Shown: piece after piece, positions 1 to 9,711 of the stretch
Layout of the letters: each line of letters begins with the position of its first letter
How positions within the stretch are numbered: position 1 is the first letter of the stretch
From: a virus
Taxonomy: Duplodnaviria; Heunggongvirae; Uroviricota; Caudoviricetes
DNA length: 9,711 nt
Virus record (IMG/VR): IMGVR_UViG_2706794665_000014
Direction: 5' to 3' (one strand)
The notes under the pieces: model-generated
Seen by the model: the letters and a program-made list of their open reading frames with translations, nothing else
Database searches by the model: none
Told to the model about the DNA's origin: nothing
Program-made: the position numbers and the translations under genes

Positions 1-45
1 GACAAAGTCATCGGGCATTATCTGAACATAAAACACTATCAATAA
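1..45 (+). CDS. insB: IS1 transposase InsB, last 14 codons (5'-partial)
   Basis: In-frame translation from base 1 gives DKVIGHYLNIKHYQ followed by TAA at 43-45. Confidence 0.8.
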   Translation, partial: DKVIGHYLNIKHYQ

Positions 46-60
46 GTTGGAGTCATTACC
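1..60 (+). mobile_element. IS1 insertion sequence, 3'-terminal 60 bp (end of insB plus right terminal inverted repeat); the rest of the element lies upstream of the window
   Basis: Bases 1-60 match the canonical IS1 right end as I recall it: insB C-terminus DKVIGHYLNIKHYQ with TAA at 43-45, then the terminal repeat ending GTTGGAGTCATTACC at 60. The reverse complement of 38-60 (GGTAATGACTCCAACTTATTGAT) is an imperfect copy of the left repeat at 9622-9644. Confidence 0.88.
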
Positions 61-62
61 AA

Positions 63-224
63 ACGGTTGAAATGTATGCCGCTACTTACGGGTCCTGTAA
101 TCCTCTGAATAAACCAGAGGGAAAAGATGATTTCGACAAAATTTACCGCTTCTTGGAGGACCGCTATATCAAAAGCTTAGAGGACGCAGGGATCAAATCC
201 CCAGTGAAGTCACCATTGTCCTGA
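63..224 (+). pseudogene. Orphan open frame starting at the IS1 junction: possible 3' remnant of a gene disrupted by IS1 (or a 50-codon ORF from ATG 72)
   Basis: Frame is open for 53 codons from base 63 to TGA 222-224 (TVEMYAATYGSCNPLNKPEGKDDFDKIYRFLEDRYIKSLEDAGIKSPVKSPLS). No Shine-Dalgarno before ATG 72. The opposite strand is full of stops here. Not listed in the ORF track. Confidence 0.3.
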
Positions 225-558
225 GAACTTGCAGAACGTCATGATCATAACTTCCATCCAAACCGCGACGGCGAATTGCTTCTCGTATTACCGGAAGCAG
301 TTCGCTGGAAATCTCGGTGCATATTTCACCTGATAATACGCTTGGCTCAAGTGAGAATATTGGTGAACTTACGGTCTTGGTCTCGACAGTTTCAGAGTCA
401 GTGCCAACATTATAAAGCTCAACGAAAGCGGTCTTGATTTTCCGGGCCAGATCTTTTGCTGGCTCGCTTGCAATATCTTTCCCGATTTCTCGCAGCACAG
501 AATGCAATGTATGAGCTGCTGTTTTCTGTACATCAGACGGTAAATCTTTAAATTCCAT
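193..558 (-). CDS. Hypothetical prophage early-leftward protein, about 121 aa
   Basis: ORF 193-570 on minus strand. Preferred start is the internal ATG at 558 (MEFKDLPSD...), preceded by GAGG about 6 nt upstream; the ATG at 570 overlaps the upstream gene's stop (TGATG). No family recognised. Confidence 0.55.
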   Translation of the reverse strand: MEFKDLPSDVQKTAAHTLHSVLREIGKDIASEPAKDLARKIKTAFVELYNVGTDSETVETKTVSSPIFSLEPSVLSGEICTEISSELLPVIREAIRRRGLDGSYDHDVLQVLRTMVTSLGI

Positions 559-569
559 CGTCAGCCTCA

Positions 570-722
570 TCAGTCAGTGTTTCTGGCTAACCAGCAACGC
601 GCGCCAGATTCGGTTTTAAACGTTTTGCTTTTGGTATACGTCATGGCGGTAAACGTTCCATCCTGGTTAGGGAACACGCCGCACACCAGAGATTCGTTGT
701 TGCCAAGATCGATAGTATCCAT
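570..722 (-). CDS. Hypothetical small prophage protein, about 50 aa
   Basis: Minus-strand ORF; ATG at 722 is preceded by AGGGGAAATGAGG with 5-nt spacing. The in-frame extension to 776 has no RBS. Stop overlaps the start of the downstream gene. Confidence 0.45.
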   Translation of the reverse strand: MDTIDLGNNESLVCGVFPNQDGTFTAMTYTKSKTFKTESGARCWLARNTD

Positions 723-903
723 GCTGACCTCATTTCCCCTTAACGCCGGGGTGGCGGAACAAAAAACCTGCTGCATAGTTAAAGATTGAACCCTGCCGTC
801 ATGTTCTTACGCCTCGGGCTGGCTACTTAACCCCTGACCACTGTCTGGTAACTCGAAGTATTGCCCTGCATTCTGTGGGGCGGGGTGGGTTGACGCCTGA
901 AAC

Positions 904-946
904 AATAGCATCATTATTTTTTTTTGATGTAAATAGCATCGCTATT
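904..946. promoter_or_regulatory. Leftward operator-like pair: two copies of the palindrome AATAG-N5-CTATT (O_L-like)
   Basis: 904-918 AATAGCATCATTATT (imperfect) and 932-946 AATAGCATCGCTATT (perfect inverted repeat), 28 bp centre to centre. Same motif as the sites in the repressor/cro intergenic region. Confidence 0.4.
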
Positions 947-961
947 GTTTTTTGTTGGGGC

Positions 962-986
962 AAGAAAAAACCACCCTAAGGTGGTT
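962..986 (-). terminator. Rho-independent terminator at the end of the repressor-antitoxin-toxin operon
   Basis: Stem AACCACC (969-975) / GGTGGTT (980-986) with 4-nt loop. On the minus strand the hairpin is followed by TTTTTCTTG (complement of 961-968). It sits 17 bp past the toxin stop codon (1003-1005). Confidence 0.55.
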
Positions 987-1002
987 CTGTCGGCGGGAAT
1001 AA

Positions 1003-1293
1003 TTAACTGTTTTTGCCTGGATACTGTCTTCGAGAATGCACAATATTTACTACTTCTATGCTTGATGCTGTTACTCGGTAAAGGATGATGTAGTTAGGAT
1101 GAGTTACAATTTCACGAAGACCAAGAACTCGCTCGCTTGGAGGATACAGGTAAGGATGCTCTGTGAGCGGCAAAACGGATGTTTCAATTCGAATTTTCAT
1201 TCTGCGTGCTGCCGCGGGATTTTCTTTAGCTATGTAGGCTACGATCTGGCGCAAATCATCACGAGCAGATGGTAGCCATAAAACGGGTAACAT
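1003..1293 (-). CDS. Type II toxin, ParE/RelE superfamily (96 aa)
   Basis: Size and sequence pattern typical of ParE/RelE toxins (MLPVLWLPSARDDLRQIVAYIAKENPAAARR...GLREIVTHPNYIILYRV...IVHSRRQYP). Start overlaps the upstream antitoxin stop by 1 nt (TAATG); GAGGTG RBS lies inside the antitoxin 3' end. Confidence 0.8.
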   Translation of the reverse strand: MLPVLWLPSARDDLRQIVAYIAKENPAAARRMKIRIETSVLPLTEHPYLYPPSERVLGLREIVTHPNYIILYRVTASSIEVVNIVHSRRQYPGKNS

Positions 1294-1487
1294 TATTCAC
1301 CTCTGTGAGTTGCAGCAGCAATTTGGGCAATAATTTGTTCCATTTCCGCCATTACCTCATCATGCGGAATCGCCGGGCGGGGATCCGCGAGGCTTGCTGC
1401 TACTTTGGCCCGCAGCCATTCGTTGTAACTATTTTCTTGCTCAACTGTCTCAAATTCTGAAACCATTGGGGAAAGGACTGTACTCAT
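1293..1487 (-). CDS. Putative antitoxin (addiction-module antidote-like, 64 aa) paired with the ParE/RelE toxin
   Basis: Small acidic ORF immediately upstream of and overlapping the toxin gene. GAGGAG RBS 9 nt before ATG 1487. Sequence (…NEWLRAKVAASLADPRPAIPHDEVMAEMEQII…) resembles antidote proteins that partner RelE/ParE toxins. Confidence 0.65.
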   Translation of the reverse strand: MSTVLSPMVSEFETVEQENSYNEWLRAKVAASLADPRPAIPHDEVMAEMEQIIAQIAAATHRGE

Positions 1488-1506
1488 TTTACATATCTCC
1501 TCTGAT

Positions 1507-2007
1507 TTAGGCGCGACGGCCTTTTTGTGCAGCTAACCACCGCGCAACCGTACGATCCATTGATTCTTTTTTATCTTTCATCTCCTGAAGCATGTGTTCT
1601 TGATCTTCTTTCGGAAAAGCTCTGAACGTATGGATTAAATCTCGTTCCATCGGCTCTACGGCAAACGGTAGTTCATCCTCTGTTTGTTCTGTGTCTGCTG
1701 GTAATGCGACTATGTTATCTTGCTGTGGTTCTCGACAATACATCCTTGCAATTTGCAGCAAATCTACCATGTCTGGCCTGATTGACTCAGGGGGAACTTT
1801 CAGTAAGCCAGCAAACTTTAGAACAGCCTCAAGGTTTAGTGGGGTTTGACCATTTAGGTAGTGACTTACCGCCCCTTGTGTTGAAAACCCCATAATTTCC
1901 GCCGCACGTTCCTGAGTCAATCCCAACTGAGATTTCTTTGCCATCCAGATTTCTTTCAGTCTTCTGGCGGCGTTGAGGTCGGTGTCTGACAATGATTTTC
2001 TTTTCAT
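1507..2007 (-). CDS. Prophage repressor, XRE-family helix-turn-helix (cI/RacR-like, about 166 aa), no recognisable LexA-like peptidase domain
   Basis: N-terminal HTH (LGLTQERAAEIMGFSTQGAVSHYLNGQTP). Divergent from the cro-like gene. Preferred start ATG 2007 (MKRKSL...); the ORF-track start at 2037 is GTG with no RBS. The C-terminal half is acidic with no Ser/Lys peptidase motif seen. Confidence 0.8.
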   Translation of the reverse strand: MKRKSLSDTDLNAARRLKEIWMAKKSQLGLTQERAAEIMGFSTQGAVSHYLNGQTPLNLEAVLKFAGLLKVPPESIRPDMVDLLQIARMYCREPQQDNIVALPADTEQTEDELPFAVEPMERDLIHTFRAFPKEDQEHMLQEMKDKKESMDRTVARWLAAQKGRRA

Positions 2008-2014
2008 ACATCCA

Positions 2015-2084
2015 ATTCTAATAAGATTGCTAATCACTTTGAAATAGTATCACTATTTACTTTTAAAAATAACAGTGCTATTAA
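2015..2084. promoter_or_regulatory. Divergent promoter/operator region (O_R-like) between the repressor and cro-like genes
   Basis: Three copies of the AATAG-N5-CTATT palindrome at 2020-2034 (weak), 2043-2057 (perfect, AATAGTATCACTATT) and 2068-2082, spaced 23-25 bp. Candidate rightward promoter: -35 TTTACT 2056-2061, -10 TATTAA 2079-2084. Candidate leftward promoter on minus strand: -35 TTCAAA (complement of 2038-2043), -10 TAGAAT (complement of 2015-2020), which places the transcript start at about the repressor ATG. Confidence 0.45.
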
Positions 2085-2118
2085 TTATGCATTGGTAACA
2101 CATCACATAGGGCGGATT

Positions 2119-2382
2119 ATGAATCTTGGAGAATATTTGCATCATTTTCATATAACCCAGAGTTCATTTGCTGAGATTGTTGGCGCATCCCAAGGGATGG
2201 TCAGCCACGTTATAACGGGGCGTGCAAAACTTACAGGAGAAAAAATATTACGTTGGTGTGAAGCAACGGGATGGGTGGTGACCCCACATGAGATTGACAG
2301 TAAAACCTACCCCAACCCAACTGACGGCTTGCCTGCTGAGTTTCAGGCTAACACACAACCATCGGCGGGGGTTGATTCATGA
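2119..2382 (+). CDS. Cro-like / YdaS-family HTH regulator (87 aa from ATG 2119)
   Basis: Divergent from the repressor; HTH-like segment QSSFAEIVGASQGMVSHVITGRAKLTGEKILRW. An alternative upstream start at 2092 is in frame. Stop overlaps the next gene's start (ATGA at 2379-2382). Confidence 0.7.
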   Translation: MNLGEYLHHFHITQSSFAEIVGASQGMVSHVITGRAKLTGEKILRWCEATGWVVTPHEIDSKTYPNPTDGLPAEFQANTQPSAGVDS

Positions 2383-2804
2383 AAATCAAGCATGAACACA
2401 TCCGCATGGCGATGAAAGCCTGGGCGCATCCGGACGGTGAAAAAGTTCCGGCAGCTGAAATAACCAGGGTTTATTTCGAACTGGGAATGACGTTTCCGGT
2501 TCTGCATAACGACAGCAAGCACAACACGCTTTATCTCAACACCCAAAAGATTTTCCGTTGGCTGGATAAAGACACCCCTGACGCTGTTGAAAAAATTCAG
2601 GCGTTGTTACCTGCGATCGAAAGGGCAATGCCACCTCCGCTGGTGGCTCGAATGCGCAGCCACAGTTCAGCTTATTTTCGGGAACTGGTGGAGACGCATG
2701 AACGACTGGTGAGAGACGCTGATGATTTTGTCGCAGTGGCAATCGCCGGTTTCAATCAGATGAACCGTGGTGGCCCGGCAGGAAATGCTGTGGCAGTACA
2801 TTGA
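2379..2804 (+). CDS. YdaT-like protein (CII-like regulator family), 141 aa
   Basis: Translationally coupled to the cro-like gene. Size and position match the ydaS-ydaT arrangement of Rac-type prophages. Assigned from gene order and length; weak sequence recollection. Confidence 0.6.
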   Translation: MKIKHEHIRMAMKAWAHPDGEKVPAAEITRVYFELGMTFPVLHNDSKHNTLYLNTQKIFRWLDKDTPDAVEKIQALLPAIERAMPPPLVARMRSHSSAYFRELVETHERLVRDADDFVAVAIAGFNQMNRGGPAGNAVAVH

Positions 2805-2875
2805 CTGACAATAGCCATATCGAATCGCTCCCGGCAACTCGTGAGTAAAAAGATTCGGTATCAGAAGAGGTGAGT

Positions 2876-3953
2876 ATGGCTAACGCCTGGCTCAGATTAT
2901 GGCATGACATGCCAAATGACCCTAAGTGGCGAACAATTGCCAGGGTGTCAGGGCAGCCAATTGCAACAGTGATGGCAGTGTATATCCACCTCCTGGTGAG
3001 CGCGTCACGAAATGTCACGCGAGGTCACATTGATGTCACGACAGAAGNNNNNNNNNNNNNNNNNNNNNNNNNNNNNNNNNNNNNNNNNNNNNNNNNNNNN
3101 NNNNNNNNNNNNNNNNNNNNNNNNNNNNNNNNNNNNNNNNNNNNNNNNNNNNNNNNNNNNNNNNNNNNNNNNNNNNNNNNNNNNNNNNNNNNNNNNNNNN
3201 NNNNNNNNNNNNNNNNNNNNNNNNNNNNNNNNNNNNNNNNNNNNNNNNNNNNNNNNNNNNNNNNNNNNNNNNNNNNNNNNNNNNNNNNNNNNNNNNNNNN
3301 NNNNNNTGTCACGACGAGTCACGACAGATACAGATAAAGATACAGATAAAGAAGATCAAAACACTATGGTCCATGGCGTAAAAAACGCCACGAACCAGGC
3401 AGGGGATGTTCAGACCGTCAATCCTGGTCAGCCAGCAGGCTCGACACCGGAAGCCGATTCAGCGTATGCGCTGAAAGCCGATTCGGGCGCTGTGCAGCAG
3501 GTGATGACCGCAAGGCCGGAGCAATCACTCCAACTGCAGCAGCCTGAAGCCGATTCCGCCATTCAGCGGGAAGCCGATCGGGTAGCCCCGGAAAACACCG
3601 GGCAGCCTGTGGGACGAGTGGATTATCCGGATGTGTTCGAACAGGTCTGGCGGGAATACCCGTTGCGTGCCGGGGCAAACCCGAAGAAATCCGCATTCAG
3701 TGCCTGGAAGGCCAGATTGCGCGAGGGGGTGCCACCAGAGACCATGCTGGATGGTGTGAGGCGTTACGCGAGATACCTGGCGGCGACCGGGAAAGCGGGA
3801 ACGGAATTTGTTCAGCGAGCGACGACGTTTTTTGGGCCGGACCGGAATTTTGAAAACCCCTGGTTGCTCCCGGTAAGCGGCACGAACAACCAGCGTTGTG
3901 TGAATCATATTTCTGAACCGGATACCGAAATTCCGCCGGGATTCAGGGGGTGA
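2876..3953 (+). CDS. Phage replication initiator / replisome organiser (YdaU-DUF1376-like N-terminus), origin iterons inside the coding sequence; frame not continuous across the masked gap (possible frameshift/pseudogene, or two ORFs)
   Basis: ATG 2876 after AGAAGAGG RBS. N-terminus MANAWLRLWHDMPNDPKWRTIARVSG... is typical of phage replication proteins. The C-terminal portion (frame of 3012-3953) ends in a TGA that overlaps the dnaC-like ATG. The frame before the gap (codons at 2876+3n) ends at TAA 3335-3337 after the gap, while the frame reaching 3953 is different. Confidence 0.5.
3004..3350. repeat. Replication-origin-like iteron array (TGTCACG-type repeats at about 10-bp spacing) followed by an AT-rich tandem repeat; the middle is masked
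   Basis: GTCACG at 3004-3009, TGTCACG 3013-3019, GGTCACA 3023-3029, TGTCACG 3034-3040; after the gap TGTCACG 3307-3313 and AGTCACG 3317-3323; then GATACAGATAAA twice (3327-3338, 3339-3350). Confidence 0.5.
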
Positions 3954-4696
3954 TGTGGCATGANNNNNNNNNNNNNNNNNNNNNNNNNNNNNNNNNNNNN
4001 NNNNNNNNNNNNNNNNNNNNNNNNNNNNNNNNNNNNNNNNNNNNNNNNNNNNNNNNNNNNNNNNNNNNNNNNNNNNNNNNNNNNNNNNNNNNNNNNNNNN
4101 NNNNNNNNNNNNNNNNNNNNNNNNNNNNNNNNNNNNNNNNNNNNNNNNNNNNNNNNNNNNNNNNNNNNNNNNNNNNNNNNNNNNNNNNNNNNNNNNNNNN
4201 NNNNNNNNNNNNNNNNNNNNNNNNNNNNNNNNNNNNNCTGATGACCGGGTGCACGAATTTTGTGTTCAGCGGTAAAACCGGCACCGGGAAAAATCACCTT
4301 GCAGCGGCGATGGGTAACCGGCTGATGGCGAAGGGGCGCAGCGTGATTATCGTCACCGAGTCTGATGTCATGAGCGTGTTGCATGACAGCTACGACAACG
4401 GCAAATCCGGTGAAAAATTTTTACAGGAGCTTTGCGGGGTTGATTTGCTGGTCCTGGATGAAATAGGCATTCAGCGGGAGACGAAAAACGAGCAGGTGGT
4501 ATTGCACCAGATAATTGATCGCCGGACAGCATCACTGTGCAGTGTCGGGATGTTAACAAACCTGAATCATGCCGCAATGAGCACGCTTCTTGGTGAGAGG
4601 ATTATGGACCGCATGACCATGAACGGTTGTCGGTGGGTGACGTTTAACTGGGATAGCTGGCGTTCAAATGTCAGCTTTCCGGGAGTTGTGAAGTAA
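3953..4696 (+). CDS. DnaC-like replicative helicase loader (IstB-like AAA+ ATPase; YdaV-like)
   Basis: Walker A FSGKTGTGKNHLAAA and Walker B LLVLDEIG. ATG 3953 overlaps the stop of the upstream replication gene (TGATG). The N-terminal ~90 codons are masked (3964-4237). Confidence 0.85.
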   Translation: MWHXXXXXXXXXXXXXXXXXXXXXXXXXXXXXXXXXXXXXXXXXXXXXXXXXXXXXXXXXXXXXXXXXXXXXXXXXXXXXXXXXXXXXXXXXXXXLMTGCTNFVFSGKTGTGKNHLAAAMGNRLMAKGRSVIIVTESDVMSVLHDSYDNGKSGEKFLQELCGVDLLVLDEIGIQRETKNEQVVLHQIIDRRTASLCSVGMLTNLNHAAMSTLLGERIMDRMTMNGCRWVTFNWDSWRSNVSFPGVVK

Positions 4697-4717
4697 TTTT
4701 TGTTGGAGGATGTTTTA

Positions 4718-5443
4718 ATGGAAACTGTATTTGACGCACTGAAAGCACTGAAAAGAGCCTCTTCACATGTGGTGGCGTCCCGCCTTGGAATCAGCCGTGA
4801 AGATGCGGTCAACGAACTGTGGAAACTGAAGCGCCGTGGTGAAGCGGATAACAAGGGTTCGATGTGGTGGCTGATTCAGGCTGGTGAAAGTGAACCAGTG
4901 TCACCGGTACCGAAAGTGACAGCGCAAATGCTGACTGAGGCGATTGAACAACATGGCCCACAAACGGCGGATGAGCTGGCACTGATGTTCGGGATTACCT
5001 CCCGCCGGGCGAATTCATCGCTGGCCATGGCAATCAGCAAAGGGCGTCTGATTCGCGTGAATCAGGGCGGTAAATTTCGGTACTGCATACCGGGCGCTGA
5101 TTTACCGGCAGAGCCGAAAGCCGCATCCATAGCGGAAACGGATGGTAAAGTCTTTCCTCAGCCAGCAGGTGTTGCGTTACCGGTACAGGAAGCTGCAACA
5201 CAGGAAGAAATTAAAACAGAAACTGTGGCGGACATTGTGCAGTCGTTGCCATCGTTCACCGAAACGCAAGCGGATGACCTGGTTTTACCATCGCTGCATA
5301 TGGCAAACCGCGAACTGCGTCGGGCGAAAAGTCATGTCCAGAAGTGGGAGCGTGTCTGCGCCGCGTTGCGGGAGCTGAACAAGCACCGGGATATTGTTCG
5401 ACAGATTGTCGATTCCTCCGGTCGTATTGTGTCGGAAAAGTGA
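4718..5443 (+). CDS. Hypothetical prophage protein (242 aa), possible tandem winged-helix DNA-binding regions and C-terminal coiled coil
   Basis: ATG 4718 with GGAGGA RBS 7 nt upstream. Two segments resembling winged-helix motifs ([20 protein letters not shown]; [24 protein letters not shown]). No family recognised with certainty. Confidence 0.65.
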
Positions 5444-5458
5444 TTGCCGGGGGCGCTT

Positions 5459-5911
5459 ATGGCAAANNNNNNNNNNNNNNNNNNNNNNNNNNNNNNNNNN
5501 NNNNNNNNNNNNNNNNNNNNNNNNNNNNNNNNNNNNNNNNNNNNNNNNNNNNNNNNNNNNNNNNNNNNNNNNNNNNNNNNNNNNNNNNNNNNNNNNNNNN
5601 NNNNNNNNNNNNNNNNNNNNNNNNNNNNNNNNNNNNNNNNNNNNNNNNNNNNNNNNNNNNNNNNNNNNNNNNNNNNNNNNNNNNNNNNNNNNNNNNNNNN
5701 NNNNNNNNNNNNNNNNNNNNNNNNNNNNNNNNNNNNNNNNNNNAAGAAACCATCTGTGGTTGATCCGGACCTTATCTGGTCATTACCGGACGGAGAAATA
5801 CGCCGCTACGACAGACATCAGAACATAATCTGTCGCGAGTGCCGGAAGAGTGAAGTTATGCAGCGTGTACCGGCTTTCTATCAGGGTGATTTTCAGGAGG
5901 CGGTACTGTGA
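5459..5911 (+). CDS. Hypothetical protein, central part masked
   Basis: ATG 5459 follows the previous stop by 15 bp. After the gap the same frame continues through ...CRECRKSEVMQRVPAFYQGDFQEAVL to TGA 5909-5911. Other frames are also open across the N block, so continuity is unproven. Confidence 0.4.
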   Translation: MAXXXXXXXXXXXXXXXXXXXXXXXXXXXXXXXXXXXXXXXXXXXXXXXXXXXXXXXXXXXXXXXXXXXXXXXXXXXXXXXXXXXXXXXXXXXXXKKPSVVDPDLIWSLPDGEIRRYDRHQNIICRECRKSEVMQRVPAFYQGDFQEAVL

Positions 5912-5968
5912 GTGAAATTAGCTATCAGGCTTCAATTACCGCTGGCATTCGCATCAAAGGAGAGGAGC

Positions 5969-6325
5969 ATGGAAATAAAACCAGAAGATGAGTTAAGCAA
6001 TATTGTTTTATTTCCGGTAAAAGAGGATAACCCTCGTAATCAGGTTAATTTTCTTTATGAGCCATCGGAAAGACCATATTGCCATCACGCTTCTGTCCGG
6101 GTTGACGAAAAAGAGCGTCAGGTCCGCTGTAAAATTTGCGGTGCAGTTGTGGAGCCATTTGACTGGATGCTCTCTGTGGCGAAAAGAGAAACCAGACTGG
6201 CAGATGATGTAAGGCTCTTGCGCCAGGAGGAGCGGGAAAGGCGAAAAAATATAGAAAAGCTAATCCAGATTGAGCGTAATGCGAAAGCGCGGATACGCAG
6301 GGTGACAAAATATAGCCCCGAATAA
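5969..6325 (+). CDS. Hypothetical protein (118 aa), zinc-ribbon-like Cys/His cluster plus basic coiled-coil C-terminus
   Basis: ATG 5969 after strong RBS AAGGAGAGGAG. Motif YCHHASVRVDEKERQVRCKICGAVV, then an Arg/Glu-rich helix (LLRQEERERRKNIEKLIQIERNAKARIRR). Confidence 0.6.
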   Translation: MEIKPEDELSNIVLFPVKEDNPRNQVNFLYEPSERPYCHHASVRVDEKERQVRCKICGAVVEPFDWMLSVAKRETRLADDVRLLRQEERERRKNIEKLIQIERNAKARIRRVTKYSPE

Positions 6326-6539
6326 TCAAGGTTATTTCTGGAAGTCAAGTCGTGAGTGATGAGGACTAACAAATACGGTGAACTCGATAAAGAGATTCAG
6401 GACGAACTGGAGGCCAGGAATGATTGACAAATCACCAAGTGAGTTCAGCTACAAAGATTTATTGTCATAACGGGTTATGAGATCGACTTGGTGCGTGATA
6501 TTCTTCGGGCCAGTTTGCTATGCGCCACCATGAGATGTT

Positions 6540-8372
6540 ATGGCCCGCATGTTTGATACATTAGGATTTTACATTATGAATGTGCAACATTTTGATTTTT
6601 TTACAGATAATGAGTTTTCTAATCTGGAAAGATATCAAACTTGTAAAGCCATGGCCAAAGGTTATGCGGGCAATTACAAAACCGGGCAGTCAAGGTTGAT
6701 GCATGCCCGCTCATACTGCTTCAGCATCGTAGCTGCATATTGGGATACCCTTGCAAAAAAGCAAAAAAGCAGCATTAAAATGAGGGCAGTACCGCACACT
6801 GTTTACATAGAAGACATTCCATGTGATGCACGCGAGCTCGCTGAACGAACAGGTGAGCTTATTGCTCAATTTCCGGCGGAGGACGCTGGATATCTGATTG
6901 GGTCAATTTATACGGTAATGCTGCCATCCGCTTACCGTTCGGAATTGGGGGCTTACTATACCCCCCCACCTTTGGTAGCGCGTCTCTTGGACCTGGCTGA
7001 AAAGTCTGGTGTTGATTTTTCTCATGCATCGGTTATTGATCCTGCGTGTGGTGGCGGTGCATTTTTGGCACCAGTAGCCATTCGAATGTTAAAAAAAGAC
7101 AAGGGGTCTTCCCCTGAATGGATGTTGAGGAGAATCAGTCGTCGTTTAAAGGGGATAGAGATCGATCCATTTGCGGCTTGGATGAGTTTGGTATTGCTCG
7201 AATCTGTACTAATGCCACTATGTGTAAAGGTAAAACGTAGATTGCCTGAAGATACAATTATTGTTGCTGATGCGCTTCAGCAAGATAAATTTTCTGGTTA
7301 TGATCTTGTGGTAGGGAATCCGCCTTACGGACGTGTCACTCTCGATATTAAAACGAGAGAAAAATATTCTCGTTCGTTATTTGGTCATGCAAATCTATAT
7401 GGATTGTTCACCGACTTAGCTGTTCGCATGGTTAAAGAGAAAACAGGAGTTATTGCATTTCTTACGCCAACTTCTTTTCTTGGTGGGCAGTATTTCACCG
7501 CGCTGCGAACCCTTTTGACCGAAAAAACTACTCCGTATGCCCTTGATTTCGTCACTGACAGGGATGGGGTCTTTGACGATGTTCTCCAGGAAACAATGTT
7601 GACAGCATTCAAGGCGGGAGAACATAAAGTTCGGGCCCAGGTATCCTCACTTGTCCCTAAGGGGTTGAACAAAGCAAAAATTGAGAAAATAGGTAATGTT
7701 GATATAGAAAAAGGTGGAGCAACGTGGCTTTTGCCACGCGTTAAAGATGATGCCTGTTTTCTTAATGTATTAAAACAGATGTCTACGCGTTTAGCTGATC
7801 TGGGATACTCAGTCTCTACAGGTCAGTTAGTCTGGAATCGATTTAAGTCGCAGTTGCGTACGACGAAAGGAAAAAATAGCTACCCATTAGTCTGGGCGGA
7901 ATCAATAACTTCAGCTGGTTTTCGTTTTAGTGCAGACAGAAAAAATCATGTTCCCTATATCGATATAACCCCACAACAGGGTTTCCTTGTGACAAAATCT
8001 GAATGTGTGCTTGTTCAGCGGACAACATCGAAGGAACAGGACAGAAGGATTTTAGCGGCAATTTTACCTCAGGGATTTATAGATGAAACTGGTGGCGTAG
8101 TAGTTGAAAACCATATTAATATTGTATATTCAAACGGATTGTTCTCTGCGGTTCGCCCTGATGTTATTGATATGCTACTTAATTCGCATGTTGTCGATCG
8201 GGCGTTCAGGTGTATAAGCGGAAGTGTTGCTGTTTCGGCCTATGAATTGAATTCAATCCCGTTGCCTTCTCTGGAGCAGGTGATGGAGATTCAATCGTTA
8301 ATTGATGCTGGCGTCCACAGACGGATTATTGAGAGAACTATCGCTGGTTTCTATGGAGTGATGATTGCATGA
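6540..8372 (+). CDS. N6-adenine DNA methyltransferase, gamma class (Eco57I/TaqI-like), 610 aa
   Basis: Motif X GAYYTPPPLVARLL (about 6948-6989), motif I VIDPACGGGAFL (about 7032-7067), motif IV VVGNPPYG (NPPY at 7317-7328), in the order X-I-IV. Alternative start ATG 6576 with AGGA RBS. AT-richer than the upstream phage genes. Confidence 0.85.
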   Translation: MARMFDTLGFYIMNVQHFDFFTDNEFSNLERYQTCKAMAKGYAGNYKTGQSRLMHARSYCFSIVAAYWDTLAKKQKSSIKMRAVPHTVYIEDIPCDARELAERTGELIAQFPAEDAGYLIGSIYTVMLPSAYRSELGAYYTPPPLVARLLDLAEKSGVDFSHASVIDPACGGGAFLAPVAIRMLKKDKGSSPEWMLRRISRRLKGIEIDPFAAWMSLVLLESVLMPLCVKVKRRLPEDTIIVADALQQDKFSGYDLVVGNPPYGRVTLDIKTREKYSRSLFGHANLYGLFTDLAVRMVKEKTGVIAFLTPTSFLGGQYFTALRTLLTEKTTPYALDFVTDRDGVFDDVLQETMLTAFKAGEHKVRAQVSSLVPKGLNKAKIEKIGNVDIEKGGATWLLPRVKDDACFLNVLKQMSTRLADLGYSVSTGQLVWNRFKSQLRTTKGKNSYPLVWAESITSAGFRFSADRKNHVPYIDITPQQGFLVTKSECVLVQRTTSKEQDRRILAAILPQGFIDETGGVVVENHINIVYSNGLFSAVRPDVIDMLLNSHVVDRAFRCISGSVAVSAYELNSIPLPSLEQVMEIQSLIDAGVHRRIIERTIAGFYGVMIA

Positions 8373-9469
8373 ATCTGCCTGTTGTTCCCCCATTGAATGT
8401 TATCCGGGAAAGATTACAATTAATTTTCCCTGAAGGGACTGAGAATCGTGGATATTTAATTCGGGAAATAGCTGCAAAAACAATTTTTGTCATGTTTTAT
8501 GCTGGTGCGGTTGAGGGGCTGGGGCGATGGATAAGGCCCAGCCAGGTTGTAAGTATGGGAGATTCGCAGGCTGCTCTTACTGATGATGCGTCCAGAGAAA
8601 GCTGGGTAAAGATGACTTTCTCTAAACAAAAGATAAGGCCTGCTGATGCATGGTATGCGGAAAATACGCGTGAGCCAATACGTGATGAAACTATAAAAAA
8701 TGGCCTAATACCTTGCAATGCAATTGTTGAGCGTAAAGGTATACCCACCACATCCTCTCGTCCTCGTTACAGTTTGAATCGCTCTTTTGCAGCACTCTTT
8801 GATGCCGGGCTTGAAGGAGATTCGCTGCTGAGTGCAATAAGTTCCTGGCAAGAAAATCATTTGAACAAAGCCGCTCTTGCTAGNNNNNNNNNNNNNNNNN
8901 NNNNNNNNNNNNNNNNNNNNNNNNNNNNNNNNNNNNNNNNNNNNNNNNNNNNNNNNNNNNNNNNNNNNNNNNNNNNNNNNNNNNNNNNNNNNNNNNNNNN
9001 NNNNNNNNNNNNNNNNNNNNNNNNNNNNNNNNNNNNNNNNNNNNNNNNNNNNNNNNNNNNNNNNNNNNNNNNNNNNNNNNNNNNNNNNNNNNNNNNNNNN
9101 NNNNNNNNNNNNNNNNNNNNNNNNNNNNNNNNNNNNNNNNNNNNNNNNNNNNNNCCAGATATTATTTTGATTGATTTGGGAGAGGACCGAACGGGTTCGG
9201 ACATGCTTGTAGTTTTCACTGAAGTAGTTGCGACAGATGGGCCTATAAACAGGGAACGAAAAGTTACTCTCACTCATTTGGCTATTGACGCTGGGTTCAG
9301 CGAGAAAAATCTTGCATTCCTTACGGCATTTATGGACAGAAGTGCTCTGCCTTTTAAAAAGGCAATACCAGAATTGGCGTGGGGATCTTATGCATGGTTT
9401 GCTTCTGAACCGGAGCACTTAATTGATCTTCGGGATGGTTATCCGGTAAAGATCAGCCAGAGAAAATGA
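8369..9469 (+). CDS. Methyltransferase-coupled partner protein, 366 aa; putative restriction endonuclease (possibly BsuBI/PstI-like), family not verified
   Basis: ATG 8369 overlaps the MTase stop (ATGA) with GGAG about 10 nt upstream, so operon coupling is clear. No catalytic motif recognised by eye; about 90 central codons are masked (8884-9154). Function inferred from context. Confidence 0.6.
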   Translation: MNLPVVPPLNVIRERLQLIFPEGTENRGYLIREIAAKTIFVMFYAGAVEGLGRWIRPSQVVSMGDSQAALTDDASRESWVKMTFSKQKIRPADAWYAENTREPIRDETIKNGLIPCNAIVERKGIPTTSSRPRYSLNRSFAALFDAGLEGDSLLSAISSWQENHLNKAALAXXXXXXXXXXXXXXXXXXXXXXXXXXXXXXXXXXXXXXXXXXXXXXXXXXXXXXXXXXXXXXXXXXXXXXXXXXXXXXXXXXXXXXXXXXXPDIILIDLGEDRTGSDMLVVFTEVVATDGPINRERKVTLTHLAIDAGFSEKNLAFLTAFMDRSALPFKKAIPELAWGSYAWFASEPEHLIDLRDGYPVKISQRK

Positions 9470-9621
9470 CCAAAGTTTGATATCCGCCACGCCCTGAAGG
9501 ATGGGGGTTTTACGGTGCACTGGATAAAAAATCGGTTTCATAGATTTGCCCACCGTGGTATACGCCTGCGATAAAAACTTTATTGTCATCAACGGCAAAA
9601 GCAATAATTGTTCTGTGGCGG

Positions 9622-9711
9622 GGTGATGCTGCCAACTTACTGATTTAGTGTATGATGGTGTTTTTGAGGTGCTCCAGTGGCTTCTGTTTCTATCAGCTGT
9701 CCCTCCTGTTC
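9622..9711 (+). mobile_element. IS1 insertion sequence, 5'-terminal 90 bp (left inverted repeat and start of insA); the element continues past the window end
   Basis: GGTGATGCTGCCAACTTACTGAT at 9622-9644 is the IS1 terminal repeat, followed by the canonical IS1 leader and the insA start. Same orientation as the IS1 end at 1-60. Confidence 0.88.
9677..9711 (+). CDS. insA: IS1 InsA, N-terminal codons (3'-partial)
   Basis: GTG 9677 then GCT TCT GTT TCT ATC AGC TGT CCC TCC TGT TC, giving (M)ASVSISCPSC, the InsA N-terminus. Confidence 0.7.
   Translation, partial: MASVSISCPSC

Follow-up and report, generated by a model that had tools for sequence, protein, structure and literature searches.

Proximal pairs of IS1 transpose as composites in laboratory evolution when IS1 is active, and Tn9 is the classical case of such a unit (PMC12065110). 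Counts published for Shigella sonnei put the median number of IS per chromosome at 286, with IS1 accounting for 42-59%, and IS-mediated decay of Shigella genomes, including IS1 adjacent deletions and IS-IS recombination, has been described (PMC7373316). From these counts, a rough Poisson estimate puts the expected number of direct IS1 pairs within 10 kb at well over ten per genome, and the architecture of an IS1 pair is as such statistically not remarkable in S. sonnei. For the prophage CP-933P, a paaR2-paaA2-parE2 operon and a ydaS-ydaT region have been described (PMC8630535, PMC9986795). Addiction by the paaA2-parE2 pair of CP-933P has been reported, together with the suggestion that the pair restricts rearrangements in the immunity region (PMC8630535).

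The window, which is the whole stretch of 9,711 nucleotides that was analysed here, starts with an IS1 3' end and stops with an IS1 5' end on the same strand (Table 1). This had been described in the initial annotation as a composite-transposon-like architecture. However, it is very probable that two separate IS1 events bound the early region of a decayed lambdoid prophage at the Qin site of S. sonnei, and that this region was not moved there as a unit.

Outside four masked runs of N (positions 3048-3306, 3964-4237, 5467-5743 and 8884-9154), the window matches chromosomal loci of S. sonnei at 99.9-100% identity, ten closed chromosomes among them (L002, L005, L006, L007 and L015-L020). The segment is ~100% identical to S. 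sonnei chromosomes such as that of FORC_011 (CP010829.1). Open reading frames called across the N runs are artefacts, since these runs are masked. Complete Shigella genomes were sampled at 20 places obtained from exact-protein look-ups, in which a second copy per genome is possibly collapsed. Extension of the outer flanks in the closed chromosomes, as proposed in the initial annotation, revealed that both window ends belong to complete IS1 copies, designated IS1-L and IS1-R. Both are 768 bp in length, differ from each other by 0-1 nt, lie in direct orientation and are separated by a segment of 9,561 bp. They possess terminal inverted repeats, and both frames, insA and insB', are present along with the A6C frameshift motif and TTAAAAAAC; a chance resemblance is excluded by the contiguous 100% identity that extends into IS1. 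In some genomes, a third IS1 of the same orientation, IS1-a, was identified ~1.2 kb beyond the left end.

Short-read contigs break at both junctions. One contig (L010) corresponds to window positions 66-9616, another (L021) is a 9,868-bp contig running from IS1 to IS1, and the longest carrying contig is 5-10 kb in 633 of the 792 assembly-collection blocks found with the 125-aa protein and in 1,864 of the 3,929 blocks found with the methyltransferase. Contig breakage probably explains where the window starts and stops. The further suggestion that the window is a short-read contig ending in repeats, whose IS1 ends are not necessarily adjacent to the segment, carries next to no probability, since it is refuted by the ten closed chromosomes, in which a complete IS1 is located at exactly these junctions.

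The segment sits at the Qin prophage site, with ynfE/ynfF on one side and ydfI on the other. BLAST comparison of four chromosomes (L002, L005, L006 and L007) to positions 1,624,000-1,672,000 of K-12 showed collinear flanks (rspR-ydfZ-ydfI and, at the opposite end, ynfE/ynfF-ynfG-ynfH-dmsD), between which ydfA, the dicF region and dicB-ydfD-ydfE follow in the order of Qin. With its early-left genes and Qin-collinear flanks, the locus belongs to a cryptic lambdoid prophage remnant at the Qin site, which has lost the genes for excision, lysis and particle formation that the related intact prophage L001 possesses. In agreement with the truncated prophage of the initial annotation, no open reading frame or Pfam match for integrase, lysis or structural genes was identified in the window or between the IS1 copies. 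The cargo listed there, namely a phage immunity region, a replication module, a toxin-antitoxin pair and a restriction-modification-like (R-M) pair, was likewise recovered by Pfam on window proteins or on identical loci. By Pfam and gene order, the HTH regulator, PaaA2 and ParE are encoded in one operon within the prophage immunity region. In L006, the methyltransferase lacks its first 144 residues and the endonuclease is retained apart from an S62G exchange.

Table 1. Features of the 9,711-nucleotide window.
Feature	Position	Strand	Basis
IS1-L 3' end (right inverted repeat)	1-60	+	ends ...ATCAATAAGTTGGAGTCATTACC / ...GGAGTCATTACC; continues into complete 768-bp IS1 in closed loci
Inner copy of 9-bp target-site duplication of IS1-L, AAACGGTTG	61-69	.	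same 9-mer directly outside IS1-L in L006, L002, L018, L019
3' remnant (50 codons) of 66-aa prophage ORF cut by IS1-L	72-224	+	intact ORF called in L008, L004; empty site reads through target
125-aa hypothetical early-left prophage gene	193-570	-	ORF; no Pfam match; exact protein in 792 assembly-collection blocks
DUF1391 (ydfA-like) gene	570-722	-	Pfam PF07151, 1.3e-28; 90% DNA identity to K-12 Qin ydfA region
paaR2-paaA2-parE2-type operon	1003-2007	-	Pfam and gene order as for prophage CP-933P (PMC8630535)
ParE toxin	1003-1293	-	Pfam ParE_toxin 1.8e-17
PaaA2 antitoxin	1293-1487	-	Pfam PaaA2 3e-23
HTH repressor of the operon	1507-2007	-	Pfam HTH_3 9e-9
cro/ydaS-like gene, divergent	2119-2382	+	weak HTH_3 match; gene calls in L007
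ydaT	2379-2804	+	Pfam YdaT_toxin 5e-9; gene calls in L007
Replication module	2876-4696	+	gene calls and Pfam IstB_IS21/Bac_DnaA on identical loci; partly masked by N runs; RefSeq names on relative L001
Replisome organizer (354 aa in L007)	2876-3953	+	as for replication module; partly N-masked
Iteron-like GTCACG array within replisome organizer gene	3004-3042		GTCACG clustering
DnaC-like loader	3960-4696	+	as for replication module; partly N-masked
DUF1627 gene	4718-5443	+	Pfam DUF1627 3.9e-93
DUF977 gene	5459-5911	+	Pfam on identical loci; partly N-masked
137-aa hypothetical gene	5912-6325	+	
N6-adenine methyltransferase (610 aa) of R-M pair	6540-8372	+	Pfam Eco57I 1.7e-13, N6_Mtase 2e-9; RefSeq names in L001
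BsuBI/PstI-family endonuclease of R-M pair	8369-9469	+	true length 360 aa, interrupted by an N run; on identical loci, Pfam BsuBI_PstI_RE_N and BsuBI_PstI_RE; RefSeq names in L001
3' fragment of RelE/ParE-family toxin gene (last 36 codons and stop) cut by IS1-R	9510-9621	-	alignment to intact 103-aa gene of E. coli FDAARGOS_943 ends exactly at 9621
IS1-R 5' end (left inverted repeat, insA start)	9622-9711	+	starts GGTGATGCTGCCAACTTACTGAT; complete 768-bp IS1 in all closed genomes

For IS1-L, the 9-mer AAACGGTTG that flanks the element on both sides is single-copy at the empty site, which was identified in L008 and L004 by the comparison to the same prophage without IS1 that the initial annotation had suggested. 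IS1-a is flanked by its own duplication, AACCGGAAA, and its empty site is also present in L008 and L004, so that both elements show the 8-9 bp duplication of a simple IS1 insertion. The same prophage continues outside IS1-L, where the missing part of the 66-aa ORF is located together with the dicF region, a Rha/Ash gene and dicB, ydfD and ydfE (L006, L002, L018 and L019). Four configurations of the outer-left flank, types A to D, were found, in which the outer 9-mer is AAACGGTTG in types A and B, AACCGGAAA in type C and CACGGGTCG in type D. In several strains (types C and D), IS1-L has recombined with IS1-a over 2,012 bp from start to start, which bears out the earlier statement that direct IS1 copies promote deletion. 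The outer-left variants are the result of ongoing or repeated IS1-mediated deletion.

At IS1-R, no target-site duplication was found in the closed loci, as is expected of a deletion junction, and from its sequence context IS1-R is to be regarded as one. The junction, which reads relE'...CTGTGGCGG, then IS1, then CATATAACA..., is identical in 10 of 10 closed loci. Past the relE' fragment, neither the ParD antitoxin gene nor any late prophage gene is left; a related E. coli prophage continues past this point with relE-parD, DUF968, rusA, Q, tRNAs and the lysis and structural genes. The CATATAACA side lies in the ydfJ-ydfI intergenic region, with its outer base 48 bp upstream of the ydfI start. 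In E. coli 720632 and G3/10, which still hold ydfJ' and Qin, independent IS1 insertions of the same orientation are located 2-6 bp away, each with its own duplication, and the ydfJ-ydfI region is a hotspot for IS1 insertion.

The relative age of both elements can be approached with contig L008, which matches L006 at 100% over the left flank and reads through the empty sites of IS1-L and IS1-a. It stops 5 bp from the IS1-R junction, as other short-read contigs stop 5 bp from IS1 junctions, and from this end position we infer that L008 carries IS1-R. IS1-L and IS1-R would be of different age, because L008 contains the empty site of IS1-L but ends at the IS1-R junction.

These junctions bear directly on the proposal that the segment is a Tn9-like composite transposon, whose outer IS1 ends have mobilised the 9.56-kb cargo as a unit in the past or do so regularly. 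The ten closed chromosomes contain the same IS on both sides of the cargo with functional outer ends, and the pair is complete, near-identical and direct, with intact terminal repeats and transposase frames, in line with the laboratory precedents and with Tn9 itself. However, the 8-9 bp duplication that the initial annotation sought at the outer ends of the pair is absent from all four outer-flank configurations, since CATATAACA on the right is faced by AAACGGTTG, AACCGGAAA or CACGGGTCG on the left, which never match. IS1-L has a private duplication with the same prophage beyond it, the segment is in place, as its collinearity with the Qin locus shows, and L008 is without IS1-L yet apparently with IS1-R. 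In addition, every IS1-flanked copy retrieved by the exact-protein look-ups belongs to one chromosomal locus, from ynfE/F to ydfI, none of 5,426 complete E. coli genomes contains either inner IS1 junction, and coverage of the segment by PLSDB plasmids does not exceed 27%. Among these sampled loci, genomes and plasmids, of which the Shigella sampling is limited, the IS1-segment-IS1 unit was not found in another context, and no sign of mobilisation or deletion of the segment was seen. A transposon of this kind is therefore very unlikely. Of the initial annotation, the direct IS1 pair around 9.56 kb stands, with both copies complete; the mobilised unit is not supported. Two unrelated insertions were to be recognised there by an independent duplication at each IS1 and by continuation of the same prophage outside, and this largely applies, as it was observed for IS1-L, whereas IS1-R is without a duplication. 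Future or rare mobilisation of the segment is possible in principle, with both IS1 intact and only 9.6 kb apart.

In the favoured sequence of two separate IS1 events, the surviving early region comprises the immunity switch, the toxin-antitoxin module, the replication genes and the R-M pair, and IS1-R marks a large deletion by which parD through Q, the lysis and structural genes and ydfJ were removed. The most likely route would be a simple IS1 insertion at the ydfJ-ydfI hotspot, from which an IS1-mediated adjacent deletion then extended into the prophage, although the reverse order may also apply; among the sampled genomes, no intermediate state was recovered in the S. sonnei lineage. IS1-L was very probably added later by ordinary transposition into the 66-aa prophage ORF, generating its own 9-bp duplication. 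The left flank was then trimmed differently in different strains, by recombination with the third IS1 and by a deletion out to ynfF. The IS1 pair thus arose as a by-product while IS1 expanded and the genome decayed.

It might be asked whether selection has kept the segment, with paaA2-parE2 and the R-M pair acting as addiction modules that kill cells deleting it. IS1-a and IS1-L have recombined in several strains, whereas IS1-L and IS1-R are both kept in every sampled genome, and the addictive character reported for the CP-933P pair would fit. However, the look-up queries came from proteins of the segment itself, so that genomes without the segment were unfindable and the apparent retention is an ascertainment bias. 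Furthermore, the loss of methyltransferase sequence in L006 with the endonuclease kept argues that the R-M pair either is inactive there or does not act as a strict addiction module. Retention by addiction is considered unlikely.

A further outcome of the direct IS1 pair would be homologous recombination between both copies, which could release a circle of ~10.3 kb (9,561 + 768 bp) that either replicates and stabilises itself as a plasmid or re-enters another IS1. λdv plasmids are autonomous circles with the immunity-replication region of λ. The segment has an equivalent set, in which genes for a repressor and a helicase loader are joined by cro-like, cII-like and O-like genes, the last with iteron-like repeats, so that the predicted circle would combine this λdv-like set and its DnaC-like loader with the ParE toxin-antitoxin module and the PstI-type R-M pair. 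Unlike for λdv, no circle, extra copy or plasmid form was observed here, and an origin function is suggested by the repeats only. Such a circle is extremely unlikely; if real, the remnant would be a latent mobile defence and addiction element rather than dead DNA. The locus would gain greater importance only if the segment excises and replicates, or if the addiction modules guard against deletion.

Compared to K-12 Qin, the locus shares the chromosomal surroundings, from ydfI/ydfJ to the rspB...ynfE side, and the order ydfA, dicF region, dicB, ydfD, ydfE at 83-92% identity. It differs from the dicA/dicC-relBE region of Qin in the immunity, replication and R-M genes, and has lost all late genes, the integrase end, rspAB, ynfA-D, speG and a portion of ynfE or ynfF. 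Here, the immunity region resembles that of CP-933P by gene order and Pfam families, a cro-like gene and ydaT being divergent from the genes of the HTH repressor, PaaA2 and ParE. With Tn9 and other IS1-flanked composites, the locus has in common two full-length direct IS1 with intact ends and transposase frames around non-IS DNA. It differs from them by the lack of a bracketing duplication, by a left duplication that is private, by a right end that is a deletion junction, by its restriction to one chromosomal locus and by a cargo of prophage DNA in place. An IS at both contig ends in an IS-rich genome is hence not equal to a composite transposon unless duplications and empty sites have been checked. 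With the IS-mediated decay of Shigella (PMC7373316), the locus shares an S. sonnei host with IS1 expansion, IS1 at the truncations (relE', ynfF' and the 66-aa ORF) and deletion variants that differ between strains. There is no essential difference, except that one locus is described here in detail. IS1-driven prophage erosion in Shigella is an already known process, of which this is a clear but ordinary example, in which insertion of IS1, adjacent deletion and IS1-IS1 recombination form a small natural series at one locus.

The segment between the two IS1 copies has resulted from IS1-driven decay of the Shigella sonnei genome and its prophage, a process already known in kind. An exact-protein look-up led to chromosomal loci 99.9-100% identical to the window, and S. 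sonnei FORC_011 (CP010829.1) is among the matching records. When aligned to E. coli K-12 (1,624,000-1,672,000), the segment was mapped to the chromosomal site of the Qin prophage. The ydfJ-ydfI spacer, followed by ydfI, ydfZ and rspR, lies to the right of the right-hand copy (IS1-R), and the left side runs to ynfE/ynfF, ynfG, ynfH and dmsD. The order ydfA, dicF region, dicB, ydfD, ydfE in K-12 Qin equals that in the S. sonnei loci, at 83-92% identity; dicF is located outside the window, beyond the left-hand copy (IS1-L).

The left end of the window terminates in ...ATCAATAAGTTGGAGTCATTACC and its right-hand IS1 part opens with GGTGATGCTGCCAACTTACTGAT, which are the two IS1 termini, both on the + strand. 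Since both belong to complete 768-bp IS1 elements in ten closed chromosomes, the two same-orientation IS1 ends described in the initial annotation were confirmed. In the closed chromosomes the copies differ by 0-1 nt and contain insA, insB' and the A6C frameshift motif.

IS1-L is bracketed by a perfect 9-bp duplication, AAACGGTTG, in CP060117.1 (L006) and the closed-chromosome loci L002, L018 and L019. It interrupts a 66-aa prophage ORF, and the prophage goes on outside it. The target is uninterrupted in the empty-site loci L008 and L004, and no exact match to the left junction was found in a contig collection with one genome per species, among which this strain is evidently not included. For IS1-R, no target duplication was identified in any genome examined. 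Its inner end truncates the gene of a 103-aa RelE/ParE-family toxin, of which the last 36 codons remain, and its outer end adjoins CATATAACA..., 48 bp upstream of the ydfI start. IS1-R is a deletion junction, at which parD, all late genes and ydfJ have been removed. IS1 has a hotspot in the ydfJ-ydfI spacer, with three independent insertions within 6 bp in S. sonnei and two unrelated E. coli. In the latter, strains 720632 and G3/10, an independent IS1 with its own duplication is present 2-6 bp from the IS1-R site in the same orientation, and ydfJ' and Qin are still attached to it. We infer that IS1-R may first have inserted at this spacer and then have deleted inward.

The initial annotation had proposed that the direct pair has a composite-transposon-like architecture, which could be mobilised as in Tn9, against which independent target-site duplications with prophage continuing outside would speak. 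This was found for the left copy, but not for the right one, where the missing duplication is explained by deletion. The two copies are intact and near each other, and with active IS1, closely spaced pairs of this element are able to move as composite transposons (PMC12065110). A common duplication bracketing the pair was never found among the closed loci compared, and all IS1-flanked copies recovered are at one chromosomal locus. Plasmids gave only partial matches to related prophage early regions, covering at most 27% of the segment, and several of these records are chromosome-sized. A mobile composite unit is therefore not supported. Both inner junctions are absent from 5,426 complete E. 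coli genomes, and the phage collection contained only mosaic matches to the window with at most 22% coverage. S. sonnei chromosomes have a median of 286 detected IS, with IS1 making up 42-59% (PMC7373316). By a rough Poisson estimate from these counts, well over ten direct IS1 pairs at most 10 kb apart are expected per genome; the architecture is unremarkable for S. sonnei.

A third IS1, IS1-a, with the duplication AACCGGAAA, was identified within a Rha/Ash-type gene; its start is 2,012 bp to the left of that of IS1-L. Four outer-left configurations occur. Type A (L006) retains both duplications intact, and in type B (L002, L018, L019) ynfF is found in place of the IS1-a outer flank. Type C (L005, L016) contains one hybrid IS1, flanked on the left as IS1-a is and on the right as IS1-L is, and in type D (L007 = L020, L015, L017) ynfF abuts an IS1 bearing the IS1-L right flank. 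These types are the products expected of direct-IS1 recombination and IS1-associated deletion. Because only 60 bp of IS1-L are present in the window, it is compatible with any of the four. Contig L008 is 100% identical to L006 across the left flank and reads through both empty sites, those of IS1-L and IS1-a; it ends 5 bp before the IS1-R junction, and at an IS3-family element in ydfE. Judged by the former contig end, IS1-R is probably older than IS1-L. Short-read contigs L009-L011, L023 and L024 likewise end 5 bp from IS1 junctions.

In the left flanks of two sets of loci (L005, L006, L016; L007, L002, L015), intQ, rspAB, ynfA-D, speG and part of ynfE were lost by deletions, one of which starts at the IS3-family element in ydfE, while another extends into ynfF. 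The loss of speG in Shigella has been cited as pathoadaptive (PMC7373316). An IS2 insertion at one ydfE position common to K-12 Qin and S. sonnei was first suspected, since the K-12 homology ends at the IS2E boundary. This was ruled out, since ydfE goes on for about 290 bp more in S. sonnei and meets there another member of the IS3 family, one with an end resembling that of IS600. Prophages integrated beside potC, not at the Qin site, in E. coli L003, L004 and L001 have early-left genes near-identical (96-99.6%) to those of the window, and the potC-adjacent L001 prophage also contains the R-M pair. Mosaicism of this kind between attachment sites is ordinary for lambdoid prophages.

Features of the window and of the loci compared with it
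Feature	Window	Other loci	Basis
IS1-L, terminal part	1-60		
Early-left genes similar to potC prophages	61-892		
Part covered by contig L010	66-9616		
DUF1391-parE spacer	570-1003		
GTCACG array	3004-3042 and masked stretch after	L007 7262-7308, 7532-7568	
Masked N runs	3048-3306, 3964-4237, 5467-5743, 8884-9154		
Part absent from CP060117.1	5084-6960		
Toxin gene remnant	9510-9621		
IS1-R, terminal part	9622-9711		
ydfJ-ydfI spacer IS1		L006 18298 onward (window orientation); L013 13433-14200; L014 5433-6200; K-12 about 1,630,961	
ParE_toxin			Pfam, window protein, 1.8e-17
PaaA2			Pfam, window protein, 3e-23
HTH_3 repressor, YdaT, DUF1391, DUF1627, N6_Mtase/Eco57I			Pfam, window proteins
Replisome organizer; DnaC-like protein (IstB_IS21/Bac_DnaA); DUF977; BsuBI/PstI endonuclease			Identical loci

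The limits of the window are probably assembly breaks at IS1. The segment genes are on 5-10 kb contigs in most assemblies, and L021 is a 9,868-bp contig reaching from IS1 to IS1. The DUF1391-parE spacer differs by 1 bp in length from that of L002, L005, L006 and L007, and short-read contig L010 aligns to it gap-free, so that the window is closest to an L010-type genome. In L010, ydaT contains an IS91-family insertion. The methyltransferase was found on 2-5 kb contigs in 1,925 of 3,929 blocks, about half of the assemblies; such contigs (L024, L022, L010) imply that a large sublineage has an additional repeat or IS within the segment. The four masked N runs have lengths of 259, 274, 277 and 271, compared to 246, 284, 247 and 253 of real sequence in L007, so that neither ORFs and their lengths nor reading frames can be relied on where they cross these runs. 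A 366-aa 'endonuclease' ORF of the window, which had no exact match among the proteins looked up, was rejected as such an artefact, the real protein having 360 aa. Inside the window, neither long direct or inverted repeats (seed 12) nor RNA families (Rfam, gathering thresholds) were detected.

The iteron-like GTCACG array is part of the gene for the replisome organizer. This motif occurs 15 times in the 20-kb locus; nine of these copies are inside about 310 bp, five of them spaced 10-11 bp, and judged by its sequence the array is probably the prophage replication origin. One S. sonnei chromosome, CP060117.1, has a 1,877-bp internal deletion, which takes the end of the DUF1627 gene, DUF977, a 137-aa gene and the first 144 methyltransferase residues and puts the activity of the R-M pair in question. 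It is possible that the segment is shielded from loss by its addiction modules, and the TA module of prophage CP-933P has been reported to be addictive (PMC8630535). However, the endonuclease was kept in CP060117.1, apart from S62G, beside the truncated methyltransferase, which speaks against a strict addiction role of the R-M pair in that strain. The genomes compared are only those that carry the segment, as the look-ups return no others.

Recombination between IS1-L and IS1-R would release a circle, which would also carry the TA module and the R-M pair; the segment was not seen as a circle, in a second copy or in plasmid form. The gene set of such a circle would resemble that of λdv, the autonomous circles of the λ immunity-replication region, including an O-like gene in which GTCACG repeats are densely arrayed. 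In the window, the repressor-PaaA2-ParE operon is divergent from a cro-like gene and ydaT, which equals the arrangement described for CP-933P (PMC8630535). The related prophage of E. coli FDAARGOS_943 has the R-M pair in common with the window. There, the pair is preceded by integrase, excisionase, exonuclease and dicB and followed by relE-parD, DUF968, rusA, Q, tRNAs, and lysis and structural genes, so that the window represents only the middle of an FDAARGOS_943-like phage.

Follow-up and report, generated by a model that had tools for sequence, protein, structure and literature searches.

Two small genes on the minus strand near the left end of the DNA analysed here (the window, 9,711 nucleotides from a member of the Caudoviricetes) raise the question of which phage operon they belong to and what they contribute to it. 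A first-pass annotation had described them as a 50-aa and a 121-aa ORF joined by a TGATG overlap, and both ORFs are present where it placed them. The mechanical ORF list gives the first (MDTIDLGNNE...) at 570..722 on the minus strand and, at 193..570 on the same strand, a 125-aa ORF from ATG 570 that includes the 121-aa reading from ATG 558. The overlap is physically there, in the junction that reads TGATGAGGCTGACGATGG on the minus strand (572-555), but it is part of the 125-aa reading, and the 121-aa gene begins 12 nt further on. We favour ATG 558 over the TGATG junction as the true start because the RefSeq annotation of a relative (E. coli ETEC4090, locus L001) gives 121 aa, the PHROG 33007 profile covers residues 5-125 of the 125-aa ORF, M1 and E2 of the MEFKDLP start are invariant in the homologue alignment, and an E. 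albertii locus (L017) lacks the upstream ATG while retaining the start M-E-F-K-D-L-P. Read in this way, the 121-aa gene (MEFKDLP...) occupies 193..558 on the minus strand, with a GAGG Shine-Dalgarno sequence, read directly, at 565..568, 6 nt ahead of its ATG. The 50-aa gene spans 570..722 on the same strand, stop codon included, and has a GAGG 5 nt ahead of its ATG; with ATG 558 in use the two genes do not overlap and are separated by an 11-nt gap. Both ORFs are confirmed as real genes.

The first-pass annotation had recognised neither protein and had proposed HMM and structure-based homology searches. The profile searches placed both proteins, and the structure search with DUF1391 returned nothing significant. 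On profile and identity evidence the 50-aa gene is a member of the YdfA/YdaF (DUF1391) family: it matches PF07151 with 98.9 bits (cutoff 27.3, E 1.3e-28, profile positions 1-47 of 48) and phrog_751 with an E of 1e-35, and is 90% identical to K-12 YdfA over 49 residues and 86% identical to K-12 YdaF. All the residues conserved among 53 diverse family members are kept in the window protein, namely D5, G7, N8, N9, E10, G15, D21, G22 and A26 as well as T28, S32, K33, F35, K36, T37, G40, A41 and W44. Its dN/dS of 0.03-0.21 indicates strong purifying selection across prophage lineages. The AF2 model (pLDDT 82.7) has three strands and a helix, and the most conserved motif of the family, DLGNNE, falls in a segment predicted to be unstructured. 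N-terminally extended forms of DUF1391 genes, annotated at 68-83 aa, were considered and set aside for the window, where the extension frame differs or is interrupted; the extension is not conserved, and a good Shine-Dalgarno sequence precedes the 50-aa start.

The family is carried by plaque-forming phages and is typically met among early genes. It comes first after cI in Serratia phage OS31, belongs to clusters of small early genes in HeidiAbel_Bas97 and Pantoea Nafs113, and in metagenomic contigs lies among runs of small same-strand ORFs. The gene that follows it is unrelated in Qin, OS31, Nafs113 and HeidiAbel, and the idea of a gene pair conserved across distant phages was dropped. So was that of a conjugative leading-region gene, as DUF1391 is found in only 19 of 72,556 plasmid records, nearly all of them non-mobilisable plasmids and just one mobilisable; judged by the name alone, the 'ydfA' reported from an operon on an IncI1-type plasmid (PMC12111858) seems to share no more than the label. 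A PDB profile match to the head-decoration protein SHP of phage 21 (E 0.043 over 19 residues) is too short, was absent with a more diverse profile and was rejected, and this weak likeness probably explains the label 'head-DNA stabilization protein D' that DUF1391 genes bear in several phage records.

The 121-aa protein matches phrog_33007 with an E of 5e-80 and is a catalogued hypothetical. Its homologues, at 76-98% identity, are named from Salmonella, Enterobacter and Hafnia, and the dN/dS of the gene is 0.32-0.53. In the protein a conserved N-terminal helical-hairpin module (approximately residues 1-50) is followed by a middle with little conservation and a C-terminus of two helices; the AF2 model is of low confidence (pLDDT 55.6) and usable for secondary structure alone. 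An archaeal histone fold for the N-module was considered and discarded: the NCBIfam model scored 14.2 bits against a cutoff of 50, and the PDB match to HMfB (E 0.056, 27 residues) aligns a stretch that crosses a predicted loop with a proline instead of a continuous long helix. The MEFKDLP N-module follows DUF1391 in locus L014 and ydfABC in L017, and is also present in a Stx2a phage; among Escherichia prophages it comes after DUF1391 only in a subset. From this distribution the 121-aa gene is an optional cassette of dicBF-type operons, restricted to particular lineages. The joining of its N-module to different C-termini in different phages suggests a division of labour, in which the N-module would serve for common docking and the differing C-termini would supply the variable portion, for effector action or targeting.

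A small convergent ORF on the plus strand (72..224) overlaps the 121-aa gene by 32 nt, at the 3' end of the latter, and matches phrog_34441 (E 6e-36; positions 17-66 of the 66 in the profile). It would be 66 aa if intact, as it is annotated in L001, and its first 15 or so codons have been cut off by IS1; in loci L006, L008, L009 and L012 these first 15 residues lie beyond IS1.

The claim that these are leftward early genes depended on an O_L-like operator pair upstream, and this pair is real. The pattern AATAGNNNNNCTATT, searched with at most one mismatch, has four matches in the window (904-918, 932-946, 2043-2057 and 2068-2082) against 0.20 expected by chance, and none of 200 shuffles reached four. 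The first two lie just upstream of the two genes, as a proximal O_L operator, AATAGCATCATTATT, at 904..918 and a distal one, AATAGCATCGCTATT, a perfect 6-3-6 palindrome, at 932..946; the sites at 2043-2057 and 2068-2082 form an O_R-like pair, with the O_L consensus in common, between the divergent repressor and cro-like genes. A TG-extended -10 element (TGcTATTGT, 902..910, minus strand), read from the sequence, lies within the proximal operator and marks the predicted position of P_L, and the rightward promoter (2076-2084) has the same TGcTATT arrangement. The operators are separated by an A9/T9 homopolymer (917..925) that forms part of the promoter spacer and that, by genome comparison, varies between A7, A8 and A9 among otherwise identical genomes. 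This variable A-tract could affect the tightness of silencing in such cryptic operons.

Further upstream lies an immunity module (1003..2037, minus strand) that was identified by profile matches. It comprises an HTH repressor at 1507-2037, whose start codon is uncertain and whose C-terminal part weakly matches the DicA model, the PaaA2 antitoxin at 1293-1487 and the ParE toxin at 1003-1293. An intrinsic terminator on the minus strand (957..990; hairpin and U-run, -15.1 kcal/mol, z -2.97) ends this repressor-PaaA2-ParE2 operon, and the two small genes therefore need a promoter of their own. The 5' leader of their operon spans 723..895 on the minus strand, and in an alignment with Rac about 100 nt of it (roughly 790-890) are approximately 93% identical, as judged by eye, to the leader upstream of ydaG. 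A structured or known RNA in this leader was considered and dropped, as the search against Rfam found no family and folding was no better than that of shuffles (z +0.59).

The operator pair, whose proximal site overlaps the TG-extended -10 element, bears out the proposed leftward operon, and the equivalent promoter is controlled by a repressor in all three relatives that have been studied. In Qin, dicBp rises 22-fold upon dicA deletion and the ydfA mRNA begins there (PMC10448788); in CP-933P, PL is repressed approximately 100-fold by PaaR2 and YdaS (PMC8630535); and in Rac, ydaF and ydaG increase about 40-fold when RacR drops (PMC6765115). By analogy the P_L of the window is presumably under repressor control as well. 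Given that the proximal operator overlaps the -10 element and has its consensus in common with O_R, a DicA/PaaR2-like repressor would keep both genes off in a lysogen.

Where this operon leads can be read from its intact relatives. The same two genes recur in L001 and phage mEp460 with 97-98% identity at the DNA level, and after them come dicB, ydfD, exonuclease, xis and int; the DicF sRNA was detected in L001 (Rfam, 72.5 bits); the homology of L001 to the window ends at approximately base 892, just short of the operators. In the window, bases 1..60 on the plus strand are the last 60 bases (3' end) of what we take to be IS1, a sequence with thousands of copies in E. coli genomes, and homology to unique sequence begins at base 61. 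The insertion point at 60/61 severs the leftward operon 132 bp past the stop codon of the 121-aa gene, and this accounts for the lack of dicB and ydfD in the window. DicF was likewise absent by Rfam from the window and from sister loci L005, L006, L007, L011 and L012. The IS1 genes for InsA and DDE_Tnp_IS1 directly adjoin the 121-aa gene in L006-L012, and only in L012, among the sister genomes, do dicB and ydfD survive, beyond two IS1 copies. The P_L transcript, which in the intact relatives would run through DicF, dicB, ydfD, exonuclease, xis and int, would here be cut by IS1. We are thus highly confident that the window holds the promoter-proximal part of a dicBF-type early-left operon from a Qin/CP-933P-like cryptic lambdoid prophage, whose host is apparently Shigella sonnei.

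This state of decay raises the possibility that the two genes are silent, repressed leftovers of a disintegrating prophage, kept only since Shigella sonnei is a young clone. Both ends of the window match IS1 copies, the operon is truncated, its distal genes are deleted or displaced in the sister genomes, and the 20-nt promoter spacer of the window is unfavourable. The sister genomes, at about 99.9-100% identity over the aligned 3 kb, are uninformative on selection within the lineage. However, both ORFs are intact, as are the repressor, the operators and the toxin-antitoxin module, and DUF1391 is strongly constrained across prophage lineages and present in phages that form plaques. We consider such inertness a minority possibility; it covers the local copy only and is compatible with a function of the family. 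In this degraded, repressed and IS1-truncated remnant the two genes may do nothing.

The operon can be compared with its three studied relatives. In K-12 Qin the gene order is ydfA-ydfB-ydfC-dicF-dicB-ydfD. The first gene is of the same family as in the window and likewise lies close downstream of the gene for the repressor, under a promoter that the repressor controls, and the window's intact relatives have dicB and ydfD in the same order, with DicF in L001. In contrast to Qin, the window has an unrelated 121-aa gene in place of ydfB and ydfC, a PaaA2-ParE pair and a terminator between repressor and promoter, and a different operator sequence, and it is without DicF, dicB and ydfD owing to IS1. 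CP-933P/Sp12 of E. coli O157:H7 resembles the window in its repressor/antitoxin/toxin module (paaR2-paaA2-parE2), in its divergent cro-like and YdaT genes, and in having, downstream of parE2, a P_L-type promoter with its operators and then further ORFs (PMC8630535). Its operators are based on a GTTTAGTAA repeat (PMC8630535), whereas those of the window follow AATAGC-N3-GCTATT, which implies a different immunity specificity; the homology of the CP-933P-like relative L001 stops just before the operators of the window. Rac (racR-ydaG-ydaF-sieB-kilR) shares with the window the family of YdaF and the leader segment described above, as well as a convergent gene that overlaps the end of the block, sieB in Rac and the 66-aa ORF in the window, and its genes too are derepressed when RacR falls (PMC6765115). 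It differs in having ydaG ahead of ydaF, in the absence of a 121-aa gene and in its downstream kil function, which is KilR and not DicB/DicF.

The same position in the P_L operon had led the first-pass annotation to suggest kil, host-takeover or superinfection-exclusion genes, toxic or related to defence when expressed. Lambda and Rac do carry kil and sieB there, with kilR and sieB near ydaF in Rac, and in relatives repression of the operon is tight (PMC8630535, PMC10448788). The known toxic products of a dicBF-type operon, DicF, DicB and YdfD, are nevertheless encoded further downstream, in the part that IS1 cut off, and these known kil functions are missing from the window. When a Qin operon without dicF and dicB but with ydfA-ydfB-ydfC-ydfD kept was induced, growth, viability and morphology were normal (PMC5069750), and a filamentation screen credits dicB and dicF for the Qin region (PMC6206680). 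These published results on the Qin orthologue speak against a toxic YdfA-family gene. In profile searches neither protein had a toxin-family match or a membrane segment, and PADLOC defence models gave no match to either protein or to the convergent ORF at E <= 1, which also weakens the defence-related reading. That one or both genes serve such a function is improbable.

A different indication of function comes from DUF1391 outside the small prophage genes. The profile retrieves 329 cluster representatives at E <= 0.001, and among the best 150 of these 14 exceed 200 aa. DUF1391 is joined to DarA_N in five representatives (P0334, P0351, P0361, P0364 and P0366) and to ArdC-N and DUF3560 in two (P0343 and P0372), while P0403 has two tandem DUF1391 copies. 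The fused copies keep the D/T-[LM]-G-N-[NG]-E motif, and the contigs that encode them look like phages or mobile elements. Four of the DarA_N proteins and P0382, in which DarA_N was not detected, have a near-identical DUF1391 segment and hence represent one lineage; the independent fusion architectures number only about three or four. By these domain arrangements DUF1391 is one module of the polyvalent proteins of phages and mobile elements. The polyvalent-protein concept was put forward for phages and conjugative elements, and several of the domains concerned occur also in solo form in phages (Iyer et al., 2017, PMC5512222). Such proteins carry domains unrelated to restriction too, and DUF1391 is not named in the main text of that paper (PMC5512222). 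The window protein resembles them in that DUF1391, with its DLGNNE motif, is found as a module there, and differs in that its 50 aa form a solo domain, made from an early promoter, and not a giant protein delivered with the virion or by conjugation.

In the literature on the relatives, ydfABC are called 'unknown' (PMC5069750, PMC11430063), and for the ORFs after the P_L of CP-933P the authors could give no function (PMC8630535). The occurrence of the same domain built in beside the anti-restriction domains DarA-N and ArdC-N leads us to propose, tentatively, that DUF1391 could act immediately early as an accessory factor and, through binding of a host protein or nucleic acid, help phage DNA to cope with the host after entry or induction, whether by counter-restriction or by some other counter-defence. 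Such a counter-defence role is our best guess, though still somewhat unlikely. Lambda Ral and T7 Ocr are early anti-restriction proteins. The window protein is comparable to them in timing only, as they too are small and their genes stand at or close to the beginning of the transcript made first after infection (PMC5512222), and in PDB profile and structure searches it had no sequence or structural similarity to them. A more specific form of the proposal, which we hold to be rather unlikely, makes DUF1391 a solo polyvalent module and a small immediate-early counter-defence family, directed for example against type I restriction or some other defence that targets DNA. DUF1391 would then be the first P_L product in lambdoid phages of the Rac/Qin type, acting by means of its conserved DLGNNE peptide and a mini-domain of three strands and a helix, with the MEFKDLP cassette as a further accessory factor whose C-terminal part would be exchangeable and confer specificity.

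Alternatively, DUF1391 might be a small protein of the AP2, integrase-arm-binding or CedA class that binds DNA with sequence or structure specificity and that would, instead of serving counter-defence, regulate transcription, recombination or cell division early on. Weak Foldseek matches of its model include the N-domain of lambda integrase, and the BFVD structure matches include phage HNH endonucleases, but none of these structural matches is significant; the predicted fold is weakly AP2/integrase-arm-like. Sub-threshold Pfam matches to Arm-DNA-bind_4 (E 0.09 and 0.26) and CedA (E 0.15) point the same way, yet the PDB profile search with DUF1391 returned no AP2, integrase-arm or CedA family. 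Homology to CedA, suggested also by a local motif S-x-x-F-x-x-E-S-x-A-x-R-W, was rejected with an hhalign probability of only 6-12% across three different profiles, and homology to AP2 with one of 2.8%. The family has a mean net charge of +2.4 with K33, K36 and R47 conserved, and DUF1391 occurs alongside the DNA-binding ArdC-N domain; the window protein, however, is approximately neutral and is without the Arg/Trp-rich sheet of AP2, and the position of DLGNNE in a stretch predicted to lack structure would better fit a peptide for protein docking. We consider a DNA-binding role doubtful. The reading preferred here, which combines the operon identity with an early counter-defence role of DUF1391 and with the cassette, we judge as a whole to stand at about even chances.

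In most respects the locus is ordinary and already annotated: it adds one more copy, decapitated by IS1, of the dicBF/Rac-type early-left operon, and the annotation of the first gene dates back to the K-12 genome. The modest new clue is the presence of DUF1391 next to anti-restriction domains. In E. coli, Shigella and Salmonella few prophage genes are as widespread as YdfA/YdaF, which are strongly constrained, and the reuse of their domain beside DarA-N and ArdC-N, together with its constant immediate-early placement, would make alleviation of restriction or of other defences a function that can be tested with a protein of 50 residues.

Two genes lie on the minus strand, as established from the ORF list and by direct reading: gene 1, a 50-residue ORF at 570-722, and gene 2, at 193-570 or 193-558, encoding 125 or 121 residues depending on the start codon. 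Their junction, read directly, is TGATGAGGCTGACGATGG. The first-pass annotation had described the 50- and 121-residue ORFs as joined by TGATG; this overlap is present but belongs to the 125-residue reading, whereas the 121-residue protein starts at ATG 558, placed 6 nt past a GAGG. The latter start is favoured by the RefSeq annotation (121 aa), by the PHROG 33007 match, which begins at that residue, by the invariance of M1 and E2 in the alignment of the gene 2 family, and by the absence of the upstream ATG from one relative. With this start the two genes are therefore separated by 11 nt, close enough to still permit coupled expression. The four N-masked runs of the window (1081 bases; 3048-3306, 3964-4237, 5467-5743 and 8884-9154) do not touch either gene; they cover parts of the replication-gene and endonuclease regions, and ORF calls across them are unreliable.

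Neither protein had been recognised at first pass, and homology searching settles the matter for gene 1, a DUF1391 protein (PF07151, 98.9 bits). Fold searches with its model (Foldseek, BFVD) gave no significant match. Gene 1 shares 90% identity with YdfA from the K-12 prophage Qin and 86% with YdaF from Rac. Compared pairwise with seven other prophage copies it gives dN/dS of 0.00-0.21 at dS values reaching 0.67, and thus counts as a protein-coding gene under constraint; its exact sequence is recorded on about a thousand contigs, with Shigella sonnei as the name source. In several phage records (ON470580, ON470583, ON470595, PV340562 and others) DUF1391 is labelled 'head-DNA stabilization protein D', probably a misannotation that arose from chance resemblance, over 19 residues, to SHP, the decoration protein of phage 21.

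Among complete relatives the best are an E. coli ETEC prophage (L001), which lies next to potC/potD, and mEp460, a plaque-forming phage; in these, both genes are present at 97-98% DNA identity and the operon continues through dicB, ydfD, a large exonuclease gene, xis and int; in L001 the DicF sRNA (Rfam 72.5 bits) lies between gene 2 and dicB. The Qin dicBF operon has the same architecture (PMC5069750, PMC10448788). In the window an IS1 starts 132 bp past the gene 2 stop, splitting a convergent 66-residue ORF, and DicF was found neither here nor in L005, L006, L007, L011 and L012, the sister loci of S. sonnei that were scanned. One sister genome retains dicB-ydfD-ydfE past two IS1 copies, and in several others the region is deleted as far as ynfF. 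Given the IS1 after gene 2 and the missing distal genes, the feature is the front end, decapitated by IS1, of an operon of dicBF type that lies in a prophage remnant at the Qin position. Set beside both this truncation and the constraint on gene 1 across prophages, a window copy without any current function is a possibility to be taken seriously, though doubtful, and is compatible with the other readings.

The window itself is a prophage fragment between two IS1 copies of the same orientation, the 3' end of one at bases 1-60 (left border) and the 5' start of the other at 9622-9711 (right border). The IS1-split ORF (phrog_34441; 72-224, plus strand; 6964-7164 in L001) overlaps the 3' end of gene 2, is 98.5-100% conserved as a protein in E. 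coli prophages and mEp460, and occupies the position of the convergent sieB of Rac. Past the first IS1 in two sister loci (L006 and L012 9795-9984) lie isrK and C4 antisense RNA genes and then a gene for an ASH/pRha antirepressor; IS1 has brought a different immunity/antirepressor module alongside. The fragment also carries, at 6540-9469, a BsuBI/PstI-type restriction-modification pair, read from the Pfam tags of identical genes in L005-L012 and consisting of a 610-aa N6_Mtase/Eco57I methylase and a BsuBI_PstI endonuclease of ~360 aa.

Gene 2 belongs to a small family (22 clusters at 90% identity) with hosts among Escherichia/Shigella, Salmonella, Enterobacter, Hafnia and Serratia; proteins with other C-termini share only its first ~50 residues (family alignment; PHROGs 9419, 1363, 2151 and 6937). 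Its dN/dS is 0.32-0.53, and its AlphaFold model, of low confidence (pLDDT 55.6), predicts a helical hairpin (8-25 and 32-50), a disordered stretch (53-86) and two helices within 88-118. Using a local profile of the conserved N-terminal module, we located it in two E. albertii prophages, directly after DUF1391 with an identical junction sequence in one and after ydfA-ydfB-ydfC in the other, and also in the early region of an Stx2a phage. Gene 2 is thus an optional cassette between ydfA (or ydfC) and dicF.

The same, minus strand carries upstream a repressor gene of HTH type (1507-2037) and genes for the antitoxin PaaA2 (1293-1487) and the toxin ParE (1003-1293); after them comes a good intrinsic terminator (-15.1 kcal/mol, z -2.97). 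Beyond it stand two 15-bp O_L-like palindromic sites (932-946 and 904-918), whose motif recurs in O_R-like sites at 2043-2057 and 2068-2082, between the repressor and a divergent cro-like gene. At one mismatch or fewer the 9.7 kb contain these four matches and no others, against a chance expectation of 0.20, and 0 of 200 shuffles reached that number, which bears out the operator pair proposed at first pass. Within the proximal operator, the right half doubles as a TG-extended -10 (TGcTATTGT, 910-902), and the rightward promoter is arranged likewise. Because of the motif count and this -10, the O_L/P_L reading of the predicted promoter, with its putative start site, is sound. With 2 mismatches, 2020-2034 may be a third O_R site.

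The genes at 1003-2037 and the sites at 2043-2082 resemble the three-gene PaaR2-PaaA2-ParE2 repressor/antitoxin/toxin immunity module. Since the window operators (AATAGC-N3-GCTATT) differ from the published CP-933P repeats, the immunity specificity is a different one, new for an already studied switch; homology to L001, a CP-933P-like locus, stops at about base 892. The predicted P_L spacer contains an A9/T9 run (917-925), located between both O_L operators, that reads A8 in seven S. sonnei sister genomes and A7 in another; several of these genomes show no other difference across 3 kb. Such length changes could tune P_L or make it phase-variable (spacer of 20, 19 or 18 nt), or they could reflect sequencing error at a homopolymer. 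About 100 nt of the P_L leader (~790-890) are ~93% identical, by eye, in the window, L001 and Rac, and the gene first behind it differs, being ydaG in Rac; an Rfam search of this leader gave no match, and no unusual structure was predicted.

Related operons are tightly repressed: dicA deletion raises dicBp, from which ydfA mRNA arises, 22-fold in Qin (PMC10448788); PL933P, downstream of parE2, is repressed about 100-fold by PaaR2 and by YdaS (PMC8630535); and ydaF and ydaG of Rac rise about 40-fold when racR expression drops (PMC6765115, PMC11014345). The first-pass annotation suggested a toxic or exclusion role, which is improbable. The wild-type Qin operon is lethal with Plac in place of dicBp, but a dicF/dicB double deletion, which retains ydfA, ydfB, ydfC and ydfD, grows and looks wild-type (PMC5069750), which counters a kil-type DUF1391 gene. 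Gene 2 is absent from Qin, and the result bears on the DUF1391 gene only.

The gene 1 model is confident (pLDDT 82.7), with residues 1-14 unstructured, strands at 15-18, 24-27 and 32-35 and a helix at 38-48; the most conserved DUF1391 motif, D-L-G-N-N-E, falls in the unstructured part. That DUF1391 is a DNA-binding regulator is unlikely, if less so than toxicity. Foldseek weakly listed the lambda integrase N-domain, BFVD listed phage HNH endonucleases without significance, and sub-threshold Pfam matches were Arm-DNA-bind_4 and CedA. Profile-profile tests of homology to CedA and AP2 failed, and the likeness to integrase arm, CedA and AP2 would be a resemblance of fold class only.

Carriers of DUF1391 include plaque-forming or complete phages whose hosts are Escherichia, Serratia, Pantoea and Salicola; plasmids almost entirely lack it. 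In Serratia phage OS31 its gene comes first after cI, in HeidiAbel_Bas97 and Nafs113 it sits within early small-gene blocks, and on metagenomic contigs it lies among small ORFs packed tightly in runs. Scanning all 1.84 billion representatives with HMMER gave 329 DUF1391 clusters, and 14 of the 150 best matches exceed 200 aa. DUF1391 stands with DarA_N in five representatives and with ArdC-N and DUF3560 in two, and a metagenomic protein of 722 aa (P0403) carries two tandem DUF1391 domains (166-230 and 263-307). The fused copies retain D-L-G-N-N-E; a short R-G-[LY]-x-x-[DE]-G extension past the helix is seen in many fused and some solo copies. Four of the DarA_N proteins and P0382, a representative in which DarA_N was not detected, share a nearly identical DUF1391 segment, and there are therefore about three or four independent fusions. 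Such architectures are those of polyvalent proteins, in which early effectors directed at host defences are joined; the main text of the paper describing them does not mention DUF1391 (PMC5512222).

The identity of the feature, its operon type, its operator control by analogy and its IS1 truncation are well supported. Public records already annotate it, and operons of this type are textbook knowledge for E. coli prophages; the differences lie in the cassette replacing ydfB and ydfC, the other immunity specificity and the IS1 truncation. We tentatively propose that gene 1 would be an immediate-early, non-toxic accessory factor for coping with the host, most likely in counter-restriction or counter-defence, acting by binding a host protein or nucleic acid. 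The link of DUF1391 to polyvalent proteins offers a modest fresh lead and brings the function of YdfA/YdaF, long a puzzle, within reach of direct experiment.

Follow-up and report, generated by a model that had tools for sequence, protein, structure and literature searches.

Five AATAG-type dyads as the probable operators of an immunity switch in a lambdoid prophage remnant

The 9,711-nucleotide stretch of viral DNA analysed here, referred to as the window, carries five 15-bp dyads in the two control regions flanking a repressor operon. These sites are very probably the operators O_R1 to O_R3 and O_L1 to O_L2 of an immunity switch belonging to a lambdoid prophage remnant of the Shigella sonnei type.

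The five dyads and their distribution

The dyads are listed with the operator names proposed here; mismatches are counted against AATAG-N5-CTATT and scores refer to the weight matrix described below.

904-918, no strand: O_L1, AATAGCATCATTATT, one mismatch, score 18.8
932-946, no strand: O_L2, AATAGCATCGCTATT, no mismatch, score 20.3
2020-2034, no strand: O_R3, AATAAGATTGCTAAT (ATTAGCAATCTTATT on the repressor strand), two mismatches, score 10.7
2043-2057, no strand: O_R2, AATAGTATCACTATT, no mismatch, 6-bp arms around a 3-bp centre
2068-2082, no strand: O_R1, AATAACAGTGCTATT, one mismatch, score 20.9, the best of the window

All five AATAG-N5-CTATT sites reported in an earlier note on this DNA are present at these positions, and two of them (932-946 and 2043-2057) have no mismatch. 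The start-to-start spacing is 28 bp in the left pair and 23 and 25 bp in the right trio. The scan covered the window except for 1,081 bp in four N-masked stretches. The pattern search proposed in the earlier note was run with up to three mismatches. The exact pattern was found twice against 0.01 expected, a count of at least two being reached in none of 200 shuffles of the window, and seven matches with up to two mismatches were found against 3.5 expected. At three mismatches, 35 matches against 32.6 expected correspond to the chance level, where the pattern is uninformative.

Two more selective descriptions single out the same five sites and bear out the claim that the motif is confined to the two control regions. 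The core A[A/T]TA-N7-TA[A/T]T, made up of the positions invariant across loci, has five matches in the window, precisely the five sites. A weight matrix trained on 15 sites from three distant loci only ranks them first to fifth (20.9, 20.3, 18.8, 17.6 and 10.7), followed by a match at 7.3; shuffled sequence reaches 9.0 on average (sd 2.7) as its best score. O_R3 is marginal by score, with 0.25 such matches expected per window, and is backed by its position, since a third site is present there in every relative. Two other matches with up to two mismatches (4717 and 6250) were rejected as chance, as both lie within coding sequence; the one at 6250 scores 7.3 and that at 4717 is outside the top 12. 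The best consensus is AATAGCA-N-TGCTATT, of which only A[A/T]TA...TA[A/T]T is invariant; the G and C of AATAG/CTATT are weakly conserved. As a genomic background, approximately 150 kb outside the loci were scanned in all. The 100 kb flanking a homologous prophage in E. coli RMDEC465 contained no exact and three isolated one-mismatch matches, and no AATAG dyad was found in 50 kb of the O157 Sakai prophage Sp4.

Both regions are rich in A and T, two sites share their outer TATT with predicted -10 hexamers, and the three-mismatch pattern occurs at chance level, all of which would suit chance AT-rich palindromes or promoter elements duplicated between PR and PL (-35/-10, UP-like) without a dedicated binding protein. 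This explanation is nevertheless highly improbable in view of the large enrichment of dyads and of the conservation of both half-sites, even of halves outside any hexamer, around a freely varying centre. Moreover, heteroimmune loci have equivalent promoters without the motif.

Operon layout and predicted promoters

The genes and control elements around the dyads are the following.

193-722, minus: start of the leftward (PL) operon, with a ydfA-like DUF1391 gene (570-722) and a gene for a 125-aa protein (193-570)
902-933, minus: predicted PL, -35 TTTACA (933 to 928), 20-bp spacer, -10 TGcTATTGT (910 to 902)
962-988, minus: intrinsic terminator of the repressor-paaA-parE operon, AACCACC-UUAG-GGUGGUU and a U run (-15.1 kcal/mol, z = -2.97)
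1003-1293, minus: ParE-type toxin gene (PF05016, 1.8e-17; ParE2 5cw7, 6.7e-37)
1293-1487, minus: PaaA-type antitoxin gene (PF21217, 3e-23; PaaA2 3zbe, 1.4e-23), cotranscribed with the repressor gene
1507-2007, minus: immunity repressor gene, 166 aa, product 100% identical to a Shigella sonnei protein
2015-2043, minus: predicted PRM (promoter scan), -35 TTCAAA (2043 to 2038), 17-bp spacer, -10 TAGAAT (2020 to 2015)
2056-2084, plus: predicted PR, -35 TTTACT (2056-2061), 17-bp spacer, TG (2076-2077), -10 TATTAA (2079-2084)
2119-2382, plus: gene for a Cro-like HTH protein, 87 aa (phrog_35)
2372-2389, no strand: YdaT box TTGATTCATGAAAATCAA, no mismatch, spanning the cro stop codon and the ydaT ATG
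2379-2804, plus: YdaT-family (CII analogue) gene (PF06254, 5e-9; phrog_163, CII-like activator, 3e-40)

O_R1 to O_R3 are located between the divergent start codons of the repressor gene (ATG at 2007, minus) and the cro-like gene (ATG at 2119, plus). The regulator gene is immediately followed by the PaaA and ParE genes, all three in one orientation, and the operon terminator between parE and O_L2 is conserved in two loci (L001 and L002). O_L1 and O_L2 are found just past this terminator, upstream of the ydfA-like operon, which is truncated by an IS1 element at 1-61; the arrangement is repeated in six other loci.

The predicted promoters PR, PRM and PL have consensus-like hexamers that are conserved between loci and overlap the sites. 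The predicted PR would transcribe toward the cro-like and ydaT-like genes, and its architecture (TTGAC[T/C/A] or TTTACT, 17 bp, TATTAA) is repeated in L002, L003, L005 and L007. O_R1 spans the spacer, the extended TG and the first four -10 bases of this promoter, while O_R2 overlaps the first two bases of its -35 and adjoins the -35 of the predicted PRM, with a centre at about -43 relative to the repressor ATG. O_R3 lies within the predicted PRM spacer and has one base in common with the -10. The repressor ATG is located 7 nt past the predicted PRM -10 (6-7 nt in all six loci), and this short distance suggests a leaderless repressor mRNA, paaR2 and lambda cI being leaderless as well (PMC8630535).

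On the left side, the last two minus-strand bases of O_L2 open the predicted PL -35, and O_L1 overlaps the extended TG and the -10 on the minus strand. The PL spacer measures 20 bp in the window compared to 17 bp in L001 and L002. Both this spacer and the 28-bp O_L spacing result from a variable T9/A9 run at 917-925, whose length is 6, 7, 8 or 9 among near-identical loci. With a 20-bp spacer and 28 rather than 25 bp between O_L1 and O_L2, repression of PL may be moot in the window. A plus-strand TTGACG-16-CATTAT (890-917) was dismissed as a chance promoter match, as it is not conserved in L002 or remoter loci. These near-identical loci are from E. coli and Shigella sonnei, and the homopolymer could be a slippage-prone switch that makes the toxin-antitoxin-bearing remnant phase-variable instead of simply decaying, which we regard as unlikely. 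If true, a change in run length would act at once on the length of the PL spacer (17 to 20 bp) and on the phasing of O_L1 and O_L2 along the helix, so that the left operon (kil/dicB-type) and any O_L-O_R cooperation would be toggled on and off in the population.

The mechanism that we infer, including the promoters, the actual binding, the order of site occupancy, PRM activation and looping, resembles a lambda-type switch. Dimers of the 166-aa repressor would bind each 15-bp dyad (consensus AATAGCA-N-TGCTATT), with the AATA and TATT blocks, one helical turn apart, being read by the lambda-CI-like helix-turn-helix domain. Occupation of O_R1 and O_R2 would block PR and keep the cro-like and ydaT genes off, and occupation of O_L1 and O_L2 would block PL and silence the ydfA/kil-type left operon. 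From O_R2, the repressor would probably stimulate the weak, leaderless PRM, from which the repressor, paaA and parE genes would be transcribed. Placed over the PRM spacer and -10, the weak O_R3 would permit autorepression or allow Cro to shut the promoter off. The Cro-like protein, with its near-identical recognition helix, would most likely compete for the same sites. Helices of the PaaR-type C-terminus probably mediate dimerisation as well as higher-order contacts from one site to the next, and contacts between O_L and O_R, 1.1 kb apart, may be made through the same helices.

The interpretation of the two regions as O_L and O_R, advanced in the earlier note, is supported by layout, promoter overlap, dyad symmetry, spacing, half-sites kept around a free centre, and the presence of the motif in several genera together with one repressor DNA-binding domain. 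The parallel to lambdoid phages drawn there applies to the three right sites, whereas the left operators number two, not three.

Repressor domains and the motif in related loci

The repressor consists of a lambda-CI-like N-terminal domain (residues 1-92), a disordered linker (93-118) and a PaaR-type helical hairpin (119-165), the latter appearing as two helices in the structure model. Residues 2-81 match lambda CI (1lmb; phmmer, E=2.9e-9). The model contains five helices with a pLDDT of approximately 81-93 over residues 11-90, and the top ten Foldseek hits are all lambda N-terminal domains (TM 0.81-0.93). HTH_3 and HTH_31 alone were detected by Pfam, and neither Pfam nor the structure model revealed an S24 peptidase domain for RecA-stimulated autocleavage. 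According to the alignment, the C-terminus is common to 132-aa PaaR-like proteins: the repressor has the PaaR C-terminal region (..AFPEEDQ..ARWLAAQKGRRA), and PaaR1 of Sp4 ends in ..AFPEEDQEKML..IARWLAAQKSRRA. None of these PaaR-like proteins of 132-133 aa, which are 434/P22-like, aligns with the N-terminal domain. The repressor is therefore a chimera of a lambda-CI N-terminal domain and a short PaaR-type C-terminal domain and not a classical CI. An assignment as the orthologue of CP-933M/Sp4 PaaR1 was rejected, since PaaR1 has 133 aa and another HTH type. The repressor gene is found in approximately 6,000 blocks of the assembly index, and the best phage-protein matches to its N-terminal domain are 52-57% identical. 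Among 50,697 phage records, the sole DNA match to the immunity region was phage Evi (76%), in the parE/paaA part.

In loci of 82-96% identity, the half-sites are preserved and the central bases vary. The half-sites of O_R1 are invariant in six loci, and all six aligned loci have a conserved ATTAG...(C/T)TATT at the position of O_R3. In Salmonella diarizonae and two metagenome lineages, the flanking DNA is unalignable and the repressor 49-62% identical; every match with up to one mismatch in these three divergent lineages falls within a three-site O_R or a two-site O_L cluster. The motif was found together with this DNA-binding domain in Salmonella, Citrobacter, Providencia, Psychrobacter and other loci.

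Mosaic loci are informative on the partner of the motif. L003, L005 and L007 share with the window only 1750-2400, comprising the repressor N-terminal domain, O_R and cro, and contain the motif. L013 has DNA homology to the window in ydfA, parE, paaA, the repressor C-terminus and ydaT. No match with up to one mismatch was found in L013, L015 or Sakai Sp4, all with the same kind of layout and another HTH domain; these bear other repeats at the same places (ACTGT/ACAGT in Sp4). As judged from these comparisons, the motif tracks the repressor DNA-binding domain and the cro gene across species.

The mosaic loci also bear on the proposal that the sites serve autoregulation of PaaA-ParE or are bound by the CII-like YdaT. 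Classical type II toxin-antitoxin operons do autoregulate at palindromes, and YdaT, a DNA-binding tetramer, is encoded next door. L013 and Sp4, however, have the paaA, parE and ydaT families and yet no AATAG dyads, while the dyads are kept in L003 with HigBA, in L005 with HipA-like cargo and in L007 without cargo. Furthermore, PaaA2 has no DNA-binding domain (PMC8630535), and YdaT has its own perfect box at 2372-2389, a separate regulatory site outside the AATAG family; the footprinted OM consensus of CP-933P is TTGATT-N6-AATCAA (PMC9986795). Such a role of the dyads is extremely improbable.

A wider survey, anchored on the repressor domain, comprised 35 species. With the helix [T/S]QGAVS[H/Q]YLN, 4.8 matches per kb were found upstream compared to 0.066 per kb in the remainder of these loci (p = 3e-20). 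The site is typically located at -50 (-50 or -51 from the repressor start in relatives from other genera), and a second cluster of matches lies 0.5-1.3 kb downstream. An upstream match with up to one mismatch was absent in 5 of 16 loci with the same helix motif. In one of the five, L042 (Pseudohongiella), whose helix SQGAVSHYLNG shares the QGAVSHYLNG core, their place is taken by lambda-like ATTACCGCCAGTAAT sites, so that the helix motif alone does not set the specificity; a prediction from the recognition-helix sequence alone works in part only. The helix variants TQATVS and TQASIS accompany ..CGAAT or ..CGATT half-sites.

The Cro-like protein gave a sub-threshold HTH_3 match and did not reach the YdaS_toxin model in Pfam. 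Its recognition helix (SQGMVSHVITG), invariant in five loci, is near-identical to that of the repressor (TQGAVSHYLNG). Since the Cro-like protein co-varies with the motif as well as the repressor does, the comparisons cannot separate the two. The sites might accordingly be operators of the Cro-like protein only, the repressor acting elsewhere or via other sequences there: its HTH is conserved as well as the repressor HTH across motif-bearing loci, and the mosaic block with the motif includes cro. Little probability is nonetheless given to this explanation. The same operators serve both proteins in lambda and CP-933P, the near-identical helices point the same way, O_L/PL and the lambda-like geometry of O_R2 and PRM fit a repressor, and the repressor-anchored survey still recovers the motif at -50. 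Most likely, the sites are common to the repressor and the Cro-like protein, by analogy to lambda and CP-933P.

These results provide a candidate operator sequence and a map of predicted promoters for an immunity type frequent in Shigella sonnei and present in E. coli prophages too. PaaR-type non-cleavable repressors are modular: one putative C-terminal oligomerisation piece with toxin-antitoxin cargo occurs with two or more unrelated DNA-binding domains, each coming with its own operators. Some relatives carry both DNA-binding domains in tandem. The lambda-CI N-terminal domain family is extended to a predicted half-site of the (A/T)ATAGC type, ranging from enterobacteria to Psychrobacter and Stenotrophomonas. 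This should help to predict groups of superinfection immunity as well as cross-talk among prophages residing in one host.

Comparison with known switches

The closest studied system is PaaR2/YdaS/YdaT of CP-933P (Sakai Sp12, E. coli O157:H7), which has the same order of PL/O_L, parE, paaA, repressor, PRM/O_R/PR, cro-like gene and ydaT (Jurenas et al. 2021, PMC8630535; Prolic-Kalinsek et al. 2023, PMC9986795). Matches were obtained for the homologues of PaaA (1e-23) and ParE (7e-37), the peptides encoded by the PaaR2 primers (AFPEDEQ, ARWIAA and QKCRRA) represent motifs of the window repressor C-terminus, the ydaT start is identical to CP-933P primer sequences, and the YdaT box matches the OM consensus perfectly. 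As in CP-933P, the repressor is probably leaderless and has no S24 domain. PaaR2 was absent from the PDB and from the recovered homologues, among which no protein started with MQKKE, and the link to PaaR2 therefore rests on the primer-encoded peptides and on Sp4 PaaR1; a literature search for 'PaaR1' returned type VI secretion papers alone. In CP-933P, footprints on O_R were obtained with PaaR2 and with YdaS, and each of the two represses a PL933P reporter bearing predicted O_L-type operators; PaaR2 octamerises, and low PaaR2 activates PRM (PMC8630535). The operators are unrelated: an 18-bp inverted repeat (GTTTAGTAA), present four times at O_R, in CP-933P compared to three copies of the 15-bp AATAGCA-N-TGCTATT in the window. 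Two left operators in the window contrast with three predicted in CP-933P, and the lambda-CI-like DNA-binding domain with the 434/P22-like HTH of 132-133-aa PaaR-like proteins, including Sp4 PaaR1.

RacR/YdaS/YdaT of the Rac prophage of E. coli K-12 likewise has three footprinted dyads, located between the gene of a non-cleavable repressor and ydaS-ydaT (PMC9638921, PMC11879457), and a YdaT box at the ydaT start. The half-sites are alike ((T/A)TAGGC-n3-GCCTA(T/A) in Rac, (A)ATAGC-n3-GCTAT(T) in the window). In Rac, however, the distance between the TAG cores is greater by 2 bp, O3 and the start codon of racR overlap, RacR is described with two HTH domains, and toxin-antitoxin cargo is absent. 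An assignment of the window dyads to the RacR type was rejected on account of the (A)ATAGC half-sites and the closer TAG cores.

CI of the Stx2 phage Lyz12581Vzw (Oslovirus) and 'DicA' of phage Rac-SA53 belong to the same N-terminal domain family (52-57% identical; helices TQGAVSQLLN and SQGTVSQYLN, respectively). Their O_R regions contain AATAGTCTAGCTATT in the former and ATTAGCCTCACTAAT plus AATAGTCAGACTATC in the latter as predicted operators, for which no study was found in the literature. The Stx2-phage CI is annotated as LexA-family in RefSeq and, going by this annotation, would be cleavable.

The N-terminal domains of lambda CI and the window repressor are homologous (34-40% identity, TM 0.81-0.93). 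The RecA-cleavable C-terminal domain of CI is replaced in the window by a helical hairpin of approximately 47 residues, and the sites are 15 bp long with AATAG-type half-sites, whereas those of lambda are of the 17-bp TATCACCGC type. Further differences are the two O_L sites, YdaT in place of CII and an N gene not being evident. The centre spacing of lambda O_R is 23-25 bp, as in the tripartite O_R of the window. Both systems have O_R1 and O_R2 over PR, O_R2 beside the PRM -35 (about -43), O_R3 over PRM and a leaderless repressor mRNA, the promoters and the mRNA start being predicted in the window. A second operator set is located at PL beyond a cargo slot, occupied by rexAB in lambda and by paaA-parE in the window. 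The exact operator strings had no match and the DNA specificity no report in the literature searched; the concept of how lambda-type switches work is left unchanged, and the window would hold an ordinary switch of this kind with a DNA specificity unreported in that literature.

Operator-like sites and their setting

The five AATAG-N5-CTATT sites listed in an earlier note were all found in the window sequence at the coordinates it gave. The two that it described as perfect inverted repeats indeed are, both with 6-bp arms and a 3-bp centre. The observation of five operator-like sites is thereby confirmed.

Sites and neighbouring features in the window
904-918: O_L1 site, AATAGCATCATTATT
932-946: O_L2 site, AATAGCATCGCTATT
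962-988: intrinsic terminator, after the ParE-type gene and before the left sites
2020-2034: O_R3 site, AATAAGATTGCTAAT
2043-2057: O_R2 site, AATAGTATCACTATT
2068-2082: O_R1 site, AATAACAGTGCTATT
leftward from 2007: HTH repressor (166 aa), first gene of its operon
leftward, after the repressor gene: PaaA-type antitoxin gene
leftward, after the PaaA-type gene: ParE-type toxin gene
leftward, beyond the terminator: the two left sites, then the ydfA-like operon
rightward from 2119: cro-like HTH gene, then YdaT-family gene

In scans excluding four N-masked stretches (1,081 bp), the exact pattern was found twice in the window (0.01 expected by chance) and seven times with up to two mismatches (3.5 expected). 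At three mismatches the pattern is uninformative (35 matches, 33 expected). The fullest form of the palindrome is AATAGCA-N-TGCTATT, and the invariant positions of a cross-locus weight matrix are the A, T and A of A(A/T)TA and its mirror. This invariant core has exactly five matches in the window and nine scattered ones in 100 kb around a homologous E. coli prophage.

A prophage fragment of approximately 9.56 kb makes up the window, with an IS1 end on each side. Since nucleotides 1-61 and 9622-9711 are IS1 termini in the same orientation, 100% identical to K-12 IS1A, the fragment has an IS1 copy on either flank, and IS1 truncates the ydfA-like operon after two genes. The prophage is IS1-bounded and decaying. 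Draft S. sonnei contigs (L009 and L061) stop close to the left IS1 junction. Shigella sonnei has a protein 100% identical to the repressor, for which the assembly collection contains about 6,000 index blocks. At the DNA level, the window is matched in complete E. coli genomes with at best 96.7% identity, and in a large group of them with about 82%. At the right end, before the second IS1, a 610-aa N6-methyltransferase/Eco57I-type gene and a downstream 366-aa gene (6540-9469; Pfam labels from the homologous contig L009) may represent restriction-modification or defence cargo.

Conservation of the sites and predicted promoters

All five sites are kept in the close loci L001 (96% identical) and L002 (82%), where the site centres differ; that of O_R2 reads TATCA, CATCG and CTATG across the three loci. 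The distant loci L003, L005 and L007 represent Salmonella diarizonae and two metagenome lineages, with repressors of 49-62% overall identity to that of the window (244-255 aa in the metagenome lineages). Between genes, these loci can be aligned to the window solely around the sites. Within these 5-7-kb loci, matches with up to one mismatch occur at two places only: as a group of three immediately upstream of the repressor gene, spaced 25 and 23-24 bp apart, and as a pair on the far side of the repressor operon. A weight matrix trained on the 15 sites of the distant loci alone ranked the five window sites first (20.9, 20.3, 18.8, 17.6 and 10.7); the next window match scored 7.3, and the best score in shuffled sequences averaged 9.0.

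The promoters PR (cro-like and ydaT genes), PRM (repressor operon) and PL (ydfA-like operon) were predicted from the sequence.

Predicted promoters
plus strand: PR, -35 TTTACT 2056-2061, 17 bp, TGcTATTAA 2076-2084
minus strand: PRM, -35 TTCAAA 2043->2038, 17 bp, -10 TAGAAT 2020->2015
minus strand: PL, TTTACA 933->928, then TGcTATTGT 910->902

The predicted PR -35 has its first two bases within O_R2, and O_R1 covers the PR spacer and -10; O_R3 lies within the predicted PRM spacer, overlapping the -10. The centre of O_R2 is at about -43 relative to the repressor ATG; lambda CI activates PRM from an operator centred at about -43. The repressor ATG at 2007 lies 7 nt past the predicted PRM -10, and the distance is 6-7 nt in six of six aligned loci, which suggests a leaderless repressor mRNA. 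Taken with the site clusters across loci, the overlap with predicted promoters supports the O_L/O_R reading of the layout in the earlier note as far as sequence analysis reaches.

The predicted PL spacer is 17 bp in L001 and L002 and 20 bp in the window, because the A/T run between O_L1 and O_L2 (917-925, T9 on the plus strand) has nine bases. In the distant loci L003, L005 and L007, the predicted PL has a -35 of TTGAC(T/C/A) and a spacer of 16-18 bp. Among near-identical loci, the run comprises six (L001), seven (L055), eight (L009, L010, L056-L060) or nine bases (window, L054, L061), and its length determines both the predicted PL spacer (17-20 bp) and the distance between O_L1 and O_L2 (25-28 bp). 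Behind this variation may lie true slippage, PL decay or, in part, assembly error; in assembly L056, O_R contains an additional T and several replication-gene calls are fragmented.

Repressor domains and association with the motif

The repressor is modular (alignment A1). Over residues 1-92 it is a homologue of the lambda CI N-terminal domain (phmmer E=2.9e-9), and Foldseek with the AlphaFold model gave the lambda N-terminal domain as each of its ten best matches (TM 0.81-0.93). Residues 93-118 are disordered, and residues 119-165 form a helical hairpin common to PaaR-like regulators of 132-133 aa, the own HTH of which is 434/P22-like. The repressor is a lambda-type DNA-binding domain joined to a PaaR-type tail. 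Relatives of 240-255 aa (P0013-P0023; loci L005-L008) are single chains in which a lambda-like HTH, a 434/P22-like HTH and the PaaR-type C-terminus are combined, and their loci retain AATAG-type O_R and O_L sites.

Three loci with similar gene order and another HTH served as negative controls (L013, L015 and O157 Sakai Sp4, the CP-933M homologue with PaaR1). None has an AATAG-N5-CTATT match with up to one mismatch, and different repeats are found at equivalent positions. In the comparison run for L013, DNA homology to the window covers ydfA, parE, paaA, the repressor C-terminus and ydaT; BLAST matched window 580-1646 and 2268-2880, leaving 1647-2267 unmatched. L003, L005 and L007 matched at about 1750-2400 only. 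From these mosaic boundaries, the motif travels with the block of repressor N-terminal domain, O_R and cro, independently of the toxin-antitoxin genes, YdaT and the repressor C-terminal domain. In every motif-bearing locus the cro-like protein has the invariant helix QGMVSHV, closely similar to QGAVSHY of the repressor, so that both proteins are candidate binders, as are lambda CI and Cro.

Relative to all three control loci, 1647-2267 shows sharp mosaic boundaries, with the repressor N-terminal domain, O_R and 5' cro swapped as one block. A short O_L/PL segment is swapped separately between conserved flanks, the terminator and, on the other side, ..CCCACCCCGCCCCACAGAA... The slot between repressor and O_L corresponds to the rexAB position in lambda (L003 3612-4339; L005 3787-5360; L007 empty). 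Its cargo varies among relatives (PaaA/ParE, window 1003-1487; HigB/HigA; a HipA_2 and DUF3037 pair; or none), and the flanking switch is conserved.

A survey of one genome per species yielded 35 loci with the N-terminal domain of this repressor. Where the helix is [T/S]QGAVS[H/Q]YLN, the 160 bp upstream contain a match with up to one mismatch in 11 of 16 loci, usually at -50 (4.8 matches/kb versus 0.066/kb elsewhere in the same loci, p = 3e-20), and a second cluster lies 0.4-1.4 kb downstream (0.9/kb). Examples with the motif include Citrobacter, Providencia, Proteus, Arsenophonus, Methylobacter and Stenotrophomonas; a Psychrobacter locus with the variant helix TQGAVGHYLN also has many AATAG-type sites. 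With the helix variants TQATVS and TQASIS, half-sites are ..CGAAT or ..CGATT. The Pseudohongiella locus L042 (SQGAVSHYLNG) shares the core QGAVSHYLNG with the window (TQGAVSHYLNG), yet has lambda-operator-like ATTACCGCCAGTAAT-type dyads rather than AATAGC at -73 to -13 of the repressor start; the helix motif is therefore not the sole determinant. Among phages, the CI of Stx2 phage Lyz12581Vzw, annotated as a LexA-family regulator, has a 52% identical N-terminal domain and its O_R contains AATAGTCTAGCTATT, and similar dyads accompany 'DicA' of phage Rac-SA53.

Comparison with known switches

The data support the five sites as putative O_L/O_R operators of an uncharacterised immunity specificity within a well-understood type of switch; binding at these sites and its order, the start points of transcription and DNA looping are inferences. 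The operator strings had no match in the literature searched by exact string. RacR of the K-12 prophage Rac recognizes (T/A)TAGGC-n3-GCCTA(T/A), with similar half-sites set 2 bp wider (PMC9638921, PMC11879457). With lambda, the window shares a homologous repressor N-terminal domain and the site geometry, but neither the repressor C-terminal domain nor the operator sequence.

The closest known system is the E. coli O157:H7 prophage CP-933P, in which PaaR2 and YdaS footprint on O_R, each represses a PL933P reporter with predicted O_L-type operators, and YdaT acts in a CII-like manner (PMC8630535). PaaR2 is leaderless and octameric and lacks a peptidase domain; leaderless mRNA was shown for paaR2 and lambda cI (PMC8630535). 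The window differs from CP-933P in its operators, which are unrelated to the GTTTAGTAA repeats, and in a repressor DNA-binding domain from another family. [quoted passage not shown] At 2372-2389, a perfect YdaT box, TTGATTCATGAAAATCAA, spans the stop codon of the cro-like gene and the start codon of ydaT; it is 1 nt different from that of Rac and matches perfectly the footprinted CP-933P OM consensus TTGATT-N6-AATCAA (PMC9986795).

Follow-up and report, generated by a model that had tools for sequence, protein, structure and literature searches.

We assign the locus at positions 1,003 to 2,007 of a 9,711-nucleotide stretch of viral DNA (IMG/VR record IMGVR_UViG_2706794665_000014; hereafter the window), with a probability of about 0.85, to a paaR-paaA-parE three-component type II toxin-antitoxin (TA) operon that occupies the leftward half of a lambdoid E. 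coli prophage immunity region and acts as an addiction module. This assignment follows from the family matches of the gene products together with the layout of the genes: a regulator gene directly precedes paaA-parE in the same orientation with no intervening terminator, and the genes on the opposite side, ydaS-ydaT with a perfect predicted YdaT site, indicate a lambdoid immunity region. A sequence-only reading had already placed a TA pair inside the repressor operon; its idea is right, but it is already in the literature, since in E. coli O157:H7 TA pairs in lambdoid immunity operons have been described by genetic, biochemical, and structural work.

The operon and its control elements are listed in Table 1. 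The last A of the antitoxin stop codon is also the first base of the toxin ATG (1293), and the gene boundaries, ribosome-binding site, and overlap given in the sequence-only reading were borne out base for base. The gap directly behind the repressor leaves the TA pair no room for a terminator, and a consensus scan of the minus strand reported no terminator from 2007 to 1003, in agreement with the earlier claim that none separates repressor from antitoxin. The same scan did not list the hairpin at 988-967, perhaps, we would guess, because its stem extends into the T-run; the region was folded instead, giving -15.1 kcal/mol (z = -2.8 against shuffles). The hairpin is kept in the related loci L001 and L002, and with its T-run it supports the intrinsic terminator proposed to follow the toxin. 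The repressor start at ATG 2007 is also the one annotated by RefSeq in a 98%-identical E. coli locus. A GTG start at 2037 was considered and dropped, because it is upstream of the -10 box predicted here, RefSeq starts the gene at ATG 2007, and the cI alignment begins at residue 2 of the ATG form. Relative to an 80%-identical allele, dN/dS is 0.06 for the toxin, 0.05 for the antitoxin, and 0.08 for the repressor, with dS saturated (>1), values that indicate strong purifying selection on each of the three genes.

Table 1. Features of the immunity region, in window coordinates
Feature	Position	Strand	Details and basis
ydfA (DUF1391), first gene of leftward early (PL-type) operon	570..776	-	Pfam DUF1391 3e-28; annotation of L001 and L003
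OL-like operators, two copies of AATAGY-N3-RCTATT	904..946 (904-918, 932-946)		Upstream of ydfA; PL-equivalent control region
Intrinsic terminator	967..988	-	9-bp hairpin AGAACCACC-UUAG-GGUGGUUUU, then UUCUU; predicted to end the operon
ParE-family toxin gene, 96 aa	1003..1293	-	ATG 1293-1291, stop 1005-1003; 1-nt overlap with antitoxin gene
PaaA-family antitoxin gene, 64 aa	1293..1487	-	ATG 1487, stop TAA 1295-1293
Shine-Dalgarno GAGGAG, inside the gap	1497..1502	-	9 nt upstream of antitoxin ATG; sequence reading
Repressor-antitoxin gap, 19 nt	1506-1488	-	Sequence reading
Repressor gene, PaaR-type cI analogue, 166 aa	1507..2007	-	ATG 2007, stop TAA 1509-1507
PRM-like promoter	2015..2043	-	TTCAAA, 17-nt spacer, TAGAAT; promoter scan
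OR-like operator region	2020..2082		Palindromes AATAGY-N3-RCTATT at 2043-2057 and 2068-2082; weaker copy at 2020-2034
ydaS-like HTH gene, Cro analogue, divergent from repressor	2119..2382	+	Pfam HTH_3; PHROG 35 'transcriptional repressor' 8e-17
Predicted YdaT operator, PRE-equivalent	2372..2389		TTGATTCATGAAAATCAA (TTGATTN6AATCAA), 0 mismatches; ydaS/ydaT junction
ydaT, CII analogue	2379..2804	+	Pfam YdaT_toxin 5e-9; PHROG 163 'CII-like transcriptional activator' 3e-40

The toxin matches the Pfam family ParE_toxin (PF05016) over the full length of the model (1-89/89; 64.1 bits, cut-off 23, 1.8e-17) and aligns over residues 1-93 with ParE2 of E. coli O157, whose structure is solved (PDB 5CW7, E 6.7e-37). 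By these family and structure-homologue criteria it is a predicted ParE of the RelE/ParE superfamily, 83% identical to the toxin of the O157 ParE1 locus and 67% identical to ParE2. The O157 ParE2 branch reportedly does not interact with GyrA, a result attributed to Sterckx in 2016. The antitoxin matches Pfam PaaA2 (PF21217; 81.9 bits, cut-off 27, 3e-23), NCBIfam NF050103 (94.3 bits, cut-off 50, 3e-27), and the PaaA2 structure (PDB 3ZBE, E 1.4e-23), and shares 78% identity with its counterpart at the second O157 locus (L003; probably PaaA1) and 67% with PaaA2. Profile searches with the antitoxin gave no HTH or RHH match and no DNA-binding domain. The family match, small size, lack of a DNA-binding domain, and position immediately upstream of parE identify it as a predicted PaaA antitoxin, and the HMM classification that had been suggested as a check places both proteins above the Pfam cut-offs. 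ParE2 of CP-933P has been shown to induce SOS and to colocalize with the nucleoid (Jurenas 2021, PMC8630535; Prolic-Kalinsek 2023, PMC9986795).

By its matches the regulator is a mosaic, in which an HTH domain like that of lambda cI at the N-terminus is joined by a linker to a C-terminal domain of the PaaR/DicA type. It matches Pfam HTH_3 (36 bits, cut-off 23, 8e-9), and residues 2-81 align with lambda cI (PDB 1LMB, 3BDN, 7JVT) at E values of about 1e-8 to 3e-9; against the N-domain of cI (1LMB, E 3e-9), 32 of 80 residues (40%) are identical. The match to full-length cI (3BDN) ends at about residue 90. The C-terminal 44 residues are 52% identical to PaaR2 (E 5e-15), the C-terminal 64 residues are 56% identical to PaaR1 (E 6e-23), and residues 106-162 match positions 74-130 of the NCBIfam DicA model, while the N-terminal DNA-binding domain gave no alignment with PaaR1 or PaaR2. 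Pfam and NCBIfam searches with the repressor gave no Peptidase_S24 domain, and the C-terminus is of the DicA/PaaR type, so the earlier statement that an autocleavage domain is lacking stands. RecA-stimulated self-cleavage is therefore probably not the induction route, as had been anticipated and as in PaaR2, which also has no S24 domain.

Because the -10 box of the PRM-like promoter ends 7 nt before the repressor ATG, a leaderless repressor mRNA is predicted; allele L002, 80% identical, keeps both the hexamers and their distance from the ATG. The OR palindromes at 2043-2057, 2068-2082, and 2020-2034 are centered at -43, -68, and -20, respectively, from the predicted PRM start, the last of them carrying three mismatches and having been read from the sequence, as a two-mismatch search did not list it. 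All four matches to AATAGY-N3-RCTATT in the window fall in the two control regions (1.0 expected by chance window-wide), spaced by 28 bp at OL versus 25 bp at OR, and in the diverged allele L002 the half-sites are conserved and the centers variable. Repeated palindromes at OR that overlap divergent promoters, together with a distant OL, form a pattern of predicted sites of the lambda cI type. No convincing pair of -35/-10 hexamers could be assigned to PL, the conserved leader between OL and ydfA (777-900) gave no folding signal (z = 0.0), and Rfam returned no family at threshold anywhere in the window. The site at 2372-2389 is the only one in the window to match the YdaT motif with fewer than two mismatches, and both motif and position are as footprinted in CP-933P; as a PRE-equivalent, it would allow the repressor, paaA, and parE to be read leftward on a second transcript. 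The promoter scan yielded three promoter-like sites against 2.7 expected by chance. Since this count is at chance level, we left uninterpreted one site inside the repressor gene (1920-1892) and one on the plus strand (890-917), although an internal promoter such as the former may feed paaA-parE separately.

The gene order ydfA, parE, paaA, and regulator leftward, with ydaS and ydaT rightward, is kept in all seven other paaA-parE loci inspected, and the gap between regulator and antitoxin measures 17-27 nt in the four alleles measured. DNA resembling paaA-parE is present in 842 of 5426 complete E. coli genomes, and the window is 98% identical to two E. coli chromosomes. A 43-mer spanning the repressor/antitoxin junction recurs in nine IMG/VR prophage contigs, one of which (L012) covers most of the window; a scan of genome contigs gave no exact match to this junction. 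Phages Tritos and vB_EcoS-640R1 have flanks in common with the window and carry a repressor but no TA pair, which marks the pair as optional cargo at this slot. Phage Evi, whose ParE2 is identical over residues 1-92, has a YdaT 87% identical to that of the window. In relatives, the leftward early operon leads to ydfB/ydfC/dicB. Elsewhere in the same prophage are a complete type II restriction-modification (R-M) system (6540-9469) and a second RelE/ParE gene cut by IS1 at about 9622, a sign of prophage decay.

The paaR2-paaA2-parE2 locus of prophage CP-933P (Sp12) in E. coli O157:H7 shares the gene order and strand logic of the window, with ydaS/ydaT on one side and PL/OL plus early-left genes on the other, a PaaA-family antitoxin without a DNA-binding domain, and a regulator without an S24 domain. 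Its YdaT is 87% identical to that of the window, the YdaT operator motif is identical, and the -10 box is likewise set for a leaderless transcript. In contrast, the N-terminal DNA-binding domains of the regulators (123 aa in CP-933P, 166 aa in the window) are unrelated, the operators are AATAGY-N3-RCTATT in the window but GTTTAGTAA-type repeats, as published, in CP-933P, the C-terminal tails of the antitoxins are unlike, and antitoxin and toxin genes overlap by 1 nt in the window but lie 1 nt apart in CP-933P. In the published system, a PRM-like promoter drives paaR2-paaA2-parE2 as one operon; PaaR2 has no peptidase motif and shows no response to mitomycin C; and the operon stabilizes plasmids, including mini-F, by post-segregational killing (PMC8630535). 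The CP-933P work (PMC8630535/PMC9986795) further describes PaaR2 as a cI analogue and paaA2-parE2 as a pair that "replaces rexA and rexB", with YdaS as Cro and YdaT as CII. It reports a leaderless paaR2 (5' RACE and N-terminal sequencing), an OR covered by PaaR2 and YdaS footprints, PL933P with OL1-3, repression of PR and PL by PaaR2 (about 100-fold at PL), activation of PRE by YdaT, degradation of PaaA2 by ClpAP and ClpXP, and transcription of the TA genes in both switch states with no ParE2 activity at steady state. The same work argues for PaaR regulators as master repressors of prophages, "despite lacking sequence similarity"; the window allele adds a third immunity class, and its regulator, plainly homologous to the lambda cI N-domain, supports that argument by sequence.

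The closest characterized toxin and antitoxin belong to paaR1-paaA1-parE1, the second O157:H7 locus (L003, strain ATCC 43894), which is probably CP-933M, because O157 genomes carry the system twice and ParE2 belongs to the other copy. Its flanks are those of the window (ydfA, ydfB, dicB, ydaT), yet its regulator has an N-domain of a different HTH class (133 aa), and its ydaS-like gene is not homologous to that of the window at the DNA level. With lambda cI-rexA-rexB, the window shares a homologous repressor N-domain (including the N-terminal arm), a leaderless-type start, three operators at about -20, -43, and -68 from PRM plus a distant OL, and accessory genes behind the repressor that are cotranscribed with it (in the window, to judge from homologues) and followed by a terminator before PL. 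The TA pair was accordingly said to stand in the rexAB slot, and its place behind a cI analogue and ahead of a terminator and OL-like operators agrees with this; the ParE/PaaA cargo has no similarity to RexA or RexB, however, and the resemblance is positional only. Cro and CII of lambda are replaced by YdaS and YdaT, and the S24 peptidase by a short, helical C-domain of the DicA/PaaR type, so that no RecA-mediated cleavage is expected. DicA (Qin prophage, E. coli K-12) and the Tritos CI resemble the window repressor in joining an HTH N-domain to a short C-terminal domain, and DicA-type repressors occupy the same position, upstream of ydfA...dicB. The C-domain of the Tritos repressor is only distantly similar to that of the window and no TA pair follows it; K-12 dicA presumably lacks one as well. 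Classical parDE systems (RK2, Caulobacter, Vibrio) have in common with this family a ParE-fold toxin, a small labile antitoxin, and an addiction phenotype, but their ParD autoregulates through a ribbon-helix-helix domain of its own, whereas in the window regulation appears to be outsourced to the phage repressor.

Based on these comparisons, we propose that in the lysogen the repressor binds the AATAGY-N3-RCTATT operators at OR and OL, which would shut off the operons on both sides, ydaS(Cro)-ydaT(CII)-replication to the right and ydfA...dicB to the left, while the repressor would also drive its own leaderless transcript from the PRM-like promoter. This transcript would run on into paaA and parE and end at the hairpin, and PaaA would wrap around ParE and neutralize it. 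Transcriptional control would be left entirely to the phage repressor, along with YdaS and YdaT, through OR and the PRE-like site. PaaA is probably protease-labile, as in the homologue degraded by ClpAP/ClpXP; because of this lability, a cell that lost or replaced the immunity cassette would free ParE, a DNA-damage/SOS-inducing toxin, and die. The pair would thereby serve as an addiction module that stabilizes the prophage immunity region from the position of rexAB in lambda. For the window allele, we infer cotranscription, the leaderless start, toxicity, antitoxin lability, and addiction from homologues. Neither the N-terminal domain of its repressor nor its operators are related to those of PaaR1 or PaaR2, and PRM activation, octamerization, and looping by this repressor are extrapolations.

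Protection against phage is known for several type II TA systems, and the pair could instead be a RexAB-like abortive-infection or superinfection-exclusion module in which infection by another phage upsets the supply of antitoxin and the cell is killed by ParE before the invading phage can replicate. We regard this role as unlikely, even though by analogy the pair, at the rexAB position, would be expressed from the lysogenic promoter and the R-M system is other defense cargo of the same prophage. The toxin, antitoxin, and repressor matched none of the 5027 PADLOC 2.0 defense models (E <= 1e-3), and the homologue papers (PMC8630535/PMC9986795) report addiction and not phage protection. A literature search for this ParE branch in phage defense returned nothing linking the two, only unrelated prophage papers. 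Such a role would, moreover, be compatible with addiction and not exclusive of it.

It is very improbable that the HTH protein is solely a dedicated third TA component, the DNA-binding module of a 'split antitoxin', and not the prophage master repressor. The first description, as cited in the CP-933P work, was of a three-component TA system with a PaaR regulator (Hallez 2010), and the missing DNA-binding domain of PaaA suits such a division of labor. Nevertheless, the operators recur 1.1 kb away at the OL-like site before the ydfA-dicB operon, the repressor gene is transcribed away from genes of the Cro and CII type, its product has an N-domain homologous to that of lambda cI, TA-less phages have a repressor at the same place, and PaaR2 represses PR and PL (PMC8630535/PMC9986795). 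To the remaining alternative, an inactive remnant in a decaying cryptic prophage, we give almost no credence: the IS1-cut gene and the cryptic state of CP-933P itself (PMC8630535/PMC9986795) would fit it, but the reading frames are intact, dN/dS is low (0.05-0.08, at saturated dS), the ribosome-binding site, 1-nt overlap, and terminator are conserved, and the junction sequence is the same in the nine prophage contigs.

At least three classes of N-domain are found attached to the PaaR-type C-domain, PaaA, and ParE, that of the window being the lambda cI homologue, and the homology block common to heteroimmune loci ends at the domain boundary of the repressor. A tentative and rather doubtful extension is that the PaaR C-terminal domain, PaaA, and ParE form the conserved unit, onto which unrelated N-domains, operators, and Cro-like partners are swapped by recombination at this boundary. 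If so, the TA pair could police replacement of the immunity region by killing recombinants that lose it, and the conserved C-domain could be coupled functionally to the PaaA-ParE complex, for example in co-repression. A published proposal holds that the TA pair protects the immunity region from being replaced by recombination, and the position of the block edge at the domain boundary agrees with it.

Three closely packed minus-strand ORFs occupy 1003-2007 of the window (Table), and their arrangement agrees exactly with the sequence-only reading. The hairpin has a folding energy of -15.1 kcal/mol (z = -2.8 relative to shuffled sequences); it is absent from the output of the consensus terminator scan, our guess being that its stem is extended into the T-run. 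The same scan reported no minus-strand terminator within the operon, which bears out the claim that none separates repressor from antitoxin. The three ORFs are real genes, since the Pfam scores of their products are far over threshold and dN/dS against the 80%-identical allele of E. coli 90-3040 (L002) is 0.06 for the toxin, 0.05 for the antitoxin and 0.08 for the repressor, at dS >1. Four masked N-runs (3048-3306, 3964-4237, 5467-5743 and 8884-9154) all lie outside the operon. They are 259-277 nt long, and the first exceeds its counterpart in two near-identical contigs (L005 and L012) by 13 nt; the masks are therefore not exactly length-preserving.

Table. Features of the operon and its predicted control regions
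Feature	Coordinates	Strand	Details
Repressor	ATG 2007 to TAA 1509-1507	minus	166 aa
Repressor-antitoxin spacer	19 nt	minus	GAGGAG 1502-1497, 9 nt upstream of antitoxin ATG
Antitoxin	1487-1293	minus	64 aa
Toxin	1293-1003	minus	96 aa; ATG overlaps antitoxin TAA by one base
Terminator hairpin and T-run	988-967	minus	Begins 15 bases past toxin stop
Predicted OR-like operators	2043-2057, 2068-2082		Repressor-ydaS intergenic; palindrome search
Predicted OL-like operators	904-918, 932-946		Past terminator, upstream of ydfA; palindrome search
ydaS-like HTH gene	2119-2382	plus	Divergent from repressor; Pfam and PHROGs search
ydaT	2379-2804	plus	CII-like activator (PHROGs)

HMM classification, proposed earlier for what had been read as a ParE/RelE pair, assigns the antitoxin to Pfam PaaA2 (3e-23) and the toxin to ParE_toxin (1.8e-17). 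Because the antitoxin matches the solved E. coli O157 PaaA2 (E 1.4e-23) and the toxin the solved ParE2 (E 6.7e-37), the locus is assigned by homology to the three-component paaR-paaA-parE toxin-antitoxin family. Toxin and antitoxin are each 67% identical to ParE2 and PaaA2 of paaR2-paaA2-parE2, whereas they share 83% and 78% identity with ParE1 and PaaA1, respectively. For these comparisons PaaR2 came from phage Evi, which encodes a ParE2 identical over residues 1-92, and strain ATCC 43894 (L003) supplied the second O157 copy; we infer that this copy is the paaR1 locus because O157 genomes carry two copies, the other one having ParE2.

Jurenas et al. 2021 (PMC8630535), whose subject is paaR2-paaA2-parE2 of the cryptic prophage CP-933P, show or cite that the three genes form one operon under PaaR2 repression, that paaR2 is leaderless, as is cI, that PaaR2 and YdaS footprints span the 97-bp intergenic region, that a PL/OL equivalent lies past parE2, that PRE is activated by YdaT and the switch is bistable, that PaaA2 is a substrate of the ClpAP and ClpXP proteases, and that the locus stabilises a mini-F plasmid via post-segregational killing. 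ParE2 activity was undetected in either CP-933P switch state (PMC8630535); further work on the system is by Prolic-Kalinsek et al. (PMC9986795). Since this literature already reports it, the interpretation in the sequence-only reading, including the analogy with the lambda rexAB slot and the expectation of induction by a non-RecA route, is correct and in print.

What this allele adds, modestly, is the modularity of its repressor, which suggests cassette-wise recombination. The first 80 residues of the repressor show clear homology to the N-terminal domain of lambda cI, N-terminal arm included (E 3e-9, 40% identity), while it can be aligned with PaaR1 only over the last 64 residues (56% identity) and with PaaR2 only over the last 44 (52%); this stretch also has a hit to the DicA model, in the C-terminal part of that model. 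Comparison of nine repressors reveals three unrelated N-domain classes on one C-domain and toxin-antitoxin pair, and the present allele represents a third immunity class of the module. DNA homology to two heteroimmune loci, L003 and L004, ends inside the repressor gene (at ~1634 and ~1572, respectively) and restarts around the ydaS end and ydaT start (near 2308 and 2368), a pattern that is the classic signature of immunity-region swapping. In E. coli OkiPb01714 (L019, 1336-1620), a mosaic toxin with ParE2-like N-terminal two-thirds and a ParE1-like C-terminus pairs with a PaaR1-class regulator; recombination therefore takes place inside the toxin gene as well.

The flanking genes round out a lambdoid immunity region: replication genes (IstB/DnaC-like) lie downstream of ydaS/ydaT, and ydfA (DUF1391) flanks the operon on the opposite side, leading in annotated relatives into ydfB/ydfC/dicB, an exonuclease and an integrase. 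This gene order is common to all seven other paaA-parE loci inspected. Of 5426 complete E. coli genomes, 842 contain DNA resembling paaA-parE; the exact allele is present in 2 of the genomes (at >=98%) and in 9 IMG/VR prophage contigs. Because the related phages Tritos and vB_EcoS-640R1 carry a repressor without the pair between the same flanks, the toxin-antitoxin genes are optional cargo.

The 9.7-kb window contains four copies of the palindrome AATAGY-N3-RCTATT (<=2 mismatches), where chance predicts 1.0, and all four lie within the two predicted control regions. In L002 the half-sites are retained and the central bases altered, as would be expected of operators. The promoter scan placed a promoter-like TTCAAA-17-TAGAAT, also kept in L002, with its -10 box only 7 nt upstream of the repressor ATG, so the repressor message is predicted to be leaderless. 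Measured from the predicted start, the operators are centred at -43 and -68, with a weaker third copy at -20, the same arrangement as OR2/OR1/OR3 of lambda. The published YdaT operator (TTGATTN6AATCAA) is present without mismatch, as TTGATTCATGAAAATCAA, at 2372-2389, across the stop of ydaS and the start of ydaT. This implies that PRE-type control is conserved in spite of repressor and Cro classes unlike those of CP-933P; there, YdaT was footprinted at the equivalent position, adjoining a PRE-type promoter that gives an alternative operon transcript.

A leader of ~110 nt (777-890, minus), running from the OL-like operators to ydfA, is 94% identical to that of heteroimmune phage Evi and strongly conserved in L002 and in a 98%-identical E. 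coli locus (L001). It matched no Rfam family and showed no folding signal; it may serve in antitermination, or in some other regulation, of the leftward early transcript. A promoter-like TTGACG-16-CATTAT (890-917, plus) overlaps an OL-like operator and is aimed at the parE 3' end; the count of such sites in this region is at chance level.

Architecture, sites and selection are seen in the window itself; transcription, lability, toxicity and addiction are extrapolated from the studied paralogue. The best explanation, with a probability of about 0.85, is repressor-driven lysogeny combined with a PRM-type repressor-PaaA-ParE message and addiction. The repressor would uphold lysogeny via OR and OL, one PRM-type message would carry all three genes, and a YdaT-dependent PRE would offer a second transcription route. 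PaaA has no DNA-binding domain and would sequester ParE; were the cassette lost or replaced, antitoxin synthesis would end and proteolysis of PaaA would release ParE, leading to cell death. The net outcome would be addiction that stabilises the immunity region. An abortive-infection role for the pair, also raised by the sequence-only reading, seems unlikely, as PADLOC found no match for toxin, antitoxin or repressor and a literature search on ParE and phage defence returned nothing relevant.

The prophage also holds a complete type II restriction-modification cassette (6540-9469, plus), comprising a 610-aa N6-adenine methyltransferase (PADLOC MTase_II, 1.8e-300; Pfam Eco57I and N6_Mtase) and, overlapping its gene, a 366-aa endonuclease of the BsuBI/PstI family (Pfam PF17728 and PF06616) whose middle is masked by Ns. 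Within 9510-9711 the window retains the 3' portion of another RelE/ParE-family toxin gene (minus, ending at 9510), with no antitoxin partner visible. This fragment is 99.3% identical to an annotated toxin of two E. coli genomes, and at ~9622 the gene is interrupted by the terminus of an IS1-family element extending past the window.

Follow-up and report, generated by a model that had tools for sequence, protein, structure and literature searches.

A Rac-like lambdoid prophage with a putative iteron-type replication origin within its initiator gene

Results

Gene content of the locus and its visible repeats

The DNA analysed here, hereafter the window, is a stretch of 9,711 nucleotides from a tailed-virus record in IMG/VR. 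By gene order and homologues, the region belongs to a Rac-like lambdoid prophage of the E. coli type, in its early rightward part. A cI-like HTH repressor gene on the minus strand (1507-2037) is followed by a cro-like gene (2092-2382), a YdaT-family gene (2379-2804) and, on the plus strand, a replication initiator gene (2876-3953) with its ATG at 2876 and its stop codon at 3951-3953. A DnaC-like helicase-loader gene on the same strand (3960-4696) starts 6 nt past the initiator stop, and beyond it lie DUF1627 and DUF977 genes, a zinc-ribbon ORF and a PstI-type restriction-modification pair. Positioned 3' of cro and ydaT, the initiator gene looks like part of the early rightward operon of the immunity region. 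The DnaC-like protein matches NF009043 (E=1.5e-153) and phrog_50 and contains IstB_IS21 and Bac_DnaA ATPase domains; two relatives, Tritos and 640R1, have no DnaC-like gene downstream of their initiators. No RNA families from Rfam were found in the window or in L074, a matching contig described below.

Within the initiator gene, six GTCAC(G) cores are visible, all on the plus strand, on the two sides of a masked block of N (3048-3306). Cluster 1 (3004-3040) consists of four direct cores at 3004, 3014, 3024 and 3035, spaced by 10, 10 and 11 bp, while the cores at 3308 and 3318 are the last two of the five direct GTCACG cores of cluster 2, whose visible end spans 3308-3323. The TGTCACG-type repeats about 10 bp apart that a sequence-only reading had placed on both sides of the mask are thus present. 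Next comes an AT-rich, purine-rich hexamer tract (3324-3367, plus strand), a candidate DNA-unwinding element composed of four AGATAC/AGATAA units and then AGAAGATCAAAACACTAT; it includes the AT-rich tandem of the same reading, namely GATACAGATAAA twice, at 3327-3338 and 3339-3350. A short GC-rich inverted repeat, GGTC..TGGCGT-AAAAA-ACGCCA..GACC (3367-3397, plus strand), lies directly 3' of the tract.

The apparent frame break is an artefact of masking

The masked block inside the initiator gene is written as 259 N. At that length, the frame opened by the ATG at 2876 hits a TAA at 3335-3337 and differs from the frame that ends at 3953, from which it had been proposed that the gene is a frameshifted pseudogene, that its iteron copy number has changed, or that two ORFs overlap here. 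We deduced the masked bases from two IMG/VR contigs, L074 and L068, that are identical to the visible window bases from 375 to 5816 except for one indel far upstream. Both contigs hold 246 nt in place of the 259 N (2673-2918 in L074). The same 246 nt separate the flanks in all 71 fetched loci that align to both of them, and two homologues aligned directly also give 246 nt. In the best-ranked of 2561 matching E. coli records, the span measures 1257 nt in all versus 1264 in the window. With the mask replaced by 246 nt, a single intact ORF is restored (ATG at 2501 to 3565 in L074), which comprises 1065 nt, or 354 amino acids plus stop, against the 1078 nt displayed in the window; the internal mask is 13 nt too long. 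In the visible part of the gene, only one genuine change sets it apart from most homologues, namely that 6 nt, corresponding to one AGATAA unit of the hexamer tract, are lost in frame.

The other masks behave similarly. The block at 3964-4237, inside the DnaC-like gene, has 274 N for 284 nt in L074 and L068 (10 too few), and the unmasked DnaC-like ORF (3572-4318 in L074) is intact and encodes 248 amino acids. The block at 5467-5743 has 277 N for 247 nt (30 too many), and the one at 8884-9154 is about 18 nt too long relative to a record with 99.8% identical flanks, by span arithmetic only. Since the two further masks within the overlap with L074 and L068 are also wrong in length, the mismatch stems from the masking itself; genuine insertions or deletions would not be confined, without exception, to the masked stretches of otherwise identical sequence. 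Judged from the identical contigs, the frame discontinuity is a masking artefact, produced by N blocks that do not keep their true length.

That this genome truly has a frameshift in the gene, with the mask hiding about 13 additional bases and the gene being a pseudogene or a pair of overlapping ORFs, is scarcely credible to us. The literal 259 N do put the ATG at 2876 and the stop at 3953 in different frames, and some relatives are really inactivated (codon 5 of the initiator in locus L001 has changed from TGG to TAG). Against this stand the contigs that match every visible flank base and carry 246 nt with an open frame, the masks with errors of -10 and +30 as well as the fourth block, and the natural indels in close homologues, which are all multiples of 3. 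These length variants lie at the two clusters, the hexamer tract and the linker repeats: cluster 1 can gain 21 nt (two iterons), cluster 2 can gain 33 or 9 nt, the tract varies by plus or minus 6 nt, and deletions occur between two 36-nt PEADSA-coding direct repeats located 96 nt apart. In lambdoid O genes, too, extra iterons appear as in-frame extra residues (PMC7466680). The observed discontinuity accordingly holds for the letters of the record and not for the genome. A change of iteron number does not account for it either, since the break vanishes with 246 nt and changes in this family are always in frame. Nor does the gap hold a stop and restart devoid of repeats, for the corresponding stretch of L074 has an open frame and four cores. 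Because N blocks do not preserve length, frame arguments drawn across them in such windows are unsafe.

Two helically phased clusters flank a spacer of about 225 bp

As read in L074, the unmasked layout comprises four direct iterons, one inverted copy, a spacer of about 225 bp, five direct iterons and the AT tract, so that the count of cores is 4 + 1 inverted + 5, with six of them visible in the window. By homology with L074, the inverted core CGTGAC lies about 30 nt past cluster 1 inside the masked stretch, and it is kept in most loci with GTCAC cores. Three more cores, with which cluster 2 opens, are also under the mask; counting back from its right edge puts their starts at about 3277, 3287 and 3297. 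In L074, cluster 2 contains five direct (T/A)GTCACG cores spaced by 10, 10, 11 and 10 bp.

The number of GTCACG words in the window is ordinary, 5 versus 2.8 expected, and 26 of 200 shuffles reach 5. Their phasing is unusual: four adjacent same-strand pairs lie 10-11 bp apart, which occurred in none of 2000 dinucleotide shuffles (maximum 1 pair). In Tritos, a complete 46-kb related phage, phased GTCAC pairs are confined to the initiator gene. A DnaA-box-like sequence, TATATCCAC, located just upstream of cluster 1, was dropped as a candidate element for want of conservation in the Pseudomonas and Aeromonas phages.

An unstable purine-rich tract adjoins cluster 2

The tract that follows cluster 2 reads ACAGATACAGATAAAGATACAGATAAAGAAGATCAAAAC in L074 and is 75% purine on the coding strand. 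No other 40-mer of the gene is as unstable as its segment 3328-3367, which has a GC content of 25% versus 55% for the gene, and the 40-mer of the tract is the second least stable in the 5.4-kb locus. An AGATAA-type hexamer run of 2-8 units is found after cluster 2 in most related loci. We propose this tract as the DNA-unwinding element.

The inverted repeat at 3367-3397 folds as DNA with -8.7 kcal/mol (z=-2.2), and 6 of 200 shuffles fold equally well. Its stem is preserved in phage POCJ13 through a paired T/A to A/T change. Across loci, perfect stems after the AT tract are modestly enriched (13 of 48 loci at or below the 0.1 tail, binomial p=7e-4), and a windowed minimum-free-energy test for a hairpin at this place was not significant (median percentile 0.43). 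In lambdoid origins, too, the AT tract has an inverted repeat on its far side. The repeat may be a third origin element, a lead that is weak.

The initiator protein and the segments encoded by the repeats

The initiator matches phrog_3729 ("replication initiation protein") from end to end (PHROG E=7e-257), and its homologues are named "phage replisome organizer" or "hypothetical protein" in RefSeq. In Pfam, no family reached its gathering score; neither the initiator nor its domains matched anything at curated thresholds in Pfam or NCBIfam, and a PDB sequence search with the same queries found nothing. The closest lead is PF09681 (Phage_rep_org_N), against which the window-type protein scores 12.8 bits versus a gathering cutoff of 23.3. 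Weak matches to profile positions 1-78 of this family appear in 9 of 28 N-domains, the best with an E of 0.0013 and still below threshold, and a remote kinship of the N-domain to the PF09681 or G38P type is possible on these similarities.

We further built an AlphaFold model from a 20-sequence alignment. It is confident only for the C-terminal domain (residues 245-332, pLDDT about 90). The modelled N-domain is helical, two short helices preceding a hairpin, and at a pLDDT of about 55-68 it is compatible, with low confidence, with a winged-helix domain; a Foldseek search of the model against the PDB gave no match with E below 1. Given the weak PF09681 match, the poor model and the Foldseek result, DNA binding is a putative role of the N-domain. 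In the model, cluster 1 encodes a predicted loop of the N-terminal domain (residues 43-56, with pLDDT below 50 at residues 44-52), and cluster 2 together with the AT tract encodes part of a long disordered linker (residues 128-243).

The cores are conserved as DNA

To separate constraint on the DNA from constraint on the protein, we used third codon positions in 22 gamma- and beta-proteobacterial loci that have the GTCAC core in common and whose nucleotide identity over codons 5-66 averages 73%. The commonest third-position base has a mean frequency of 0.98 inside cores versus 0.585 outside (Mann-Whitney p=5.7e-5). Within the cores, Val47 and Val54 are GTC and Gly50 is GGT in 22 of 22 loci, and all 19 Val65 codons, which lie in the inverted copy, are GTG; outside the cores, codons for Val, Gly and Thr use all four third bases. 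The pattern extends to more distant relatives. Pseudomonas phage phi1 and Aeromonas phage pAEv1818 have N-domains that are 68-70% identical to the window type; their cores are invariant while the spacers vary, and the copies in cluster 2 number four and three, respectively. By this comparative measure, our data show the cores to be selected at the DNA level, independent of the encoded protein.

The repeats might instead have no function as DNA and simply follow from a peptide motif that occurs repeatedly, or from low-complexity sequence prone to slippage. Consistent with this, an ASRNVT...VTT peptide is encoded in both clusters, the two clusters have a 39-nt stretch in common at 64-72% identity, with similar peptides in E. 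coli, and the length of the region varies between strains. Yet the cores of cluster 2 are read in all three frames across loci (GTCAC: 35, 27 and 36 occurrences), and the peptides of this cluster change between genera while the cores persist. Moreover, Val, Gly and Thr codons that are fixed in the cores are free in their third base elsewhere, and loci with other core classes keep the layout with a different core. Judged from these sequence comparisons, the peptide or slippage reading is already disfavoured, and we regard it as very improbable.

Core class tracks the initiator N-domain

We scanned proteobacteria with one genome per species and recovered 52 loci encoding relatives of the N-domain. 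The layout was counted on 52 sequences of classifiable length, consisting of 49 of the scanned loci plus L074, L004 and L005. Two clusters, at gene positions of about +130 to +165 and +355 to +430 and with 10-11 bp phasing, are kept in 44 of these 52 sequences; of the other eight, seven lack a clear core, and in one (L121) cores are limited to cluster 2. Three core classes can be told apart: 27 loci have GTCAC(G), 12 have (C)GAACG(C) and 5 have GTAAC(G). Both clusters have the same core in 44 of the 45 classifiable loci. Gene conversion between the clusters could keep their cores alike.

Neighbouring genes vary between loci, which leaves the N-domain as the constant partner of the repeats. In phage POCJ13, the same C-domain is joined to another N-domain, and GTCAC repeats are absent. 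At both equivalent places this phage has GGGGCTT/AAGCCCC repeats instead, followed by a purine tract. Core class thus appears to track the initiator N-domain, with the repeats as putative initiator-binding sites. Identity outside the loop is 0.71 within core classes versus 0.63 between them, and the agreement of class with N-domain could partly reflect shared ancestry. The overall pattern is that of a specificity cassette, in which an N-domain and its sites are connected, close to an AT tract that is held in common, with a C-terminal half that can be exchanged, as in lambdoid O genes.

Discussion

Taken together, our comparisons make it quite probable that 2876-3953 is the intact initiator gene of a Rac-like lambdoid prophage and that a phage replication origin is contained in it. 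This reading is strongly supported by the synonymous conservation of the cores, the use of the same core in both clusters, the tracking of core class with the N-domain and the unstable tract beside cluster 2. Three features of a lambda-type intragenic origin are found here, namely phased repeats in the initiator coding sequence, a meltable AT tract adjoining them and a loader gene immediately downstream. The earlier proposal of an iteron plus AT-rich origin inside an O-type gene is strongly supported comparatively as far as the layout is concerned; the O-type assignment itself found no detectable homology to lambda O.

In lambdoid phages, origins with iterons and an AT-rich tract lie mid gene O (PMC7466680, PMC6022878). 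Lambda O with ori-lambda and the Stx phages 933W and P27 resemble the present element in that the origin sits in the middle of the initiator gene, with repeats followed by an AT-rich unwinding tract. Further likenesses to lambda are the N-terminal half that confers specificity, the C-terminal half that links to a helicase loader encoded next, and the position of the gene just after cro and a gene in the cII position. The differences are equally clear. Lambda iterons are about 18-19 bp long, have internal dyad symmetry and form one array of four to six, whereas cores in the present family are 5-6 bp, direct, 10-11 bp apart and arranged in two clusters about 225 bp apart, one of which lies within the coding sequence of the N-terminal domain. 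The partner gene encodes a DnaC-type ATPase here and lambda P in lambda. PF04492, which we take to be the Pfam family of the lambda-O N-terminal domain, was absent from all Pfam scans of the initiator, even at E up to 10. Membership in the lambda O family is ruled out by this lack of a sequence match together with the different iteron type.

A second comparison is with G38P of phage SPP1, which binds the phage origin oriL, after which a loader brings in the helicase (PMC5615212). The likeness consists of the RefSeq name "phage replisome organizer" and the weak PF09681 matches described above. SPP1, however, encodes its own helicase, whereas the present element has only a DnaC-like loader. In addition, the title of Missich et al. 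1997 (cited in PMC5615212) has G38P binding two distant regions of the genome, while phased cores lie only inside the initiator gene in the Tritos genome. The element would work like a lambdoid origin, with membership in the G38P family unproven.

The Rac prophage of K-12 is closer in gene order: ydaS-ydaT-ydaU-ydaV likewise encode a cro-like protein, YdaT, an initiator and a DnaC-like ATPase. Only the last 19 residues of YdaU, 68% identical to the C-terminus of the window initiator, and the AT-tract region can be aligned. K-12 ydaU has an identical AAAGATACAGATAAAGAT tract after its own, different mid-gene repeats, which are of the ATGTTCAAAC type, both direct and inverted, and unlike GTCAC(G) cores. 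The N-domains are unrelated, as that of YdaU matches DUF1376 at 2.7e-26 and the window initiator does not; having no DUF1376 N-terminal domain, the window initiator falls outside the YdaU family. An active origin, oriJ, has been reported for Rac (PMC3945230; Potrykus et al. 2000, as cited in PMC11014345), and the layout described here suggests where oriJ may lie. Iteron plasmids and secondary chromosomes provide a further parallel, with short helix-phased direct repeats, a replicon-specific initiator and an AT-rich region alongside, but the iterons of such replicons are as a rule longer and located outside the initiator gene. In the searchable literature, whose coverage leaves out most subscription journals, we found no description of an origin for this initiator family and nothing specific on oriJ mapping, ydaU/ydaV, GTCACG or replisome-organizer iterons.

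By analogy with lambda O/ori-lambda and SPP1 G38P/oriL, we infer the following mechanism. The helix-turn-helix-like N-terminal domain of the initiator would bind the cores on one face of the helix, as the 10-11 bp phasing allows. Initiators at both clusters would oligomerise and wrap or loop the approximately 225 bp between them, and the resulting strain would melt the adjacent AGATAA tract. The C-terminal domain would then bring in host DnaB via the DnaC-like loader encoded 6 nt downstream; in relatives such as Tritos and 640R1, host DnaC would provide the route to DnaB. Transcription through the initiator gene may help to activate the origin, as in lambda.

The main rival to the origin reading, especially for the sites of cluster 1, is that the repeats are regulatory, serving autorepression, a roadblock to transcription or translation, or copy control by pairing of the clusters, with replication starting elsewhere. 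Some 130 nt of the gene do precede cluster 1, which is remote from the AT tract and has an inverted copy next to it, and plasmid iterons are known to act in control as well as in initiation (PMC3401445). Cluster 2, on the other hand, directly adjoins the least stable tract, which is the layout of proven lambdoid origins (PMC7466680), and the complete genome of the related phage Tritos contains no other phased cluster. We consider a purely regulatory role unlikely, and roles in control and initiation are compatible with each other.

Building on the origin reading, we put forward a more specific proposal, which is tentative and on balance somewhat doubtful. The origin would be bipartite, with its first array embedded in codons for a surface loop of the initiator's own DNA-binding domain, so that a change of specificity would have to rewrite about nine DNA sites and part of the protein at once. 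The core classes would then be orthogonal groups that are swapped as cassettes of N-domain and iterons at the AGATAA tract.

The family is large and occurs in gamma- and beta-proteobacteria; one 90% sequence cluster alone holds 5786 sequences, and a query with the left flank matches 2090 of 5426 complete genomes. Only 11 of 72,556 plasmid records match the module, mostly very large records or likely phage episomes, and we rejected the idea of a common plasmid replicon: the module is almost confined to prophages.

An origin inside its initiator gene is a textbook principle, and the element itself is of an ordinary kind, in a family that is uncurated and has no Pfam entry. What the present analysis offers is a concrete candidate origin for a replication module that is among the commonest in E. 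coli and Shigella prophages, together with a rule, based on core class and layout, that could predict which prophages have their replication specificity in common. If the cassette proposal is true, the GTCACG, GTAACG and CGAACG classes, and probably more, would represent natural, mutually orthogonal replication-specificity groups.

Masked runs and an inactivated relative

None of the four masked N runs in the window has the length of the sequence it replaces. Compared with the contigs identical to the window, the run at 3048-3306 is longer by 13 nt, that at 3964-4237 shorter by 10 nt and that at 5467-5743 longer by 30 nt, while the run at 8884-9154 exceeds, by about 18 nt, the corresponding stretch of a record whose flanks are 99.8% identical. 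The ORF listing contains spurious frames that pass through the N runs, such as 3950..4696 and 3012..3953. Inference of frame or spacing across the masks of such windows is unreliable.

A real inactivation of the initiator does exist in at least one relative, not in the window, since codon 5 of the homologous gene in NZ_CP050998 (locus L001, 3500-3515) has changed from TGG to TAG. RefSeq annotates this locus with a shortened ‘replisome organizer’ that begins further downstream, and it names the initiator ‘hypothetical protein’ in many O111/O103 records.

Variable elements within the initiator gene

We observed two direct repeats of 36 nt each, 96 nt apart and coding for PEADSA...EADxx, at window 3447-3578. 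The close homologues P0002, P0003, P0004 and P0008 have lost 8-32 residues, in frame, precisely between these repeats or around them, which marks the segment as a recombination-prone spacer within the disordered linker of the initiator.

In many loci, the AT tract, the proposed DNA-unwinding element, is followed on its 3' side by either a short palindrome rich in GC or a C-tract/G-tract; this element lies at 3367-3397 in the window and at the equivalent place in L089, L099, L103, L098, L100 and L006. Its enrichment across loci is modest, and a windowed MFE test for structure after the AT tract was not significant. Among relatives, the stem reads CACCTACC/GGTAGGTG, CCCACC/GGTGGG or CCTCCTCT/AGAGGAGG around a common loop, TCACT(A/T)CGTTC, and further pairs of variants are GGTTC/GAACC versus GGCTC/GAGCC and GGCGT/ACGCC versus GGCGA/TCGCC. 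These stem differences look compensatory.

Comparison with Rac ydaU and other records

The ydaU gene of the E. coli K-12 Rac prophage (L003 4120-4977) encodes an N-domain, DUF1376, that is unrelated to that of the window initiator, whereas the C-terminal tail is common to both proteins (68% over 19 aa). K-12 ydaU has mid-gene repeats of its own, of the ATGTTCAAAC type, with direct copies at L003 4505, 4538 and 4550 and an inverted copy at 4568. They are followed by AAAGATACAGATAAAGAT, identical to that of the window, and then by a C7...C7GGGGG motif. This repeat region (L003 4440-4660) looks like a candidate position of the Rac origin oriJ.

Two P. aeruginosa records of about 50.9 kb each, CP137943.1 and CP124671.1, also encode the N-domain of the window initiator, at 69.5% identity. 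Both were deposited as ‘plasmids’, yet their size and content suggest that they are circular genomes of D3-like phages.

Accessory genes

A PstI/BsuBI-type restriction-modification pair (window 6540-9469), which follows the replication module after a few intervening genes, comprises an N6 methylase (6540-8372) and an endonuclease (8369-9469). Only 294 of 5426 E. coli genomes carry this pair. To the left of the repressor, the minus strand encodes a ParE-family toxin at 1003-1293. Related records annotate a RelE/ParE-family toxin under a match near 9419-9604 (minus strand); a Pfam search of the window ORF at 9419-9604 (minus strand) returned no match.

Possible relation to the host primosome

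The initiator ends in the tail ...ISEPD(T/N)EIPPGFRG (window 3930-3953; last ~24 codons). This tail shows a weak match, with E=7e-4 and a score far below cutoff, to positions 156-179 of NF002770, at the C-terminus of the host primosomal protein DnaT. An alternative C-terminal half, a ‘DnaT-like ssDNA-binding domain’ (PF17948), occurs in many relatives among P0054-P0112. These similarities hint that the initiator/DnaC-like pair may be linked to the host dnaT-dnaC pair.

In phages vB_EcoS-640R1 (L002 2997-4530) and Tritos (L139 32105-33638), the initiator is 98-100% identical and the iterons are the same; a small unrelated ORF follows in place of the DnaC-like gene. From this gene content, it seems that the DnaC-like loader is dispensable, or that host DnaC can replace it.

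Follow-up and report, generated by a model that had tools for sequence, protein, structure and literature searches.

A probable two-gene Type IIP restriction–modification cassette of the BsuBI/PstI family carried by a lambdoid prophage of Escherichia coli

Does the AT-rich gene pair at the distal end of the replication block of this E. coli lambda-like prophage encode a known restriction–modification system, or an undescribed form of defence? The initial annotation of the locus, a 9,711-nucleotide stretch (IMG/VR record IMGVR_UViG_2706794665_000014; hereafter, the window), had pointed to a methyltransferase gene (here M) and a coupled partner (here R) as candidate antiphage cargo, and had allowed that the partner might be a non-canonical effector. 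We assign the two genes, with a probability of about 0.9, to a two-gene Type IIP restriction–modification cassette of the BsuBI/PstI family that is carried as cargo by a lambdoid prophage. The family membership of both proteins, the conservation of catalytic residues, the operon structure and the cargo position were established by comparison, and the pair is a member of a widespread, already catalogued family and not a new defence system. Homologue searches returned thousands of relatives for M and for R, and both are therefore real genes rather than chance open reading frames (ORFs). The features of the locus are collected in Table 1.

Table 1 Features of the cassette and its surroundings, with positions in the window
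Feature	Position	Strand	Comment
Cassette leader, non-coding	6330-6539	.	Left boundary of cargo insert at about 6330
M, gamma-class N6-adenine DNA methyltransferase	6540-8372	+	Longest ORF 610 aa; Pfam, PADLOC and M.TaqI matches
Methyltransferase motif X, GAYYTPPPLV	6948-6977	+	Residues 137-146
Methyltransferase motif I, DPACGGGAFL	7038-7067	+	AdoMet binding; residues 167-176
Methyltransferase motif IV, catalytic NPPY	7317-7328	+	Residues 260-263; aligns with NPPY of M.TaqI
M stop/R start overlap, ATGA	8369-8372	+	Translational coupling
R, BsuBI/PstI-family Type II restriction endonuclease	8369-9469	+	366 codons counting the mask; Pfam, SdaI and PADLOC matches
R N-terminal HTH DNA-binding domain	8396-8881	+	Residues 10-171; PF17728, E = 2.4e-30
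Masked stretch inside R	8884-9154	.	Start of nuclease domain, including invariant Glu213 and Lys234
Visible part of R nuclease domain	9155-9433	+	PF06616; the family's variant PD-(D/E)XK core
R core residues PD and E-V-V	9155-9160; 9221-9229	+	Glu at 9221-9223
parE toxin gene, 3′ remnant	9510-9621	-	Last 36 codons and stop; cut by IS1; neighbour, outside the pair
IS1 left end, from terminal inverted repeat GGTGATGCTGCC	9622-9711	.	100% identity to IS1 elements, among them that of phage P1

Profile searches matched both proteins to the families that had been suspected. M exceeded the Pfam thresholds for Eco57I (51.4 bits, cut-off 25.3) and N6_Mtase (37.6 bits, cut-off 20.4), its top sequence match in the PDB was M.TaqI, and residues 7–608 aligned almost end to end with the PADLOC model MTase_II PDLC03338 (1.8e-300, profile positions 2–602 of 604). 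The gamma-class order X–I–IV described at the outset was confirmed, and all three motifs are intact. Residues 416–584 also correspond to the C-terminal part of the EcoGIII-type methyltransferase (within a 355-residue alignment, E = 7e-27), and this alignment places a target-recognition region after the catalytic domain. The true start of M is likely to be the ATG at 6576, giving a protein of 598 residues, rather than that at 6540, because nearly all homologues have this length and begin at what is Met13 of the longest ORF; an AGGA lies upstream of this ATG, at 6562–6565.

The partner was identified as a nuclease, as the initial annotation had supposed, and as one of the PstI/BsuBI type, for which that annotation had suggested a check. 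Its N-terminal domain, which lies entirely outside the masked stretch, matched PF17728 (BsuBI_PstI_RE_N) at 105.6 bits (cut-off 27). PF06616 was matched by the visible half of the domain in the masked window copy (71 bits, E = 9.6e-20) and almost end to end in an unmasked near-identical copy (152 bits, 9.3e-45, profile positions 2–152 of 154), in which PF17728 was also matched (E = 1.2e-30). The PADLOC model REase_II PDLC03589 covered R over its full length (2.8e-128), and RefSeq names the protein a BsuBI/PstI family endonuclease. The restriction endonuclease SdaI (2ixs) was the sole significant PDB match by sequence (1.8e-16). It was also the sole significant fold match when a model of an 89%-identical R homologue (mean pLDDT 78) was searched against the PDB with Foldseek (2ixs_A, E = 3.6e-16, probability 1.00; next match, E = 0.07), and this homologue model suggests that R adopts an SdaI-like two-domain fold.

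Although no nuclease motif had been recognized in the visible part of R, the PD…E core stands immediately after the mask. Across 40 homologues, PD258, E279-x-V281, E213 and K234 of R are invariant; PD and ExV align with Asp233 and Glu248 of SdaI and with the EcoGIII-type endonuclease, and PF06616 has been placed in the PD-(D/E)XK superfamily (PMC3424549). The N-terminal HTH domain also retains a conserved helix, YAENTREPIRDET, common to SdaI and EcoGIII-type R. The position of SdaI K251 is occupied by Ala in R and by Thr in EcoGIII-type R, so the catalytic lysine of R must lie elsewhere, and K234 is a candidate for this role.

The architecture of the pair is equally characteristic of its relatives. 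The ATGA overlap between M and the partner ORF was confirmed. In all 80 related loci examined, which are species representatives of the M/R subfamily, M lies directly upstream of R on the same strand, with an overlap of 4 nt or 1 nt in 52 of them. The same order and strand recur in a prophage of Citrobacter as well as on chromosomes of Burkholderia and Pseudomonas. The co-directional, coupled arrangement, first read as a departure from PstI-like systems, is thus the rule in this subfamily, and the EcoGIII type shares it. A simple scan of the leader found no convincing sigma-70 consensus promoter on the plus strand, and the window holds no gene for a controller (C) protein.

The view of the pair as prophage cargo was likewise upheld. 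Homology with cassette-less lambdoid prophages, represented in thousands of E. coli genomes, ends at 6311–6329, and the cassette lies in a slot flanked by the replication and nin/Q regions. In another prophage, the same slot is filled by DUF7167 and hokD, so that the cassette sits in a variable, swappable cargo position beside toxin–antitoxin modules. Its composition also differs from that of the replication genes, as had been noted: G+C is 43.2% in M and 44.2% in R versus 51–56%, and GC3 is 0.35–0.37 versus 0.50–0.64. The right-hand boundary had been drawn at IS1 and needs correction, as the parE remnant intervenes between the stop codon of R (9469) and the start of IS1 (9622). A near-identity search of phage genomes returned the IS1 end as its sole match.

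We then weighed readings in which the pair is not a working cassette of this family. The least improbable is that it is a decaying remnant in the source strain, in which M perhaps persists as a solitary methylating enzyme beside an inactive R, in a prophage eroded by IS1. IS1 has indeed already destroyed parE, 41 nt downstream of R, a related prophage in one near-identical copy (L001) has three frameshifted genes, and 271 nt of R are hidden, so a lesion there is possible in the window copy. The hidden sequence could be recovered from L001 and a second near-identical copy (L090), and the window copy itself stays masked. Both copies have 253 nt in place of the 271 N, contain no stop codon there and encode an intact R of 360 residues. 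The mask is thus 18 nt longer than their sequence, which means either that masking did not preserve length or that the window copy carries 18 extra in-frame bases; in both cases, the reading frame is kept. Moreover, visible M and R are open throughout and 99–100% identical to the intact copies, and the contig of L090 shares the IS1 junction of the window while its R is intact. We therefore regard decay as unlikely.

Far less probable still are two readings that place the pair outside the BsuBI/PstI family. The suggestion of a non-canonical effector in an undescribed methyltransferase-associated system finds its one residual oddity in the position of the catalytic lysine, a feature common to the whole BsuBI/PstI family, and it conflicts with two Pfam domains far above threshold, the SdaI match by sequence and by fold, retained active-site residues, end-to-end PADLOC models for both proteins and an existing RefSeq family name for R. 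Matches of M to components of other defence systems were partial and far under the cut-offs. BREX was rejected on PglX NCBIfam scores of 30–37 bits against cut-offs of 400–900, and MADS on a MAD2 NCBIfam score of 21 bits against a cut-off of 720; the partner genes of neither system are found nearby in L001. A Type IIG reading of M was ruled out by gene content and sub-threshold scores. Equally improbable is M as a fragment of a Type I system, a notion invited by its RefSeq name ('HsdM family'), by the HsdM-type nature of the N6_Mtase domain (PF02384) and by Type I M subunits among its PDB matches (E = 2e-5 to 4e-5). Neither hsdS nor hsdR occurs in the window or within 9 kb on either side of the intact copy in L001, M has a C-terminal target-recognition region of its own, which aligns with that of the PstI-type methyltransferase, its best models are Type II, and its partner is a Type II endonuclease.

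Within the BsuBI/PstI family, sequence relationships place the pair in what we call a 'long-methyltransferase' subfamily, sister to the PstI/EcoGIII type. By best match, neither M nor R falls into the PADLOC PstI/EcoGIII cluster proper; the models of that cluster are second best (PDLC03227 for M, 2e-50; PDLC03420 for R, 2e-28). A CTGCAG-specific pair from Stx phages shows the reverse ranking, with PDLC03227 and PDLC03420 as its best models, which indicates that the two proteins parted from a PstI-like ancestor as a pair. Relatives of the pair occur in at least 368 species. In E. coli, the lineage is rare, the intact cassette being present in 2 of 5426 complete genomes.

Which sequence would such a pair recognize? 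CTGCAG, or a site derived from it, is the most plausible target. PstI, BsuBI and AplI share CTGCAG, even though an Acinetobacter homologue has only 33–60% identity to these three (PMC13458397). The target is not confidently transferable, because R shares only about 26% identity with the characterized CTGCAG enzyme type and about 20% with SdaI in the structural alignment. The CTGCAG systems in the literature are of the short PstI type, namely EcoGIII and Psy9853I (M and R together, 2,423 bp), and a literature search found no methylome or enzyme assignment for the long-methyltransferase subfamily. In 672 kb around the 80 carrier loci, a sample of carriers only, CTGCAG showed no notable depletion, with an observed/expected ratio of 0.86 and a rank of 45 among 64 six-base palindromes; CTCGAG was lowest at 0.50, and nearly all 64 palindromes fell below 1. 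We tentatively entertain the possibility, somewhat less probable than its converse, that specificity has shifted at about 26% identity and that the subfamily may have a target different from CTGCAG. An uncharacterized Type IIP specificity would then be present in hundreds of species and in this E. coli prophage, and the matching m6A mark could affect host gene expression.

Taken as a Type IIP cassette, the pair suggests a simple mode of action. The product of M would be a gamma-class, AdoMet-dependent N6-adenine DNA methyltransferase that marks a short palindromic target in host and prophage DNA alike. Ribosomes terminating on M would translate R, whose product is predicted to combine an N-terminal winged-helix DNA-reading domain with a C-terminal PD-(D/E)XK-type nuclease domain in an SdaI-like architecture. 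Incoming DNA that lacks the mark would be cut by this endonuclease, and cutting would shield the lysogen from superinfecting phages and penalize loss of the prophage. Activity in the source strain is predicted, as are the roles in phage defence and addiction. The cassette offers no new defence principle, and its significance is modest. The practical consequence, for strain engineering or phage therapy, is that carriers would probably restrict DNA lacking the modification. For phage biology, E. coli lambdoid prophages carry, besides EcoGIII of Stx phages, a second and distant PstI-family restriction–modification lineage.

Among the closest known systems is the EcoGIII type of Stx2-converting phages (M 489 aa, R 317 aa, CTGCAG). 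This system is reported to methylate its CTGCAG target and to cut it, and to provide protection from lambda-like phages (PMC6602927). It too is cargo of lambdoid E. coli prophages, comprises the same two protein families and has the M-then-R order with a 4-nt overlap, and both endonucleases share the PD…ExV(T/A)(S/T)xGP core and the YAxNTRE helix motif. It differs in sequence, with about 26% identity to the window pair for M and R alike, and in length: M of the window is longer by about 110 residues at its N terminus, and R of the window by about 43 residues. The types also fall into different PADLOC clusters (PDLC03227/03420 for EcoGIII, PDLC03338/03589 for the window), and the EcoGIII type adjoins cI in Stx phages, whereas the window cassette lies between replication and nin/Q genes.

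SdaI (PDB 2ixs; CCTGCAGG), which reads an 8-bp site, is the sole solved structure that matches R. Its HTH domain is N-terminal and its nuclease domain C-terminal, as in R, but it is only about 20% identical in the structural alignment, with its Lys251 facing an Ala of R. The global TM-score between SdaI and the model of the R homologue is low (0.39–0.44), a value that probably reflects a different relative orientation of the two domains in the model. PstI, BsuBI and AplI (Swiss-Prot P00640, P33562 and D4ZX34; all CTGCAG) are the founders of PF06616 and PF17728, the Pfam families through which R is likened to them. The R and M genes of PstI are divergently transcribed, whereas those of the window pair and its subfamily are co-directional and coupled. 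Finally, the PADLOC model PDLC03359 (840 positions), presumably a YenI-like fused M–R protein, has halves that are matched by M (2.2e-27) and R (1.7e-13) in the M-then-R order. It differs from the window, where two separate genes are translationally coupled, in being a single fused protein, and the EcoGIII type resembles it far more, matching each half at about 1e-140.

The module at the right end of the window is a genuine, correctly delimited restriction–modification (R–M) cassette. It consists of a methyltransferase gene (M) and an endonuclease gene (R), which are co-directional and share an ATGA at 8369–8372. The initial annotation described the open reading frames, this overlap, the gamma-class motif order (X–I–IV) and the AT-richness accurately: G+C is 43.2% in M and 44.2% in R versus 51–56% in the upstream replication genes, and GC3 is 0.35–0.37 versus 0.50–0.64. 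Because nearly all M homologues are 598 aa long, beginning at the query's Met13, and an AGGA (6562–6565) lies nine bases 5′ of the ATG at 6576, translation probably starts there rather than at the ATG at 6540, 12 codons earlier.

Coordinates of the cassette and flanking features in the window.
Feature	Position	Strand	Remarks
ParE-family toxin	1003–1293	−	
PaaA2-type antitoxin	1293–1487	−	
HTH regulator	1507–2037	−	176 aa; cI position; faces the Cro-like and YdaT genes
M	6540–8372	+	610 aa as longest ORF
Motif X, GAYYTPPPLV	M residue 137		
Motif I, DPACGGGAFL	M residue 167		
Motif IV, NPPY	M residue 260		
R	8369–9469	+	366 codons counting the mask; 271 bases masked
parE toxin gene remnant	9510–9621	−	last 36 codons; cut by IS1; between R and IS1
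IS1 left end	from 9622		window ends at 9711

M is an intact gamma-class m6A methyltransferase. In the Pfam profile search that the initial annotation had proposed, it scored above the thresholds for both Eco57I and N6_Mtase; its best PDB sequence match was M.TaqI, with the NPPY regions aligned, and the PADLOC Type II model PDLC03338 covered it end to end (1.8e-300).

The partner had been read as the nuclease, with the alternative that it was a non-canonical effector, no nuclease motif having been recognized in its visible part. R is a canonical, already catalogued nuclease, as its Pfam domains, structural match, active-site residues, PADLOC model and RefSeq name (BsuBI/PstI family Type II restriction endonuclease) all indicate. 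The window copy carries the two defining domains of BsuBI/PstI restriction endonucleases, the N-terminal HTH domain PF17728 (E = 2.4e-30) and, on its visible half, the nuclease domain PF06616 (E = 9.6e-20); with the unmasked protein of a near-identical copy (L001), PF06616 matched across the whole profile at 9.3e-45. This domain has been placed in the PD-(D/E)XK superfamily (PMC3424549). SdaI (2ixs) was the sole significant PDB match by sequence (1.8e-16) and likewise in the search for a nuclease fold (3.6e-16, probability 1.00), for which the query was the AlphaFold model of an 89%-identical R homologue (pLDDT 78). PDLC03589, a PADLOC Type II model, covered R end to end (2.8e-128). The PD…E motif is in fact visible directly 3′ of the mask; across 40 aligned homologues PD258, E279-x-V281, E213 and K234 do not vary, and the PD and ExV correspond to Asp233 and Glu248 of SdaI and to their EcoGIII-type counterparts. 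The position of SdaI Lys251 is Ala in R and Thr in the EcoGIII type; the BsuBI/PstI family as a whole therefore uses a variant motif. R is thus an endonuclease of the PD-(D/E)XK type, intact and equipped with an HTH reading domain.

The masked part of R (8884–9154), whose recovery had been suggested, was obtained from two copies: a 99.9%-identical one in E. coli FDAARGOS_943 (L001) and a Logan contig (SRR30464234; L090). R is open and intact at 360 aa in both; its sequence does not differ between them, nor from the window's R at any visible residue. The mask comprises 271 N against 253 nt in the copies, an in-frame difference of 18 nt, and two further masks also disagree with relatives (3048–3306, 259 versus 246; 3964–4237, 274 versus ~284). 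From these three mismatches we suspect that masks do not preserve length, so ORF lengths spanning them, such as 366 aa for R, are unreliable.

The window covers the immunity–replication region of a lambdoid prophage, with genes running from DUF1391 through a ParE/PaaA2 toxin–antitoxin pair with an HTH regulator, Cro-like and YdaT genes, a replisome organiser, a DnaC/IstB-like ATPase, DUF1627 and a DUF977 region to a small zinc-ribbon protein. We take the minus-strand block at 1003–2037 to resemble the paaR2–paaA2–parE2 system of O157:H7 cryptic prophages. Homology to thousands of E. coli prophages ends at 6311–6329, and the cargo therefore begins at ~6330. In E. coli 52148, the slot, upstream of DUF968–RusA–Q, holds DUF7167 and hokD; in L001 it holds the R–M pair and parDE. 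The cassette is rare, being intact in 2 of 5426 complete E. coli genomes. IS1 had been taken to bound the module, but a parE remnant separates it from R; in the intact relative L001, parE is followed by parD. The contig L090 has exactly the same parE–IS1 junction, so the insertion is common to at least one other sequenced isolate. Counting the 1003–2037 block and this second parE, the prophage therefore has, or had at one time, two ParE-type modules besides the R–M pair. In a Citrobacter sedlakii prophage (L003, 7451–8560), a RecA-like gene and one for a LexA-DNA-binding-domain protein replace parDE after the cassette; adjoining cargo is therefore exchanged independently of the R–M pair. Burkholderia and Pseudomonas loci have a 78-aa ORF upstream of M–R (L005, 3965–4201; L007, 2871–3107), which in Pseudomonas matches HTH_31 weakly and could encode a controller protein, and an 85–88-aa ORF just 3′ of R (L005, 7133–7390; L007, 7123–7389) with no Pfam match; the E. 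coli prophage cassette has neither.

Coupled M-then-R order had been considered unusual for PstI-like systems, a view the relatives overturn. Members of the subfamily are encoded in at least 368 species-representative genomes, and each of the 80 loci examined has a full-length M homologue immediately 5′ of R on the same strand. The junction is a 4-nt overlap in 25 of these loci, a 1-nt overlap in 27 and within a few tens of bases in the remainder. A Citrobacter prophage and Burkholderia and Pseudomonas chromosomes show this arrangement too. The EcoGIII-type pair of Stx2 phages has the same order (M, 489 aa; R, 317 aa; 4-nt overlap). Tight translational coupling is thus kept across phyla. Of the earlier reading, the nuclease partner stands; the non-canonical effector and the atypical arrangement do not.

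By analogy with Type II enzymes and the EcoGIII precedent, M would methylate one adenine per strand of a palindromic site and R dimers would cut sites lacking methylation. Coupling would make R synthesis depend on, and stay subordinate to, that of M, which could let the cassette establish itself safely in a new host; the gains would be protection from superinfection for the lysogen and stability for the prophage.

The pair belongs to a known R–M family. As its recognition sequence we lean towards CTGCAG, alone or as the core of the site, because the helix motif YAxN(T/S)RExxRxx(T/S) is common to R, SdaI (CCTGCAGG) and the EcoGIII type (CTGCAG), and the CTGCAG enzymes BsuBI, PstI and AplI already differ greatly in sequence, one homologue being only 33–60% identical to them (PMC13458397). 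Palindrome avoidance in the 80 carrier loci, scored without a non-carrier control, gives this target no support, CTGCAG being unremarkable. The most depleted six-base palindrome in these uncontrolled loci was CTCGAG (O/E 0.50, z ~−8), which may reflect generic avoidance in the carrier taxa.

Pairs of a BsuBI/PstI endonuclease and an N-6 methylase have been reported in SGI1-related islands, including in Vibrio mimicus (PMC9035990), and a V. mimicus methyltransferase is 60% identical to M. The EcoGIII-type system, for which methylation and cleavage of CTGCAG and protection against lambda-like phages have been reported (PMC6602927), shows only ~26% identity to M and likewise to R, and the window's proteins are longer, M by ~110 residues at its N terminus and R by ~43. 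The two pairs rank the PADLOC models in reciprocal order: the PstI/EcoGIII-type models (PDLC03227/PDLC03420) come second for the window pair but first for the Stx-phage pair, which matches the window's models at lower rank. M and R therefore diverged together from a PstI-like ancestor, and we file the pair as a sister subfamily within the BsuBI/PstI family.

Follow-up and report, generated by a model that had tools for sequence, protein, structure and literature searches.

The PstI/BsuBI/SdaI family of Type II restriction endonucleases is characterized by site-specific, Mg2+-dependent cleavage at a palindrome that contains TGCA. PstI and BsuBI recognize CTGCA^G, and the recognition site of SdaI is CCTGCA^GG. 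The endonuclease domain PF06616 is placed in the PD-(D/E)XK superfamily (PMC3424549). In SdaI the winged-helix domains of two subunits are found on one palindromic site (PMC1874659). According to PMC3045609, SdaI has an EXXK variant of the motif together with Arg260 on the second conserved helix; both aid catalysis, R260 more than K251. PMC2441816 names the R.SdaI subfamily as an example in which the K residue has migrated. For the BsuBI/PstI-type cassette of Stx2a prophages (R.EcoGIII/M.EcoGIII type), cutting at CTGCAG and biochemical activity of the enzyme type are reported (PMC3893438).

The locus studied here belongs to a stretch of 9,711 nucleotides (the window) from the IMG/VR virus record IMGVR_UViG_2706794665_000014, assigned to Caudoviricetes. 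A previous examination of its letters by a model, which we call the sequence-only reading, reported that the protein encoded next to a methyltransferase gene has no nuclease signature visible by eye. This open reading frame very probably encodes a two-domain Type II restriction endonuclease of the PstI/BsuBI/SdaI family with an E213...P257-D258...E279...R291 active site, coupled to its cognate methyltransferase. We demonstrated its family membership, its fold, the equivalence of its residues to those of SdaI and their conservation. It is an ordinary PD-(D/E)XK restriction enzyme that is already annotated, and its active-site variant is already known. In particular, exactly this protein is RefSeq WP_001053102.1, “BsuBI/PstI family type II restriction endonuclease”, and it is so annotated in E. 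coli FDAARGOS_943.

The endonuclease and SdaI have the same architecture, namely a winged-helix N domain and a PD-(D/E)XK C domain, and the PD, the glutamate and the arginine of the next helix align between them (SdaI R260 corresponds to R291 here). The two enzymes differ in several respects. Their identity is about 21–30%, the N domain is longer here (360 aa in total vs 323 aa in SdaI), and the hairpin between the strands that carry the aspartate and the glutamate is 6 residues longer (PD-x20-E vs PD-x14-E). Moreover, K251 of the SdaI EXXK corresponds to Ala282.

Reading frame and masked block

The reading frame is real and full length; it runs from ATG to stop and shares 4 nt (ATGA) with the methyltransferase gene, whose TGA is overlapped by the ATG. 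With the run of 271 N letters within it, 171 residues can be read on the N-terminal side and 104 on the C-terminal side, in agreement with the sequence-only reading (about 170 and about 105). That reading had proposed to obtain the masked sequence, and we recovered it from nine loci (L001–L009), most of which have flanks identical to the window. All nine loci encode the same 360-aa endonuclease.

In the loci with identical flanks the true length of the masked block is 253 nt. The figure of 271 bp given for the mask by the sequence-only reading is thus correct as the length of the N-run and incorrect as the length of the DNA that it covers. None of the four N-runs of the window has the right length: 259, 274, 277 and 271 nt are masked, compared with 246, 284, 247 and 253 nt in L002–L009. 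Because the length of the N-run is wrong, the endonuclease consists of 360 aa and not of 366, and the 366-codon reading frame is an artefact that the mask has produced. We also considered whether the block carries an 18-nt in-frame insertion and rejected this, since all four masks of the window have arbitrary lengths.

Encoded in the masked block are a linker helix, the helix of motif I, which carries E213 (AVIEVFAP), and the initial beta strands of the nuclease core. The peptide DIILIDLGEDRTGSDMLVVFTEVVATDG, which was quoted in the sequence-only reading, is located at 9158–9241. The features of the cassette are collected in Table 1.

Table 1. Features of the cassette, with positions in the window
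Feature	Position	Strand	Basis
N6-adenine DNA methyltransferase, 610 aa	6540..8372	+	Pfam, PADLOC, motifs
Endonuclease gene, true product 360 aa	8369..9469	+	WP_001053102.1; protein identical in nine loci
N-terminal winged-helix DNA-binding domain, residues 10–172	8396..8883	+	includes Y96-A-x-N-x-R101-E102-x-x-R105-D106
Masked block; true length 253 nt, third base of codon 172 to codon 256	8884..9154	+	restored from L001–L009
Unmasked part of the PD-(D/E)XK catalytic domain, residues 257–349 of the PF06616 match	9155..9433	+	PF06616
P257-D258, putative catalytic “PD”, equivalent to SdaI P232-D233	9155..9160	+	phmmer alignment to 2IXS
E279, acidic residue at the end of the third core strand, equivalent to SdaI E248	9221..9223	+	alignment to SdaI
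A282, position of SdaI K251 (the “missing lysine”)	9230..9232	+	alignment to SdaI
R291, on the helix after the E279 strand, equivalent to SdaI R260, putative basic catalytic residue of the family	9257..9259	+	alignment, conservation
R318, second near-invariant arginine of the catalytic domain	9338..9340	+	conservation

Fold and active site

Two Pfam domains were recognized in the protein. The N-terminal HTH domain PF17728 matches the unmasked fragment at 4.8e-31 and the restored protein at 1.2e-30 (107–108 bits, with a cutoff of 27 bits). The endonuclease domain PF06616 matches the unmasked fragment alone at 1.9e-20 and the restored protein at 9.3e-45 (152 bits), where the match spans positions 2–152 of the 154 positions of the profile. 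These were the only Pfam families that matched the restored protein at E <= 0.1. The absence of HNH, GIY-YIG and PLD motifs noted by the sequence-only reading holds at this threshold. The PADLOC model REase_II also matches the endonuclease (2.8e-128); among NCBIfam models no match was found. SdaI (PDB 2IXS) is its sole sequence relative among solved structures (phmmer, 1.8e-16).

A structure search on a predicted model had been suggested as well. The model that we used is an AlphaFold prediction (mean pLDDT 89) for a homologue with 89% identity, based on an alignment of 105 sequences. The C-terminal half of the model consists of a helix (203–219), strands 223–230, 233–238, 259–263 and 274–280, a helix (289–301) and a strand (309–315). 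This predicted order of elements is that of the alpha-beta-beta-beta-alpha-beta core of PD-(D/E)XK nucleases. In a Foldseek search against the PDB, SdaI was the one significant match (3.9e-17). All matches of the fold search were PD-(D/E)XK nucleases, with no HNH, GIY-YIG or PLD folds among them.

The core is therefore shared with canonical PD-(D/E)XK enzymes of the EcoRV/BamHI type, including an aspartate where the second strand begins and an acidic residue carried by the third one. The difference from them is that there is no lysine two residues past the acid; instead, an arginine is located 12 residues downstream, on the next helix. The end of the strand reads E279-V-V-A282, so that the glutamate is not followed by a lysine and the canonical (D/E)-x-K is absent. 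In this detail the sequence-only reading was accurate.

Conservation was assessed in two alignments. The first one includes 105 relatives with 29–89% identity to its first sequence (P0001); the second one includes 75 sequences, that is, representatives of 50%-identity clusters, SdaI and the Stx2-phage enzyme. E279 is invariant (105/105 relatives). R291 is present in all 105 relatives of the first alignment and in 73/75 sequences of the second one; the corresponding counts are 104/105 and 73/75 for D258, 102/105 and 69/75 for E213, and 104/105 and 71/75 for R318. The column of A282 in the first alignment contains A in 85 relatives, V in 5, H in 5, S in 4, Y in 3 and F in 2, and K in none; in the second alignment K is found in SdaI alone, and the Stx2-phage enzyme has Thr. 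In total, 57 columns are conserved at >= 85% in the 105-relative alignment, and the present endonuclease keeps 57 of 57.

Judging by these columns, the lack of the lysine characterizes the PstI/SdaI family and is not peculiar to this gene. The conserved arginine of the following helix would take the role of the canonical lysine, as has already been published for SdaI. A textbook nuclease motif is not seen by eye because the lysine of the canonical (D/E)xK is replaced by this arginine. The alignment to SdaI suggests that E213, D258, E279 and R291 cluster in space, and the catalytic roles proposed for individual residues follow SdaI mutagenesis by homology, to the extent that it is summarised in PMC3045609.

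By analogy with SdaI, the protein, which is translationally coupled to its cognate N6-adenine methyltransferase, would work as follows. The winged-helix domain (residues ~10–172) would read the target, as a dimer on one palindromic site. The PD-(D/E)XK domain (residues ~188–349) would cut the DNA in a metal-dependent manner, in which D258 and E279 (and E213) may hold the metal ion and R291 may supply the positive charge in place of the canonical lysine. Such dimeric binding and metal dependence, as well as activity in the host, are what can be expected of a relative of SdaI.

The conclusion of the sequence-only reading that there is no PD-(D/E)xK signature was wrong. Directly behind the mask come Pro-Asp and, further on, E279 and R291, all of them unmasked. 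The motif appeared to be lacking for two reasons: the canonical (D/E)xK was what had been looked for by eye, and of the four motif residues one is concealed by the mask. In practice, members of the PstI/SdaI family should be recognized by E...PD...E...R and not by PD-(D/E)xK. The gene gives no indication of a new nuclease, and the result has little import beyond annotation.

Partner, distribution and target sequence

The methyltransferase is intact. It matches the Pfam families Eco57I (1.7e-13) and N6_Mtase (2.1e-9) and the PADLOC model MTase_II PDLC03338 (1.8e-300), and its motifs have the gamma-class order, with motif I (DPACGGGAF) at 7038–7064 and then motif IV (NPPY) at 7317–7328. It is a homologue of the methylase from the Stx2-phage BsuBI/PstI-type cassette. 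The same order of genes, methyltransferase and then endonuclease, was found in Burkholderia cepacia and Rhodocyclus tenuis.

The endonuclease and the methyltransferase are each present on at least 1000 public contigs, among which Shigella sonnei predominates. The whole cassette was found by megablast in 2 of 5426 complete E. coli genomes with 99.3–99.9% identity, and it is very common in S. sonnei. An exact match of the methyltransferase is present on many Shigella-type chromosomes. One of them is CP000038.1, which the unmasked segments of the window match at 100% or near. A published survey counted 982 Type II systems among 994 S. sonnei genomes (PMC13293514). We infer that these 982 systems are the present one; this identification is our own and not a statement of the survey. 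It seems that S. sonnei has this cassette as its standard Type II system.

The nearest enzyme that is tied by a paper to a known activity is the BsuBI/PstI-type enzyme of the Stx2 phage, and the identity of the present endonuclease to enzymes of known specificity is 21–30%. The Stx2a-prophage cassette resembles the present one in that it is borne by a prophage of E. coli/Shigella, has the methyltransferase gene before the endonuclease gene and includes both Pfam families. Its endonuclease has the E...PD...E...R pattern, also with no lysine at the position of SdaI K251. In contrast, the endonucleases are only about 27% identical and the methyltransferases 26% (over 355 aa that include the C-terminal part, E 5e-27), and the Stx2a-prophage proteins are shorter (317 aa and 459 aa vs 360 aa and 610 aa here). 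The Stx2a cassette is located in another prophage, next to cI, whereas the present cassette follows replication genes. The target specificity of the two systems may differ as well.

The stretch Y96-A-x-N-x-R101-E102-x-x-R105 is conserved throughout the family. The residues around its last arginine, which belongs to a putative recognition helix, vary: the present enzyme has IRDET where SdaI has FRKKT, so that R105 is followed by D-E here, by K-K in SdaI and by R-Q in the Stx2-phage enzyme. One may speculate that the acidic D-E leaves room for another specificity.

A literature search found no biochemical or methylome data for the present system, no motif assigned to its methylase and no usable S. 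sonnei methylome. Within the window CTGCAG occurs once and ATGCAT five times, counts that are uninformative on specificity. We tentatively suggest, with more doubt than confidence, that the branch with endonucleases of ~360 aa and methyltransferases of ~600 aa may read a target other than CTGCAG or CCTGCAGG. S. sonnei would then have, almost universally, a specificity not yet characterised, and the cassette could be an addiction module that stabilises the IS1-flanked prophage remnant.

Genomic context and alternative readings

The cassette is part of what is left of a decayed lambdoid prophage. The final 60 bases of an IS1 open the window, and the initial 90 bases of a further IS1 in the same orientation close it. 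This further copy interrupts a relE/parE toxin gene, which is intact in E. coli FDAARGOS_943.

A position between two IS1 in a decayed remnant, next to a toxin gene that has itself been cut, is what one would expect if the endonuclease were an inactivated relic that has kept its fold and lost cutting in an IS-ridden Shigella prophage remnant, with the methylase alone still acting. The same reading is favored by a frameshifted 344-aa variant (P0002) in the public cluster. In addition, no controller-type gene was found upstream, unlike in Burkholderia and Rhodocyclus, where a 78-aa HTH gene precedes the cassette; no counterpart of this gene was detected by tblastn in the window. However, the reading frame is full length, is identical in the nine loci and recurs on the contigs counted above. 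All 57 family-conserved residues are retained, every catalytic one included, and the coupling to an intact methylase is preserved. It is because the conserved columns are kept in a full-length protein that is identical across loci and coupled to an intact methylase that we read it as a Type II enzyme that is probably active; loss of cutting is improbable.

A far less probable alternative, to which we assign almost no weight, is that the real catalytic residues are in the masked block or that the protein uses another nuclease chemistry (HNH, GIY-YIG or PLD). The sequence-only reading had named the masked block as one of its three options, and E213, one of the motif residues, does fall there. 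For the rest this option was mostly wrong, since D258, E279 and R291 are readable in the C-terminal segment. Besides E213, the restored block (residues 172–256) contains no further invariant charged residue; its other positions conserved at >= 85% are R172, P192, L199, G202, S204, S205, F215, L220, P223, S229 and L256. Another chemistry is opposed by the Pfam search described above and by the fold search, which found PD-(D/E)XK nucleases only. The second option, a divergent endonuclease fold, does not agree with the ordinary PD-(D/E)XK core; what survives of it is that the lysine is off its canonical place, a feature published for SdaI (PMC3045609, PMC2441816). The third option, that the protein is not a nuclease, is not supported, given the matches of both domains (1e-30 to 1e-45), SdaI as the sole significant structural match and the 57 retained positions. 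The three options are thus mostly unsupported, and the two-domain PD-(D/E)XK endonuclease is the reading that we retain.

The prophage genes include those of a DUF1391 protein, a PaaA2/ParE toxin-antitoxin pair, a cI-like repressor and a YdaT-family protein. Further prophage genes encode a replication organiser, a DnaC-like ATPase, a DUF1627 protein and a DUF977 protein.

IS1 borders and toxin-antitoxin genes

The R-M cassette is carried on a prophage remnant of approximately 9.56 kb located between two IS1 copies. An IS1 end lies at each edge of the window and both copies have the same orientation; thus the remnant is bracketed like a composite transposon. The IS1 insertion truncates a RelE/ParE-family toxin gene of the window. 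In E. coli FDAARGOS_943 (locus L001, 11093-11667) this toxin gene and its ParD antitoxin gene are both intact. We also note that the remnant of the toxin gene comprises the last 36 codons (...IAFAVDDNKVFIAGVYHGGQIYETDFLSSAP*).

Another toxin-antitoxin pair, ParE and PaaA2, adjoins a gene of an HTH repressor-like protein, which is 176 aa long in the window vs 145-166 aa as called in related loci. The Pfam assignments for these three genes were taken from the precomputed gene table. Their arrangement resembles the three-gene PaaR2-PaaA2-ParE2 module of E. coli O157 prophages.

Features of the window and of two loci with a homologous cassette
Feature	Location	Strand	Remark
IS1, 3' end	1-60		window start
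ParE toxin and PaaA2 antitoxin	1003-1487	-	96 aa and 64 aa
HTH repressor-like gene	1507-2037	-	
Masked block	3048-3306		259 nt, true length 246
Masked block	3964-4237		274 nt, true length 284
Masked block	5467-5743		277 nt, true length 247
137-aa ORF	5912-6325	+	hypothetical in RefSeq
Masked block	8884-9154		271 nt, true length 253
RelE/ParE-family toxin gene remnant	9510-9621	-	
IS1, 5' end, second copy	9622-9711		window end
78-aa ORF, Burkholderia cepacia	L011, 1965-2201		
78-aa ORF, Rhodocyclus tenuis	L013, 1654-1890		

Masked blocks

The lengths of the N runs were compared with those in loci having identical flanks, and all four blocks differ from the true length. Therefore, the lengths of ORFs that span the masks, as well as their reading frames, are unreliable.

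Region upstream of the cassette

A conserved 78-aa ORF precedes the homologous cassette in B. cepacia and R. tenuis; its end lies 3 nt upstream of the methylase. This ORF weakly matches an Xre-type HTH (HTH_3, E 0.003, below the cutoff) and may encode a controller protein. No trace of this ORF was found in the window by tblastn; a 214-nt gap (6326-6539) occupies that place. Directly upstream of the cassette, the 137-aa ORF weakly resembles a TFIIB-type zinc ribbon (E 2e-4, also below the cutoff).

Variants of the endonuclease

The public cluster representative P0002 is a 344-aa variant of the endonuclease whose C-terminus is frameshifted from ...PFK(K) onward, which corresponds to approximately 9360-9469 of the window. 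The A-run ttttaaaaagg, near 9363-9373, marks the frameshift point; either an error in the sequence of a single Logan assembly or true slippage at this run could account for the shift.

In some relatives, for example protein P0155 (727 aa) and the PADLOC model PDLC03359 (840 aa), the endonuclease domain is fused to the C-terminus of a methyltransferase, forming a single-chain R-M system. These fusions agree with the remark that MTase domains are present in a few members of the SdaI subfamily (PMC2441816).
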